Below the pieces are notes generated by a model that saw only the letters and a program-made list of their open reading frames with translations, was not told the DNA's origin and did no database searches. Positions 1-64,000 of a stretch of DNA of 64,000 nucleotides are shown here, one piece after another. Position numbers and translations under genes: made by a program. The stretch is from contig OZ251223.1 of NCBI GenBank assembly GCA_965240325.2, positions 2,480,001-2,544,000 on the forward strand. The letters run 5' to 3'. Position 1 is the stretch's first letter. Each line of letters starts with the position of its first letter. The stretch comes from Rebecca billardiae RCC1528. Lineage: Eukaryota > Protista > Haptophyta.

Positions 1-130
1 CGACAGCAAGGCGACGGCGCACCGGCGCACGTCGCGCCGGTACGCCGCGATCGCGCGCGACTCGCGCGTCGTGCTGGTCACCGGCACCAGGCGGCAGCAG
101 CGCGTCGCGGCGCAGGGGCTCGGCAGCAAG

Positions 131-2854
131 ATGGCGGACGCCGAGGACGAGGCGCCGCGGCTGCCGCCCGCGCCCGTGCTGTGGCTGCTGCGCGACGAGA
201 AGGGGCGGCTGCTGCTGCCGATCCTGACGGGCGGCAGCGGCGTGGTGGGCGAGGACGACGGCGCGCCCGGCGCGTGCTTCGGCCTCGCCCCGCCCCTCCC
301 CACCTTCCGCGGGGACGAGCACGGCAGCCAGCCCTCCGCCTCCTCCCTCTCCTCCCTCGCCTCCCTCGCCTCCGTGCTGCTCGGCCGGCTCCGCCGCGGC
401 GACAAGGGCGACAAGGGCGACAAGGGCAAGGATGCGGAGCAGGGCAAGGGGCAGAACGGCGTGGAGGAGCACGGCCCCAAGGAGGAGGAGGCGCACAAGA
501 ACGAGGAGGAGAAGCACAAAAAGCACAAGAAGCACGACCACGCCGACCACGCCGACCACGAGCTCGGCGAGGGCGAGGACGGCGAGGTGGCGGCCGCCCA
601 GCAGAGCGGCGAGTCGCGCGGCGGCGGCGCGCTCAGGAGGCTGCGCCAGAGGCGCGCCGAGGATCGCGAGCGGAAGGCGGAGGAGCGCGAGCCGACGCGG
701 CCCTCCGAGTTCGACGACGAGGCGCTCGCGCGGCTGCGCAAGCTCCACCTGCGCGCGCAGCTCGCCGCGCTCGGCGTGCGGTACGCTGCCGCGTACGAGG
801 CGATGCCGCCTGTGCCGCGCCGCGTGCGCGCCAAGCACGCACACATCAAGCTGCGGGCGCTCGCGCGCGACGCGAAGCGCGTGGCGCCGCTCGGCGAGGC
901 GGTGGTGTATACGAGCTCGCGCTCGAAGCGGCGGGTGGAGCTGCTCGTCGGCTGGTGGAAGCGCGCGACCGACCTCGCCGAGGCGCACGCCGAGCTCGCC
1001 GAGGAGAACCGCGTGCGTCTCTCGCGCGTGCAGATGCTCGGCCTCGCGATCGCGACGTGTGTCGCCACGCTGCTCATCCTGGACAACCACTCGGCGGAGA
1101 TCGCCGCCGGCGTGGGCGGCGTGGGCGACGCGGCGAACAGCACGGCGGCCGGGCTCGCCGACGGCGCGGCCGTCGGCCGCGAGGGAGCCGCGCGCGAGGG
1201 CCGGCGCCTCCTCGCCGAGGCCGCCACCGTGTGCGCGGCGCGTGCGCTCGTGCCCCTCGCGGCGCGGGCGGTGGCGGGCGTGGCGGGCGCCGCGGCGGGC
1301 GCGCTGAGCGGGCAGGGCGCGGAGGGCGCGGAGGGCTGGCGCCGCCGTCTCGCCGAGCTCGCCGACGAGCCCTCGGCACCCTCCGCGCGCGCGTCCAACG
1401 AGACGCTGCCCCCCGCCGACGCCGACGCCCCCGAGCCGCACAAGCACCACCACCAGCGCGCGGACGTGGTCCACAGCGGGCTGGTCGTCGGGCTGACCGG
1501 CTTTGGCACCGCCATCGTCGCCGCGCTCGTCACCTTCGGCAAGCTCGCGGGGTACGAGGCGAAGGCGAACGAGCACTTGGTCGCCTCGCGCGACTTTGCG
1601 TCCGTCAGCGCGGAGATCGAGGAGCTGCTCGTCGCGCTGCACGCCGAGGCGACCAACCTCGACCCCGACGCCGACCCGACCGACGTGGACGAGTCGGGCT
1701 CGGACGCGGAGGCGCTTTTCCGAGCGCTTGATTATGTCGACGGCACGCCCGACCCCGATGAGGAGCGCGACCTGAGCTCGGCAGGGCCGGCGGCGCGCGT
1801 GTCGAAGCGGGGCGGCGTCGCCGGGCTCGCGGAGGACCTCAGCCTCGCGCTCAGCCAGGACTCGCAGGCGTTTGTCGTGGCGGTGGACGTGCAGCCCCTC
1901 CCGCCGCAGATGGCGCTCGACCGACAGATCAAGATGCAGGCGCGCGCGCACCGCGCGCGCGCGTACGCGCCGCACCGGCCTGACGCCCACAAGCGCGCCG
2001 CGCTGCCCCCGCGCGCTCGGCTCCCCCGCCCGCCCCCGCGACGCCCGCCGGACGTGTGCGCGCAGCGCTGGTACCGGCTGTGCGGCGAGTACCGCATCGC
2101 GCACGCGCTGCTCTCGTCGCAGCTGCGCCGCCGCTCGCAGTCGCTCGGCTTCAACTCGCTCGTGCTCGCCACCCTGGCGTCCGTCCTGCTCATCCTCAAG
2201 ATGAACACCCCCGCCGGGCTGCTGTCCACACTCGTGATGGCTCTCAACGGTGCGCGCGCGCCCCGGACCCCGCGCCACGCCGAGTGCCTCCGCCCGGCGT
2301 GCAGCAGCCGTCCTCGAACCACCCAGCCCTCACCGCCCGCGGCTCTGTCTGTCTGTGTGAACGACCGCCGACCCACGTCCCTCCTTACCCCCGCCCCCTC
2401 CGATCACGGCCGCGCAGCGTACGTGCGGTACACTAACTACGCGGAGCGCTCCGACCTGCACGAGGTGAGCAAGCGCGAGTTTGCGACGCTGCAGCGGCTG
2501 CTGCTCGTGCTGCTGCGCACGGCGAGCGTGCAAAAGCAGCGCGACGCGTTCCAGCGGCTTGTCGAGCGGATCGTCGCCGCGCGCAACGAGATGCCCGCGC
2601 TGCCCGACGACATCGGCCGGTGGAAGGACGACGAGGGGCAGCCGCTCTTCGAGCTGATCACGGAGAAGGGGCGGAAGCGCGAGGCGCGCGGCGAGGGCAA
2701 GGCGGCCGCGCAGGCGATGAGCGTCTCAAAGCCGCAACCTGTCGATTCGGACAGCGACTCGGACTCCTCCACAGACGACGAGCAAGAGGGCGGGATGCTC
2801 AGCCGGCTGAAGAGCGGTCCGGCGGCCCTCCTCGGCCGAAGCGGGCTGCGCTGA
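131..2854 (+). CDS. Membrane protein with two tandem SLATT-like (2-TM) domains; 2 inferred introns (1940-2065 GC-AG, 2250-2417 GT-AG)
   Basis: Two copies of the pattern W..R....AH...(TM)...(TM)..Y..K/RA/S..H..S.R.F..: GWWKRATDLAEAH...GYEAKANEHLVASRDFASV and RWYRLCGEYRIAH...TNYAERSDLHEVSKREFATL. Removing two 3n GC-rich low-complexity introns restores the second domain. ATG at 131. Confidence 0.6.
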   Translation: MADAEDEAPRLPPAPVLWLLRDEKGRLLLPILTGGSGVVGEDDGAPGACFGLAPPLPTFRGDEHGSQPSASSLSSLASLASVLLGRLRRGDKGDKGDKGKDAEQGKGQNGVEEHGPKEEEAHKNEEEKHKKHKKHDHADHADHELGEGEDGEVAAAQQSGESRGGGALRRLRQRRAEDRERKAEEREPTRPSEFDDEALARLRKLHLRAQLAALGVRYAAAYEAMPPVPRRVRAKHAHIKLRALARDAKRVAPLGEAVVYTSSRSKRRVELLVGWWKRATDLAEAHAELAEENRVRLSRVQMLGLAIATCVATLLILDNHSAEIAAGVGGVGDAANSTAAGLADGAAVGREGAAREGRRLLAEAATVCAARALVPLAARAVAGVAGAAAGALSGQGAEGAEGWRRRLAELADEPSAPSARASNETLPPADADAPEPHKHHHQRADVVHSGLVVGLTGFGTAIVAALVTFGKLAGYEAKANEHLVASRDFASVSAEIEELLVALHAEATNLDPDADPTDVDESGSDAEALFRALDYVDGTPDPDEERDLSSAGPAARVSKRGGVAGLAEDLSLALSQDSQAFVVAVDVQPLPPQMALDRQIKMQARAHRARAYAPHRPDAHKRAALPPRARLPRPPPRRPPDVCAQRWYRLCGEYRIAHALLSSQLRRRSQSLGFNSLVLATLASVLLILKMNTPAGLLSTLVMALNGARAPRTPRHAECLRPACSSRPRTTQPSPPAALSVCVNDRRPTSLLTPAPSDHGRAAYVRYTNYAERSDLHEVSKREFATLQRLLLVLLRTASVQKQRDAFQRLVERIVAARNEMPALPDDIGRWKDDEGQPLFELITEKGRKREARGEGKAAAQAMSVSKPQPVDSDSDSDSSTDDEQEGGMLSRLKSGPAALLGRSGLR

Positions 2855-3516
2855 TCCGGAGCCTCGCCGCTGCCTCGTCGACGCCCGCTTCACTCCGCTT
2901 GGCCGCGTCGGACTCGGAGTACTCGGACCTCGGAACTCAGAAGTACTCACTTCGGAGTGTCGCCAACTGTCCTGTTATCCAACGACCAGTCGACCGGTTG
3001 TGCCGCCTGACGACGTTGCCAGAGGGCTCAGAGGCTGCTACACTCCTAGTCCTACTAGTACTAACTAAGACTACCGTATAAGATGAATAGATGATGCCTC
3101 AGCCTCAGGCCCTCAGCGGTCAGCCTGCCGCGCCGTGACCCGTGGCCGTGTCCGTGTCGCAGCCATGGGCGCTGGCCGCTGTGTCAGTGTGTGACATCAG
3201 AAGTCTACGACTGTATGACACAGTACAGACTGCTGTCATCTGTACGACTAGTACTGTACTTACAGTATGTAGCTTCAGGAAGGCTTCTGTCTGACGACGA
3301 AATCGATATCTGAAATCGTCTGATGAACCTGTGACGAGGAATTACCGTGCATAACGTACTGGTATTGACGTGTCGGATGAACAGTCCCAGGCTGGTGTGC
3401 ACTTCACCGAAGTTACCAGCCGTTGGACCCGCATCACCGCGCTGGCACTTTGTGACTTTGAACTGGTTGGTGCGGCAGCGGCGGATGGTTCCGTTTTGCT
3501 GACGAGGCTCGCCATC

Positions 3517-4836
3517 ATGCGCGCATCACTCCCGCTGCAGCTCCGGCGCCCGCTGGCGCGCCTGGCGCAGGCTGTCCAGCCGGCCAGCACTTCAGGTGTG
3601 CTCGAGCTGGACAACCAGAGAGCGTCCATCGTCATCGACCTCCCCTCGCACGGTCCCAGCCGGCTGTCCTTCGCGTGGCTGCTCGACCACACGCCCTCGT
3701 TGCGCCATCCAGTCACGCGGCAGCGAGAGCTGCTCGTCTCGGAGCTCGCCGAGGACAGGCTGCGCGCAGCCGATGCTCGTGTGGTGGGTGATGACCTCGA
3801 AGTGCACTGGGAGGCAGGTCTAACAGCCGCGCACGGCACCGACACGCGTGTGGGCAGCAGATGCACCCGCTTCGCACTGAGCGAGCTGGACCGCTTGCTC
3901 GTCCAGCGCCGCGGCACGTGTGACTCGGGGTCTGGCGTCGGGGCCCTGGGGGAGCAGACCTACTTGGGCATGTGGTCATCTCCAATGCACGCCGCGCCGG
4001 CGTACGACCCGGTAACGTGGGGCGCAGGCCTCCTCAGCAGCAAGACTCGCCCATCAGTGGCTGCCGAGAGTTTGCTCACGGATGATGGCCTGCGCCGGGG
4101 CCTCACGCTGCTGCGCGACTACGGCGTGCTCCACCTGTCGTGCACGCCGGAGGAGAAAGATCGTACGCGCACGATCGTCGAGCGCATCGGCTCCGTGCGG
4201 CAGACTTTCTACGGGGGCATGTGGTCGACGGTCGCAGACGCCGACCAGACGGGCACAAACGACTCCGCGTACACAAACGTTGGCATCAAGCCGCACACGG
4301 ATGGCACCTACTTCCGCGATCCGCCGGGGCTGCAGGTGCTGAACTGCGTTGGGGCTGCGGCCGAGGGGGGGGACACCCTGCTGGTCGACGGCGCCGCTGT
4401 CGTCGACACCCTGCGCGCCGAGCTGCCCTCGACGCTCGCCTTCCTCACACAGACCGCGCTGCCGTGGTTTTGCTACGATGAGCCGGCAGTGAGACTCTCG
4501 GCCTGGGAGCCCGTCGTGAAGTTCGACGCGCACGGCCACCTCGATCTGCTGCGCTTCAACGAGTACGACCGCGGTGACCTGCCGGGTGCTGGCGACTGGT
4601 ACGACCGCATCTTCCTGCCCCACTGGCGTGCACTCGTCGAGTGCGTCAACCGGCCGGCGCACGTCGAACGCTTCCGCCTCCAGCCGGGTGAGGGCCTCAT
4701 CGTGAGCAACCACCGCGTGATGCACGGGCGCACGGCCTTCTCCGGTGGGCGGCGCGAGATGATCGGCTGCTACATAGGACGCGACGACTTCGACAGCCGC
4801 TTGCGCGCGCTTGGATTGCTGCCGATGGGAGGATAG
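3517..4836 (+). CDS. TMLHE: Trimethyllysine dioxygenase / gamma-butyrobetaine hydroxylase family (Fe(II)/2OG, TauD fold), probably mitochondrial
   Basis: N-terminal GBBH-like WLLDH segment; DSAYTNVGIKPHTDGTYFRDPPGLQVLNC (HxD); RFNEYDR; NHRVMHGRTAF (distal His); Arg-rich presequence MRASLPLQLRRPLARL. Confidence 0.85.
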   Translation: MRASLPLQLRRPLARLAQAVQPASTSGVLELDNQRASIVIDLPSHGPSRLSFAWLLDHTPSLRHPVTRQRELLVSELAEDRLRAADARVVGDDLEVHWEAGLTAAHGTDTRVGSRCTRFALSELDRLLVQRRGTCDSGSGVGALGEQTYLGMWSSPMHAAPAYDPVTWGAGLLSSKTRPSVAAESLLTDDGLRRGLTLLRDYGVLHLSCTPEEKDRTRTIVERIGSVRQTFYGGMWSTVADADQTGTNDSAYTNVGIKPHTDGTYFRDPPGLQVLNCVGAAAEGGDTLLVDGAAVVDTLRAELPSTLAFLTQTALPWFCYDEPAVRLSAWEPVVKFDAHGHLDLLRFNEYDRGDLPGAGDWYDRIFLPHWRALVECVNRPAHVERFRLQPGEGLIVSNHRVMHGRTAFSGGRREMIGCYIGRDDFDSRLRALGLLPMGG

Positions 4837-5348
4837 TCGCCGCCGGCCGATGACGATGTGCGGAGCCCGATGTCGATGACAGCTGTGCGAATGCGGAATG
4901 AGTAACTAACGTATTTAGCTATACGACTTTTTTTTCTAGTCGGAGTGAGGCTCCGCTCAGCCCGTCATCAGGGCTCATTCAACTAGTTCAGCAAGGCTGA
5001 ACGGTGAACCGGGCCGTGCCCCCTCACCCCTGGCCGTTGCCCGTGGCCGTTGGCCGTTACCGCCGTATAGCCCGGTTGCAAGTGTCTTCAAGTAAAAGTT
5101 GCGCGGGCAGACGGGGCTAGGGCGCCCGCCCCGGGGCTAGCGGGCTAGCCCGCTAGGCCTAGGTCAGCTTCAGCTCCGCGTAATAACTATTGATATAACT
5201 ACCGCGTAGTCAACTATAGGCACTAGGCGCACTAGCCTCAGACTCGTCTATGACTCTATCTATATTGCGCTGACTGCATGACTATGAGTCTATGACTATC
5301 TGACTGACCTACGCTGATCCATGATCGGCGCCCCCAGGCCCAGCGATT

Positions 5349-5585
<237 letters not shown>

Positions 5586-5729
5586 CTCATCCGAACTGGC
5601 AGGGCGTCGACGGTCGAGGCCGTCAACGGTCAAGTCCGCTAGCATGAGTCAGCAGCCGCAGGCTTGCCGCTTGGCGGCAGGCCCGCGATCAGTCAAATGT
5701 CAATGCTGAGCCCTGGACGCCGACTGATC

Positions 5730-7456
5730 TAGGGGGGCCAAACCGCCCATTTAAAAATGAAAAGCAAAGTCGCGTCGCATTTTCGCTCCGCCCTCGGCCT
5801 TTTACCGGGTGGCGCGGAGCCTTTTTCTCGGACCTCGCTCGAAAATCGAGCTCCGACGCCTTCGGGCGCTCAGAGCTCGGTTCCGCTCCAGCACGAGCGG
5901 CCGGAGGCAGTGGACCGCCGCGCGCTCGCGACCTTTGAGACGCCGAGATGGTCTCGGGTGCGCGCGCGCGTGACGCTGGTGGGCGCTACTGACCCGTGCC
6001 TTTGCGCCACCAGCGGCTCACCACCCGCTTCTTGGCCACCTCGCGCCGTGCGCGGCGCGCGTCGGCCGGCTTGAATTGGTGCGCTGCGTACGCCCGCTAC
6101 GCTACCGCACGGTGTGGCGCATGATCAACTCGGACCAATGAGATCGATGCTCGGACCAATCGTCCATGTATGTCTGTGAATGCCCAGCTCGCCTAACCTG
6201 CCCTACTGCGCCGGAATCGCCGTCAGCAGACCGGCGCGAGCTCGCGCACAGCACCTCCGCGGAGCTTGCAACTGTCATGTTCCGCTTGTAGGGCCCGTGT
6301 TTGCACCTGCCGCGGCACTTGCGATGGTCAGTACGTTGGGTATGGGTCACGTGTGCCCTCTGATGGCGTCTGGGCGCCTCCCATTCGCCTCTCAGGACGT
6401 CGCGGACGTGCTCGCAGGCAGCGGTTGGCTCATTCGACAGGTCCGACGTGCACTCGACCGTGCCTGCAAGCGCGCCCCTGTGACGCTCATGCCTGCAGAA
6501 GCAGATGCAGATGGGCCCTCATGCACCCTGGTGCGCCCAAGACCGGCGGGAGCGTCAGAGACCGTCTCAATCTTGACACCTTGCACACGCCGGCGCTTGC
6601 CGTTGGGCTCCGCGCAGCCAGCCAGGAGCGCTGGAGCGCCGAACAACGCCGGATCAGCCTCTGTAGGCCGAATATCCGCCCCTAAGCCCAGAAATAGCGC
6701 GGAACAGGGTAGTGCGTACCTATGTGGACCAATCCCATCCAGCCTGGTTTGGTGCAGACACGCCAGCCACCGCCTGGAGCAGACGTTTGCTGCCGAATCG
6801 CATGCTCGGCACTGTGCCGCACTGCGACGACGACAGATTTGACCTGCCTCGTAGGTCTCGGCCAGGGAGCGGTGACGGTTGGCTCGAGTGACTTTAAACC
6901 GTGACTATGACCGAGAGCACTCCCGGGCTGAGGACGTGGGGCCGGTGCTTTGGGTCTAATATGTCTGCATTACGCCGTACGCGTGGCCGTATACACAGTC
7001 TGAAAACGTATCTCGCAGCTCGAGATCAGATGAGGCTGTATTCATCAGCATGGCGCCTATATACACAGTGGGTATGTAACGATCGGTGGCTTCTAGGAAA
7101 CTACATATTTGACAGCCTGCCAGTACACAGCCTATATCGCATGTTGGGACCTGCTGCTGCTGGGGACTCAGAACGATCTCGCTGAGATGCTCTAACAAAG
7201 TGAGGTCGACATGGTCTATATGTCACATATAGGACGACCGTTACATGCCGTTTCCAATAAATTCAGGCTCATTCTAATAAGTAAATATGCTAGCCGTTAC
7301 GCCCTATATTCAGGGTATGTGCACCTGATTTTTTTACATGGCCGGCCCAGACCCCTCCAGAGGGCAAATGATCCAGCCCGAAATCAGCTCTAAACACTCG
7401 CTAGGACCCGCGCTCGTGGCCGTCAGTAACGCTACAGTGCCACTTTGGCCCCCCTA
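5730..7456. mobile_element. Non-autonomous DNA transposon, 1727 bp, 13-bp perfect terminal inverted repeats, hAT-like ends
   Basis: TAGGGGGGCCAAA (5730-5742) and TTTGGCCCCCCTA (7444-7456), flanked by direct repeat ACTGATC (5723-5729 and 7457-7463). Interior is lower GC in part and has no recognisable transposase ORF. Confidence 0.8.
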
Positions 7457-7620
7457 ACTGATCTGACTGAGTATTAATTATTATTAACAGAGACGACGCA
7501 GTGTCACGCCATCAATCATCATCGATCATCATGATCAGCCGGAGGCAGGCAGCAAGGCCAGACGAATCCGAAACCCACTACGGCTCATCAGGCTCGTCAC
7601 TAGTCTCCCGATTTTCAGAC

Positions 7621-9406
7621 TCAGGCGGCGAACATGAACGTAGGGAGCGGCTGCTCGCACCCACCCGCGGCGGGCTGCATACCAAAGGCAAACTGCTGCC
7701 CGCCGGCGCACGTCGTCGGCGCGGCGGCGCTGTCCTCCGCATCCTCCTCGCCGAAGTACTTCTCGAGAATGTGCACGGCCTTCTCGTACACCTCGTGGTG
7801 CGAGTGCTCCTGCAGCGCCTCGAGCTTGTCGATCGCACCCAGCTCGTCCAGCGACATGACCACCTTGTTCTCGGCGCCGCTGGCGGCGCTCACCTCGTCG
7901 GCAGCTTTGAGCACGTTCGTCAGGAAGTCGAGCGTGATCGTCACCACCTTCGAGTCAGACGTCTCGAGCAGCTCGCACATGGGCTCGAGCACGCCGTACG
8001 AGTTCGCGATGAACATGACCTGCTCGCTGGACGAGCCGTGCACCGAGTTGCACACCGTCCAGCACGCCTCCTTCTTCACCTCAAACTCGGCGTTCTTGAG
8101 CGCGTGCGCGACGGGCAGGAGCACGCCCGACTGGAGCACCGCGTTCAGCTGCGCGGGGGTGCCCGCCGCGATGTTCGAGATCGCCCAGCACGCCTCCTTG
8201 CGCTCCTGCATCTTGGTGCCCGCGGTGATCAGCTGGCCGAGCAGCGGCAGCGCGCCGGCATCGACGACCTGCTGCGTCAGCTGGTCGGCGCCGGTCACAA
8301 TGTTGCCGATGGTGCGCAGGGCGGGCAGCTTGATCTTGGACGAGACGTTCGTGAGGCAAGTCACAAGGCGGACCGCGATGCCGGTCTCCAGCACCACGCC
8401 AATCCGCGCATCGTCGCCGTCCGTGAGGTAGCTGAGCGCCCACAGCGCATCGGAGAGCACCTCCTCGTCCGAGGACGAGCGCACGATCTCGGCGAGGGTC
8501 GGGATGGCCTCGCGCACCTGCGCGAGATTGGGGGCGGGGGCCCGGTGGTCGCACGCGCGAGCGGGCACGCGCACATTATGCGCCACACTTCTGGCGTCTG
8601 ATCACGCGCCGCTCGCGCAGGGACATGGCGCAGGGCCGGCAGAGGCGATGCGTGGCGCGGGAGGGCAGTGCGGCGATGCTGTGCGGCGCACGCACCGAGT
8701 CGAGATTGGGCACCGGCTTGCCGCGGCAGAGGTTGGAGATCACCCACACGGCGGTGCGCAGCATCGAGACGGTGGGGCTCGAGGTCACCGTGTTCAGCAG
8801 AGAGGTGAGCGCACCCGCCGCAAGCACCGCGTCGCGCAGCTGCGGCCCGTCTCCCGCGATGTTGCCCAGGGCCCAGATCGCCTGCTCGCGCGTGTCGTCG
8901 GCGGGCGAGCTGAGCAGGCGGACGAAGGCGGGGATGGCGTTCGCCTCGGCGATGGTTCTAGTCTGCGCGGATGTCCCCGAGGCGATGTTCGTCAGGCACC
9001 ACGCGGCCTCGAACTGCAGCTTGGGCACGGCATCGATGGCGAGAAGCTGCACGAGGTGGGGGACGACACCGCTGCCGATGACCTCGTCGATCGGCGGCTG
9101 CTTCTCGATGGAGAGGAGCTTGCGCAGGCCAATCACGCACTCGAGCGCCGTCGATTCGACGTACGCGCCGCTCACCAGCGCCATGATGTCCTTCGGGTGC
9201 GCCGTGTTGGTGGTGGCCGCCTCCTGCACGCTGTCGTTCGCGTCCGTGGCCGCGGTGTGCAGGGCACGACGCTTCTGCAGGCCCTCCTCGCGCTTGGACT
9301 TGCGCAGCTCGAAGCCCTTTTCTTCGCGCTTCTTCCGCGCATCGTCGCGGTCGATGCCCTTCTTGAACGCGTTCTTTCGCTCGCTGATGGACGACGACGA
9401 CGACAT
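7621..9406 (-). CDS. KPNA: Importin subunit alpha (karyopherin alpha), about 535 aa; intron 8518-8695
   Basis: IBB domain (RKKREEKGFELRKSKREEGLQKRR); ARM repeats (LQFEAAWCLTNIASG, REQAIWALGNIAGD, KEACWAISNIAAG); C-terminal VYEKAVHILEKYF. A GT-AG intron joins the two ORFs in phase 0. Confidence 0.95.
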
Positions 9407-9614
9407 GGTAGGACGGCAGGTTCACCTCGGTGGGTGGAGGCGGGCGCGGGTGCGTGAGGGAGTTTCGTACCACTGGGACCGTTTCGCGTTCCTCTCTGGT
9501 CACGGCGGATTCACTCGCTGCCGGGTTCGGTCCGCATATCACCGGACCGGACCGGTCCCCCGCAAACGCCGTCGCGACGCGAAATCGCGAAGCTTCATCA
9601 CGACCGACCGGGCA

Positions 9615-10007
9615 ATGACGTCGCGCGTGCTCACAGCAGCCCTGCTCGTGGCCGGCCTTCTAGGCGAGGCTCGGGCGCTGGCGCCAGGCGCCTCCCGTGT
9701 GACGCTCTCACGGAGGACCGCGCTCACTCTCGCGCGCCCGCTCTACCTGTCCGCGACCGAAGCGGACGAAGACACGACGGAGCAACCTCCAGCCACGCCA
9801 GCGGACGAGGTCGAGCCGGCGTCGCCCCCGTCTCTCTTCCAATCACAGAGCGATGATCCGTCTGTCGGTCCGGCTGAGGGTCTGGATCTTCGCCTACTGC
9901 CCTACGTTGTCGTTCCCTTGTTCGTACTCGCCACCCAGCTCTTCTTCACCTTCTCGCGTGACAGCCTCCCGACGGACTTCCTCGGTGCTGCTGACATGAC
10001 TCGCTAG
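9615..10007 (+). CDS. Small predicted plastid-targeted single-TM protein, about 130 aa
   Basis: Signal peptide MTSRVLTAALLVAGLLGEARA, transit-like R/S/T-rich stretch, acidic linker and C-terminal hydrophobic helix (LLPYVVVPLFVLATQLFFTF). Confidence 0.6.
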   Translation: MTSRVLTAALLVAGLLGEARALAPGASRVTLSRRTALTLARPLYLSATEADEDTTEQPPATPADEVEPASPPSLFQSQSDDPSVGPAEGLDLRLLPYVVVPLFVLATQLFFTFSRDSLPTDFLGAADMTR

Positions 10008-10551
10008 GTGAAAGGGGCGATTCCTGCAGTTCGAGGACTCGTTGGGGCCTCATGCAACGGCAGCTCTGCTCCTGTTCGCCCGACGGTGCGTTTACACGCA
10101 TGGCGCGCTGTGCACCGCAGCCCCCCTGCCCCTCCGCCGCCACTGATGGTGCTCAAGTGCCAGTCAACAAAGAACACCACGGAATCCTGCTAAGGCAACA
10201 TGGTGAATCAGCAGTGATCAGTCTCCGACGAGTCTAACACGGTAAATGTGTATATATGGTTAAAAAGTGGCGGCGGCGTACGTACACGTATGCCTCGCGC
10301 ATCAGCCGATCAGGTCGTCGACGTCCGATCATGTAGTACTAGTATGTACCGTGATGACTGATGTACGGTCACCGTATACACTTCAGTCACTGTGACTACA
10401 GAACCGAATGAGAATCCGAGTAACGGCGTCATCGTAATATATATATTGAGCAGCCTGTCCGCTCGCGGGCGCTGGTCCCAGCGGGCAGCCGTGGTGCCAG
10501 CGCAGCCAGACAGAGTCGCTGCCCAAGTACCGTAGACCGGCGACAGGCTAT

Positions 10552-10683
<132 letters not shown>

Positions 10684-10713
10684 CATCAGTGTCGTTGATC
10701 TAATCCGCATTGA

Positions 10714-11637
10714 TCATCCGCAGCCCAGCCATTTCTTCCCAGCGTCGTTCATCGTCGCCGTGAGCGCGAACGTGGGCGCGGACTTCAGCGCGTTTAGCAT
10801 GCACCCGCGGTACAGAGAGCGCACGCCTTCCTCGCGAATGATGGATGAGACGCACGCAACGATGGAGCCCCGGTACTTGCAGTTGCCCTTCCCAAGCGTG
10901 CCATCAACCATCAGCCTGCGCTTGACGGAGTCGAGCGGGTAGCACATGAGCGAGGCGCACAACCCGGAGAACCAGCTCGCGCCTAACCGTGTGCGCGTGC
11001 TGATAGGCCCTCCTTCCGGGTTGAGCGCGTGCTTGAGGTACTCGAAGCCACCGAGGGAGATCGCCGTGTACGGCGCAATCTCCATCACGGACATCAGCAG
11101 GCCGCGGTAGACGCCCCAAAGCCCCTGGGCGGCGATCATCCCACGCAATGTGACGATGATGCCCTTCGAGCTTTGCGAAGACACGGCGATGTGCGTGCGC
11201 GCCAGGTCGAGCGGATGGCTGAAGAGGCACACCGCGGCGCCCGTCATTGCGCCAGCGCACAACTCGCGGCCCAGGGAGAGCGGCTTGCCTGCCTCGCCAC
11301 CGGCGGCGACGACCGCGCGGAAGTGGTCGAGCAGGGCGAAGCGTAGAGCGTAGGTCGGGACGATGCGAGCTAGGTTTGCGACGTTGCCCTTCCAAAGCGA
11401 TGCGAAGCCCTCCTCTGCATGCACGCGGCGCAGCGCGTCAAACGGCCCATCAAACTTGGTGCTCGTCTGCAGCAGCAGCTTGATGCGCTCGAAGGGCGCA
11501 AGGGCACTCTTTGCGACGGCAGATGCCATGCCTCCGGCAACGAGCCGGCAGATGGGGTCCGCGACGGGGCCGCCTTCCGCTGCACGCGCCATCATGGCGA
11601 GAACGAGCAGGACGAGCCACGCTGCGGGCGTGCGCAT
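10714..11637 (-). CDS. Mitochondrial carrier family (SLC25) protein, adenine-nucleotide/CoA-carrier-like, with signal-peptide-like N-terminus
   Basis: Three Px[DE]xx[KR] motifs ([20 protein letters not shown]); [15 protein letters not shown]; GVRSLYRG. Start taken at [19 protein letters not shown]. Confidence 0.88.
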
Positions 11638-12558
11638 CACTGTACCGGCACTGGACGCGACGTCGTCCACGGCAATGACTGACTGTGCGGTGGGCGCACG
11701 ATGGCGGCCGCCTCGACTGCGCACCCTGGAGTGTTTGGTGCAAAGGCGTGGGTGGGAATGGGAAGGCTTTGAGGAGGGCCCTCCGCCCAGAGGAGGCACG
11801 AGAGCATGCATACGCTCGCAGCCTCCGCGCCCGACACTCCGCGTGGCCGCCCCTCCCTGCGACGCACGTGTGTCACCCACCCATTCCAATGCGTGTTGTC
11901 GCCGCCGCCTCCCCGCCCTCGGCGCCCCGCTCGTGGCAGGATGGCGAACCGGGGCGCGTGGCTGACGTGCAGCCAGAGTGAAACGTGATTTCGGCGGCGC
12001 GCGTCGCGCTCGCGGGGCCGGTATTACCCATGTGCGCCTCCCAGCCACCGGCGACCGCGTGCGCGGGGGGACCGTGGCTGCCGCCTGCTTTGAGCCAGTG
12101 GATTGCAGCCGAGGCGCCTCACCGCCGAGCGCAGGCGTGGGTTGAGCGCGGCGGGAGGCGGTGATTGCGATCTGGTGATCGCATGCGTCCACCTGCGCCC
12201 GGTCTGCCGCGGCGCGACCGCCTCGGCATGCACGTGTGCCCTTACTTGGTCGAGGATGTCGGGTAGCAGACAAGCACTGTCAGCCAGCGCGTCCGCCCGC
12301 GCCCACCATCCCTGTAAGATCGGCGATGGCCATGATGCAATGGACGCCTGGTACAGTACATTGCGGCTACAGTGTGCGGGTCGTAGAGATCATCACCCGA
12401 GTCAGGCGAAGTCACTGTTGCTATGACACATCATTCGGCAAGAGCCAGAGGCGAAGAGCACGATCCGTGACGGCGTGTCTGTCTGCGCGTGACGACCGCC
12501 TTGGACGATACTGGTACGACCAGCAGTTGGATCATCAGCCACACTACCTCCAATTGTA

Positions 12559-12728
12559 GGTTCAGACTCATTTTCGGTAATACCTAACTACCCAGTCTGG
12601 GCGGTATTTTCGCGTAAGCTATGTATAGAGGTGTCCGCATCGCTCTCAGACGGGCTCTCGGACCGTCGTGCCGAAAAACTTGGATAAGGGGCGGGTAATT
12701 ACTTAGTGACGAAAATGGAGTCTGAACC
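12559..12728. mobile_element. MITE, about 170 bp, TA target-site duplication (Tc1/mariner-like)
   Basis: TA|GGTTCAGACTCATTTTCG ... CGAAAATGGAGTCTGAACC|TA. The inverted repeats differ by one indel and extend imperfectly to about 35 bp. Confidence 0.75.
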
Positions 12729-13284
12729 TATATCCTATTGGGAGGTGGTACTGGTAGTCGGATATGCCCAGCGCAATAAAATCTAAGCTTCGTCTCGAAC
12801 CAGCATCATCAATCGCCCGCCCAATCGTCGGAGGTGGGATGGGATTGCTGCACTGCATGGCGTGGACCCGTTTCGGGCGCGCGTTTATATTGGATGGATG
12901 ATGATCGCGGGATTCGCGGCCAGCCGCCAAGAGGCAAGACTGGCAAGATATGCATCTCCATACTTCATCTAAGATGAAGTATGCAGCAATACCATGCATC
13001 AGCAATAATCTTATTGCAATAATCTATATATATACCGCCTGATTGTCAGATGGCATTAGATGATGATATCCATACGATATATGACGCTATATTGCTGCCT
13101 GGGGGCCCTCGGGCTGGCATCGGGTTTAGCCGTCGTCAGAGAGTCGTTCAGTGGCGCGCCCGCGGGCGGCGGCCCACGGCGGTTGCCCGGGTCCCGCGCC
13201 GCCCGGGCCGCGGCAGTCCCGAAAGTAGTGACTCAGCAGCATGCAGTCCGGACTTGAGCGACTCGCGGTCGAATGGCGGGCTCC

Positions 13285-16200
13285 CTAAACGCTGTAGGGG
13301 TCGGAGTCGGACTCGTCGGCGCCCGTGGGCTCAGCCGCGGTGCCACCGGTCGCGTCAGGGCTGCCTCGGCCCTGCGGCTTCTTGCTGGCCTTGCCCGAGC
13401 CACCTTCGCCGAGAGCGTGCGAACACGTGCCGCGCTCCGGGGTGATGCGGTCTCCCGCCGGGGCGCCGGCAGGGGCGCCGTCCGTCGTGGACGAGAACGG
13501 GCGGCCGTTGCGCTCGTTGGCGCCCTCCTCCCCTCCGCCCTCGCCCTCCTCCTCGCCCTCCTCCTCCGCCTCGAGATCGTCCCGCACCTTGTCCCAGCGC
13601 TCCATGATGGCGTCGACGGTGCGCTGATCGTCCGTGTACCCGCCCACGGGCGCCATGCCCTTGAGGGACGGGTAGCGGCGGAGCCACTGCAGCGCCATCT
13701 GGTCCATCAGCAGCTGCGCCTTGTCGTCGATCTGCGCCGCGTCGTAGTACTCCTGCTCCGCCAGCGAGAGCAGCACCTCGACGTAGTGCACGCGGCCGCC
13801 GCGCACGGGCACGCGCAGCGCCGAGATCAGGTTGAGCACGGCGCGGCGGCTCGTGCGCACCTCCGGCGGCGCGAGCGGCGGGCGGAGCGCCGAGACGAGG
13901 AGGCCGAGCTGCTCGACGTCGATGAAGTGCGTGCAGCGCGGGTCATACACCGACCACTCGAGCGCGAACCCCTTGATCACGTCCCCGTGGATCTTGAGCA
14001 GCGACTGCTCGCGCACGTCCTCGAAGCTCTCCATCAGCACGGCGACAAAGACCGACAGCACGATGTACGAGACGCACACCATGTACACGCAGAAGAAGGA
14101 GACGGCCCACGCGCCCGACCAGCCGTTGAGCAGGCCGGCGTTGCCGAAGTACCGGTAGTCCCACATCAGGTCGGCCCAGAGCTCGCCCGAGCACATCGCG
14201 AAGAGCGTGAGCGCGCCGTGGCCGAACGTGCCGAAGTTGGCGAGGTCGGTCACCCCGTGGTACGGGCCCTCCCGCGGCGCCGACTGGAGCAGCTCGACGC
14301 CGATGACGGCGAAGGCGAAGATGACGAGCATGAGCAGCGCGGCGACGTTGCCCAGCTGCGGCAGCGAGAAGTAGAGCGTGTTGATGATCTTGCGCAGCGC
14401 CGACAGCCCCTTGGTCAGCCGGAGCACGCGCACGACGCGCACGCTGCGCAGCACGGTGAGCGTGCCGGGCGGGACGGCGTTCAGCAGCCCGGCGCCGGCC
14501 ATCACGAGCTCGATCACGCCGAAGACGACGACGAAGCAGTCGAAGCGGTTCCACGCGATGGCGGTGTACCGCTGCCACCCGATCGCGGTGATCTTGATCG
14601 CCGCCTCCAGCCCGAAGATGAACGTGAAGACCGTGGAGGTGATCTCGAGCACGCGCTCCATGTCCGCGCTCATCCCGCGGTGCCGCGTCATCATCGCGAG
14701 CGTGTTGCCGACGATGAGCACGAGCACGACGACCTCGAAGCGCTCGCCGTGGAAGCGCCCCGGGTCGATGGCGCGGCGCGACGCCTCGTCGTCCAGCTGC
14801 CCCATCTCCGTCGCGCGGATCGAGCGCCAGCTCGCCCACGACGACTTGTGCACGAGCCGGAAGCACCACGCGCGCACCGGGTGTGTCGGGATGTCGTACA
14901 GCCGCTTCGGCCGGAGCTTGAGCATCTTGCGCTGCGTGTGGACCCACGCGCGCTGCTCGGTGGAGAGCAGGATCGAGCCGTCGTGCATCCCGCGGAACCG
15001 CGCGAAGTGCTGCAGGATCACGCCCACGAACAGGTTGGCCAGCACGTACGAGCAGAGGAACACGGCCGCGACAAAGAAGAGCGCCGGCCAGTAGAAGTCG
15101 GCCTGCGTCGCGTTGAGCGCGGGCTGCATGTCGATGCCCGTCATGTCGATGGCGTTGTGCATGATCGAGGGCCACTGCTCGAGCGTCGAGATCTGGAAGA
15201 GCGCGAGCACCGCCTCGCCGATCGAGTCGAAGTTGGGGTACGGCAGGAACCAGCGCACGTCAAAGCCGCGCACGCCCGCGCGCGCGAGCGCCGCGCCGAG
15301 CGCCTCCATCTCCTCGCACGCGGCGCGGTCGGTGCCGTGCGCGCCGCGCCCGGCGGCGACGCCGGCGTGCGAGGCGCCGAGCCGCGCGCCGAACGCCGCG
15401 CGCGTGCGCTCGAGCCTCGCGTGCAGGTCGCCGACGAGCAGCTCGCCCGACGCGTCCACGCACCGGCCGAACCGGCCGCCAAACAGCGCGACGCCGATCA
15501 CGCCGAAAATGAGCGACATCACGGCGAGGAGGAAGAAGAGGACGAGCACGTGCGGCACGGAGTAGACGACGGCGGAGGCGAGCACGCGCACGCCCGAGAG
15601 GCGCGGCACGAGGCGGAACGCGCGCAGCGCGAGGAACGGCCGCACCGCGCGCAGCGCGCCGCCGAGCACGAGCGCGTGCGCCGGGTGCAGCGAGATCAGC
15701 CCGATCAGCGTCATTGCCACGTCAAACCAGTGCCAGCGGTCGGCAAAGTAGATCTGCGCGCCGTGCGCGACGAGGTTCATCAGGATCTCGGCGACGAAGG
15801 CGACGAGGAAGACCACGTTCACCCACAGCAGGATGCGCAGCTCCTGCGCGCCCTCGAAGTCCGCGCCCGGCTGCAGGAAGCCGTCGGCCGCCGTGCCCGC
15901 GGGCGTGCGCGCCTGGAAGTGCTGCTCGATCGGCAGCACCACCGACGAGCCGACCACGACCAGGATCATGCTCAGGTCGTAGAACGGGTTCTGCAGGAAG
16001 GTGTGCAGCCAGACGCGCACGGGCGCGTGCTCCGTGAGGCAGCACAGCGCGTCGCCCTCGAGCGGCGGCGGCGGCCCCGAGCGCAGCGTCCACGCGAGGT
16101 TGGTAAGCACGTGCCCGAGCGACGACGTGACGCGCATCGCAGAGTCGGTGAGCGCGCCGGTCGCGGACGCGCTGCGCTCGCCCTGCTCGATCGCGCGCTT

Positions 16201-17412
16201 GCGCGCCGCCTCGGCCTCGGCCTGCCGCTTGAGCGCCATGAAGCGCAGGAACCGCGGCATGTCGAGCTCGCCGCCCTCGCCCGCGCACTCGACGAAGAGC
16301 GCGTGCAGCTCGTCGACGCTGAGCAGCTCCTCCTCGGACATCTCATGCAGCATGGCGTGCACCTCGTGCTCGTCCACAAACCCGTTGCCGTTCGCGTCGT
16401 ACCGGCGGAACTGGCCCGCGGCGGCCTGCTGCTCGAACGAGTTGAGCCAGACCACCTTGCGCCCGCCGCCGCCGCCGCCGCCGCCGCTCGGGCTCGCCTC
16501 GCGCGCGCCCGAGCTCGCGGCGGGCGGCGCCTTGCGGCCCGCGCGCACGGGCGAGTTTACGAGTGGCGGAGTGAACGCACCCCACGAGTGCGCGTGCATG
16601 CGCTCGCGGTCGACGAGCAGCGAGTTGCGGTGCGGCTCGCGCTCGGCCACCGCGGGCATGCCGTCGGCGGACGTCGCCGAGCCGCGCCGCGCGCGCACGT
16701 GCGCGCCCAACCTCAGCGCCTCCGCGCGGGCCGCGGGCGAGGGCGTGCTGTGTCTCCGCTCCAGCGCGCGCCCCGCGCCGCGCCGCGGCGGGACGCCCGC
16801 GCCCGCGCACGCGCCGGTGCTCGGGCTCCTCGGCGGGGCCGGCGCGCGCAGGGGCGGCAGGGCGTCGGCCGCGCCCTTCTCCGCGCCGGCCGACAAGCGC
16901 CCCGCGTGCCTCACCCTCGCGCCGTTCGGCTTGTTCGAGCCGCGGCGCGCGCTGTTGAGCGGCGTCGGCCGTCCGCTCGAGCGGCTGCCCGCGCTGCGCG
17001 GGGAGACGATCGCACTCAGCCCGTCCTCGCCCTCGATGCGCATGCCGTCGTCCTGCGAGGGCGCGGTGACGACGGGCGGCATGCGCGGCAGCCGGCGCGG
17101 CTTGATGCCCTCCACGTGCATCAGCGGCTGCGGCTGCAGCCCCTGCAGCCCCTGCAGCAGACCCGCCATTGTGCGCGAGTCTGCGCGCGAGAGCTGACGA
17201 GGCAGTGCCGGCCGCTGCTGCTCGCCCCGCTCGGGGAAGGAGGAGGAGGTGGGCACGGTGGGGAGCGGGATGGACTGCCGCCTGCTCGGCGAGCTGGAGC
17301 GCGCCGGCGAGGCCGCCGAGCCGCCCGTCGACGGCCGCCCCCCCCGCATCGGCGAGGGCATGGGCAGCGACGCTCGGCGGTTGACGGCGCTCCTCGAGCT
17401 CTCAGCGCGGCT

Positions 17413-17470
<58 letters not shown>

Positions 17471-20400
17471 AAGTAGCCGGCCACCGAGTCGAAGAAGGCG
17501 ATCGGCGTGCTCAGCCGCGACGAGCGCGTCGTCGAATCGCCCGGGCTCCTCGCGCCGCTCCGCAGGTGCTCCGAGCCCGGCGGGTCGGACGCGCGGCGCG
17601 CGAGCAGCTCGCGCTTGGGCGACGGGTGGGCGGCCGCCTCCGACTTGCGAGCGTGGCGCGACGAGAGGCGCGGCGAGCGGTTGGAGAGGGACGCCGCGTT
17701 CGAGTTGCGCGCGCTGCGCGTCGGGTTGGACGCTGTCGACATCCGCCGCGCCTCGGCGCGCGCCGCGCGCTCGCCCCACGAGTCCACGTCGAACGTGTGC
17801 GGCGAGTGGTGGCCGCTGTGTCGCGCCGAGCGCGTGCCGGCGGCGCCGTCGAGCTGCGTCGCGAGGGCGGCGGCCGAGACGGCGCCGGGCGGCGGGGGCA
17901 GCTCGGACGGCGTGGTGACGAAGAGCTCGCGCCCGCCGTTCAGCTCGCGCCGCGCGCTCACGCTCTCCACCAAGCTGTCGCCCCGCGACTTCCCCGCGTC
18001 CGCGCCCGAGCCCGAGCTGGCGACGGTGGGCGCGCACGCGCTCGGTGTGCGGGACGCGCGCGGCTCGGCCGCGCCGGCGCTCGGCCGTCGCAGCGAGCCG
18101 ATCTGCACGGGCGAGAGGTCGAGCGGCGGGCGCTCGTCGGATGCGGCGAGCTTGGCCAGCTCGTCGGCGCTCGACGAGTGCTTGACCGACGCCTCTGCCC
18201 GCGCCTCGCCCTCGAGGATCTGCGCGGAGCCGCGGCGCGACGCTGCGACGATCGCCTCGTGCGCGGCGTCTGACGGCCGCGAGGCGCGGCGCGCGGCCGG
18301 CCGGCCGAGCATCGAGTCGGAGTTGCGCTTCGGCCGGGCGGAGGCGCGCCTGAAGGAGCCGGAGGACATGGTCGACATGCGCGCGGCGAGGAGCGCCGCG
18401 CGCAGCGTCGAGAGCCGCTGCTTCGCCGAGTCGACGGTGGTCTGGAAGCGGTAGACGCGCATCGCCGTGTTGAGCGCCGCCTGCATGTGGTCCTCCTGGT
18501 CGTCAAAGTTGGCGAGCAGGATGCCGAGGAAGAGGTTGATGGCGAAGAAGTTGCCGATGACGATCATGAAGAAGAAGAACGGGATCGCGATCGGGCCCAC
18601 CGCCGAGTACGTGTCGTACAGCACGTCGTTCCAGTTCTCCGTCGAGATCACCTGGAAGCACGTGACGAACGCCCAGATGAAGTCGTCAAAGTGGTGCCGC
18701 GGCTTCTCGGGGAACGCGGCCTCGTCGTCGAAGATGCCGCCGAACTGCTGCAGCGCGAGGATGGCGAAGATGCAGATGAAGATGAAGACGACGAGGAGCA
18801 GGTACGCGCACGCGCGCAGCGAGTTCATCGTCGTGCCGATCAGCGAGCCCACCGTCGGCGACACGTCGGACGCGAGCTTGAAGATGCGCAGCAGCCGGAG
18901 CGAGCGCAGCGCCGTCACAACCTGCACAAAGATCACGCCGTCCTGCCGGCCGAAGACGCGGAGCTGCAGCATCACGTCGGCGAGCGAGACGACGACGATC
19001 GCAAGGTCCAGCCGGTTCAGCGGGCTCGACATGTAGATCTTCGGGCCGAACCCGAGCACCTTGAGCAGCATCTCGAGGACGAAGCAGACGGTGAGCCCCT
19101 GGTTGAGCGCGACCAGCCGGCCCTTGTCGGCCGCGGGCAGGTACGGGTTGTCGATCATGAGGATGATGGCGTTGGTCACGATGAGGAGCATCACGGCGAT
19201 GCGGAACGGGTACGACGTCACCGTGCGCAGCAGCTGCTTCCGCGTGCGCCGGATGCGCTCCTCCAGCGCCATCGAGCCCGGCGCGAGCTCGCGCTCGGTC
19301 GGGTCCATCGTGAGAGCAGCCCAGAGCGTGCCCGCGCGCGCCAGCAGCGGCGTCGCGCGGTACGAGGTGATCTGCTTGAGCGAGGGCATCGCCTCCTCGC
19401 CGGCGGACGAGCCGCGCGAGCCGCGGCTGAGGTTCGAGTCGCGCGCGTTCTCGAGCGTGTTCCGCCACTGCTTCGAGATCCGCCGGCCGAGGGGCCCCCC
19501 GGCGCCGCGCGTGGAGCTGTTCTTGAGCTGCTGCCGCGTCACGCGCGAGGCGCGCTTCGCCTCGAGCTTCGCCTCGCGCTCGCGGCGCTGCTTCGCCTCG
19601 GCCTCGTCGATCACCGAGGTGTACGCCTCGGAGAGCACCGCCACGAGCAGGTTGACGCAGAACCACGTGGCGAACACCGTCAGCGCGATGAAGAAGATGC
19701 ACGCGACGCTCGAGTACGCGTCCATCAGGATGAACATGATGTCCGCCCAGCCCTCGCCCGACACGCACTGGAAGATGGTGACGAAGGCGAAGCCGATGTT
19801 GTCGAAGGAGGTGAGGTTCGAGTTGGGGTTGTCGATCACGTCGGTGCACGTCGCGCCCGGCCCGCACTCCAGCCCCTGCCCCTCGAGCACCGAGCATCGC
19901 CTGCCGTCGCGCACGACCGCGCCGCTCGCGTCGTCGAGGCACTGGTAGTGCAGCCTGTCGCGGAACAGGATCAGCCCGACGAGGCCAAAGACGAGGAAGA
20001 CCATGCCGAGGAGGAGCATGACGTTGCCCAGGTCGAGCACGGCGATGAAGAGGCACTGGATGATCCGCTGCAGCTGCGGCAGCGCGCGCATCGTGCGCAG
20101 CGCGCGCAGGATCCGGAACGATCGCAACACGGAGAAGTTGCCCGCCGAGGTCACGTTGAAGAGCGAGAAGACAAACTCGGTCCAGCCGAGGACGACGACG
20201 ACGGTGTCGAGCCAGCTCCACGGCGAGCGGAAGTACCGCGTCCCGTACGCCACGAGCCTGATGCACAGCTCCAGCGAGAACGCGATCGTGAAGTACAGCT
20301 CGACCTGCGCCGACACGCTCACAATGTCTGGCCGAGACTCGGCGTACCACGCGTGCGGCGCCTCGAGCATGAGCAGCACCGTGTTCGTCACGATGGCGAG

Positions 20401-20655
20401 GGTGACGAGCTGCGTGAAGTACGGCGACTCCGACACGCGCCAGGCCATCGCGCGCACCGGATTCTCCGGCGGCTGGCCTGGGCTCTCCTCCTCCTTGAGG
20501 AACATGTTGCGCACGTGCTGCGCATACCTGCTGCCGCCGAGGCTCTCAGAGCCCTTTGGCTTCGAGCCCCTGAGGCCGTCAAAAAGGCGGAAGCCTCTGC
20601 GATTTGATTCCGCGCCCTGGCGGGCCGCCACCCCACGTATTGTGTTGCGGGGCAT
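13285..20655 (-). CDS. Four-domain voltage-gated Ca2+ channel alpha subunit (EEEE filter) with EF-hand pair in the II-III loop
   Basis: Four S1-S6 repeats with S4 arginine arrays (LRSFRILRALRTMR, LRSLRLLRIFK, LRAVRPFLALRAFR, LRSVRVVRVLR). Pore loops SGEGW, STENW, TLEQW, SGELW. III-IV linker LSTEQRAWV. Start codon uncertain (20655 or 20757). Confidence 0.93.
17413..17469. repeat. (CCG)n trinucleotide tract encoding poly-Gly in the channel II-III loop
   Basis: About 19 perfect units. Confidence 0.95.
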
Positions 20656-21870
20656 GGCCGCCCCGCCCCGGCTCGCGGGCAGACGACCTTGGGCGCCCCC
20701 ACCGCCTTGCGGGTATGCTGCTCTCAGTGCTCGCGCGAGCGAGGAGACGGCCGTCATATATGGCTTTTCGAGCGACTTGCTATTGGCAGGGTCCCAAATC
20801 CCAAAGTGCTGAATAGGGAAAGCGAGCCTCGGTCGAAGGGGCAATTGGCCAGGGGGTAAAGGGTGTGATAAGTACGTTATCGCCGTTGCTGGGCAGGCGC
20901 GGGTCACCAAAAAGGACTCCGTCCTGGTCCTGGTTTGCTCCCGGACTTGATTTGATGATGATGGCGCCCGCTCCGCGACCGCACAGCATGAAATGCTGTG
21001 CGGTCGCGACTGCGGTTTGAACAGCTGTCCTGTAGCGCGATTCACCTGCGCTGCGCAGCTGGCCCGGGCGATTGGATGGAGCGGATCCACCACCCGAAGG
21101 GGAGGCCAGTCTCGGTCCGCATGGGCAGCAGCAGCAGGGTCTGGCGCAGGTGCAGCAGTAGATGGCACGCAATCTTCCTTGGGCTCCTGGAGATACTTGA
21201 CGGCGCGCCACGTAGAGAAGCGACTGGTCGAAGGGGAATGCAGTCTTCGGCCCTGCTCGTCGTGCCGTGGCCCACGCTTCCCGCGCGGAGGCCTGTTCTT
21301 CCGCTTCTGAGGCTGCTGCTGCCGACGTGTGTAGCCCACGGCACCTCAGCGGACAACGTACCAGCCAACAAGCTGATCGGTTTCATGCCAACGCAGCGCC
21401 CAGCCCTGGCCCAGCCAGCACGTCTGCGAGTGCCGACTGGCACGACAGCGGGGACCGCGGCCGGACGGCCCGACTGCTCTGCATCCAGTAAGTACGCCGC
21501 CACGGGAAGCCAGGGCCGCCGGCGGGGCCGGGCGTCGTCATCATTGGCACTGGTGCGGTGCCACTGCCGCAGTGGCATCGAGCGGTTGCGACCCTGCCAG
21601 GCGGCCACCTGTGACCCTGTCAGGCAGGCCGGGCTGACGTGATGGCGACTGACGCCGATTCCGGAATGCAGCCGTCATAGTGCGTGCAGTCCGAACGTTG
21701 AACACGGCAGGGAATCCAGCCCGAGCAGTGACAGCAGACTTCAGAGACTGACCGCCATATATCGCAGTCCGCGGCCGCCTGCTGGTCAGTGGCGGTGCCA
21801 GTTCAGAGCCTCACAGTACTCACACGCCACGATTCGTCACGGACCGTGCGACGGAGGGTCCGCCTGAGGG

Positions 21871-21957
21871 TGCACCGCCACCGCGGGCCCCGAACTACGT
21901 AGTACGTTCGTTCCGTACGGAAAAGGACCGCGGAACGCGGTCATAATATATATATAT
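21871..21957 (+). repeat. Dispersed about 80-bp repeat with GACCGCG-GAA-CGCGGTC hairpin, copy 1
   Basis: Shares TGCACsGCCACCGCGGGCCCCsAACTrCGT ... GAAAAGGACCGCGGAACGCGGTCATrATATATA with 51209-51285. Confidence 0.8.
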
Positions 21958-22222
21958 CAACATCGTGGATTGATCGCAACCGTGAGACACCACGACCCGC
22001 GTGGTGAGTTACGAGTGATCCGGCATCAGTGATGTCCGCCGTAACTTACTCGGTAACGCGATGGCACTGAAAGCCAAACTCCCAAAGGACGACGGCGCGT
22101 GAAAGATGCAAATGATGAGTGTATGCGGCATGCGCCCCGCAGCAGTGAGCCACTGAGCTTTGAGCGCACCACAGAGCGGACCACAACCACCATTGAGCTC
22201 TGCGGGCGCCGCGCAACAGATG

Positions 22223-22804
22223 CTAGTTGTCCAGTCCATGCCGTGTCGGTGCGAGCCACTCTGCGCCCGCTGATACGCGGGAGGCCAAGGGCTTGACGGG
22301 GAGGTCGAAGAGGTTGGCGATGTCAGCGCTCAGATTCGCTCGTCGGAGGTGGTCCAGGGCGAGCGACTCCCGGGCGGTATCCCAATCGTCCTCATCTGCA
22401 TCGCCCCTCCCGGGGAGCCGACTCGCGTCCACATGTGCGCCCGTCCACAGGGTTGGCAGGCTGCTCAGCTCGCTGCTGCTGCGTTCGCGGCGCGCATGCT
22501 CGGAGTGCAAAGTACTCGGCGCAGCCAGAGCTGAGAATGAACCGCTCCCTTGCCGCGCATCCACTTGAGCGACTGTCCCCACACTGCTACCATTGCTGGT
22601 GTGGTCGTTGTCTGCGGCGACAAGCCCAGATGCACTCGGCGGCACCCAGTCCGTGTGCAGCGGAGCAGACGCAGCAACGGAGTCGGGGGCGCTGAAAAGC
22701 GCCAGCAGGTCGGCCCCAATGCCCGCGCCCTCGCCGAATATGGCGAGGGCGTCGTCGTCACCGCCGTCATCGGCGTCGTCGTGTTGGTCGAGTTGGCGGG
22801 CCAT
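22223..22804 (-). CDS. Hypothetical acidic protein
   Basis: ATG-initiated ORF MARQLDQHDDADDGGDDDAL... with coding-like composition; no recognised domain; 3' end uncertain. Confidence 0.35.
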   Translation of the reverse strand: MARQLDQHDDADDGGDDDALAIFGEGAGIGADLLALFSAPDSVAASAPLHTDWVPPSASGLVAADNDHTSNGSSVGTVAQVDARQGSGSFSALAAPSTLHSEHARRERSSSELSSLPTLWTGAHVDASRLPGRGDADEDDWDTARESLALDHLRRANLSADIANLFDLPVKPLASRVSAGAEWLAPTRHGLDN

Positions 22805-23146
22805 GACTCTCGTATTGTACCGCAATGTACGCCCATCAGCCCCCAGCGGCCGCTCGCTGCTGACCAGCGCCGGCCCTCGCAAAAGCCACATGGAAGTGCA
22901 TTTCGGCCTTTCGAGAAGGCCTTGTTTCGAGGGCGTGATCAAAAGATTCCCTCCCCAGCCCGGATAATCTCACGGTATATCTCCCCGTATCCATAGGTGC
23001 TCAAACTATATTATTTCGGCTTCTTGGATCGATCAAATACGCCTTAACCAAGTGTGCACGTTAAAACATAGTAAACTGTAGGATCGATCAAGATTTGAGA
23101 TATTCAGCGCTACTACTAATGGTACTGCTGCTATTACTCGACTCGC

Positions 23147-23930
23147 CTAGCGCGGCCCTGCCGGCCGCAGTGCCGGGGCGCCAGCGCCCCTGGGATGGGC
23201 TGCAGCCGGTTGCCCATGCCGCACAGGCATGGCCGCCCCGGACAGACTGACCGCCGCGCCGTCGAGCGGTTGGGAGGCGCCCGCGCCCTGAGCGCTGCGC
23301 GTGCCACGCGCTCCGCCGGACGGGCGCGTCGCAAATGATGCGCCGGCGTTGCCCGAGTTGGCTGCGACGCCGGCAGGCGCGTCGAGTCCCGGCGCCGGCA
23401 TCATCGCGGCTGGCCCGGTCGGTCCCAGGGTCCTGGGAGCGTTCGCCTGCCGCGCGCCCGCTCCGCCGCGCCCTCCCGCTGCGCCTCTCCGGCGGCCGTG
23501 CGCGGGCGCAGTCCGCACCGCCGACGGCGCAAAGCCGCCGCCGTGGAACGGAGGCAGCGAGGGGATGGCGGGCGCCGAGCCGGTGCGCTCCCGCGCGCGC
23601 ACGCCCGCAGCAGGCTGGGGCGGCAGCAGCGGCGGCAGGCTGGCGAAGCCCGCACGGCCGGCCGCCCACAGAGGCGCTGGCCCGGCGGAGGCGCGGGGCC
23701 CCGAGCCGGCCTCAGCCGCAAGCGGCGCAGCCCCGCCCGGCCCTGCGAGCGCGGCCGCGTGGCCCCCGGACGAGCGCCGACGGAGCTTGCTCCCGGAGAG
23801 GGCCCCGCTGCTGGCAGCGGAGGGCGGCGCCGCTGCCAACAGAGCCCCGCCCACGCGCGGGTCGCCGTCGCGTGGCAGCGCCGCCGCCACCCCCGCCTCC
23901 GCCTCCGAGGCCCGCCTCAGCGCCACCTTC

Positions 23931-23972
<42 letters not shown>

Positions 23973-24803
23973 TGCTGCGCCGTCGCGTCGCCGCGCGAGC
24001 CGCCGGCCACCCCCACTCCAGCGGCGCCCGCCTGCCGCACGGCTCGGCGGGAGGAGGGCTCGGCGCGCGCACAGCGCGCATCTGCGTCCGCGGCGCGCGC
24101 GCTCGACACGTCGCCGTCAGCGCCGGCCGTCGCCCCTGCCGTCGCGGGCGATGGCGAGGGCTGTCCGCCACCGCTGCTCCCGCGCCCGCGCGCCCAGCCG
24201 TCCTCGGCGCCGGCGCTGACGCAGCCATCGGGAGTCGAGCCCTCAGGCGCGTCGCGCGTGGGCTGGAGCGCCGCCGCTGCCGCTGTCGCGCTCGCCCCAT
24301 CGGGCACCGCTGGTGGCCCGCCACCGTGCGCGGCAGCGGCACCAACCGGCAGCGCCGGCCGGGCTGCGCCTCCACGGCGACCGCTCGTGCCGCCAGCGGC
24401 GCCGGGGCTCGCGCCGTCCGCGGCCGGCGGCGGCGGCGCGTCGCGCGCGGCCGGCGCGTCGGGGAGGATCTCCTCGTCGCCGTCGTGCTCGGCGCGCGGA
24501 TGCGCGCCCGCGGAGGCGTCTGCGATGAGCTCTGCGCCCATCGCGAGCACAGGCTCAAGCTCGGCGACCAGCCTCGGCCACAGCGCCGCCACGGCCGCCT
24601 CGAGCTCCTGCTCGGCCCGACTGGCCGATGGCGAGCATGGAGGCAAGCCCCAGCGGGCCAGGTGCTCCGCCTCGCGCGCGGCGTGGGTGAGCTCGGGGCG
24701 CTGCCGCTCTCGCGCGAGGTCGAGGTCAGTGGGCACGTCCACGGCGATCACTTCCTCGCACTCGCCGTCCTGGGCGAAGATCTCGTCCTCCTCGCCCGCC
24801 ACG

Positions 24804-24838
<35 letters not shown>

Positions 24839-25570
24839 CTGCTCCGCTGCCTGCCCGCGGCCTTCTGCAGGGGCCGCGCGAGAGCCGGCGGCGGCGGCGG
24901 GGACGCGCAGGGCGGGCGAGCCCGTGATGCAGAGCGCCGCGCGCTCCGACTCGAGCGCCTCAAACAGTGCCGCCACCGCCGAGCCCTCGCCGCCAGCACG
25001 CGCTGACCGAGAGTCATGCGCCGGCTGCGGCGGGGCTGCACCGAGCGCGGTGGCGTAGTGCGCGCCCGGGCCCGCCGCCGAGCGAACCCGATGCCCCATG
25101 CCGGCAAGTATGCGCTCGTCCACCTCGCTGTCAACCGGCCACCCATCGGGCCGCTCGACGCGCTGGCCTCTCACGCGCAGCTGCACAAAGGCTGAGCGCC
25201 ATCGGACGCACTCGGCGTCGCGCAGCGTCGCAGGCGTGGTTCCGCGTGCAACCGGGAGGCCCGTGTCGCGGTCGATGCGGAGAGGGGCCGTGTCATCGCC
25301 ATAATCCGGTGGCGGCGCGCTCGGCTCGGCCTCGCCGTGAAGGATCGCATCCACGTGGCGCAGCTCCGCGGCGAGCGCGCCCGACGTGCGCTCGAGGTAT
25401 TCCTCGTCGTAGTCGTCATCGTCGCTGCGCGGGCTGAAGTCAAAGACGGTGGGGCGGCTGAACGCATGGCCGAAGCCGAAGGCGTCGTCATCGTCGTAAT
25501 CGAGCCCACGCAGGCCGGCCCCGCCGCCGCCAAACTCCTCCTCGTCGGAAGACGAGATCCAGCCCGCCAT
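23147..25570 (-). CDS. FAM149: FAM149 (DUF3719) family ciliary protein with long low-complexity C-terminus
   Basis: LRHVDAILHGE...ECVRWRSAFVQLRVRG and EDEIFAQDGECEEVIAVD match the FAM149/DUF3719 conserved blocks. Confidence 0.72.
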
Positions 25571-25696
25571 CGGCCGCACTCGCGCGTGCCGGTCGCGCGC
25601 GGAAAATGACGTGACGAAATCGGCCAAGGCGGCCATCGTGCGGTGACTGGCTATGTGGATGAGCCGTTATCGATCGTTTTGGCTGGGCCCAGATCG

Positions 25697-27937
25697 ATGG
25701 CGGAGGCACAGGCCAGCTTCGCCGGCTCGGGCGCGGGCCCCGCCGCGGCGGCAGAGACGCGGCATTTCGCCGCGGAGGAGGGCGACCCCCTCGCGACGGA
25801 CCAGACGTACTACCTGGAGCCCGTCGTCCTCGACGACGACCCGGAGGACGACGACTTTGACTACGCGGCCGTGACGTTGGAGGATGACGACGTCGGCGAC
25901 GATGGCGACGAGGACCTCGACCAGGCACTGCGCACGCTGAAGCTGAAGCGGGGAATGCGCGTGGAGGACGAGCCGGTCCCTCCGGAGAAGCCCGAGATCC
26001 GCGAGCGCGCCGAGGTCGTCGACGACTTCATCCGCAACTTCCTGCGCAAGATCGGGTGCGCGGAGACGCTCGAGACGTTCCAGCGCGAGTGGTACGCGCT
26101 GCAGGAGGAGGGCAAGCTGAAGGAGGAGGACGTCGGCGCCGTGCCCGACGTGTACCTGCGGAACCAGTTCCTCCGCGACGAGGTGAAGACCATGAAGGAG
26201 AAGGTCGAGAAGATGGAGCAGATCGCGCACAAGGCGCGCTCGACGTGGGACAAGTTCCGCAAGGAGCGAGACTTCCACAAGATGTGCGCGCGCAGCCAGG
26301 GCCGCCGCGCGGGCTGCGGCGGGGCTGCGGCGCGCCCGCCCGCCCCGTCCACGGGGGAGGGCGAGCGTCCCGGCTGACGGCGAGCCGCGCGCGCACGCGC
26401 CGCCGTCGACCCCGTTGACCGCGCGCCGCGCGCCCGCGCGTGCCGCGCGCACAGGCACCACAAGCGCGTGGTGCAGGAGAAGAACAAGGTGATCGTCGAC
26501 CTCAAGCGGCTGAAGGACCACTACGCGAACTACGAGCCCACGCTCGCCGCGATGCGCAAGAAGTACGAGGCGGCGATGAAGGAGAAGATGATGATGAAGC
26601 TCGAGCGCGACAGGCTGCGGGGGCGCGTCACCGCGCTCGAGGCCCACATCGCGCAGCTCGAGTCGATCCGGCCGCAGCAGGAGGCCGAGCCGCCGCGCGC
26701 GTCGAAGGCGAGGGTGGCGGCGGCGACGCTGCCCAAGCAGCCCCGGCCGAACCCGAACATCGGTGTGCACGAGGAGGCGCGCGGCGTCGAGCACTACTCG
26801 CTCAACGCGACGAACCGCGCGCACGCGAGCGGCGTCGCCGCCGTCGCTCACCACCCGACAAAGCCCATCGTGGCGACCGCGTCCGACGACTGCACGTGGA
26901 AGATGTGGACGGTGCCGCAGGGCGAGCTGGTGATGTCGGGCGACGGGCACGCGGACTGGTTGTCGAGCATCGAGTTCCATCCGCACGGCACGCACCTCGC
27001 CACCGGCTCGGGCGACTCGACGGTGAAGCTGTGGGACTTCCGCGCGGCCGCGTGCTCGGCCACCTTCACGGACCACACGCAGGCGGTGTGGGACGTGGCG
27101 TGGCACGACGAGGGGAACTTCGTGGTGAGCGCGTCGATGGACCACACGGCGAAGCTGTGGGACTGCATCGCGGGCAAGTGCCGCTCCACCTTCCGCGGGC
27201 ACGTCGACTCGATCAACTCGGTGTGCTTCCAGCCCTTCTCGGAGAACATCTGCACCGGCTCGGGCGACAAGACGGTGTCGCTGTGGGACTGCCGCACCGC
27301 GCTGTGCATCCAGACCTTCTACGGGCACATGAACGCGTGCAGCTCGGTGGCCTTCTCGGCGCGCGGCGACCGCGTCGCCTCGACGGACGCAGACGGCGTG
27401 GTCAAACTGTGGGACGTGCGCAAGGTGCGCGCCGCCGCACGCGCCAGCGCGCGCCGCGCTCGGCGTGCCGCGCCGCACCCCTCACGCGCGCCCCCACGCG
27501 CACCTGCCACCGCCGCCGCCGCCGCCGGCCGCGCGCGCGCGCACGCAGGTGACGGAATACTGCTCCATCTACGCCGGGCCGCACCCCGCAAATCACTGCG
27601 CATTCGACCGGACAGGTGGGCGCTCGGCCGGCGGCCGCGGACCTGGCAGGCCGCTCGCACGCTCACACGGGCCGCGCGCACAACACCCGGCCCCGCGCGC
27701 ACGCACGCTCGCTCGCGCGCAGGATCGGTCCTGGCGGTCGCGAGCGACGACGGCACCGTGAAGGTGTTCAACGTGGACGTGGCGGCGGCGGAGCCGGAGG
27801 GTGGCGACGCGGACGGTGTGCACATCGGCGACCTGAGGGGGCACGACGAGCCCGTGCAGCATGTGTGCTTCGAGCCGAACAGCAACAAGTACGTCGTCTC
27901 GTGCTCGTCAGACAGGTCATACCGGCTGTGGTCGTGA
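25697..27937 (+). CDS. SPAG16: Flagellar central-pair WD40 protein SPAG16/PF20; introns 26284-26454, 27425-27548, 27616-27722
   Basis: EVVDDFIRNFL...FQREWY; spliced KERDFHKM|HHKRVVQEKNK...YEP coiled coil; seven WD40 repeats. All introns are GT-AG and restore the frame. Confidence 0.92.
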
Positions 27938-28277
27938 GGCGCTGCCGCGGCGCTCGCGAGGGGCGCTCGGCTGCGCTGCGCTGGGGCTGACGGCATCCGA
28001 GGGCCGGGCACGGCGTGCCTCGACGCCGGGTGCGGACGGCATCTAGCCAGCACTGCATCTGCCCTGCCCCTTGCCCTCGGCCAGCGCGCCGGCGCAGAGC
28101 GGCGGCGCCAGCGACCATTGGAGTCAGACAATAGTCTCGCGGAATATAGTTAGTGCCAATATATTAATAAGAGTCGTCAGTCGACTCAGTCGTCGCGTCA
28201 TGATATTATAAGTATATATATATATATATAGTTATTTTTATTGAAACTCGTAGTCAGGCTTCGAAAGTTCCGGATTG

Positions 28278-30063
28278 CTACTTCGATCGATCTAGCTCAG
28301 CAGTGTCCGAGATGGACGTCTTCAATAAACGACTACGGCGACTACGCCACTGCTTGATGGAGTCAGTAGTCGTCGCGCGCGAATACGCCCCCGCCATCGG
28401 TGCGGCACTCGTATGCCACCGCGTGCCTGATGGCAGCAGCGGTGCCGTCGTGCCGTATCTGATCCCGCCCCCCGTCCCGTCAGCTCGCAGTCGTTGCACT
28501 GCCCCGAATGGCCCTGCTGGTCCGTGGTCGGACGCTGGGGCCGCCGAAGCAGTCGCTGCCGCCCGCCAGCTGCCTGCCGGCAGCGGTAGGCGCTCGTTCG
28601 CCGCACATCGCGCAATATCGCGCACGAGCACGTCGCCTGACGGCAGCTGAAGGTGGTTGCCCGAGCCAAAGCGCGCGTCCAGCCGCCTGCGGCTGATCAC
28701 GCTGGGGTGGCCTGCGTCCGCCAGTTGCGCGCCACCCTCGCCGTGCGCCGGCAGCTCACGCAGCACCTCCTCCGCTCCAATCACGCTCCAGAAGAGCTCG
28801 AGGGGCAGGTCGAGCTGCGCCGCGAGCTCGCGCGGTGCCTTGTACGTCCCCGTCACGTTACTCCACGCCAGCAGCCGCGCCTGGTCGTCGAGCAGCAGCT
28901 CGCCGGCGAAGAGGACGGGCTGTTCGTCAGCAAGATGCGGATGGCCGCACGCCGCACCGAACGCGGCGGTGTGCATGCTCACGCGCGGCTGAGTCTCGCC
29001 GGGGACGACGACGAACGCGTGCGAGCCCGCACGCATCCTCACGTTCGGACGCACCGAGCAAAATGCCTCGTCCCGCGGGAGCTGCACGCGATGTGGAGAG
29101 CGACCATGCGCGCGCAGCTTCCCCACGTGTGGCATCAGGTGATCGCCGAGGACCTCGTACTTGTTATGCTCGTTGCGCGCGTGCACACGACGAGCAGCGC
29201 GTGGCTGGATGTCGGCGGCGAGTAGTGCCGCTCTGGTCGGTTGGCGAGAGAGCAACGCGTCGCCGATGGGCGACTGTGCGCCGGGCGAGAAGTCCTCTTC
29301 GTCGGCGGCCGCGCGAACGGTGGCAAAGACGGGCATGGCCAGTCTGATGGCGTTCGGAGGGCGACGCAGAGAGAGGAGGGTGGGTGGTGGTGCCGCGGGG
29401 AGGTACGCACAGCGATGAGCTGATGATGGAGAGGGTTGGGCGCTGGATGAGGCGCGCGCGCGCGCTTACGCGCTGAAGCCAGGCGACGCGTCCCTCTTCT
29501 TGTTGTCGTTGTCGGTCGAGTCGAAGCTGGCCTGCACGTCCGGAGTCAGTAGCGGCGCGCGCTCGAATGTCCACGCGGCGATCGTCTCGAGGCGCGACCC
29601 AAGCAGCGACAGGTCGGGGAACGAGGTACACCTTGGCGGGACGCTCGGCTCGATCAGGTTGCCGCTGCGAACTTGCAAGGCACTCTGCAGGTCGGCGCAC
29701 GAGCGCGACGGGTGCTGCATCCCATGACGAGGCTCGGGGTTCATGCGCAGAGATACGAGCGCAATCTTGCGCTGGTGCACTGGGTTTTGCAGCCCGTCGA
29801 TCGCAGCGAGCTGCTCTTCAGTGACGGCCTCTGTGCGCGGATCAAGACCTGCGCACGTGACGGATCCGATGGGTCGGGCACGCGGCTTGTGAGGAAGCCC
29901 GGACGGGCGGACGGGCGCATTCGTTTGAGCGCGCCGCGACGGCGTCTTGCGTACCGGCGGAGCACAGGAGCGCGGCATACTGCCCGCTGAGCGAGGGCAG
30001 GCCGAGACGAGCGAGCCATGCGGCGAGCGAGGGGTCGGCGGAGCGTCCGATGGATGATATCAT
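28278..30063 (-). CDS. SAM domain + putative enzymatic domain (H..LA...V..AGE...N.TG.Y motif); introns 29849-29954 and 29344-29469
   Basis: The spliced N-terminus SLAAWLARLGLPSLSGQYAALLCSAG|LDPRTEAVTEEQLAAIDGLQNPVHQRKI is SAM-like. The second intron (GTAAGC...CAG) joins in frame to ORF 28278-29336, which contains GHPHLADEQPVLFAGELLLDDQARLLAWSNVTGTYK. Confidence 0.65.
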
Positions 30064-30864
30064 CGGCTCGTGGCCGGTCTTCGGGCGAGCGGATGCCAAC
30101 ACGCGAGGACACCGGGTGAGGACCGGCGCAATTCGCCGATTCGCGGGGAATCACGACGATTCATTATTGCGCTTGATGTAGAAGGTTGAGAAGCCAGAGC
30201 CAACGGCACTTCGTTGATTACTCATAATATTCCGCGAAGGGGCTTCCAACCGACCACCCTCACACTCCACCTATCTAAACCCTGTCCATATATGAATACC
30301 TGACCTGAATTCCCCTGAATTGTCGACGGATGGGTATTCCAGCCTGATAATGAATGGGCGTCTCTGTTTCGGCGACTCGCTCGGCGCCATCATCATCCCT
30401 ATGATGATCAGTATTATCGTATATTCGTCATCAAACATCTATATTGATCAGAGGTTCAGCAAATTCGGCATGAGTTACGTTCTCCTTCTGATTCCTGACT
30501 CGATGATTGATAGGTATCTCCATATACACATTGAATCCATCATCAAATCATCCAGGCTTTAACCAAATCAGGGGTTGGAAAATAGTTCTCAACGTCTTTT
30601 ACTCCGAATCGGCGCCAACGTCCTTATCAATAGTTGGTGTCAGGCTGGAGGCCCTGGCAAACGCGTCTAGGACCAAGAATCCCATCGAAGAATATATGAG
30701 TATGAGGGCGAAGAGTCGTCTAGGACGAGCGTCAAACCCGGGTTGCCGCCAACACGATACGTTAGCACCGTATGGATTCTCGATACCCTTCTCACGTTGC
30801 CGCGCGCCCGCTGCAAGCCCTCCGACGACGGCCTGGCAACACGTGATTCTCACGACGAGGCGGC

Positions 30865-33459
30865 ATGTTCGGCCTCGTGCACGTCGTCCTCAAGGAACTC
30901 GTGGAGGAGGCGCGCGGCGCCGCCGCGTGGGCCGCCGTCCTGCGACGCGTGGGCGCAGCTGACGAGGCACCGCTGCTTGAGCTCGTGCAGCACGCGGACG
31001 AACCCACCCTCCGCCTCGTCAGCGCCGCCGCGGACGAGCTCGGGCTCAGCCTCGACGACGCGCTGCGCGCGTTCGGCGAGGCGTTCGTGCGCTACGTGGC
31101 TGTGGGCGAGACTTACCGGCGTCTGCGCGCGATGGGCGACACGATCGTCGAGTTCCTCAGCCACATCAACGTACTGCACAGCAACCTCGAGTCCGCCTTC
31201 CGCCACTCGAGCTTCCCGAGCTTTGCGCTGCGCACCGCGCACGAGGATGGCGACGACACATCGGCAACGGATGCTCCGCACACGGTCGAGTTCGCGTACT
31301 CGTCGGTCCGCGGGGCGCTCTTCGCACCCGTGGCTGAGGGCGCGATCGTCGAGGCGGCGCGCCTGCTGCACGCCGAGCGCGTCGAGATGCGCCGCATGTG
31401 CGCCGCCGAGGCGTGCGCGGCGTTTGCCGGCGCGGACGCTGCATGGCACGTGACTGTTACGCCTGCCGAGGGAGCGCGCGCGCCTTCGAGCCTTCCGGCG
31501 GCGGCACGGCCGGCGGCGCCGGACGCGCCAAAGCCGCGCTCGCGCGCGCACGCGCACGCCGCCGCCACCTGGCACAGCGTCTTCTCGCGTGCTGCCGGCG
31601 CGATGAGCACACGCAGCGTCGCGACCGTCGCGCCGCCGCCGCAGCCGCGGCCGCAGCAGCAGCCGCTCTCCGCGCGCAGAGTGGCGGTGGTGGATGCGCC
31701 GTCGGCCAAGGAGGAGGAGGCGGAGGAGGAGGGCAGCGCGGGTTGGCTCTCAGGCCTCGCAGGGCGCATGCGCACGCAGCTCGCCCTCGCCGTGCTCTCG
31801 CGCAAGGCATCCTCGCCACGGCGGCGTGGCTGGTTCGCCCCGCGCGCCGAGGTGCACCCCGAGCCGCAGCTCACCGACCAGCTCATGCGCGCGGCGCCCG
31901 CGCGCCGGCTGTGCGCGGGCTGGGAGGAGAGCCGCGAGCTGCGCCGCGCGCGCGGCTTCTGGGCGGCGTCCAAGAGCCGCCGCTCCGACATCCTTCTCTC
32001 GGCTCCCGCTGAGTACGCCGACTTCTTCGTCTCGCACGCGTGGGCCGCGCCCGACGGCTGGGAGCGGCTGATGGGCTCGCGCTGCTGCTACGCGGAGCGC
32101 AAGGCCACCGCGCTGCGCGACGCGCTGCGCGAGGCGTGCGGCGAGAAGAGCTGGCGTGCCGCGACGCTCTTTGTGGACAAGGCGTGCATCCCGCAGGAGC
32201 CCGTGCTCAAGCAGTACTGCATCGAGCACCTCCCGGACTTTGCGCTGCGGTGCGAGCGCATGCTCGTGCTCCTCTCGTGGCACTACTTCACGCGGCTGTG
32301 GTGCGTGGTGGAGTGGGTGACCTTCCTCGTCACGCACGGGCCCGAGGCGATGCGCGTGTGCGCGCAGCCGTTCATGAGCGGCAGCACGACGCCGCTCTTC
32401 GTCCGCAGCGTCGAGAGCTTCACCGTGCACTCCGCGCAGTGCACGCACGCCGCCGACCGCGACGTTCTGACCGCGCTCGTGCACGCGCGCTACACGTCCG
32501 TCGCCGCGTTCGAGCGGTACGCGCGGGCGACCGCGCTCGCGCTGATCGCCGTTGACCTCTGCCGCGTGGCATCGCGCGGGGAGAGCGCGCGCGCCGAGCT
32601 GTTCGAGCCGTGGCTCGAGCTCGCGCGCCGGCTGGGCGAGGCACCCCTGGCCGCCGCGCTCGAGGAGGGCCACGCGCGCCTCTGTGCGTGGCGGCGCGAG
32701 GCGATGGGCGCGCCGAGTGCGCACGGCGGCGGCGGCGCGGACGCCAGCTTCATCGGGCCATTCGGGCGACCCGCGGAGGACTGGCAGCTCCGGTTCGACA
32801 GCTTCGTGGACGAATGGAGCTGCCGCGCACTCTTCCCCGCCCTCGCCGACATCAAGCGCGCGTGCGTGCGCAAGGAGCTGCACGACGTGGCGGCGCTGCG
32901 CGCGCGCGGCAGCACCAGCAGCACCAGCACGCGCGACAGCTGTGAGGGCGAGCTACCGTGCGAGCGCTGCAGCGGCGCTTCGAGCCTCACGCCGGTGGTG
33001 TCGAGGAGTCCAAGCAGCACGCTTGCGGGCGAGGCCGACCCCTCGACGGCGAGCATGCTCCCCGTCAGCCCCTCATGGCGCTCCAAGCCCAGCAGCGGAC
33101 GGCTCGGCATCCGCGGTGTCTCGTCCGCGGAGGATCTGGGGCGCGCGAGCAGGCGCGAGGCGATCGAGGAGGTGAGCGCGATCCTCTCCGCGGCAGAGGC
33201 GAGCTCGCCGCATACGGCGCGGCGCAAGGCGGGTGAGCTCTCCCGCGCGGCGCCAGACTCGGCGGCAGCAGTGCCAGTGGCGGTAGAGGCCGCATCATCA
33301 TCAACTCTTCCACTGGATGCTGCTGATGGTTCTGGCGACGACGCAGCGCCAGCGGCCGGCCGGCCGGCGGGCGGCAACTTGAACTTCGTCGGCCATGCGC
33401 ATGGCGGACTGCCAGTGCCTGCTGAGACGACTGATTGGAGCTTGACGTCGATCGAATGA
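30865..33459 (+). CDS. H-NOX (HNOB heme NO-binding) domain fused to a TIR-like domain, 864 aa
   Basis: N-terminus MFGLVHVVLKELV...W..V; His105, Pro118 and Y145-S-S147-V-R149. Then DFFVSHAW...LFVDKACIPQ...LPDF...MLVLLSWHYFTRLWCVVE (Glu483). Disordered C-terminal tail; no cyclase or kinase. Confidence 0.85.
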   Translation: MFGLVHVVLKELVEEARGAAAWAAVLRRVGAADEAPLLELVQHADEPTLRLVSAAADELGLSLDDALRAFGEAFVRYVAVGETYRRLRAMGDTIVEFLSHINVLHSNLESAFRHSSFPSFALRTAHEDGDDTSATDAPHTVEFAYSSVRGALFAPVAEGAIVEAARLLHAERVEMRRMCAAEACAAFAGADAAWHVTVTPAEGARAPSSLPAAARPAAPDAPKPRSRAHAHAAATWHSVFSRAAGAMSTRSVATVAPPPQPRPQQQPLSARRVAVVDAPSAKEEEAEEEGSAGWLSGLAGRMRTQLALAVLSRKASSPRRRGWFAPRAEVHPEPQLTDQLMRAAPARRLCAGWEESRELRRARGFWAASKSRRSDILLSAPAEYADFFVSHAWAAPDGWERLMGSRCCYAERKATALRDALREACGEKSWRAATLFVDKACIPQEPVLKQYCIEHLPDFALRCERMLVLLSWHYFTRLWCVVEWVTFLVTHGPEAMRVCAQPFMSGSTTPLFVRSVESFTVHSAQCTHAADRDVLTALVHARYTSVAAFERYARATALALIAVDLCRVASRGESARAELFEPWLELARRLGEAPLAAALEEGHARLCAWRREAMGAPSAHGGGGADASFIGPFGRPAEDWQLRFDSFVDEWSCRALFPALADIKRACVRKELHDVAALRARGSTSSTSTRDSCEGELPCERCSGASSLTPVVSRSPSSTLAGEADPSTASMLPVSPSWRSKPSSGRLGIRGVSSAEDLGRASRREAIEEVSAILSAAEASSPHTARRKAGELSRAAPDSAAAVPVAVEAASSSTLPLDAADGSGDDAAPAAGRPAGGNLNFVGHAHGGLPVPAETTDWSLTSIE

Positions 33460-33794
33460 GTCGTGCGTATCAGACATCATATGTTTCAGACGCGGGTTAT
33501 ATGTATGCATTGTCAGAATTCATCCGATCCGAGTCTCAGACGTGCATCTAGACTCGGTGGCATCACTGATGTCTGATCACACCGTTACACCGATTACGAT
33601 ACCGCCATCACAATTCACATCCGGCCCGGCGGTTACCCCGCGGGGCAGGGCCCGGGGTAGCCTGAGCCTCAGCCTGACACGGGCACTTGCCAGCAGGGAC
33701 CCAAGAGACCATTTGCACCGGTCGAGAGATCTTCAAGCTGCGTGGTGGCGATGGCGCGATCTGCCGCCACAGCGCGGCTGCCGTCGAGGTAGCC

Positions 33795-34127
33795 TCAGTA
33801 CCGGTGCTTGGCAAAAGCGAGGCCCATGTCATTCAGCTGCTGCTCAAAGGAGCGCGCCTCTGCCTCGAGGAACTCCTTGAGACGCGCTCTACGGATGAGC
33901 ACCAGCTCTTTGTTCGCCTGGACGAGCTCCTCCTTGTGCTCATGGTGCTCCAGCCGTGCCAAGCGCTCCATTTGCCGTTTTGCATTGGCCTCAAACCACG
34001 CCGTGCGCATTGCCGTCATCTCGTAAGACTTGGCGTCGGCGACGTACTGCGCGCGAATGTTATCCTCCTCCACGCGCCGCGCCACGCGGCCCGCGGTCGA
34101 GTTCTTCATCGCACTGAGCGCCGGCAT
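33795..34127 (-). CDS. CFAP141: Cilia- and flagella-associated protein 141 (microtubule inner protein), 110 aa
   Basis: C-terminal EELVQANKELVLIRRARLKEFLEAEARSFEQQLNDMGLAF matches the CFAP141/C1orf189 pattern; small helical protein. Confidence 0.75.
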   Translation of the reverse strand: MPALSAMKNSTAGRVARRVEEDNIRAQYVADAKSYEMTAMRTAWFEANAKRQMERLARLEHHEHKEELVQANKELVLIRRARLKEFLEAEARSFEQQLNDMGLAFAKHRY

Positions 34128-34341
34128 GATGGCGGTGCTCGCAGCCCTTGCGCAGCGTCGATAGGGGGCTCGTGAGGATGGCTGCGCTCGACGTCGTAAC
34201 TGCAGAGAGCGCAAGCGAACAAGGCGCAGCAAGCTCCGGAAGCAAGCGCTGAATAAAGCGGAACAGCCGGACCGCCGCCAAGCTCGCCCGGCGTGGCCGA
34301 GAGCGGAGAGCCCGGGGCTCACGCCCGTGCGGATGCGCTGC

Positions 34342-35445
34342 ATGGCGCGCGGCTCACGGGGACGTAGCTCGGCCGCCGAGCGCGACGGTGGTGGTGCAGG
34401 CGAGACGCTAACGGACGCCTCCCTCCCGCGCGCGCTGGAGCACTTGCGCGTGGCCGACCCAAAGCTCCGCGCCGTCATCGACGCCGGCGGGTGGTCGTGC
34501 GACGGGCTCGTCTGCCCCAGCGCCAGCCCATCATGCTTTGCGGCGCTCGCGCGCTCGATCGTGTACCAGCAGCTTGCGGGCGCGGCCGCGGGGACCATAT
34601 TTGGCCGGCTCGTTGCGCTCTGCGGCGGCGAGCCCGGCCTCACCCCATCCACCATCCTCGGCCTCGACGAGGCGCGGCTGCGCGGCGTGGGGCTGTCGGG
34701 CCAGAAGCTGGCCTACCTCGTCGACCTCGCTCGCCACTTCGCCGACGGGCGGCTCTCGGACGACGCGATCGCCGCAATGGACGACGAGCAGCTGTCGTGC
34801 TCGCTGCGTGCCGTCAAGGGCATCGGCGAGTGGACTCTCCACATGTTCATGATGTTCGCCCTCAAGCGAGCGGACGTGCTGCCGACGGGCGACCTCGCCG
34901 TGCGCAAGGGCTTTGCCGCGCTGTACGGCATCGGCGGTGCGGACGCGGCGCGTGGCGCTGGTTCTAGGCGTGGGGGTGGCAAGAAGGCGGCCAAGCAGAG
35001 CCTTCCGACGCCCGCCGAGATGGAGTGCATCGCGGAGAAGTGGCGGCCATTCCGTTCCCTCGGCGCATACTTGATGTGGCACGTGTGCGGCATCGCAGCA
35101 GACGCTCTGCCGACGGCCGAGGCAGCGCCGACAGCGGTGGACAAGCCTGACTCCGTGCTCCCATCCACACCCGATGCGAAGCCGCGAGCGGGAAGCGCTC
35201 GCGCCGCCGCAGCGCCGGGCGAGCCTGCGTCCCCCGCGCCACATCTGCTGTCGCGGTCGGCCAGCGACCGCGACGGCGGCCGCGCGGCAGCGCCGACCAT
35301 GCAGACGCCCAGCGCTTCGCGCACCGCTGCGGCGAAGCGCCGGGCAAGCGTCAGCTCGCCCTGCGATCCCGTTGCCATGAGCCCGCCCGACGACGGTGGG
35401 CCCACGCGTGCGGTCAAGGCCTCGCGAACGCGCATGGCTCCTTGA
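34342..35445 (+). CDS. DNA-3-methyladenine glycosylase II (AlkA/Mag1, HhH-GPD)
   Basis: LARSIVYQQLAGAAAGTIF; LRGVGLSGQKLAY; HhH motif VKGIGEWT; DVLPTGDLAVRKG; WRPFRS. Confidence 0.92.
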   Translation: MARGSRGRSSAAERDGGGAGETLTDASLPRALEHLRVADPKLRAVIDAGGWSCDGLVCPSASPSCFAALARSIVYQQLAGAAAGTIFGRLVALCGGEPGLTPSTILGLDEARLRGVGLSGQKLAYLVDLARHFADGRLSDDAIAAMDDEQLSCSLRAVKGIGEWTLHMFMMFALKRADVLPTGDLAVRKGFAALYGIGGADAARGAGSRRGGGKKAAKQSLPTPAEMECIAEKWRPFRSLGAYLMWHVCGIAADALPTAEAAPTAVDKPDSVLPSTPDAKPRAGSARAAAAPGEPASPAPHLLSRSASDRDGGRAAAPTMQTPSASRTAAAKRRASVSSPCDPVAMSPPDDGGPTRAVKASRTRMAP

Positions 35446-35789
35446 GTCCTTGCGGCTGGCGACCTTACTTGATCTCGCCATTGACGAATGATCTGTTAAG
35501 ACTCAGGTACCCCATCTGTAGGCCCGCCATATCGCTTCGTCACATGAGTAGCACTCATTTTGAACAGTCGTTGCGTACATACTGTATCATAGGAAGTCCG
35601 AGGTCTGAATCATGACGAGAGGTGATGAATAGTAGATGTATCACAATCCGTATTGTTTTCAGGCCCGCGACATGCATCAAGGCTCTCACAACGGAGGAAT
35701 CGGGCTATTCATGTTGGGCATCACAAGACAGTCGCGAGAACGGGCGCCGCTGGAGGTAGGCCATCGCCGGAAGGTAGTGGCGGCCCGCC

Positions 35790-38700
35790 ATGTCCGGCGG
35801 CGGCGCGGAGCGCAAGCCGTCGCAGCGGCCACATGGGGCGTCCTCGCGCTCGCGCTTCCACGCAAGCGGCTCCTCGATCGGCTCGGACGACGGCTCCACT
35901 GATGGGACGTCAATCGCTGGCGTGAAGCGTGCGGATACGTCGCTCTCGATCGACGACTTCACGGTCCTCTCGAAGCTGGGCGAGGGTGGCTTCGGGACGG
36001 TGCTCCTCGTGCGTAAGAAGTCGAATGGTAAGCTCTACGCGCTCAAGGTGCTCGTCAAGAAGAACATGACGAAGAGCGGCGACGCGAAGCGCGCCATCGG
36101 CGAGTCGATAGCTATGCAGGAGATCCGCCACCCGTTCATCGTGCAGCTGCACTTCGCGTTCCAGGACGCGCAGCACATCTACTTCGTGCTCGAGTTCGTC
36201 GGTGGCGGCGACCTCTTCTCGCACCTCGAGCGCGGCACCTTCCCGGAGAAGTGGTGCCGCATCTACATCGCCGAGGTCGCGCTCGCCATCCAGCACGTGC
36301 ACGAGAACGACTTTGTCTACCGCGACCTCAAGGTGCGCGCGGCCGCGGCGACGCGCGCGCTGGGCAGGCGCGGTGCGGATAGGCGCGGGCGCGCGCGGCG
36401 CTCGTGCCCGCTGGCCTGCCTCCCTCACCCGAGGCGTCCTGGCCGCGCGCGGCGCGCGCGCACGTCCGCCGCGCGCGCGGCGGCTCGGCCTCGTGCGCGG
36501 GCACGCGGGCACGCGCAGCCGGAGAACGTGCTGGTGGGCTCGGACGGCCACCTGGTGCTCGCCGACTTTGGTCTGGCGAAGAGGCTCGGCTCGAAGAGCG
36601 GCGGCCGGCTGAACACCGTCATCGGCACGCCCTCCCTCCTCGCGCCCGAGCTCTTCCTCGAGAAGTCGTACGGCTTCTCTGTGGACTGGTGGGCGCTTGG
36701 GCTGCTGTTCTGCGAGATGCTGATGGGCGAGACGCTGATCGTGGACGAGGACGGGGACGACCTGCACACGCTGATCGAGCACTTCAGGAACGGCACGCAC
36801 CTGCAGCCCGTGCCCAAGTACGCCGCGCACGCCGCGCGCGCGCCCTGTGCCGCGCAGCCCACGGCCTGAGCCGCGCGCGCCTCCGCGGCTCAGCACTGGT
36901 GGCTGCGCCGTCGTCCTCACGCGCGCGCGCGCCTCCGCCCGGCGCCGCACGCGCGTCAGGTGGGTGTCGCGCGACGCGGCGGATCTGATCCGTCGGCTCC
37001 TCACGGTCGACCGATCGAAGCGCATGTGCTGTGGGTCCGACGGCTTCAACGAGCTCAAGCGCCACCCCTTCTTCAAGGGTACGCCGCGCCGCACGCGCCC
37101 CGCGCGCCGCACGCGCCGCCCGCGCCGCGCGCGCCGCGCGCTGCGCCGAGGTGTGCCGCTATCTCGCGCTCACGCCGAGCGCGGCCGCGCGCGGCGGCGC
37201 GGCTGGCAGGCCTGGACTGGGACGCGCTGTACCGCAAGGAGATCGAGCCGCCGCTCTCCCCCTTCAACGTCAAGCCCGACACCGCCTCGGCCAAGAAGGG
37301 CAAGGCCGAGGGTGACGGGCCGAAGCACAAGGAGGTGCAGGAGCTCGAGGCCGCCTTCACCGCGTTTGCAAACGACGAGGAGGAGGCGGGCTCGTCGATC
37401 ACGGCGTGGTCGTCGCTGCTGTGCGAGGCGGCGGCGGCGGGGAGCGTGGAGGAGCTGCGCAACCTGATCAACCAGGGCGCGCCCATCGACGTCGGCGACT
37501 ACGACCGGCGGACCGCGATGCACATCGTCGCGTCCGAGGGCCACCTCCGCGCCGCAAAGTACCTCGTGGAGGAGGTGGGCGCCAACACCAGCCCGCTCGA
37601 CCGCTGGGGCGGCACGCCGCTGGACGACGCGATCCGCTCGAAGCACAAGGAGCTGGTCGAGTACCTCACCTCCGTCGGCGCGACGAAGGGCGCGACCCGC
37701 GCCGACGCCACCACGAGCGACATGTGCGACGCGGCCGCGCAGGGCGACCTGGGCGCTCTCGCCTCGCTCGCGCACGCGGGCGTGGACGTCAACAAGGGCG
37801 ACTACGACAAGCGGACGCCGATCCACCTGGCGGCGTCGGAGGGGCTGCTCGAGGTGGTCAAGTTCCTGGTCGAGATGGGCGCGGACCACTCGCCCGTCGA
37901 CCGCTGGGGCGGCACGCCGCTCGACGACGCGATCCGCTCGAAGCACGAGGCCGTCACAGCGTACCTGAGAACGATCGGCGCGCGCCGAGGCACGGGCAAG
38001 GCGGAGGCGGCGTCCGCCGACCTGTGCGACGCGGCGGCGCAGGGCGACATCGTGCAGCTCAAGGCGCTGCTGGAGCAGGGTGTGGACGCGAACAAGGGCG
38101 ACTACGACAAGCGCACGGCCATCCACATCGCCGCCTCCGAGGGGCGCACCGACGTCGTCAAGTTCCTCGTGGAGGAGGCGAGCGCGCACCACAGCCCGCT
38201 CGACCGCTGGGGCAACACGCCGCTCGACGACGCGATCCGCTCCAAGCACCAGGAGGTGGTGGCGTACCTCACGTCGGTGCACGCGTCGAAGGGCGTGGGC
38301 GCGCAGGCGAGCAAGCCCTCGGAGAACGTGTACGCCGACCTGTGCGACGCCGCCTCCAAGGGCGACCTCGACACGCTGCGCGAGCTGGTCGGCAAGGGCG
38401 TGGACGTGAACAAGGGCGACTACGACAAGCGCACCGCCATCCACCTCGCCGCCTCGGAGGGGCTGCTGCCGGTCGTGCGGTACCTGGTGGAGGAGGCGGG
38501 CGCGGACCACTCGCCGATCGACCGGTGGGGCGGCACGCCGCTCGACGACGCCTTCCGCTCGGCGCACGAGCAGGTCTTCATCTACCTGGTGAGCCACGGC
38601 GCCAAGAAGGGCACGGGCAAGCAGCAGCCGACGGTCGCGGACCTGTGCGAGGCGGCAGCCAAGGGCGACATGGACGAGCTGCGCATGCTGGTGGAGCAGG

Positions 38701-41003
38701 GCGTGAAGGTGAACAAGGGCGACTACGACCGGCGCACCGCGCTGCACCTCGCCGCGTCGGAGGGCCTGATGCCCGTCGTCCGCTTCCTCCTCGACGAGGC
38801 GAGCGCGCACCACAGCCCGATCGACCGCTGGGGCAACACGCCGCTCGACGACGCGATCCGCTCCAACCACGCCGAGGTCGAGGCCTACCTGCGCGAGCAC
38901 GGCGCGCGCACGTCGGAGAAGCTGGTGAGCGAGAGCAAGGCGGCGAAGAAGGCGAAGACCGACGAGGACCAGGGGATGGACCTCTGCGGCGCCGCGAGCA
39001 TCCAGAACGTGATCGCGCTGCGCGTGCTCATCGCGCAGGGCGTGGACGTGAACCAGGGCGACTACGACCAGCGGACGGCGCTGCACCTCGCCGCGTCCAA
39101 TGGCTTCCGCGACGTCGTCGAGCTGCTCGTCGAGGAGGGCAAGGCGAAGGCGAACCCGCTCGACCGGTGGGGGTACACGCCGCTCGACGACGCGCTCCGC
39201 TCGGGCCACGAGGCCGTGGCCGAGTACCTGCGCGAGCGCGGCGCGCAGCAAGGCTCGGGCCACGCGCACAAGACATCGGCGGACATGTGCGACGCCGCGG
39301 CCAAGGGCGACATCGCGGAGCTGCGCCACCTGCTCGAGACCGGCGTCGACGTGAACGCGGGGGACTACGACAAGCGCACGCCCATCCACCTCGCCGCGTC
39401 GGAGGGGCTGCTCCCCGTCGTCAAGTTCCTCGTGAACGAGGCGGGCTGCGACGTGAGCCCGCTCGACCGCTGGGGCTTCACGCCGCTCGACGACGCGATC
39501 CGCTCCAAGCACAGGGACGTGGCCGAGTACCTTGCGGCGGTGGGCGCGCGCAAGAAGGAGAGCACGATGGAGCGGATCCTCGCGTTCCCGCGCGGCATCT
39601 CGGGGAAGCCGCGCTCGTCGGAGGACCGCAGCCAGCGCGGCAGCCAGCCCTCGCGCCGCGTGTCGACGCAGCCGCGCGAGAGCGACGCGCACGGCGGCCA
39701 CGCGCCCGGCCCGGCCTTTGCCGTCACGCGCCAGCACTCCGCATCGTCGGTCGCGTCGAGCAGCGCGGCAAGCTTCCCGTCGACGACGGGCATGCAGGAC
39801 GGCTCGCCCGCGCCGGCCGTGCCCTCGGGCGGCACGGACCGCTCGGACGCCAACCCCGCCGCCGCCGCCAGCGGCACCAGCCGGATCTCCAACCGGCTCG
39901 CCTCGCTCTCGACCTCGCTCGACAGCGGCCGGCGCACTTCGGTCGGCGTCGACTCGTCCGCCCCCGCCGACGCCGGCGGCGCGCACAGCGAGAGCGGGTA
40001 CGAGCCGCACGAGCGGCGGCAGCTCTCACGCCAGCGGATCGTCGCCAAGCCGAGGAGGCTGCGCTCCAACGCGCCCACCGTGCCCAAGCAGGCCGACCGG
40101 CTCGTCTGCCCGCTCGGCAGCGAGCGCTTCGTCGATCCCGTCGTCGCGGCGGACGGGTACACGTACGAGCGCGCGTCGATCCAGAGCTGGATGGAGCAGC
40201 ACGGGCTGGTCTCGCCGATCACGGCCGCGCCGCTCAAGTCGATGGCGCTGCTGCCCAACCACACGCTGCTCGAGCACATCCAGCTCGTCGACACCTTCGG
40301 CCTCGCCGCCATCACGAGCAAGGCGGCGGGCTCGGCCCCGCGCGCGCTCAACAAGGTGAACAGCTCCAACGCGCTCACCTCCTCGCGCCGCTCGTCTGCC
40401 GGCGTGTCGTTCACGGACGTGTCGCCCGCGCGGGGCGACACGTACGAGCTGCACGACGTGGTCGAGCACGAGCACCTGGAGGCCGCGGAGGAGGAGGCGG
40501 AGCGGGCCGCCGCGGCGCCGGGCGAGCGCACCACCCCTGCGGGCGTAGAGGCTGCGCACGGCGCTCCGGCCGCGGGGCCGACGGCCGCGCGAGCGCGCGC
40601 GGGCTCGAGGCTCCTCGAGCATCGCTCGTCCTCGGAGAGCGTGCTGCACGGCACGGACGCGGGTCTGCTGGGCGCGAAACGAGGTGCGGACGCGCGGCCG
40701 CTGACGTCGCAGGAGGCGGCGCGCGGCGGCGCCGACGTGGGCGGCCGAGGCATCACGCGCATCTTCTCGGGCATGTCGTCGGGCATGGGCCGGATCAAGC
40801 GCAGCTCGCGCACCCCGTCGAGCAGCGCCCCCCATGCGGCACTGCCGGGCGGCGGCCCCAGGCGACAATTGTCAACGGGCTTGACCAAGCCGTCGGACAG
40901 TGCCCCGAGCCCCGAGTCGGCCCCCAAGCCCATCTTCACGCGCGCGGGCCCGCGGAGGTCAAAGCCTGGCAAGCTGCCCTCGCTCGTACGTGCGCCGTCA
41001 TGA
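35790..41003 (+). CDS. AGC-family Ser/Thr kinase + 21 ankyrin repeats + U-box; introns 36333-36518, 36818-36959, 37079-37209
   Basis: Kinase motifs LGEGGFGTV, YALK, YRDLK|PEN, DFG, APE, DWWALG and the AGC tail HPFFKG|LDWDAL..KEIEPP. Seven units of about 100 aa (C[DE]AA..GD...GDYD.RT.IHLAASEG...DRWG.TPLDDA). U-box CPLGSERFVDPVVAADGYTYERASIQSW...SPIT...LLPN. Confidence 0.9.
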
Positions 41004-41834
41004 TAATCATAATACTGCTTGATGAAGCCTGTTAACAACTGTGACGACGGCTGACGCCTACAGTATTAAAAGTCGTCGTCGTATTACCTGCTGCTGTATA
41101 TATATGTGTATATATATATAGTCGTATCACGTACTGCTCCCTCTGGCCGGTGCAGCAGACTGCAGAGAGACTAGAGAGTAGTCAGTAGATGAGTCCGCCG
41201 CGAAGTCCCGAGAGAGCTAGAGAGTCTGAGACGAAGCGCACCGGGCGCCGCATCGGCCGCGTCGGCGGCCCGACGAGACTCATCAGACTGCCATGGATCG
41301 ATAGACTACGACTTAGCAGTCGTAACGGTCTCTAGCAGTAGCTGCTACTACTAGCTTACTCGACGACGACGACGACGTAAATAAACGATAGAGGTCAGAG
41401 ACATGTCGGAGCCGCGCGCGCGATCCGCGCGCCGATGACGAATCCCGTTAATTATCCCGCCGACTCAGATGAACGACTCCGCCGGCGCGGAGTGCAGTCA
41501 CACGGCAGTGCCGCACGGTCCGGCAGGCTCCTAAGTCAGATGAGAGTCAGTCGCATCAGTGTCGGTCGACACGGCACACTACTACATTCGGACTGATTGA
41601 GCGGCATATATACTGTATCAGTCCTCACTACCAGTGCATCAGCATGAGTCAGTCGATCAGAGTCATCGTCATGACAGCATCAAGTCATCTCATTCACTCA
41701 TCAGAGTCGTCAGCAGCATGATGCATGACTAATAAGTCGCTGCTGCATGTGCCGAAGGCGAATATAAAGAGGCGGGAGCTCGGAGATATGATCGTGATGA
41801 CGAGAGAAGGTCGACGCGCGGAGATCGAGCCTAG

Positions 41835-44792
41835 CTAGTCGTCGCGCGCGTTGTCGTGTGCGGATGAGGCTGCTTCCCTAGTGAATGTGCGTTGGCGGCG
41901 CGCTGCAGCCTGTTCCAGGACCTCCAACGCGAGCTCCGTGTGCGCTCGTCGGAAAGTCATCCAGCGACTGAGGGTGTAGTCACTGACGAAGGATCGCAGA
42001 ACATGCCAGTACTCCGCCGCCTGCACTGTGCCGGCAGGGAGGTTGGTGCCGTTGACACAGTCGGTGGCGTAGCGCAAGGCCATGCCTCGCGCAAATGCAC
42101 ATGCCGGTTGCTTGTCCGCAGCGGCCAGCACATCGAGGCAGTTGAGCGGGTTGAGCGCAGCTTTGAGCGCGGTCGCGACGCGCGACGAAAGCAGCATGAT
42201 CGCGTCGTCACTGACGAGATCGGAGCCGTCGCGCGAGCGCTTGCCTCGGCGCGCGGCCGGTGCCTTGAGCTTGAGCGCGAGCGCGCCGAGCTCCATCAGT
42301 TGCAGCGGCTCTGCGGGCAGTGGGGCGGTGCCGGCCGAGTGCAGGTCGCGCAGCAGCGCCTCGTAAGCCTCGAAGGAGAAGGACGGGTCGGCTGTGATCA
42401 CGCCAGACGACGCCTCGGCGGTCTGCAGCGCAGGGACGGCCGAGTCGGCGCCGCCGTCAGACACGCCGAGCAGCGTGCGGTAGTAGCGCGCGCGCGTGAG
42501 CAGCAGCCGCGAGGCGCCGAGCTTGCGCCCGTCCGCAAACTCGAAGACGACGTCGTGCACGCCGCTCGGTGGACCGACCGCAGTGCCCAGCGCGCGCAGC
42601 TGCGCACTCGCGTGCTGCTCGCGCTCGCGCAGCTCGGCGAGCTCTGCGCGCAGCTTGGCCTGCTCGCCGCCTGCGGCAGAGAGCAACACACGCGCAGCTG
42701 CTCCTCCGTCGTCCTCGTCAGCGTACGCATCGATCAGGTGCTCGACGAGTTCAGCCGCTTCGCCAGCCGGAAAGCGGTGCGCGAGCGCAGTCGCAGAGAG
42801 GACGATCCGGAGATCGTGCACGAGCACCCTGCGCACGGACTCGCCGCTGCGGATGAGCAGGCTGCGGAGCACGCTAGCCGCCACCTCGGCTGCATGCGCA
42901 TCGGCTTTTGTCGGGCGCGGCAGCTGCGCCGTAGCGCGCAGCGGGGCTGCGAGCACGGGCATGTGGCTCTCCTCCACCGCTGCGCACGCGGCAGCTCCGC
43001 TGCTCCCGTGGAGCGAGCACATGTTGCGCACCGCGACCAGGGCAGAGTGGCGATGCCCCAAGACACGCACCCAGCACGGCTGCTTGGCGCTCGTGCCGAG
43101 CTCGTCTGGCGCCGGCACGGCGTGGCCGTCGGCGAAGACGCGCATGAGCAGGGGCACAGCGCCGGCGTCCACGAGCGCCTGCACCGCTGCAACGCCAAAC
43201 ACGCGCGGCAGCCACAGGAACATGCCGATTGCGGCGTCCACGTCGCGGGGGAGATTGGCCTGCGCATTCCAGCCGGTGGACATGATGCGCATGAGCACAG
43301 GCGTCAGGTCGAGGCGGAGCTTTCGCACAGCGCGCTTGATCGCTGGGAAGGCGCCCTTGTTCGTCCACTCGTCGCCGACATTCAGCAGCATCTGGATGAG
43401 CCCGAGCGCCCCGGCGCGCACATTGACATTGCGCGAGCTGGTGGCAAGCAGCAGCGCATCTGGGAGGCCACTGCGGACGAGGTCGACTGCAGCATCGCCC
43501 CCGAATAGGAGCCCCCCCGAGCACATGCCGAGCAGCTTGAGCGCCATGCACGCCACCTCGTCCAGCTCAGAGGCAGGGCTGGAGCCCGCGCTGCCAGTGT
43601 CCGCTGCGCCGGATGCGCCGCCGCTGACGCACGAGCGGAGCAGCTGCAGGACAGCAGGCAGTGCGCCACTGGCCGCGAATGCGGTGAAGGTGGCCTCCCC
43701 TTCATATAGCTGAGCACTGTCGCTCGTGAAGAAGCGCAAGGCGGCTGTGCGATCTTCCCACGAGCCCTGCCCGGCGGCCAGCATGGCGAAGAGCGCCTCG
43801 GGCAGCCCGCAGCCCAAAGGTTGCACATCGCACTCGGCAGCTGCGCTGTGGCACAGGTAGCCAGAGTCCGAAAAGTCGCCATCGCAGCAGGCGAGTGCTC
43901 GCAGGGCACGCGCTGGCAACGCTGTCGAAGCGCCCTTGACACCGGCTATGAGCGTGGACGCGCCCTTGACCGTGTCCAGGAGCCACGTCCCGTAGCTGAA
44001 AGCCTTTCCCTCTTCCAGCAGCCTCTGGGCCTCGTCTGTTGGGTAGATGTAGTCCTTCCGGTTCTCGATTGACAGCAGCGCAGCGTAGGCAACGAACCTG
44101 TCAGCTGTGTCCGGAAGCTCGCGCCCGGCGGTCGTGATGGCCTGCACGATGCCAGCGTCGTCGGCGTCTTTGTGGAACGACTGGAGCGCGCGGGCCGCGT
44201 GCAGCGCCAGGTCGAGGGCCAACACAGGGCCGGCGGGACTTGCCGCTGTGTCCTGCAGCTTGAGCATCCCGAGCACGCCCTTGGCCAACTCCTGCACGGA
44301 GCCAGTGTCGAGCTCGGCGGCATCGAGTGGGAGCGATGATGGCGTGCGCGACAGCGCGCGAGTCGCAGCCTCGCGCATAGCGAGGGGCTCGTCAGCCGCA
44401 AGCGCGCCGACGAGCGAGGTCCCCGCTTTCTTGAGCACGCGACGTGCAGCTGCCTTGGAGCACGCGAGCGCGGCGAGCGCATCCGCGGCCGCTGCGCGGG
44501 CACCGTCGTGGTCACACGACAGCGCATGCGCGAGTTCGTCGACGCACGTACCCCCATCCAGCAGGCGCGTGCGAGCATGCGCATCGCACGCATGCTTCTC
44601 GAGGGCGCGTGCGGCGATCTCGCGAATGGGTCCGCCACCCGAGCACAGCGCGTCCGCGCACACCGTGAGCAGCTGCGCGGTGTTTGCGCCAGCCGCCGCG
44701 AGCAGGAAGGCGAACTCGCGCGTGGCAGCGTCGTCGGGCACGGACGCGTCATCGCCATTGCCCGCGCCCTTGCTACGATTGCCCGTCGGCAT
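41835..44792 (-). CDS. Armadillo-repeat protein with C-terminal BTB/POZ (+BACK-like) domain
   Basis: ARM-like repeats (FAASGALPAVLQLL, LVDAGAVPLLMRVF); coiled coil; BTB-like HDVVFEFADGRKLGASRLLLTRARYYRTLL...AYEALLRDLHS; LNPLNCLDVLAAAD. Confidence 0.7.
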   Translation of the reverse strand: MPTGNRSKGAGNGDDASVPDDAATREFAFLLAAAGANTAQLLTVCADALCSGGGPIREIAARALEKHACDAHARTRLLDGGTCVDELAHALSCDHDGARAAAADALAALACSKAAARRVLKKAGTSLVGALAADEPLAMREAATRALSRTPSSLPLDAAELDTGSVQELAKGVLGMLKLQDTAASPAGPVLALDLALHAARALQSFHKDADDAGIVQAITTAGRELPDTADRFVAYAALLSIENRKDYIYPTDEAQRLLEEGKAFSYGTWLLDTVKGASTLIAGVKGASTALPARALRALACCDGDFSDSGYLCHSAAAECDVQPLGCGLPEALFAMLAAGQGSWEDRTAALRFFTSDSAQLYEGEATFTAFAASGALPAVLQLLRSCVSGGASGAADTGSAGSSPASELDEVACMALKLLGMCSGGLLFGGDAAVDLVRSGLPDALLLATSSRNVNVRAGALGLIQMLLNVGDEWTNKGAFPAIKRAVRKLRLDLTPVLMRIMSTGWNAQANLPRDVDAAIGMFLWLPRVFGVAAVQALVDAGAVPLLMRVFADGHAVPAPDELGTSAKQPCWVRVLGHRHSALVAVRNMCSLHGSSGAAACAAVEESHMPVLAAPLRATAQLPRPTKADAHAAEVAASVLRSLLIRSGESVRRVLVHDLRIVLSATALAHRFPAGEAAELVEHLIDAYADEDDGGAAARVLLSAAGGEQAKLRAELAELREREQHASAQLRALGTAVGPPSGVHDVVFEFADGRKLGASRLLLTRARYYRTLLGVSDGGADSAVPALQTAEASSGVITADPSFSFEAYEALLRDLHSAGTAPLPAEPLQLMELGALALKLKAPAARRGKRSRDGSDLVSDDAIMLLSSRVATALKAALNPLNCLDVLAAADKQPACAFARGMALRYATDCVNGTNLPAGTVQAAEYWHVLRSFVSDYTLSRWMTFRRAHTELALEVLEQAAARRQRTFTREAASSAHDNARDD

Positions 44793-45219
44793 GCCTGCCT
44801 GCGCTGTGCGGCTGTCGAGACCTCACGCGTCCTTCGGCCGCGGAGCCTCGGCACACCGGTCGGTTGCCACCTGCTGGCGATCGTCATGCTGTCGTCGTGA
44901 AGATTGTCTGATTTGTACAATGATGCATACTGCTTCCGGACAACAACTTGGAGCTAGACGACTGAGTAAACGAGGGAGGCAGTGCACAACGTCGGCAGCG
45001 CCGCCGCGCCGCCGTCGCGCTCGGGCGCCACATAACGACGGTCTCACATCACGGCCGCCCTACAGGCTACACCAATATTCGCTCATACACCATCGCTGGA
45101 TCTGATGAGAGTGCCGCCTTCGCGCCAGCCCGGCACTATAATCGCCTGGCGCCGGCGGCTCTGACTGAGTCTCTGAGAGTTGCCAGCCAGTCATTTCCAG
45201 TCACCGACTCACAAGTAAG

Positions 45220-46569
45220 TCACGGGGTGCCGCCGCTCCACAGCTGCGTGATGCCCGCTGCCACCCGTTCGCGCTGCGTTTGCATCGCCTGCGTCGCGAA
45301 CGCCCTGGCGTGCTCCGGGCTGCGGATGATCTCGTCCTTCCCCTCCATCGAGCTCCCAGTGTAGCTCGTCGTGTCCACGCCCGACGCGCTCGCCATCGCG
45401 CCGTCGAGCCCGAGGCAAGCGACGCGGTGGCGGCCGCGAGGCGCGGCGCCGCTCGTGAGCGGCCGCGCCTGCGGCGGCGAGCGGAGGCGATGCGCGCGCG
45501 CAGCGGAGGCCGACCTGGGCGGGCGCACCTGCCGAGAGCGCAGCTGCGAGGCGCTCGCCTCGCCCAGCGCCGACTCGAACGCCCGGCCCACGTGCTGCCG
45601 CGCGCGCACGCGCTCCAGCGAGTAGAGAGCGCCGCGCACGTGAGCGACCAGCCTGTCAGGCAGCTCAGCCGCGCTGGGGCCCGGCTCGAGGCTGGGCACG
45701 AGCTGGACGAGCTCCCAGCCGTGCTGCGCGACGAGGGCGGGCTTCGGCGGGGCTGCCGCGCCGCTCGACGGCCGAGGCACCTTCGCGACGAACGGCCCCG
45801 GCGGGGGCATGCTCGGCCGCTGCCGCGCGAGCTCGGAGTGCGCGGCCGCGAGCGCGGTGCGCAGTGAGACTGTCTCGGCGTGCGTGCGCTGCTCGCTCTG
45901 CTGCATCGCCGCGCAGGCCTGCTTGGCCGCGCGGAGCTCTGATCGGAGCGTGGCCAGCTCAAACTCGCTCGCGCCGCCCTCCGCACCGCCCCCGGCCGCG
46001 CCCTCGCCGCCCGCCGCCACGCCGAGTGCGCGCGCGTGTCGGCGTGCCTGCTTGTGCTTGAGAGCCAGCAGCGCCTTGTCTGCGCGCGCGCTCTGCCTGC
46101 TCGCCTCGGCTCGCGCCTGGTCGAGGGCGGTGCGCACGAGCTCAAGCGCGTCGTGGACGTGCTCGGGTCCGAGCGGCGCGTCCTTTGACACCGAGGCGTG
46201 CAGCCCTCCCTGCTGCCGCCGCTGCATCACCGCCCGCTTGCCCACGAGCTGGTGCACGCCGGTCGCAAGGGCCGCGAGCAGCGCGCGCGCCTCGTCGGCC
46301 TCCTCGACGGCATCGCGCAGGGAGCGGTGGATATCGTCGGTGGTATGCGACGGCGACGCGATGGTGTGGCGCAGCCGCCTCAGCTTGGCGTGCAGAGCAG
46401 AGGCGGCACGTTGCGAATCTGCGAGGCGCTCGGAGGTGCCCGCGGCCTGCGCGCGCGCTTCGTCGCGCGCCTCTTGCGCCTTGGCCAGAGAGGCATGAGC
46501 GTTCGCCAGCTCATTTTCGAGCTCTTTCACCCGTGCCGCGAGTTTGGCGTCGTCCGCCCCGCCCTCCAT
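45220..46569 (-). CDS. Hypothetical coiled-coil protein (3' end may be spliced)
   Basis: MEGGADDAKLAARVKELENELANAHASLAKAQ... heptad-rich; possible donor CAG|GTGCGC near 45527. Confidence 0.55.
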   Translation of the reverse strand: MEGGADDAKLAARVKELENELANAHASLAKAQEARDEARAQAAGTSERLADSQRAASALHAKLRRLRHTIASPSHTTDDIHRSLRDAVEEADEARALLAALATGVHQLVGKRAVMQRRQQGGLHASVSKDAPLGPEHVHDALELVRTALDQARAEASRQSARADKALLALKHKQARRHARALGVAAGGEGAAGGGAEGGASEFELATLRSELRAAKQACAAMQQSEQRTHAETVSLRTALAAAHSELARQRPSMPPPGPFVAKVPRPSSGAAAPPKPALVAQHGWELVQLVPSLEPGPSAAELPDRLVAHVRGALYSLERVRARQHVGRAFESALGEASASQLRSRQVRPPRSASAARAHRLRSPPQARPLTSGAAPRGRHRVACLGLDGAMASASGVDTTSYTGSSMEGKDEIIRSPEHARAFATQAMQTQRERVAAGITQLWSGGTP

Positions 46570-46934
46570 GCTCGCTCTGCCGCGCCCGCGCCTGCTCCGG
46601 CCGAGACGTCCCGGGGCCGCGCCCCACAAAACGCGTCCGGGACGCGCAGATGATTTTGCGACGAACGTTTTTCGTAACGGCGATCCCCGGAAGCGGTGAA
46701 ACCCGCCGCGGGGCCCGGACCGGCGGAGGCACCGTCGCGCATCTCCGCCATCAGACGCAGCAAGAGTCGACCGTGCGCGCCGCGCCGGCACTCGACTCGA
46801 CGCGCGCGTGAGGACGTTTCGTGGGGGCAAGCACCTCCTCATCTCATAGGCAAGCTGCCACGTGCCACTCCATTCCCTGCGGGACTCGCTTCGCGCAGGG
46901 GACCGCCCTCTCGTGACGAGCGCCACCCGCGAGC

Positions 46935-47903
46935 ATGGACAACGCGATCACATTCGTGCGCGCACGCGCGCGACTGAGCGCGCCCCGAGGCTGCCGAGGC
47001 TGCCCACCAGCCTTTCGCCGGTACCTCAGCTGTGCGTGTGCTTGCGCACGCCCTGCACCTTTTCACCCCCTCCCGCCATCACCTTCTCACGCCAGACCCT
47101 TCTCTCGACCCCGCACGCGCCAGGCGGCTGGCATGGCGTACGGCGTCACGTCGACGGCGGTTGGCCAGCCGTTTGACACGATCAAGACGCGCATGCAGGC
47201 GCGTCCGGAGAATCTGCGCTCGGGCATCATGGAGACGGGGGCCCAGCTCTTCCGCGCTGAGGGCATCCGCGGGCTGTACAGGGGCGGGCTGCCCCTCTTC
47301 GTCGGTGGCGGCTTCATCCGCTCCGCGCAGTTTGGCTTCTTCGACACGGCGCTGCGCTGGCAGCGTCAGGAAGGGGCGGAGCGGCCGCCGAGGCGGCTGG
47401 GGATCGATCAGCAGGTGCTAGTTGCGGGATTCTGCGGCGGCCTCGGCCGCGGCCTCGTCGAGGCCCCGGCGGACTACATCAAGACCCGGCGGCAGGTCGG
47501 GCAGTCCTGGAGCCTCACTGGGCTGATGGAGGCAGGGGTCCCCATCACGCTGCTGCGCAACTCCTTCCTGTTCGCCAGCTTTGCCGTGTACGCGGACTGG
47601 AGCAAGCTGCTCGTGCCGGGCGGGCTGGGGCCGTTCTGGACGGGCGCGGTGTGCGCGAACCTCGCCTGGCTCACCATCTGGCCGCTCGACGTGGTGAAGT
47701 CGCAGATGCAATCCGGCAACTATGCTGGCTCACAGATGGGCAAGCTACTCGCCGACGTCGTGCGCTCCGGCAGCCTCTTCAGGGGACTTGTGCCTGGGCT
47801 CGTGCGTAGCACGCTGGCAAATGGATGCGCGATGACGGCCTACGCAAAGACAAAAGCCATGCTCGAGGCGCAGTTTGGGGCTGGTCGTGCATCCATGTTC
47901 TGA
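46935..47903 (+). CDS. Mitochondrial carrier family protein (carnitine/ornithine/amino-acid-carrier-like); intron 46956-47123
   Basis: Spliced MDNAITF|AAGMAYG...; motifs PFDTIKTRMQ, PADYIKTRRQ, PLDVVKSQMQ; GIRGLYRG. Confidence 0.88.
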   Translation: MDNAITFVRARARLSAPRGCRGCPPAFRRYLSCACACARPAPFHPLPPSPSHARPFSRPRTRQAAGMAYGVTSTAVGQPFDTIKTRMQARPENLRSGIMETGAQLFRAEGIRGLYRGGLPLFVGGGFIRSAQFGFFDTALRWQRQEGAERPPRRLGIDQQVLVAGFCGGLGRGLVEAPADYIKTRRQVGQSWSLTGLMEAGVPITLLRNSFLFASFAVYADWSKLLVPGGLGPFWTGAVCANLAWLTIWPLDVVKSQMQSGNYAGSQMGKLLADVVRSGSLFRGLVPGLVRSTLANGCAMTAYAKTKAMLEAQFGAGRASMF

Positions 47904-48238
47904 TGAGGTTGCATGACTTGCAGTCTGCAGCCAGCATCATGATGATACGGCGCGACTGATGTCTACTCACAACATTATAATGATGCTGATGGGGCATCGT
48001 CCGATGATGCTTGCTAGTACAGTAGTAGGAGTTCAGTATGCGGATGTCTGATGATGACCGGTCGTCGACTCTCAGAGACTCGATTGACGATTCTCAGGCT
48101 CGTCGGCTTCCGCCACGAGGGCGGAAGCACTGCAGAGAGATGTTCAATGTCGTCTTTATCATCATCGTCATTGTCATCGCAGCACATTCATTGCCTCGTC
48201 GATTTATTGTCATCACAGCTCACGCGCGGCGGAACAGC

Positions 48239-49299
48239 ATGGCGGACAGCGAGGAAGACGACGTCTCTGACGACCACCTCGAGGGCGTCCTGCTGCCCAC
48301 CCTCCCTGGTGCCGCGGACGAGGACGACGCTGACGAGGAGGAGGACGGTGGTGGCCAGGCCGCTGGCGATGACGCCGATGCGGACGCGGACACCACCGCC
48401 GCAGGCGCTGGGAGCGTAGACGCTGATCGAGAGGCCGATTTGCCCGGCCCCTCCTCCACGCTCCTCCCCGATGCGGCGAGCGCCTTCGACCCCGAAAGCG
48501 CGCCCCCTGGGGCGGAGCTGGACCCGTTCCGTACCACCGGTGCCGCGCAAGTGAGCGCGCAAGCGTCAGCCGATGCCGGAGGCAGCAAGGCGCGCAAAAG
48601 TCCGGCCGGCAAGTTCGACACGGTCAAGTACGACCGCGAGCACCTGCACAACCGCAAGCTTTTCGTCGGCGGGCTGCCGCCGAGCGTGACTGAGGCGTCG
48701 CTGATCAAGTTCTTCAGCCGCTTCGGCAAGGTGCAGGAGGCGCGGCTCGGCGTACACCACGAGACGGGCAAGTCGCGCGGCTTTGCTTTTGTCGTGTTTG
48801 CGTACCACAAGGGCGCGCGGTACTGCCTCGAGCAGGGCGCGGAGAAGGAGATGGACGGGGCGCGCTTGCGCTGCGAGGTGGCGGCGGCGCACGATAAGAA
48901 TCGCGCCAGGGGGCCAGATCGACCGGCGGGTGGCGACCGCCCCCCACGCCCGGCCGCCAGGGAGCGCGAGGGCGGCGGCTGGGGCCGAGCCAGTGGCGTG
49001 CCCGGCTCGGCTGTGGCCGCGGCCGGCGGCTCCTCAGCGCCAGATGCGCCCGACGCGGACGATGGGCCGTCCAAGAAGAAGCGAAAGGAGTCGAAGCAGA
49101 TCGTCACCATCACCCGGCGCGATGACGCAGAGCCAGCGGAGAAGACCAAAATCTCGATGCGCGAGATCTTCCCGAAGGTGCGCGCGCCGTGCAAAAAGCC
49201 CCAAACGGTCGCATGGTGTGTGCGCGCGCCTCCGCCAACGCGACCCTGCGCCATTGGCCCCCGCGCTTTCTTGCTTGGCAGGAGTTCTGGCGCGTTTGA
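48239..49299 (+). CDS. Single-RRM RNA-binding protein; intron 49178-49281
   Basis: RNP2 KLFVGGL, RNP1 RGFAFVVF, acidic N-terminus, NLS-like KKKRKE; spliced end MREIFPK|EFWRV*. Confidence 0.82.
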
Positions 49300-49744
49300 G
49301 AACCCGCTTTGCGCAGGCGAGACGGCAGCTGCTGACGGCCGTGGCCGCAGTCGGTGGTGCGGCCACAGGGCTGCACGCGCCTGTCCCTGCGGCTTGGACT
49401 CTGCTGGACTTTGTCTTTGGCCACTCCCGCACTATCTACTCGGTCTCGGAGAGAGACTCGGCTTCGGCCTGTCTCTTTATGGGGCAGAGCCCGAGCCTCT
49501 GGCGCATGTCGCGAGCTATGAGCCGCGGATCCGCCTGATGCCACGCGTCCGATGCCGAAGCACCGACTACCGAGCACGTGTCCGATGCTGTGCCGGGCGC
49601 ACTTGCTTGGCGGTTGTTTGTAGAACTTTGCGCTATTAATTCACGGCCCGTGCCCGAATTTGGTCCGACGACAGCCGCGCGCCCGTGAGAGTGCCGCAGC
49701 TGCGTGCAGCCTACATCAGGACCACGACCTAGCAGGTTCACGTT

Positions 49745-49746
<2 letters not shown>

Positions 49747-49812
<66 letters not shown>

Positions 49813-49868
49813 ACATATACATATACATATACATATATATATATATATATGTATACATATACATATAC

Positions 49869-49962
<94 letters not shown>
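49747..49962. repeat. Compound (TA)n/(TACATA)n microsatellite
   Basis: TA run interrupted by two near-identical TGTATACATATACATATACATATACA blocks. Confidence 0.97.
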
Positions 49963-49965
<3 letters not shown>

Positions 49966-50695
49966 CCCGCGGTGCAGGGCGGAGCGCGCAGCGTGGAGCC
50001 CGCACCAGCGCGCCCGAACCACGTTTCAAAAAGATCTTTGATCAGCAAGAAAAAAGGGACGGGGGGCGGCGGAAAAAAAGGGACGGGGGGCGATTTTTAG
50101 GGCTGGCGGAGACCGAGTTTCGAGTTTTTGAGATCGCATTGAGAGGTCTATCAGGCCAAAAAAAACCGCGCCCAGCTGATTCCCTTAAGTAAAGTGCGAT
50201 CTGGACGTCAGCTGGACGTGACATTAGTGTAACGGTTCGTTACGAGCGAATCGTACTCGTCTTCCCGGATCGCGTGACGTCCGGACTGGGCCACATCCGG
50301 ATCGTCGGAGGTGACGTGCCCCGGCACGATGGGCGATGGCGGATATGCGGGACGGCGCCTGCACGTGCCTCCGGACCCGCCTCCCGCTTGCTGCTCACGC
50401 AGTCAGCTGCGACCGTGGCGCATGATCGCAGAAGCAGTGCCGGCAGTACGGCCTGCATCAGCTAGTGCCGCGCCGTCGTGGCGCGCGCGGTACGGTTGCG
50501 CGTTTGCAGCGCTCGCCGGTCGGCGACGGCACGCGCGTGCGGCTCAGGTGTGTCAAATGCGGTCTCGTCGGCGCGCTTTCGCCTGCCACCTCGTGCACCC
50601 GTGCCGCCAGTTTCATCGTCTTCATGAGGACTGCTGCTGCTGTCGCCATCCGCTCTCCATCACCCCGAGTCGCCGGTCGCGCGGCGCGCGCGGTA

Positions 50696-50743
50696 GGCAC
50701 TAGGCAGGGCGTACGGTCAGGCACTAGGCAGGGCGTACGGTCA
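50696..50743. repeat. 24-bp tandem duplication GGCACTAGGCAGGGCGTACGGTCA x2
   Basis: Direct inspection. Confidence 0.85.
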
Positions 50744-50872
50744 CTCACCCGTGCAACGGGTCAAGTGGCCAGAGTACGTCTGGTCGTTGGCTGGCACGGG
50801 CCGCAGCGCTAAAGCACCCTGCTGTCACACCCGACTCCTTCAGTACTCCGAGCTCCGCGGCACGACTCACTC

Positions 50873-51018
50873 GGCACGATCGCGGACGGGTCGGATCCGA
50901 GCTGATCAGCCAGAGTTGGACACAGTTTGGCAGCTACTAGTAGTAATTCCGATGCCGATGGCACGATCGCGGACGGGTCGGATCCGAGCTGATCAGCCAG
51001 TTGGACATTTGGCAGCTA
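50873..51018. repeat. Direct repeat pair of about 60 bp (GGCACGATCGCGGACGGGTCGGATCCGAGCTGATCAGCCAG...)
   Basis: 41-bp identical cores starting at 50873 and 50960, with similar continuation TTGGACA..TTTGGCAGCTA. Confidence 0.85.
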
Positions 51019-51208
51019 GTTGTCAGACGGACGTCCGATTTGACGACCGGTGCCGGGTGCGGTCTCAGGTCCGCTGCTGTGATTGTGTGAATAAGTGTGA
51101 ATGAGTCTCGCGGTCGCGCAGGCAGGGCGACGGTCGGACTAATATAGCTTCAGTCATCTCAGAACCGACTTCAACTGGCGAACTGCCACTACGGCGGAGA
51201 GCCGCGAT

Positions 51209-51285
51209 TGCACGGCCACCGCGGGCCCCCAACTGCGTTGATTCTATGCAGAAAAGGACCGCGGAACGCGGTCATGATATATATA
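51209..51285 (+). repeat. Dispersed hairpin repeat, copy 2
   Basis: Homologous to 21871-21957. Confidence 0.8.
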
Positions 51286-51874
51286 AAATCTGGCGGGCTT
51301 CCGCCTTCCGCAATGGCGCGCTGCCAGGTTATTCACGGGCCTCAGCGATCTGCTTCCGAGGACGTGATGTCGATAAGGCAACGCCAACGTGCGCCGGCCC
51401 CGCCTGTGCCTTATGGGCCGCCGTGCAGAGCAGTGCCAGACTGCCAGACTGCGCGCTGCCAGAGTCACTCAGACTACGACTACTCAGACGTCACTCATTA
51501 GACCGAGACTGGCTGAGTCTGAGTCTGAGTCAGAGTGGCAGCAGCCCCAGCAGGCTACGACCGGACGATCACAAGTCGCGTACGCGACATACTCACAATG
51601 ATTCATCACATGTCACAATAACGTCGGGCGGGAATGATCAATGAACCGTGAACGGCCACCACGTCCACTGGGTCTGGGCACTGGCACGGCCACCACTTCG
51701 CGGGACGGGCTCTGTCCCGCGAGTCATCGGTCAATGGTCATCGCCGCGAGCCGCTAGCCGTGAGCCGACTGCGCACGAGCATTACTGATTATATTATTGA
51801 GACTCATCAGATGTCGACCGCGTTGTCATCGCGATCATCAGGGCCACAACTATATCTTTCTCATCATGCAGAAC

Positions 51875-53665
51875 TCAGAAGAGCCCGCGCTTGTACTGCC
51901 CAGGGCCGTCTGCGTCGGCCTCCAGCGCGCGCAGCTGCTCCACCTCTCTCGACGCGATCTTCCTGTAGCGCAGCACGCTCGGATCGTTCGCCGCGGCGGC
52001 CATCGCCTCCGCCGCCGCCACGCGCGCGGCGGTAACCTTCGCCGCTGCCGCCTCTCCCGCGGCTTGCGCGTGTGCCGCGCCGCGCAGCGCACCGGCCGGG
52101 GCGTCGGCAGTGCAGGCTGCTGCAGCCGCATCTGCGTCGGCGCCTGCGTGCGCCTGCCCGCCTCCTCGCGAGAGCAGCCGCGAGCCGCGCCGCAATGCGC
52201 TGGCAGCACGCGAGGCGACGCCGCCCGGCGACTCGCCGGCGCCTGGCTCGCGCGGCGCGCGCGCGGCGCTGGCGATGGCCTCGCGCTGAGCGTGGGTCGC
52301 GGCGAGATTCGCAATCTCGAGCGAGATGCGGCCGCAGTACTTGCGCAGCGGCAGCACCTCGAGCGCGGATCTCTCGCGGCTCAGCGCTCTCCACGAGGTC
52401 TCGTTGTACCCGACCACCATCGCGAGCATCTCGTAGAAATAGCTCACGACGCGCACGACGGTGGTCGCGCCCGCGCGCGAGATGGAGGCCTGCACCGAGC
52501 CGTCGTCGCCCTCCGCGGCCAGCGGGTCGCCAAAGGCGATGCTGAACGGCTCCTCGATGATGTGCCCGATCTCCTCCATCGCGTACACCACGTACCCCAT
52601 CCCGATGCTCACCGCGGGCACGAGCACCGCCGAGCACTCGTGCAGCAGCGCCAGCGGCAGCGTGAGCAGGTAGAGCGTGAAGAAGCGGCTCGTGTGCCGC
52701 GAGACACTGAGCGGGATCGGCGTGAGCTTGAGGCGCTCACACGAGCCGATCACGTCGGTGAGCCGCTCGACGTGGGCCTGGATCTGCGCCCACAGCGCCG
52801 CCTGGCGCTGCCCCGACGAGTCCTGCGCGTACACCGCGTACCCCTCCGGCTGCTCGCGCCGCAGCAGCGTCGAGAGCTCGGCGGTGAGCGACGCGACGAG
52901 CGTGGACGGGATGTTGTCCGTCTGACGCAGCGTCTCGATCGTCACGGCGCACGCGTCGGACGCGTCGGAGAGCTCGGCGAGGTGCGGGTCGGTGTACGCG
53001 CGCCACACCGCCTCGAGCTCGCGCGTGTCGCCGCGCACGCCACGCAGGTGCTGCTTGAGCGCGATCGGGAACGCCGACGCGTGCGCGAGCAGCACATCTC
53101 GCTCGCGGCCCGGCGGGAAGTGGCAGAGCGAGAGCATCGCGATCTGCCGCGCGGAGCTGTGCACGGAGGCCCAGAGCTCGCGGCCCTCCCAGAAGCGCTG
53201 GTACGCCTGGTCCGTGCGGAACACCAGCAGGATCGCCAGGAAGCTGCCCACGGCCTCGTGCGGCCACGACGGGATCTGCACCGCGTCCGAGAGCAGGTGC
53301 GAGCTGCCCTCCGCGACGCGGTCAAACTCGTAGGCGACCGAGACAAAGGCAGCCCAGAGCGAGGTGCCGAAGAGCTGCGGCGCCACGCGCTCGAGGACGC
53401 GCGACTGCCCGATCGAGAGCAGGTCGCGCAGCCAGTTCGAGCGCTTCTCGCGCAGGTCGGGCTCGTTCAGCCGCAGCCCGTCGTCCGTCACGAGCTCCGA
53501 GCGCCACAGCTCGGGCGCGATGAGGGGCGGCTGGATGGGGACGAGCGCGGAGGACTGCGTCGCGCGTGGCGCTCGGGTGGGTGGCCGCACCCGCCCGCCG
53601 CTCGCGAGTGCGCACGAGAGCCCGACGGCCAGCCACGCCGCGAGCCACGAGCGCCGTCGAGCCAT
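51875..53665 (-). CDS. Bestrophin-like anion/bicarbonate channel (UPF0187/BST/VCCN type), predicted plastid-targeted
   Basis: LLVFRTDQAYQRFWEGRELW; CERLKLTPIPLSVSRHTSRF; MEEIGHIIEEPF; N-terminal signal peptide (WLAAWLAVGLSCALA) followed by an Arg/Pro-rich transit-like region. Confidence 0.9.
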   Translation of the reverse strand: MARRRSWLAAWLAVGLSCALASGGRVRPPTRAPRATQSSALVPIQPPLIAPELWRSELVTDDGLRLNEPDLREKRSNWLRDLLSIGQSRVLERVAPQLFGTSLWAAFVSVAYEFDRVAEGSSHLLSDAVQIPSWPHEAVGSFLAILLVFRTDQAYQRFWEGRELWASVHSSARQIAMLSLCHFPPGRERDVLLAHASAFPIALKQHLRGVRGDTRELEAVWRAYTDPHLAELSDASDACAVTIETLRQTDNIPSTLVASLTAELSTLLRREQPEGYAVYAQDSSGQRQAALWAQIQAHVERLTDVIGSCERLKLTPIPLSVSRHTSRFFTLYLLTLPLALLHECSAVLVPAVSIGMGYVVYAMEEIGHIIEEPFSIAFGDPLAAEGDDGSVQASISRAGATTVVRVVSYFYEMLAMVVGYNETSWRALSRERSALEVLPLRKYCGRISLEIANLAATHAQREAIASAARAPREPGAGESPGGVASRAASALRRGSRLLSRGGGQAHAGADADAAAAACTADAPAGALRGAAHAQAAGEAAAAKVTAARVAAAEAMAAAANDPSVLRYRKIASREVEQLRALEADADGPGQYKRGLF

Positions 53666-53927
53666 CGCTTGATTGCGCAGCCGACGGCGGCGACGGGCAT
53701 GCAAGCACGTCGATTTTTGGTGTGCTAACTGCTGACAATGACGAATTCACATTGCGGGCCGTGTCGTCGTTCGTCAAGCGGAATCAGAGTCGCCGCAACG
53801 GAGCGACGCGCTCGCGAGCGCCGCCGCCGAGCTGGAGAGCGCTCCCTCGGGAGGTGCCGGTTGGAAGTGGCAAACTGCTTCCACCTTTTTTTTCTCGCCG
53901 GGAGTTCGTCGGTGCTTTTGGTGGGCG

Positions 53928-56065
53928 ATGGCGGCGCACTTGGCCGTCGCCGAGCTTGGCGAGGCTGACCCGGCGCACATCGGCTACGTCTTCGCGGAGC
54001 TCACGTCACGGCAGACCGAGGCTATCGACCGCGGCGCCGCGCGGCTCGAGCTGATCGCAGAGCTGATCGCGCACATCGAGCACGCGCACCGCGTGCGGCG
54101 ACATGAGTTTGCGCCTTTCTGGGACATGGTGACGGCACAGATGCTCGGCTCCGAGCCGGGCGAGGCACTGGCCGACACGCAGGGGCCCGCCCTTGCCTTT
54201 GGCGGGTCGGGGTCTGACATCACCGTGCCCGATCCTCCCACTGCCGGCGACGCGGCGGAGGCGTCCGAGGCGGGTGCGCCCCGGCCGCAGGCGGCGGTGG
54301 CGGATGGCCCTGCGTTTGCTGTGCAGCTGGAGGAGTTCAGCCTCGGGCCCATACCCGCCTTCGGCTTCCCGCTGGCTGGCACCCACGTCGACGCGAGCGG
54401 GGACGATCCCGACGACGACGACGGATCGGACCCACCCCTCCTCGTCATTGGCTCCCCAGTCGCGGGCAGGCGCGGCGAGCCGACACGCCTGCCCCGGCCC
54501 GCCTCGCCCGCAGAGGACGCGCCGACGGCGGCGGTGTCGGCGCCGGCCGTCGAGCTTGCGCGCGCGACGCCGCCGTATGCCGTGATGCAGCTGCTCCTCG
54601 CCGAGCAGCAGCAGCGCGTGCGCGCGCACGAGCTCGCGGTGAGCCAGCTGCTGGCGGGCGAGCGCTCGTGCGAGGCGATGGGCGTGGAGCTGGTGTGGTC
54701 TGGGTGGGGGGGCGGGGTGGGCGAGTTCCTGAGCGGCGGCGCGGAGGCGCGCGCGCACGTCGCGCGCGCGTGCGGAGCCGACGGGCCGCCCCACGGCAGC
54801 ATGCTCTGCGCGCTCGCGCTGCTGATCCTCCAGTGTCGCTGGGCGCGCGCGCTGCCGCTCGCGCGCGCGCTGCGCACGAGCGGCCAACTCGATTTGACGC
54901 CCACGCCCTCGCCCTTCGAAGTCGGCGCGGCGGAGGCGCAGCTGTTCGCGCGAGCGTGCGAGCTGGCGCCGCCCCCGCGTGTCGAGCTCGGCTTCCGCGG
55001 CGCCGAGCTGTGCGTCGGCGGCCAGGCGGCCCACACGTTCCGCGCGGCGCACGTCCCGATCCTGTGCGCGGCGGTACCGCAGTGGGCGGACCTGCGGACG
55101 GTGCGGCTGCGCGCGTGCGACGCGGGCACGCTCACGCCGTTGGTGGGCGCGTTGGCCACGCAGCGGCCGGAGCTCGCGGATCTGATCATCGAGCAGTGCT
55201 TCACCACGCGCATGGGCCTCAGCAGCGGCGTCGCCTCCGTCGACCACCTCCTCGACGTCTCCAGCTCGAATCTCTCCGTCGGCAGCGCCGCGGCCGCGCC
55301 GCTGCCCATCGTGTGTCAGTTGGCGCGCTGCGCACAGCTGCGGGGGCTGAGGCTGGAGGAGATGGCGATGGCCGAGGCCGATGTGGGGGTACTCGCGCGC
55401 GCGCTGGGGGCGGACGGCTCCTCCGGCTACGGCCGACTGACCGCGCTCAGCCTCGTGGACTGCAACGTGAACAGCGGCGCGTGCGTGGCCCTGGCCAACG
55501 CGCTGCGACGCAACCGCCGCCTGTGCGAGCTCAGCCTGCGCTCCAACCCGATCACGGACGCCGGCGTGTGCGTGCTCGCCGCCGCGCTGTGCGCGAGGAA
55601 CCGCACGCTGCGCGCGCTCGACCTGTCGCGCGTCTTCGTCACCGACGCGTGCGTGCCCGCCCTCGAGGACATGCTCGGCGCCGGCAGCGCGCTGCAGCTG
55701 CTCGACCTCAGGTGCGCGCGCGCGTGCGTGTGATGGCGCCGCGATGCAGCGCGCTGCCTAACGCGCGGCTGGCTGCACACCACGCGACCGTTCGGGGCTG
55801 CTGGCCAGGGAGCCGCTCCAGACTGCGGGCCAGAGGCGTGGCACGCGCATGACCCACGCACTGCGTGCCGCTCCACACCGCCATGGCCCCCGCGCGTCGC
55901 GCGCTGCTGCGCAGGCATGCCCGGGGCGATCTGCCCGTGGAGCAACTCTCGGCCGCAGGGGTCGAGCGCTTGCGCGAGGCGTGGGGCGACCGCGGCGGCT
56001 CGTGTCTGCTCGATCAGCACGCGCAGGCTGTACCGACGGAGAAAGTCGCGTTGCTCGCGCCGTAG
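53928..56065 (+). CDS. RNI-like leucine-rich repeat protein; intron 55712-55914
   Basis: LRRs LTALSLVDCNVNSGACVALANAL, LCELSLRSNPITDAGVCVLAAAL, LRALDLSRVFVTD; spliced capping segment LSAAGVERLREAW. Confidence 0.75.
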
Positions 56066-56272
56066 AACAGATGTGAGGCTGCTGCTCATCATCGTCGCTC
56101 GCTGGGAGACCGTCGACGGACAGAACGGTCAGTGGACTATGGACAGTCATCAATAATGAGCAGTACTAATCTCGCCTGCCTGAGCTGTGTGCGTCTCAGT
56201 AAACTGTAGAGAACTCTGCACGGGATTTCTCAGTGGATCACCCACCCGGCCGTCAATGGCCGCGCCCACCCC

Positions 56273-59200
56273 ATGGCGGCGCAGCGCACTGACAATGGCG
56301 CCCTCTTCCACGCCGACTCGGCTCAGGCGCTGCGCGGCGTCGTGTGCGGGGAGATCCAGGCGGTGCTCATGCAGATGCGCCGCTCGGCGCGCTGGGCCCG
56401 GATGCGTCAGGTGCGCGTGCGAGGCGTGCGCGCCGCGCTGGCCGCGCGTCAGCCGCGTGGCTCATTGCCGCTCCGGCCACCGCCGCGCGCGCGCTCGCGC
56501 ACCCGCCGCGCGCAGAACCCGTCGCAGTCGAGCTGGACGGAGCTCGTGTACAAGCTCAAGCTCGCGCGCCGCACCGTCGCGTCGTGCACCACGCCGTCCT
56601 CCTCCGTGCACTACATCCCCGCGTTCCTGGACGTGGTGCGCTCGGAGCAGACGAGCGGCGACGTGACCGAGGCGGCGCTGTCCGCGGTGCACAAGCTGCT
56701 GCAGCTCGACGTGCTCGGTGCGGCTGGGGCGATGCGCCGCGCGCCCCCCCACCGGCCGCCGTCCCGCCGCCTCGCGCGCGCCCACGGCGCACCGCGCGCC
56801 GCCTCTGCCGATGCCAACGCCGATGTCGCTTGCGCGCCGCGCGCGCCCCCGCGCCGCTCGCGCGCGCAGCGCTGGACGACGCTCGGACGGCGCGCGCGGC
56901 GATGTGCTCGATCGTCTCGTCGGTCACGCACTGCCGCTTCGAGGCGTCCGACCCGGCGTCCGACGAGGTCGTGCTGATGAAGCTGCTGCAGGTGCTGCTG
57001 GCGTGCATGCGCTCGCCGCGTCAGTCTGAGCTCACTGACGAGGCCGTGTGCGAGATTGTGCAGGCGTGCTTCCGGATCTGCGCGCAGCCGCGGCTGAGCG
57101 TGCTGCTCCGGCGTACGGCGGAGTCGACGCTGCTCGAGATCGTGTGGATCCTCTTCGCCCGCCTCGACGACCTCGCCTCGCTGCCGCCCATCACGCCCGC
57201 AGGCTCGGCCGGCGGCGCGCCGCACTTTGCGCACGGTCCGCCGGGCGCGCCCGGGGCCGGGGCCGCCGACGGCGCGACGGACGCGGCGGTGGCGGCGGCG
57301 GATGCGGCGGTGGCGGCGGGTGGCGCGGCGGCGGACGAGCTGCTGCTCGGCGAGGAGGACAACCCGGCCTCACCGCCGCTGCAGGGGCTGCCCCCGCCCC
57401 CGGACCAGCGCGCGCACGGCGTGCACGTGCTGCGCGGCTCTGCGTTTGGCATCTATCCGGCGGAGGCTGCGGACGGGCTGCCGCCGGGCGGCGAGGCGGT
57501 GGTGGTGGGCGCGTGCGGCGACGAGGAGGGCGCCCCGCCGCCCGCCGGCCGCGCCGCCGCGCCCGCCGCCGCCGCGCCCGCGTGCGCGCCGCCGGCGGCC
57601 ATACCCTCGCGCGCCAGCGTGGTCGCCTTTGGCTCGGACGCCGACGCGGAGGCTCCGCTTCCGCCTCGCGCCGGGCCGACGTCGCCTGGGGGCGCACGCG
57701 CGGCGCGCAAGAGCGCGGAGGGCGGCGCCTCGGCGGCCGCCGGCGCGGCGGCGGCGTGGCCGCCGACCGCGCGCGCGGACACGCCCGGCTGCGCGCACGG
57801 CGGCGGCGGCGGCGGCGGCGGCGCGGGAGCGGGCGGCGCTCCGCCTTCCGCGGGCGAGCTGGGGCCGCGCGCGGGCGCGGGCGCGGCGGGCGATGCGCCC
57901 GCGTGGGCGCCGGATCGCGCGGCCGAGGCTGGCGCGCCGGCGAGCGTGCCGCCGCTCGTCTCCGCCGACTCTTCCGAGGGCGCGGACGACGAGCTCGGCG
58001 GGCCGCACGGCATGGCGTGCGCGTACGAGGTGCTTCGATTCCTCTGCTCGCTCGTCGAGCCCGTGGCGTCCAACGCGGACAACACGGCGGAGGTGCACGA
58101 GCTGGGGCTGAAGCTGATCAAGTGCGCGCTCGAGGCGGGCGGCGAGGCGTACGGCCGCTGCCCGCCGCTCCTCCGGCTGATCGGCGCGCACCTGTGCAAG
58201 TTCCTCGTGCAGAACTCGGCGACCGCGCACGCGTCCGTGCTCTCGCTCGTGCTGCAGTGCTCCTACTTGCTGATCACCGAGCTGGGCGCGTGCCTCAAGG
58301 CGCAGCTCGAGCTGATGGTGACGCGGATCTACGTGCGCCTCGCGCGCGGCCGCGCGCACTCCGCCGAGGCCGTCGAGCTGTGCATGGAGTCCGTCCTCGA
58401 CCTGTGCGAGCAGCCGCTCCTCGCCGCACAGCTGTGGGCCAACTACGACTGCGACCCGCGCCAGCTCGACCTGCTGAGCACGCTCAGCGAGACGCTGGCG
58501 GAGCACGCGTGCGCGCCCGCGGCGTACGCGGGCGGCGGCGGCGGCGGCGGCGGCGCGTCGGCCGGCGCGTCGAGCGCCGCCGCCGCCGCCGCCGCGCCGC
58601 CCGGCGCGCACCAGCTCCTCGCGCTCGACTCGATCCTGGCGCTGCTGCGCGGGCTCGCCGCGTGCGCGCACGAGCGGCAGACGGGCCCGAGCGGGCGCGC
58701 GCTCGCGCTGCTCGGCGCGGAGGGGGGCGGCGGCGGCGGCGGCGGCGAGGCGCCGCCGTCGGCGGCGGCGGCGGAGCTGCGCGCCGCGCGCGCGCGCAAG
58801 GACGTGCTGCGCGCGTGCGTCGCCGCGTTCAACGCCAAGCCGCGCCGCGGCATCGGCGAGCTCGTCCGAGCGCGCCTGCTGCCCGACCCGCCCTCCGCCG
58901 AGTCGCTCGCGGCGCTCTTCCGGACTTCGCCCGGACTGGACAAGGCGGTGGTCGGCGCGTTCCTGGGCGAGCCGGACGAGCTGAACGTGCGCACGCTGCG
59001 CGCGTTCGCGCGCACCTTCGACTTCTCCGGCCGCGAGATCGACGCCGCGCTGCGCATCTTCCTCGAGGGGTTTGTGCTGCCGGGCGAGGCGCAGAAGATC
59101 GACCGCGTGATGGAGGCGTTCGCAGCCGCCTACTTCGCGCAGAGCGCGGCCGCGCCGGGCGGGACGGTGTTCGCGCACCCGGACGGCGCGTACGTGCTCG

Positions 59201-59501
59201 CCTTCTCGATCATCATGCTCAACACCGACCTGCACTCCGGCCAGGTCAAGCACAAGATGACCCTCGAGCAGTTTGTGCGCAACAACCGCGGGATCAACGC
59301 GGGCGCCGATCTCCCGCGCGAGATGCTGGCGGGTGTGTTCGAAGCCATCCAGAAGGAGCCGATCGTGCTGAGCACGGACGCGACGGTGGACGCGGCGGGG
59401 CTGCCGCCCATCTCGAACGAGGCGTGGGAGGAGGTGCTGCAGCGCGCGCGCTGCGCGCCGCCCACGCCCTTGCTCGCGAGTGCGCACACGTCCTACCCGC
59501 T

Positions 59502-59579
<78 letters not shown>

Positions 59580-60042
59580 GCTCGGTGGCGCGCGCCCCGC
59601 CGCGCACGGCGGCGAGGGCGGCGGCGGCGGCGGCTCCGCGCCCGAGGCGTCGGCGCTCGCGCTCGCCGGCGTCGCCGCGCTCGCGCACGGCTCGGGCTCC
59701 GCCGCCGTCGCCAACCACCTCGTCTCCGTCGACTCTGCCGAGGTGGACGGCGCCGCGCTCGGGGCGATCTGGCCGCACGCGGCGCGCGCTCTCTCGTCCG
59801 TGCTGCTCGGGGCGCCGCCGAGCGCGGCGGACGTGCGGGAGCGCGCGTTCGGCGGGCTGATCGTGTGCGGCCAGCTGTGCGCGGCCGCGGGGCGGACGGA
59901 CGTGATGGCGCAGGTGTGCGTGCTGCTGCACACGCACGCGGCCACGCGCGCGCTCGAGCCGGACGCGCCGACCGCCGCGGCCGCGACCCCGGGCGCGGCC
60001 GGCGTCGTCGCGGCCGCGCCGAGCGGCGGCGGCTCGGTTGCC

Positions 60043-60083
<41 letters not shown>

Positions 60084-60376
60084 TGCGGCGGCCGAGGCGG
60101 AGCTGGCGTTCCCGCACAACCGGCGCGCGCAGATGGCGTGCTACTCCCTCTGCCTGCTCGCGGCCGAGTGCTCGCACGCGTTCGGCGCGGAGGCGTGGCG
60201 CGCGTGGACGCAGCTCGTCTTCGGGCTCGAGCGCTGCGGGCTGCTGCCCGACGAGGCGCTGCCGGAGCACCCGGACGGGCGGCGGCAGCCGCGCGGCGGC
60301 GCGCCCGCCGAGGCGGCGGCAGGCGCCGAGCCGGACGCGGACGCCGACGACGCGTCGAGCACGGCCGCGCGTGCGC

Positions 60377-60413
<37 letters not shown>

Positions 60414-63374
60414 GTTTGCTGTCGGCCTGCCGGGCAGTCTGGGCGGCGCCGGCCTAAGCGGCGGCGTCGGCGGCGGCGGGGGCAAGCGGCAGAGCGGCGG
60501 CGGGGGCACGGGCGCGTGGATGCGCACGCCCAACGCCAAGCACAAAGCCGCGAAGCCCAGCGGCTCGATGCGCCCCTCGCTCGGCGCCACGGGCACCAAG
60601 GGCTCGCCCGCGGGCGCGGCCAAGAGGCCGACGGTGCTCTCAAACCTTCTCTCCGCCTTCTCGCTGTCTTCGGACCCGGCGGCCGGCCGCGCGCCCTCGG
60701 CGGAGGAGCAGGCGGCGACGCGCGCCGCGCGTGCATTCGTCGGCGACGCGTGCCGCATCCTCGACGTCCTCGCCGACTCGCGCTTCCTCCCCGAGCCGTC
60801 GGTGCTGGCCCTCGTGGACGCGCTGCTGGAGGCGGCCGACTGCGAGCCGACGCCGGAGCCGCCCGCGCGCGCGACGCCGCGCGGCGCGCGGACGGCGGCG
60901 GCGGCGGGCGCGGCGGAGGCGGCGGGCGGCTCGGCGGGCGGCTCGCCCCGCACGCCGACGGCGGACGTGCGCGCGTGGCCGCGCGTCCCGCGGCCCGAGT
61001 GCGTCCCGCCGCTGGCGCCGCTGCGCGTGCAGCAGCTGAGCTCGGCCGCACACGCCGAGGCCGTGGTGCGCGCGCGCGCCCTCGCCGTCGAGCTCGCGTG
61101 CGAGGTGGCGGTTCGGAACCGCGACCGCGGCGCGCTGCTGTGGCCGCGCGTGCACGCCGCGCTGCGCGCGCTGCTGCTCTCCGCGCGCACGCCGCTCGCC
61201 CTCGCCGAGCGCGCGCTGTGCGAGCTCGTGCGCGTGTGCGGTCGGCTCGTCGCCAGAGACGAGCTGGCGGCTCTGGCCTACGACTCTCTCGAGCTCGCGC
61301 TGGCGCTGCCCGCGCACGCGGCGCCGCGCGTGTGCCGCGCGGCGTGCGTGTCGCTGCTCAAGGTGCTGCAGCACGCGGCGCAGCCGATGCGCGCGTCCGA
61401 GCGGGGCTGGCGCGTGGCGTGCGCGCTCGCGAGCGCGCCCGCCCTGGGCGGCCTGCCGCCGCTGCCCGCGCCCAGTCCGCGCGCCGAATACCCGGACGAC
61501 GCTTGGGACGCCGGGCTGGTGAGCGCGCGGCGCGCGCCGGCGCGCAGCGCGCGAGATGGGTCGTGCTCGGCGCGCGCCGCGATCCGCGCGCTGCGCGGGG
61601 CGTGCCGCGCCCCAGGGCTGCGGACGGCAGCCGGCGCGCGCTCACGCCCGCCCGCGCCCGCCCACGCCCGCGCCCGCGCCCGGCCCGGCCCGGCACAGGC
61701 CGTGATCGCGGCCATCATCGGCGACGCGCACTCGGCGTGCGCAGCCAGCTTCCTGCCCGCGCTCGAGGCTGCCCTGGCGTACGCGCGCGCGCCGCGCACG
61801 AGCGACGAGCGCCGCCGCCGCGCGCTCGGCCTCCTCCTCGGGCTGCAGGCGCGTGTGCCGGACGTGGTCGTCGAGCTGTGCGACGTCGGGCGCGCAGCCG
61901 CGGCCGCGGCGCCCGCGGCGCTCGCGGGGGCCGGTGAGGCCGCGCGCTCGCCGATCCCGCACCAGCCGCTGCGCTCGCCCCCGGGCGCGCTCGCGGACGT
62001 CGAGACGGCCGTCTCCGCCGCGGCCCGCGGCGGCGGCGCCGCCAACCCGCTGCTGCGCTGCACGAGCGTGGCTGATGTCTGGCTGTGCACGTGGCTGCCG
62101 CTGCTGCGCGCGGTGTGCAGCTGCGCGGCCGCGGTGCCCGAGCAGAGCGCGGACGACGTGCTGCAGGTGCCGGGCGCGCCGCGGCCGCGCCCGCCCCGCC
62201 CTGCGCCGCGCGCACAGCCAGGGCCTGCGCACCCACGCCACCGCCGCTGCGCGCCGCGGCCGGAGCGGCTGCGAATCGGCGGCTGAGGCGCCGGTGCGCG
62301 CGGCCGCCGGTGCGCCCCCCTGTCTTCCCCCTGCGCGCCCCAGGCGATGGCGGAGCTGGTGCTCCTCGCCGAGCTGCCGCAGCTGCCCGCAGAGCTGTGC
62401 TGCCTCGCGCTCGAGCTCTGCCTGCTGCCCACGCTCGAGCAGCTGCTCACCGTGCGCGCGAGAGAGACGGCGCGCCCGCGCGCGCGCGCCCTCCGCGAGC
62501 GTGCCATGCGCGCTGCCCCGCGCGCTGCGCCGCCGCACGCCCACCGCCCAGACCCCCCCCCCGGCGCGCGCGTCGCGTGCGCAGGCGCGCATCGTGCCCG
62601 CTCTGAGCCGCGAGCAGGGCCGCGACGGGCGGAGGGATGGCGCGGGGCGCGCGACGGCCGCCGCCGCCGGCGGCGCCGCGCAGTCGACGGCGCCGCCTCT
62701 GGACGCAGATGCGTTCGGTGCGCGCTGCCTCGGCCTGCTGAGCAAGGCCTACCTTCACTACCTGCCCCGCCTCGCCACGCTGCCAGAGTTCGACGCGCTC
62801 TGGCTCAAGGTGGGGCGGCGCCGCACCGCGCCGCGCCGCGCCGCACCGCCGCCGCTTGTCGCGCCGCGCCGCGCGCCGCGCCGCGCCGAGAGTCGTTCGA
62901 ACTGCGCCGCCGCCACGCCGCCGCGGCTGACTGGCACGCGCGCGCGACCGCGCGGCCCTCGCCACGCAGGTGCTGCGCGTGCTCGAGGCGTTCAGCGCGG
63001 CGCGCACGGGTGAGGCGGTGTCGGAGACGCTCCCAGAGCACCTGCGATCAATGCTGGTGGCCATGGCCTCGAGCGGGCTGCTGCGCGCGCCGGCGGGCGC
63101 CGCCGTGTCCGCACGCGGCGGTAAGGCGCGCAGCAGCAGCACGCTCTCGTCAGCGCTCGCCAGCAAGGGGCTGTGGGACGCGACGATGAGCGCCCTCGCC
63201 GCCTTCTGCCCGCAGCTGCAGGAGGTGCTGCTCGCCGAGGCGCAAGCGAGCGGACACGCCGATGCGGGCGCGGCTGGGAGCGCGCAGCCCGCCCGCCCGC
63301 AGCAGCAGGCCGCGCCCACAGCGACCTCGACCGTCGGAGCGGTCGCCGGCCGACTCTACTCGTTCATCTCGTGA
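56273..63374 (+). CDS. GBF1: GBF1/GNOM-type large Sec7 ARF guanine-nucleotide exchange factor; introns 56411-56515, 56718-56869, 61519-61698, 62167-62343, 62452-62584, 62810-62969
   Basis: DCB region (FLDVVRSEQTSGDVTEAALSAVHK, THCRFEASDPASDEVVLMKLLQVL); HUS box NYDCD; Sec7 FVLPGEAQKIDRVMEAF and IIMLNTDLHS; HDS RNRDR..LLW; C-terminal LLSKAYLHYL...FDALWLK|VL. Confidence 0.93.
59503..59577. repeat. (GGC)25 tract encoding poly-Gly just after the Sec7 domain
   Basis: Perfect GGC run in frame. Confidence 0.95.
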
Positions 63375-64000
63375 GGCATATGGCCGAGCGTGGTCCGACT
63401 GGGTGGATGGTCGTCGCAAAGTCGATCGTCGATCGATATTATTATAATTAAGCTGACGTGAGCGAAATCAGCCGGCGGCCATCATCGCGTCAGCGCAGAA
63501 TCGTATCATACAGCATGCGCACGACTGCTACTAACTGTACTACTATGATCACTGATGACGCCTGAGGCGATCACATCCGACTACGATGATGCTCGCAGTG
63601 ATGATGACGATTGCTGATGACGACGACGACTTAGCTACGACTCAATATGTAGCTAGACAGTTATGCTGACGATGTGACGATGCGCGATTATTATTGGACG
63701 CGATGATGACTGATGACGATCGATGACGATATATATATGATGACGATGACGCGACGATGATGTGCTGACGCGTAGTTGATCGATGAGCGTGCGCGAACGC
63801 CCCAGCACCGTAAGTCGCAGCATCATGCCTTACAAGCAGTGACAATGCATGCCGGGACCGACTGTGATGACGATTAGTATACGCGTGCTCATCATATATA
63901 TATATCGGCGACGCCGACGACCGTCGACGACACGGAGAACATGCTGCGCTGACGGTGCTTGCTCGACGATACCAGTGATGACGATGATGCTGATGTGCTG

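Follow-up and report, generated by a model that had tools for sequence, protein, structure and literature searches.

A conserved fusion of an H-NOX sensor with a TIR/HET-like domain in an alga: a candidate NO-gated TIR-like enzyme

H-NOX domains are known to act on cyclases, kinases, diguanylate cyclases and chemoreceptors, with the bacterial proteins regulating partner kinases or cyclases in trans, and some H-NOX proteins are redox sensors. A Tyr in the distal pocket, at the position of Ile145 in the beta1 subunit of soluble guanylate cyclase (sGC), is a determinant of O2 binding in these domains. TIR NADases are gated by NLR assembly, by NMN/NAD+ in the case of SARM1 and by cyclic oligoadenylate in the case of Cat1. 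Other TIRs, such as those of MyD88 and the TLRs, act as adaptor or assembly modules, and fungal HET domains may do so too; to our knowledge, no HET domain fused to H-NOX has been described. The HET domain is a relative of TIR through which sensor proteins bring about cell death (PMC10197012, PMC12881547). No paper in the searchable literature combines H-NOX with TIR or NADase, in line with the original prediction made for this DNA, in which no characterised protein of such architecture was known.

The window, that is, the whole stretch of 64 kb analysed here, contains an uninterrupted ORF on the plus strand (30865..33459) that encodes 864 aa plus the stop and consists of a single exon as far as visible. 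The stretch immediately upstream (30265..30864, unstranded) looks intergenic and promoter-like; because the upstream frame has stops and a GC content of only 49%, the ATG at 30865 was taken as the start of a canonical H-NOX N-terminus. GC3 was about 0.8-0.98 across codons 1-800. Beyond codon ~800 (nt ~33265) it was only 0.3-0.75, and the final ~64 codons may therefore be other than the true C-terminus. These doubtful codons belong to a mostly low-complexity C-terminal tail (residues 618-864; 32716..33459, plus strand), in which a helix at ~637-682, including P658, is conserved. No second copy of the gene was detected within the 64-kb window. A divergent neighbour is located upstream on the minus strand (28278-30154), and no Pfam family was found in it. 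Three sequencing runs of unknown kind gave just three short contig pieces of low depth, which yielded no RNA evidence for the locus, and the exact 864-aa protein is absent from a collection of 15 billion proteins.

We propose, with a probability of about one half, that this protein is a soluble one-component gas sensor in which an sGC-beta1-type H-NOX is tethered to a predicted TIR-superfamily enzyme, gated by NO. The binding of NO to the ferrous haem would break the Fe-His105 bond, and the resulting rearrangement of the H-NOX would lead to the release or self-association of the TIR-like domains. Once assembled, these would cleave NAD(P)+ or generate an ADP-ribose-derived signal, with a stress or cell-death response as the putative outcome. 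In G. huxleyi, TIR genes respond to virus infection (PMC12489294), which favours this proposal.

The fusion of the H-NOX with the TIR/HET-like domain is real and conserved. An exhaustive homologue search gave 1057 representative clusters at 50% identity, compared with merely 1 and 7 matches from word-indexed searches. HNOB was also present in 46 of the 59 long relatives, some of them on single transcripts, so the architecture search suggested along with the original prediction did find the fusion to recur. One relative (P0006) is a single transcript-like contig of 2.2 kb, and MMETSP is among the sources. In a domain tree, the H-NOX-linked effector domains, 39 out of 39, fell into one group. 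That the fusion is an artefact, or that an intron conceals a gene boundary, was ruled out by the continuous GC3, the conserved length of the linker and the transcript-borne homologues.

The linker that joins both domains (residues 206-380; 31480..32004, plus strand) is a low-complexity region rich in Ala, Arg, Ser and Pro, as befits the flexible linker predicted earlier. Its GC3 of 0.82-0.95 is continuous with that of the flanking domains, and it is about 175-176 aa long, the median of the family being 166. Family-wide conservation is seen at its end, in the final ~45 residues (about nt 31876-32004), where W366 is near-invariant. A full-length single-sequence AlphaFold model was poor (pLDDT 42) and served merely as a hint of disorder. 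Being long and presumably disordered, the linker offers no obvious allosteric path, which counts against a gated enzyme.

The effector domain (residues ~381-617; 32005..32715, plus strand) was delimited by a family HMM (381-611), an AF2 model and Foldseek, and comprises a TIR core at about 384-564 followed by a helical C-terminal extension of ~80 aa. The AF2 model of this domain, with a pLDDT of 95.2, was compared with known structures. TIR domains made up 50 of the 50 Foldseek matches listed for the PDB (E 1e-3 to 0.2), and TIR-containing proteins nearly all of the 30 matches in Swiss-Prot. In VIA, the TIRs of RPP1, RUN1, SARM1, MyD88 and SPARTA were aligned along nearly their entire length with Z scores of 8-9.2 over 113-135 residues, the maximum of 9.2 spanning residues 15-195 of the model; the structural scores of both tools are moderate, and a Z of ~9 sits slightly above the background of 7-8 stated for the tool. 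The family profile retrieved essentially only TIRs from the PDB, with Cat1 as the top match (E 0.007). On the basis of the model, the effector is confidently predicted to adopt the TIR superfamily fold, a flavodoxin-like beta-alpha fold that aligns with solved TIR domains, and the C-terminal half thus models as the original prediction expected.

Profile libraries placed the effector outside the named families. Pfam TIR_2 (PF13676) gave 14 bits (E 0.07), below its 28-bit cut-off, and no HET match was obtained for the 864-aa protein itself at E<=10. Among 65 relatives, sub-threshold matches were found to TIR_2 (52/65), HET (52/65) and TIR (PF01582, 39/65); the best of those to HET (PF06985) reached 4.6e-5 and was still sub-threshold. 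The NCBIfam search returned nothing but a 15-bit hint of 'TIR-like FxsC', and the PADLOC defence-system models produced zero matches at E<=10. Judged by sequence, the effector belongs to a protist branch that lacks a Pfam name and is equidistant from TIR and HET. The TIR-like C-terminal domain of the original prediction is therefore retained as regards its fold and its motifs FFVSHAW, FVDKACIPQ and LVLLSWHYFTRLWCVVE, whereas neither Pfam TIR nor TIR_2 includes it. The effector is HET-sized (~235 aa, compared with ~220-240 aa for fungal HET; PMC12881547), and the pattern of three motif blocks is similar in both, in addition to the sub-threshold matches mentioned above; in contrast to fungal HET, the algal protein has no HET match and its family comes from protists, not fungi. 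Membership of fungal HET proper was rejected on the lack of a HET match and of any fungal HET cluster among the nearest structural family sets.

The first motif, FFVSHAW (residues 387-393; 32023..32043, plus strand), corresponds to beta-A and contains an invariant W393, with F388, S390 and H391 conserved in at least 92% of the members. The second, FVDKACIPQ (436-444; 32170..32196, plus strand), corresponds to beta-B and the BB-loop and aligns with beta-B of IL-1RAcP; its D438, K439, C441 and Q444 are also at least 92% conserved. The third, LVLLSWHYFTRLWCVVE (467-483; 32263..32313, plus strand), was assigned to beta-C and alpha-C from conservation and HMM alignment and carries the residues W479-x3-E483. 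E483, encoded by GAG at 32311, is located in helix alpha-C of the AF2 model and is present in 65/65 relatives, as is C480 (65/65), and W479 is found in 64/65. In the HMM alignment, the segment LWCvYE coincides with WCxxE in two NADases, Cat1 and RPPT-TIR. Thus, at the level of sequence alignment only, W479 and E483 appear to match the catalytic W-x3-E of the TIRs that cleave NAD+, and the shared column supports the earlier proposal that E483 is the equivalent of the catalytic Glu. Two departures of the effector from the family consensus, W436F and Y482V, count against an enzyme, as do its score below the TIR_2 cut-off and the equal frequency of HET and TIR_2 matches in the family.

The nearest solved folds are those of the plant TIR NADases (RPP1, RUN1, RPPT-TIR, SNC1 and L6/L7), with Z scores of 8.2-9.2 over 130-135 residues. 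The beta-C motif ...LS..Y...WC..E is common to both, with the Glu on the catalytic column. However, identity to them is just 13-18%, and the algal domain misses the Pfam cut-off, is not accompanied by NB-ARC-LRR, has beta-A and beta-B motifs that are HET-like (FVSHxW and WxDKxCIPQ) and bears the extra helical extension. In its logic, the protein resembles SARM1 (ARM-SAM-TIR; TIR Z 8.4) and Cat1 (CARF-TIR), in which a small-molecule sensor controls a TIR NADase in cis. In these two, ARM binds NMN/NAD+ and CARF binds cA4, whereas the algal sensor is a haem gas sensor by prediction and no SAM oligomerisation domain accompanies it.

The same sensor could instead control a TIR/HET-like domain that is a non-enzymatic assembly, adaptor or death-fold module, so that the gas would govern protein-protein assembly, an option that we consider rather unlikely. 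The TIRs of MyD88, IL-18R-beta and the TLRs match the effector nearly as well as the NADases do (Z 8.4-8.6), matches to HET are as frequent in the family as those to TIR, and the ~80-aa helical extension is missing from canonical TIRs. Moreover, a HET domain suffices for cell death with its activity given as 'ND', and HET has no known biochemical activity (PMC12881547), the latter also counting against the enzyme. On the other hand, an invariant Glu and a near-invariant Trp in the catalytic motif of the TIR NADases are hard to square with a pure scaffold, and the top-scoring structures and sequences are NADase TIRs (RPP1, RUN1, RPPT, Cat1).

The sensor domain of this candidate enzyme (residues 1-205; 30865..31479, plus strand) was recognised by Pfam HNOB, and a family H-NOX HMM spans it completely. 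The HNOB profile (PF07700) matched residues 3-176 with 73.2 bits (E 3e-20) along positions 2-162 of 163, well over the curated cut-off of 25.5 bits. The proximal haem ligand His105 (CAC, 31177..31179, plus strand) was identified by alignment and is a His in 43/48 family members; the haem-distorting Pro118 (31216..31218, plus strand), also from alignment, is conserved in 44/48. The haem-propionate motif Y145-x-S147-x-R149 (31297..31311, plus strand) has Y in 44/48, S in 39/48 and R in 47/48 members, and its three residues are invariant in alignment A4. All these elements occupy the positions given for them in the original prediction of a complete H-NOX, the suggested HNOB search was positive, and the alignments upheld that His105 and Pro118 carry the numbers of sGC beta1.

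When a family H-NOX profile was compared with solved structures, sGC beta1 (7e-41, residues 1-190) and Nostoc H-NOX (6e-40) were far closer than the O2-binding Tt H-NOX (2e-8). Nostoc sp. H-NOX (Alr2278), which represents the stand-alone bacterial sensors, was also the best single-sequence match in the PDB (E 3.5e-12). By profile and alignment, the segment 1-205 is a genuine H-NOX of the sGC-beta1/Nostoc class, and its lack of a distal Tyr and its greater proximity to sGC and Nostoc than to the O2-binding H-NOX place it in the predicted NO-selective, sGC-like subclass. Position 74 is Phe, and Val156 (31330..31332, plus strand) aligns with Ile145 of sGC beta1, a position that is hydrophobic in both and occupied by L, F, V or I in the family. 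Beyond the sensor, the likeness ends: sGC beta1 continues into PAS, coiled coil and cyclase, whereas the algal protein has a TIR/HET-like output after a low-complexity linker, and the HNOBA/PAS, coiled coil and class III cyclase of a soluble guanylate cyclase are absent from it. Pfam searches (whole protein at E<=1, segments at E<=10) gave no match besides HNOB, hence none to PAS/HNOBA or cyclase, as originally predicted. Unlike the bacterial H-NOX sensors, which are separate proteins, the algal sensor shares one polypeptide with its effector.

It is unlikely that the haem domain senses CO, O2 or the redox state through haem oxidation, or that it has lost its haem, in which case the output could stay as proposed above. 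The specificity of the H-NOX is read from alignment only, and two of its residues (G82E and R110S) depart from the family consensus. However, the domain is nearest to the NO-selective sGC beta1/Nostoc class (~1e-40, vs 2e-8 for the O2-binding class), the residues at positions 156 and 74 and the missing distal Tyr speak against O2, and every haem-contact residue is retained. It is improbable that the TIR-like domain is catalytic but, instead of being a simple NAD+ glycohydrolase, works on another substrate, be it by base exchange, as an ADP-ribosyl transferase or as a 2',3'-cNMP synthetase on nucleic acid. Additional activities of this kind have been reported for plant TIRs (PMC10197012, PMC12489294), whose solved structures are the nearest, and the effector has a conserved Cys441, Cys480 and Cys526 and a helical extension that SARM1 lacks, but the sequence does not discriminate among substrates and NAD+ cleavage is the most common TIR chemistry.

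If the NO-gated TIR-like enzyme were confirmed, TIR enzymes would gain a gas sensor as a new input, and NO sensing would gain TIR-type chemistry as a new output. Its readout could be NAD+ depletion or a messenger such as a cADPR isomer, and the NO bursts of stress or virus infection would be coupled directly to immune-type cell death; in marine protists, stress and virus responses have been tied to NO and, separately, to TIR genes. It is conceivable, and we suggest it tentatively, that H-NOX-TIR proteins constitute a branch of eukaryotic NO signalling that has so far escaped notice, in which haptophytes and alveolates read NO via NO-gated NAD+ cleavage of the TIR type, not via cGMP. The family would then open the HET-like branch of the TIR superfamily to biochemical study for the first time, and the biochemistry of HET-like domains could be revealed through it.

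In the relatives, the effector domain is also joined to other sensors, among them FIST and an ion channel with EF-hands, and such joining to various sensors fits a regulated output module. Motif-pattern scans of viral contigs and 185,579 prokaryotic genomes detected no relative with the signature motifs, and the family is apparently restricted to marine protists. As the effector lies below the Pfam thresholds, the databases name these proteins just 'Heme NO-binding domain-containing', or even 'Gcy-36'. Among the nearest Atlas clusters, Haptophyta was the commonest label.

An uninterrupted open frame of 864 codons spans 30865-33459 on the + strand of the window, and all the residues and motifs quoted for it in the original prediction were found where claimed. 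In the H-NOX part, these are His105 at the proximal position (CAC at 31177), Pro118 (31216) and Y145/S147/R149 (31297-31311), and in the C-terminal effector domain, FFVSHAW (residues 387-393), FVDKACIPQ (residues 436-444), LVLLSWHYFTRLWCVVE (residues 467-483) and Glu483 (GAG at 32311). As the DNA 5' of ATG 30865 has 49% GC and in-frame stops, this ATG was taken as the start of the canonical H-NOX N-terminus. Over the first ~800 codons, the Ala/Arg/Ser/Pro-rich linker among them, GC3 stayed at 0.82-0.98, compared to 0.43 upstream; therefore, both domains lie in one coding frame. In the last ~64 codons (33265-33459), GC3 falls from 0.8-0.95 to 0.3-0.75, and this collapse past codon ~800 (nt ~33265) makes the extreme C-terminus doubtful, so that the true stop may lie elsewhere than at 33459, with a splice donor or another 3' end. 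A short simple repeat is present in the linker (31702-31738), inside the stretch coding a Glu/Ala-rich run.

The fold of the effector domain was analysed from an alignment of 65 family sequences. The AlphaFold model (pLDDT 95.2, pTM 0.90) showed a beta-alpha-beta core with a helical C-terminal extension, and in Foldseek, with E-values from 1e-3 to 0.2, all 50 listed PDB matches were TIR domains, as were TIR-containing proteins nearly all of the 30 listed Swiss-Prot matches. VIA-align superposed 113-135 residues, essentially the entire TIR, on the TIRs of RPPT, RPP1, RUN1, MyD88, SARM1 and SPARTA with Z of 8-9.2, a Z of ~9 being only moderately over the tool's stated background; the TIR-fold call is carried by how uniform the list of hits was and by independent sequence evidence. 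When compared with PDB sequences, the family profile matched TIRs nearly exclusively (E 0.007-1), with ...LLSwsYfeRLWCvYE aligned on ...LSxxYxxSxWCxxE of Cat1 and RPPT-TIR. Therefore, W479 and E483 fall on the W-x3-E catalytic motif, E483 taking the catalytic-Glu position predicted for it. E483, W393, C480 and C526 were invariant in the 65 domains, and W479 was kept in 64. The prediction of a TIR held for the fold but not for Pfam membership, the only match of this domain being TIR_2 (E 0.07) with 14 bits against a cut-off of 28. The C-terminal half is thus modelled as a TIR fold outside Pfam TIR. Three cysteines, C441, C480 and C526 (codons 32185, 32302 and 32440), were kept in 63-65 of the 65 sequences; C480 belongs to the WC..E motif, which plant TIRs share, and the other two may form a disulfide, bind a metal or be a redox/S-nitrosylation site.

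The domain also resembles fungal HET in its three motif blocks and in its size (~235 aa, compared to 220-240 aa for HET; PMC12881547). A Pfam scan of the 65 domains at E<=1 matched TIR_2 in 52, HET in 52 and TIR in 39, with no other recurrent family, and the automatic AFDB names of relatives were 'TIR domain-containing' in some and 'Heterokaryon incompatibility domain-containing' in others. With residues 370-620 as the query, an exhaustive search returned 1057 representative clusters at E<=1e-3, 62 of them at E<=1e-30. By shape, haptophyte clusters came top in the ESM Atlas, followed by bona fide bacterial and plant TIRs, and no fungal HET sets appeared among the matches listed. The nearest cluster (TM 0.89) was a 774-aa 'Heme NO-binding domain-containing protein' with 89 members, most commonly from Haptophyta. 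On the equal TIR_2 and HET matches and the Atlas TIR matches, the domain is filed within the TIR superfamily as a protist branch that has no name yet and whose sequence is about as far from Pfam TIR as from HET.

The predicted H-NOX domain was confirmed by a Pfam HNOB match over residues 3-176 (E 3e-20, 73 bits, cut-off 25.5), and the Pfam search found neither PAS/HNOBA nor cyclase in the protein, as had been anticipated. The closest solved structures were Nostoc H-NOX (3.5e-12) and sGC beta1. The profile built from 29 H-NOX domains of the family reached 7e-41 with sGC beta1 and 6e-40 with Nostoc H-NOX, compared to only 2e-8 with the O2-binding Thermoanaerobacter type; in its alignment, the numbering of His105 and Pro118 is indeed shared with beta1. 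Val156 aligns with beta1 Ile145, the position of the distal Tyr in O2-binding H-NOX. Among 48 family members, His105 was conserved in 43, Pro118 in 44, Tyr145 in 44, Ser147 in 39, Arg149 in 47 and Phe74 in 38. At the sequence level, a putative haem-binding, NO-type sensor is thus a well-supported assignment for the N-terminal half.

HNOB was also present in 46 of 59 long relatives of the effector domain, and local HMMs found both domains in 47 proteins, separated by a linker with a median of 166 aa (range 109-255; 176 aa here). MMETSP transcriptomes were among the listed sources of two-domain homologs, and one of these (P0006) is the sole ORF on a 2.2-kb transcript-like contig. From these sequences, the fusion is real and conserved, with a single copy in the 64-kb window. 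When the effector domains were placed in a maximum-likelihood tree, the 39 rows linked to H-NOX all fell inside a single 51-row group, whose support of 84/86 is not decisive. The rows without H-NOX in this group were mostly short proteins with N-termini resembling truncated H-NOX ends, and other architectures fell outside it. The tree is compatible with one old fusion.

The observed core is an H-NOX of the sGC class in which every haem contact is present, an invariant W-x3-E on a TIR-fold effector and a conserved covalent linkage. From what is established for sGC and TIR NADases, NO binding would break the Fe-His105 bond; the H-NOX shift would then free the TIR-like domains from inhibition or drive them to self-associate, and composite active sites would cleave NAD(P)+ or produce signals derived from ADPR. 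The probability of this whole mechanism was put at about 0.5. In the main rival, the effector is a non-catalytic assembly or death module, a tentative reading given half that probability. For HET domains, biochemical activity is entered as not determined (PMC12881547). Two others overlap with the best explanation: a sensor ligand other than NO, which is unlikely, and, less likely still, another substrate for the effector.

NO-gated NAD(P)+ cleavage would share its ligand-gated TIR logic with SARM1 and Cat1, in which such logic is already known, as are the H-NOX and TIR modules; the novelty lies in the joining of H-NOX to a TIR-like domain and in the effector branch. In the full-text literature searched, no paper paired H-NOX with a TIR domain, HNOB with TIR, or H-NOX with NADase, in agreement with the earlier remark that no characterised protein of this architecture was known to its author, and the 2025 work on virus resistance and TIR genes in G. 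huxleyi mentions neither haem nor HNOB (PMC12489294).

Other fusion partners of the effector domain were FIST, an ion channel together with EF-hands, and C-type-lectin or NACHT-like N-termini, which fits a putative general sensor-controlled output module. One such protein on a Logan assembly contig (P0053, 1130 aa, L003:125-3517), with an Ion_trans channel, EF-hands and the effector domain, may be a TIR-like protein coupled to an ion channel or to Ca2+. Scans for the signature motifs, limited by the patterns used, gave no relative among 185,579 genomes of prokaryotic species, nor among the viral contigs of IMG/VR.

Around the gene, the divergent upstream ORFs (28278-30154, - strand) had no Pfam match at E<=1. 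Downstream are a HhH-GPD base-excision glycosylase (34327-35445, + strand; PF00730, 1.9e-12) and the C-terminal part of the flagellar protein CFAP141 (33795-34655, - strand; PF15104, 1.8e-14), with no evident functional link to the H-NOX-TIR-like gene. These two ORFs overlap, and their true gene models must therefore be spliced.
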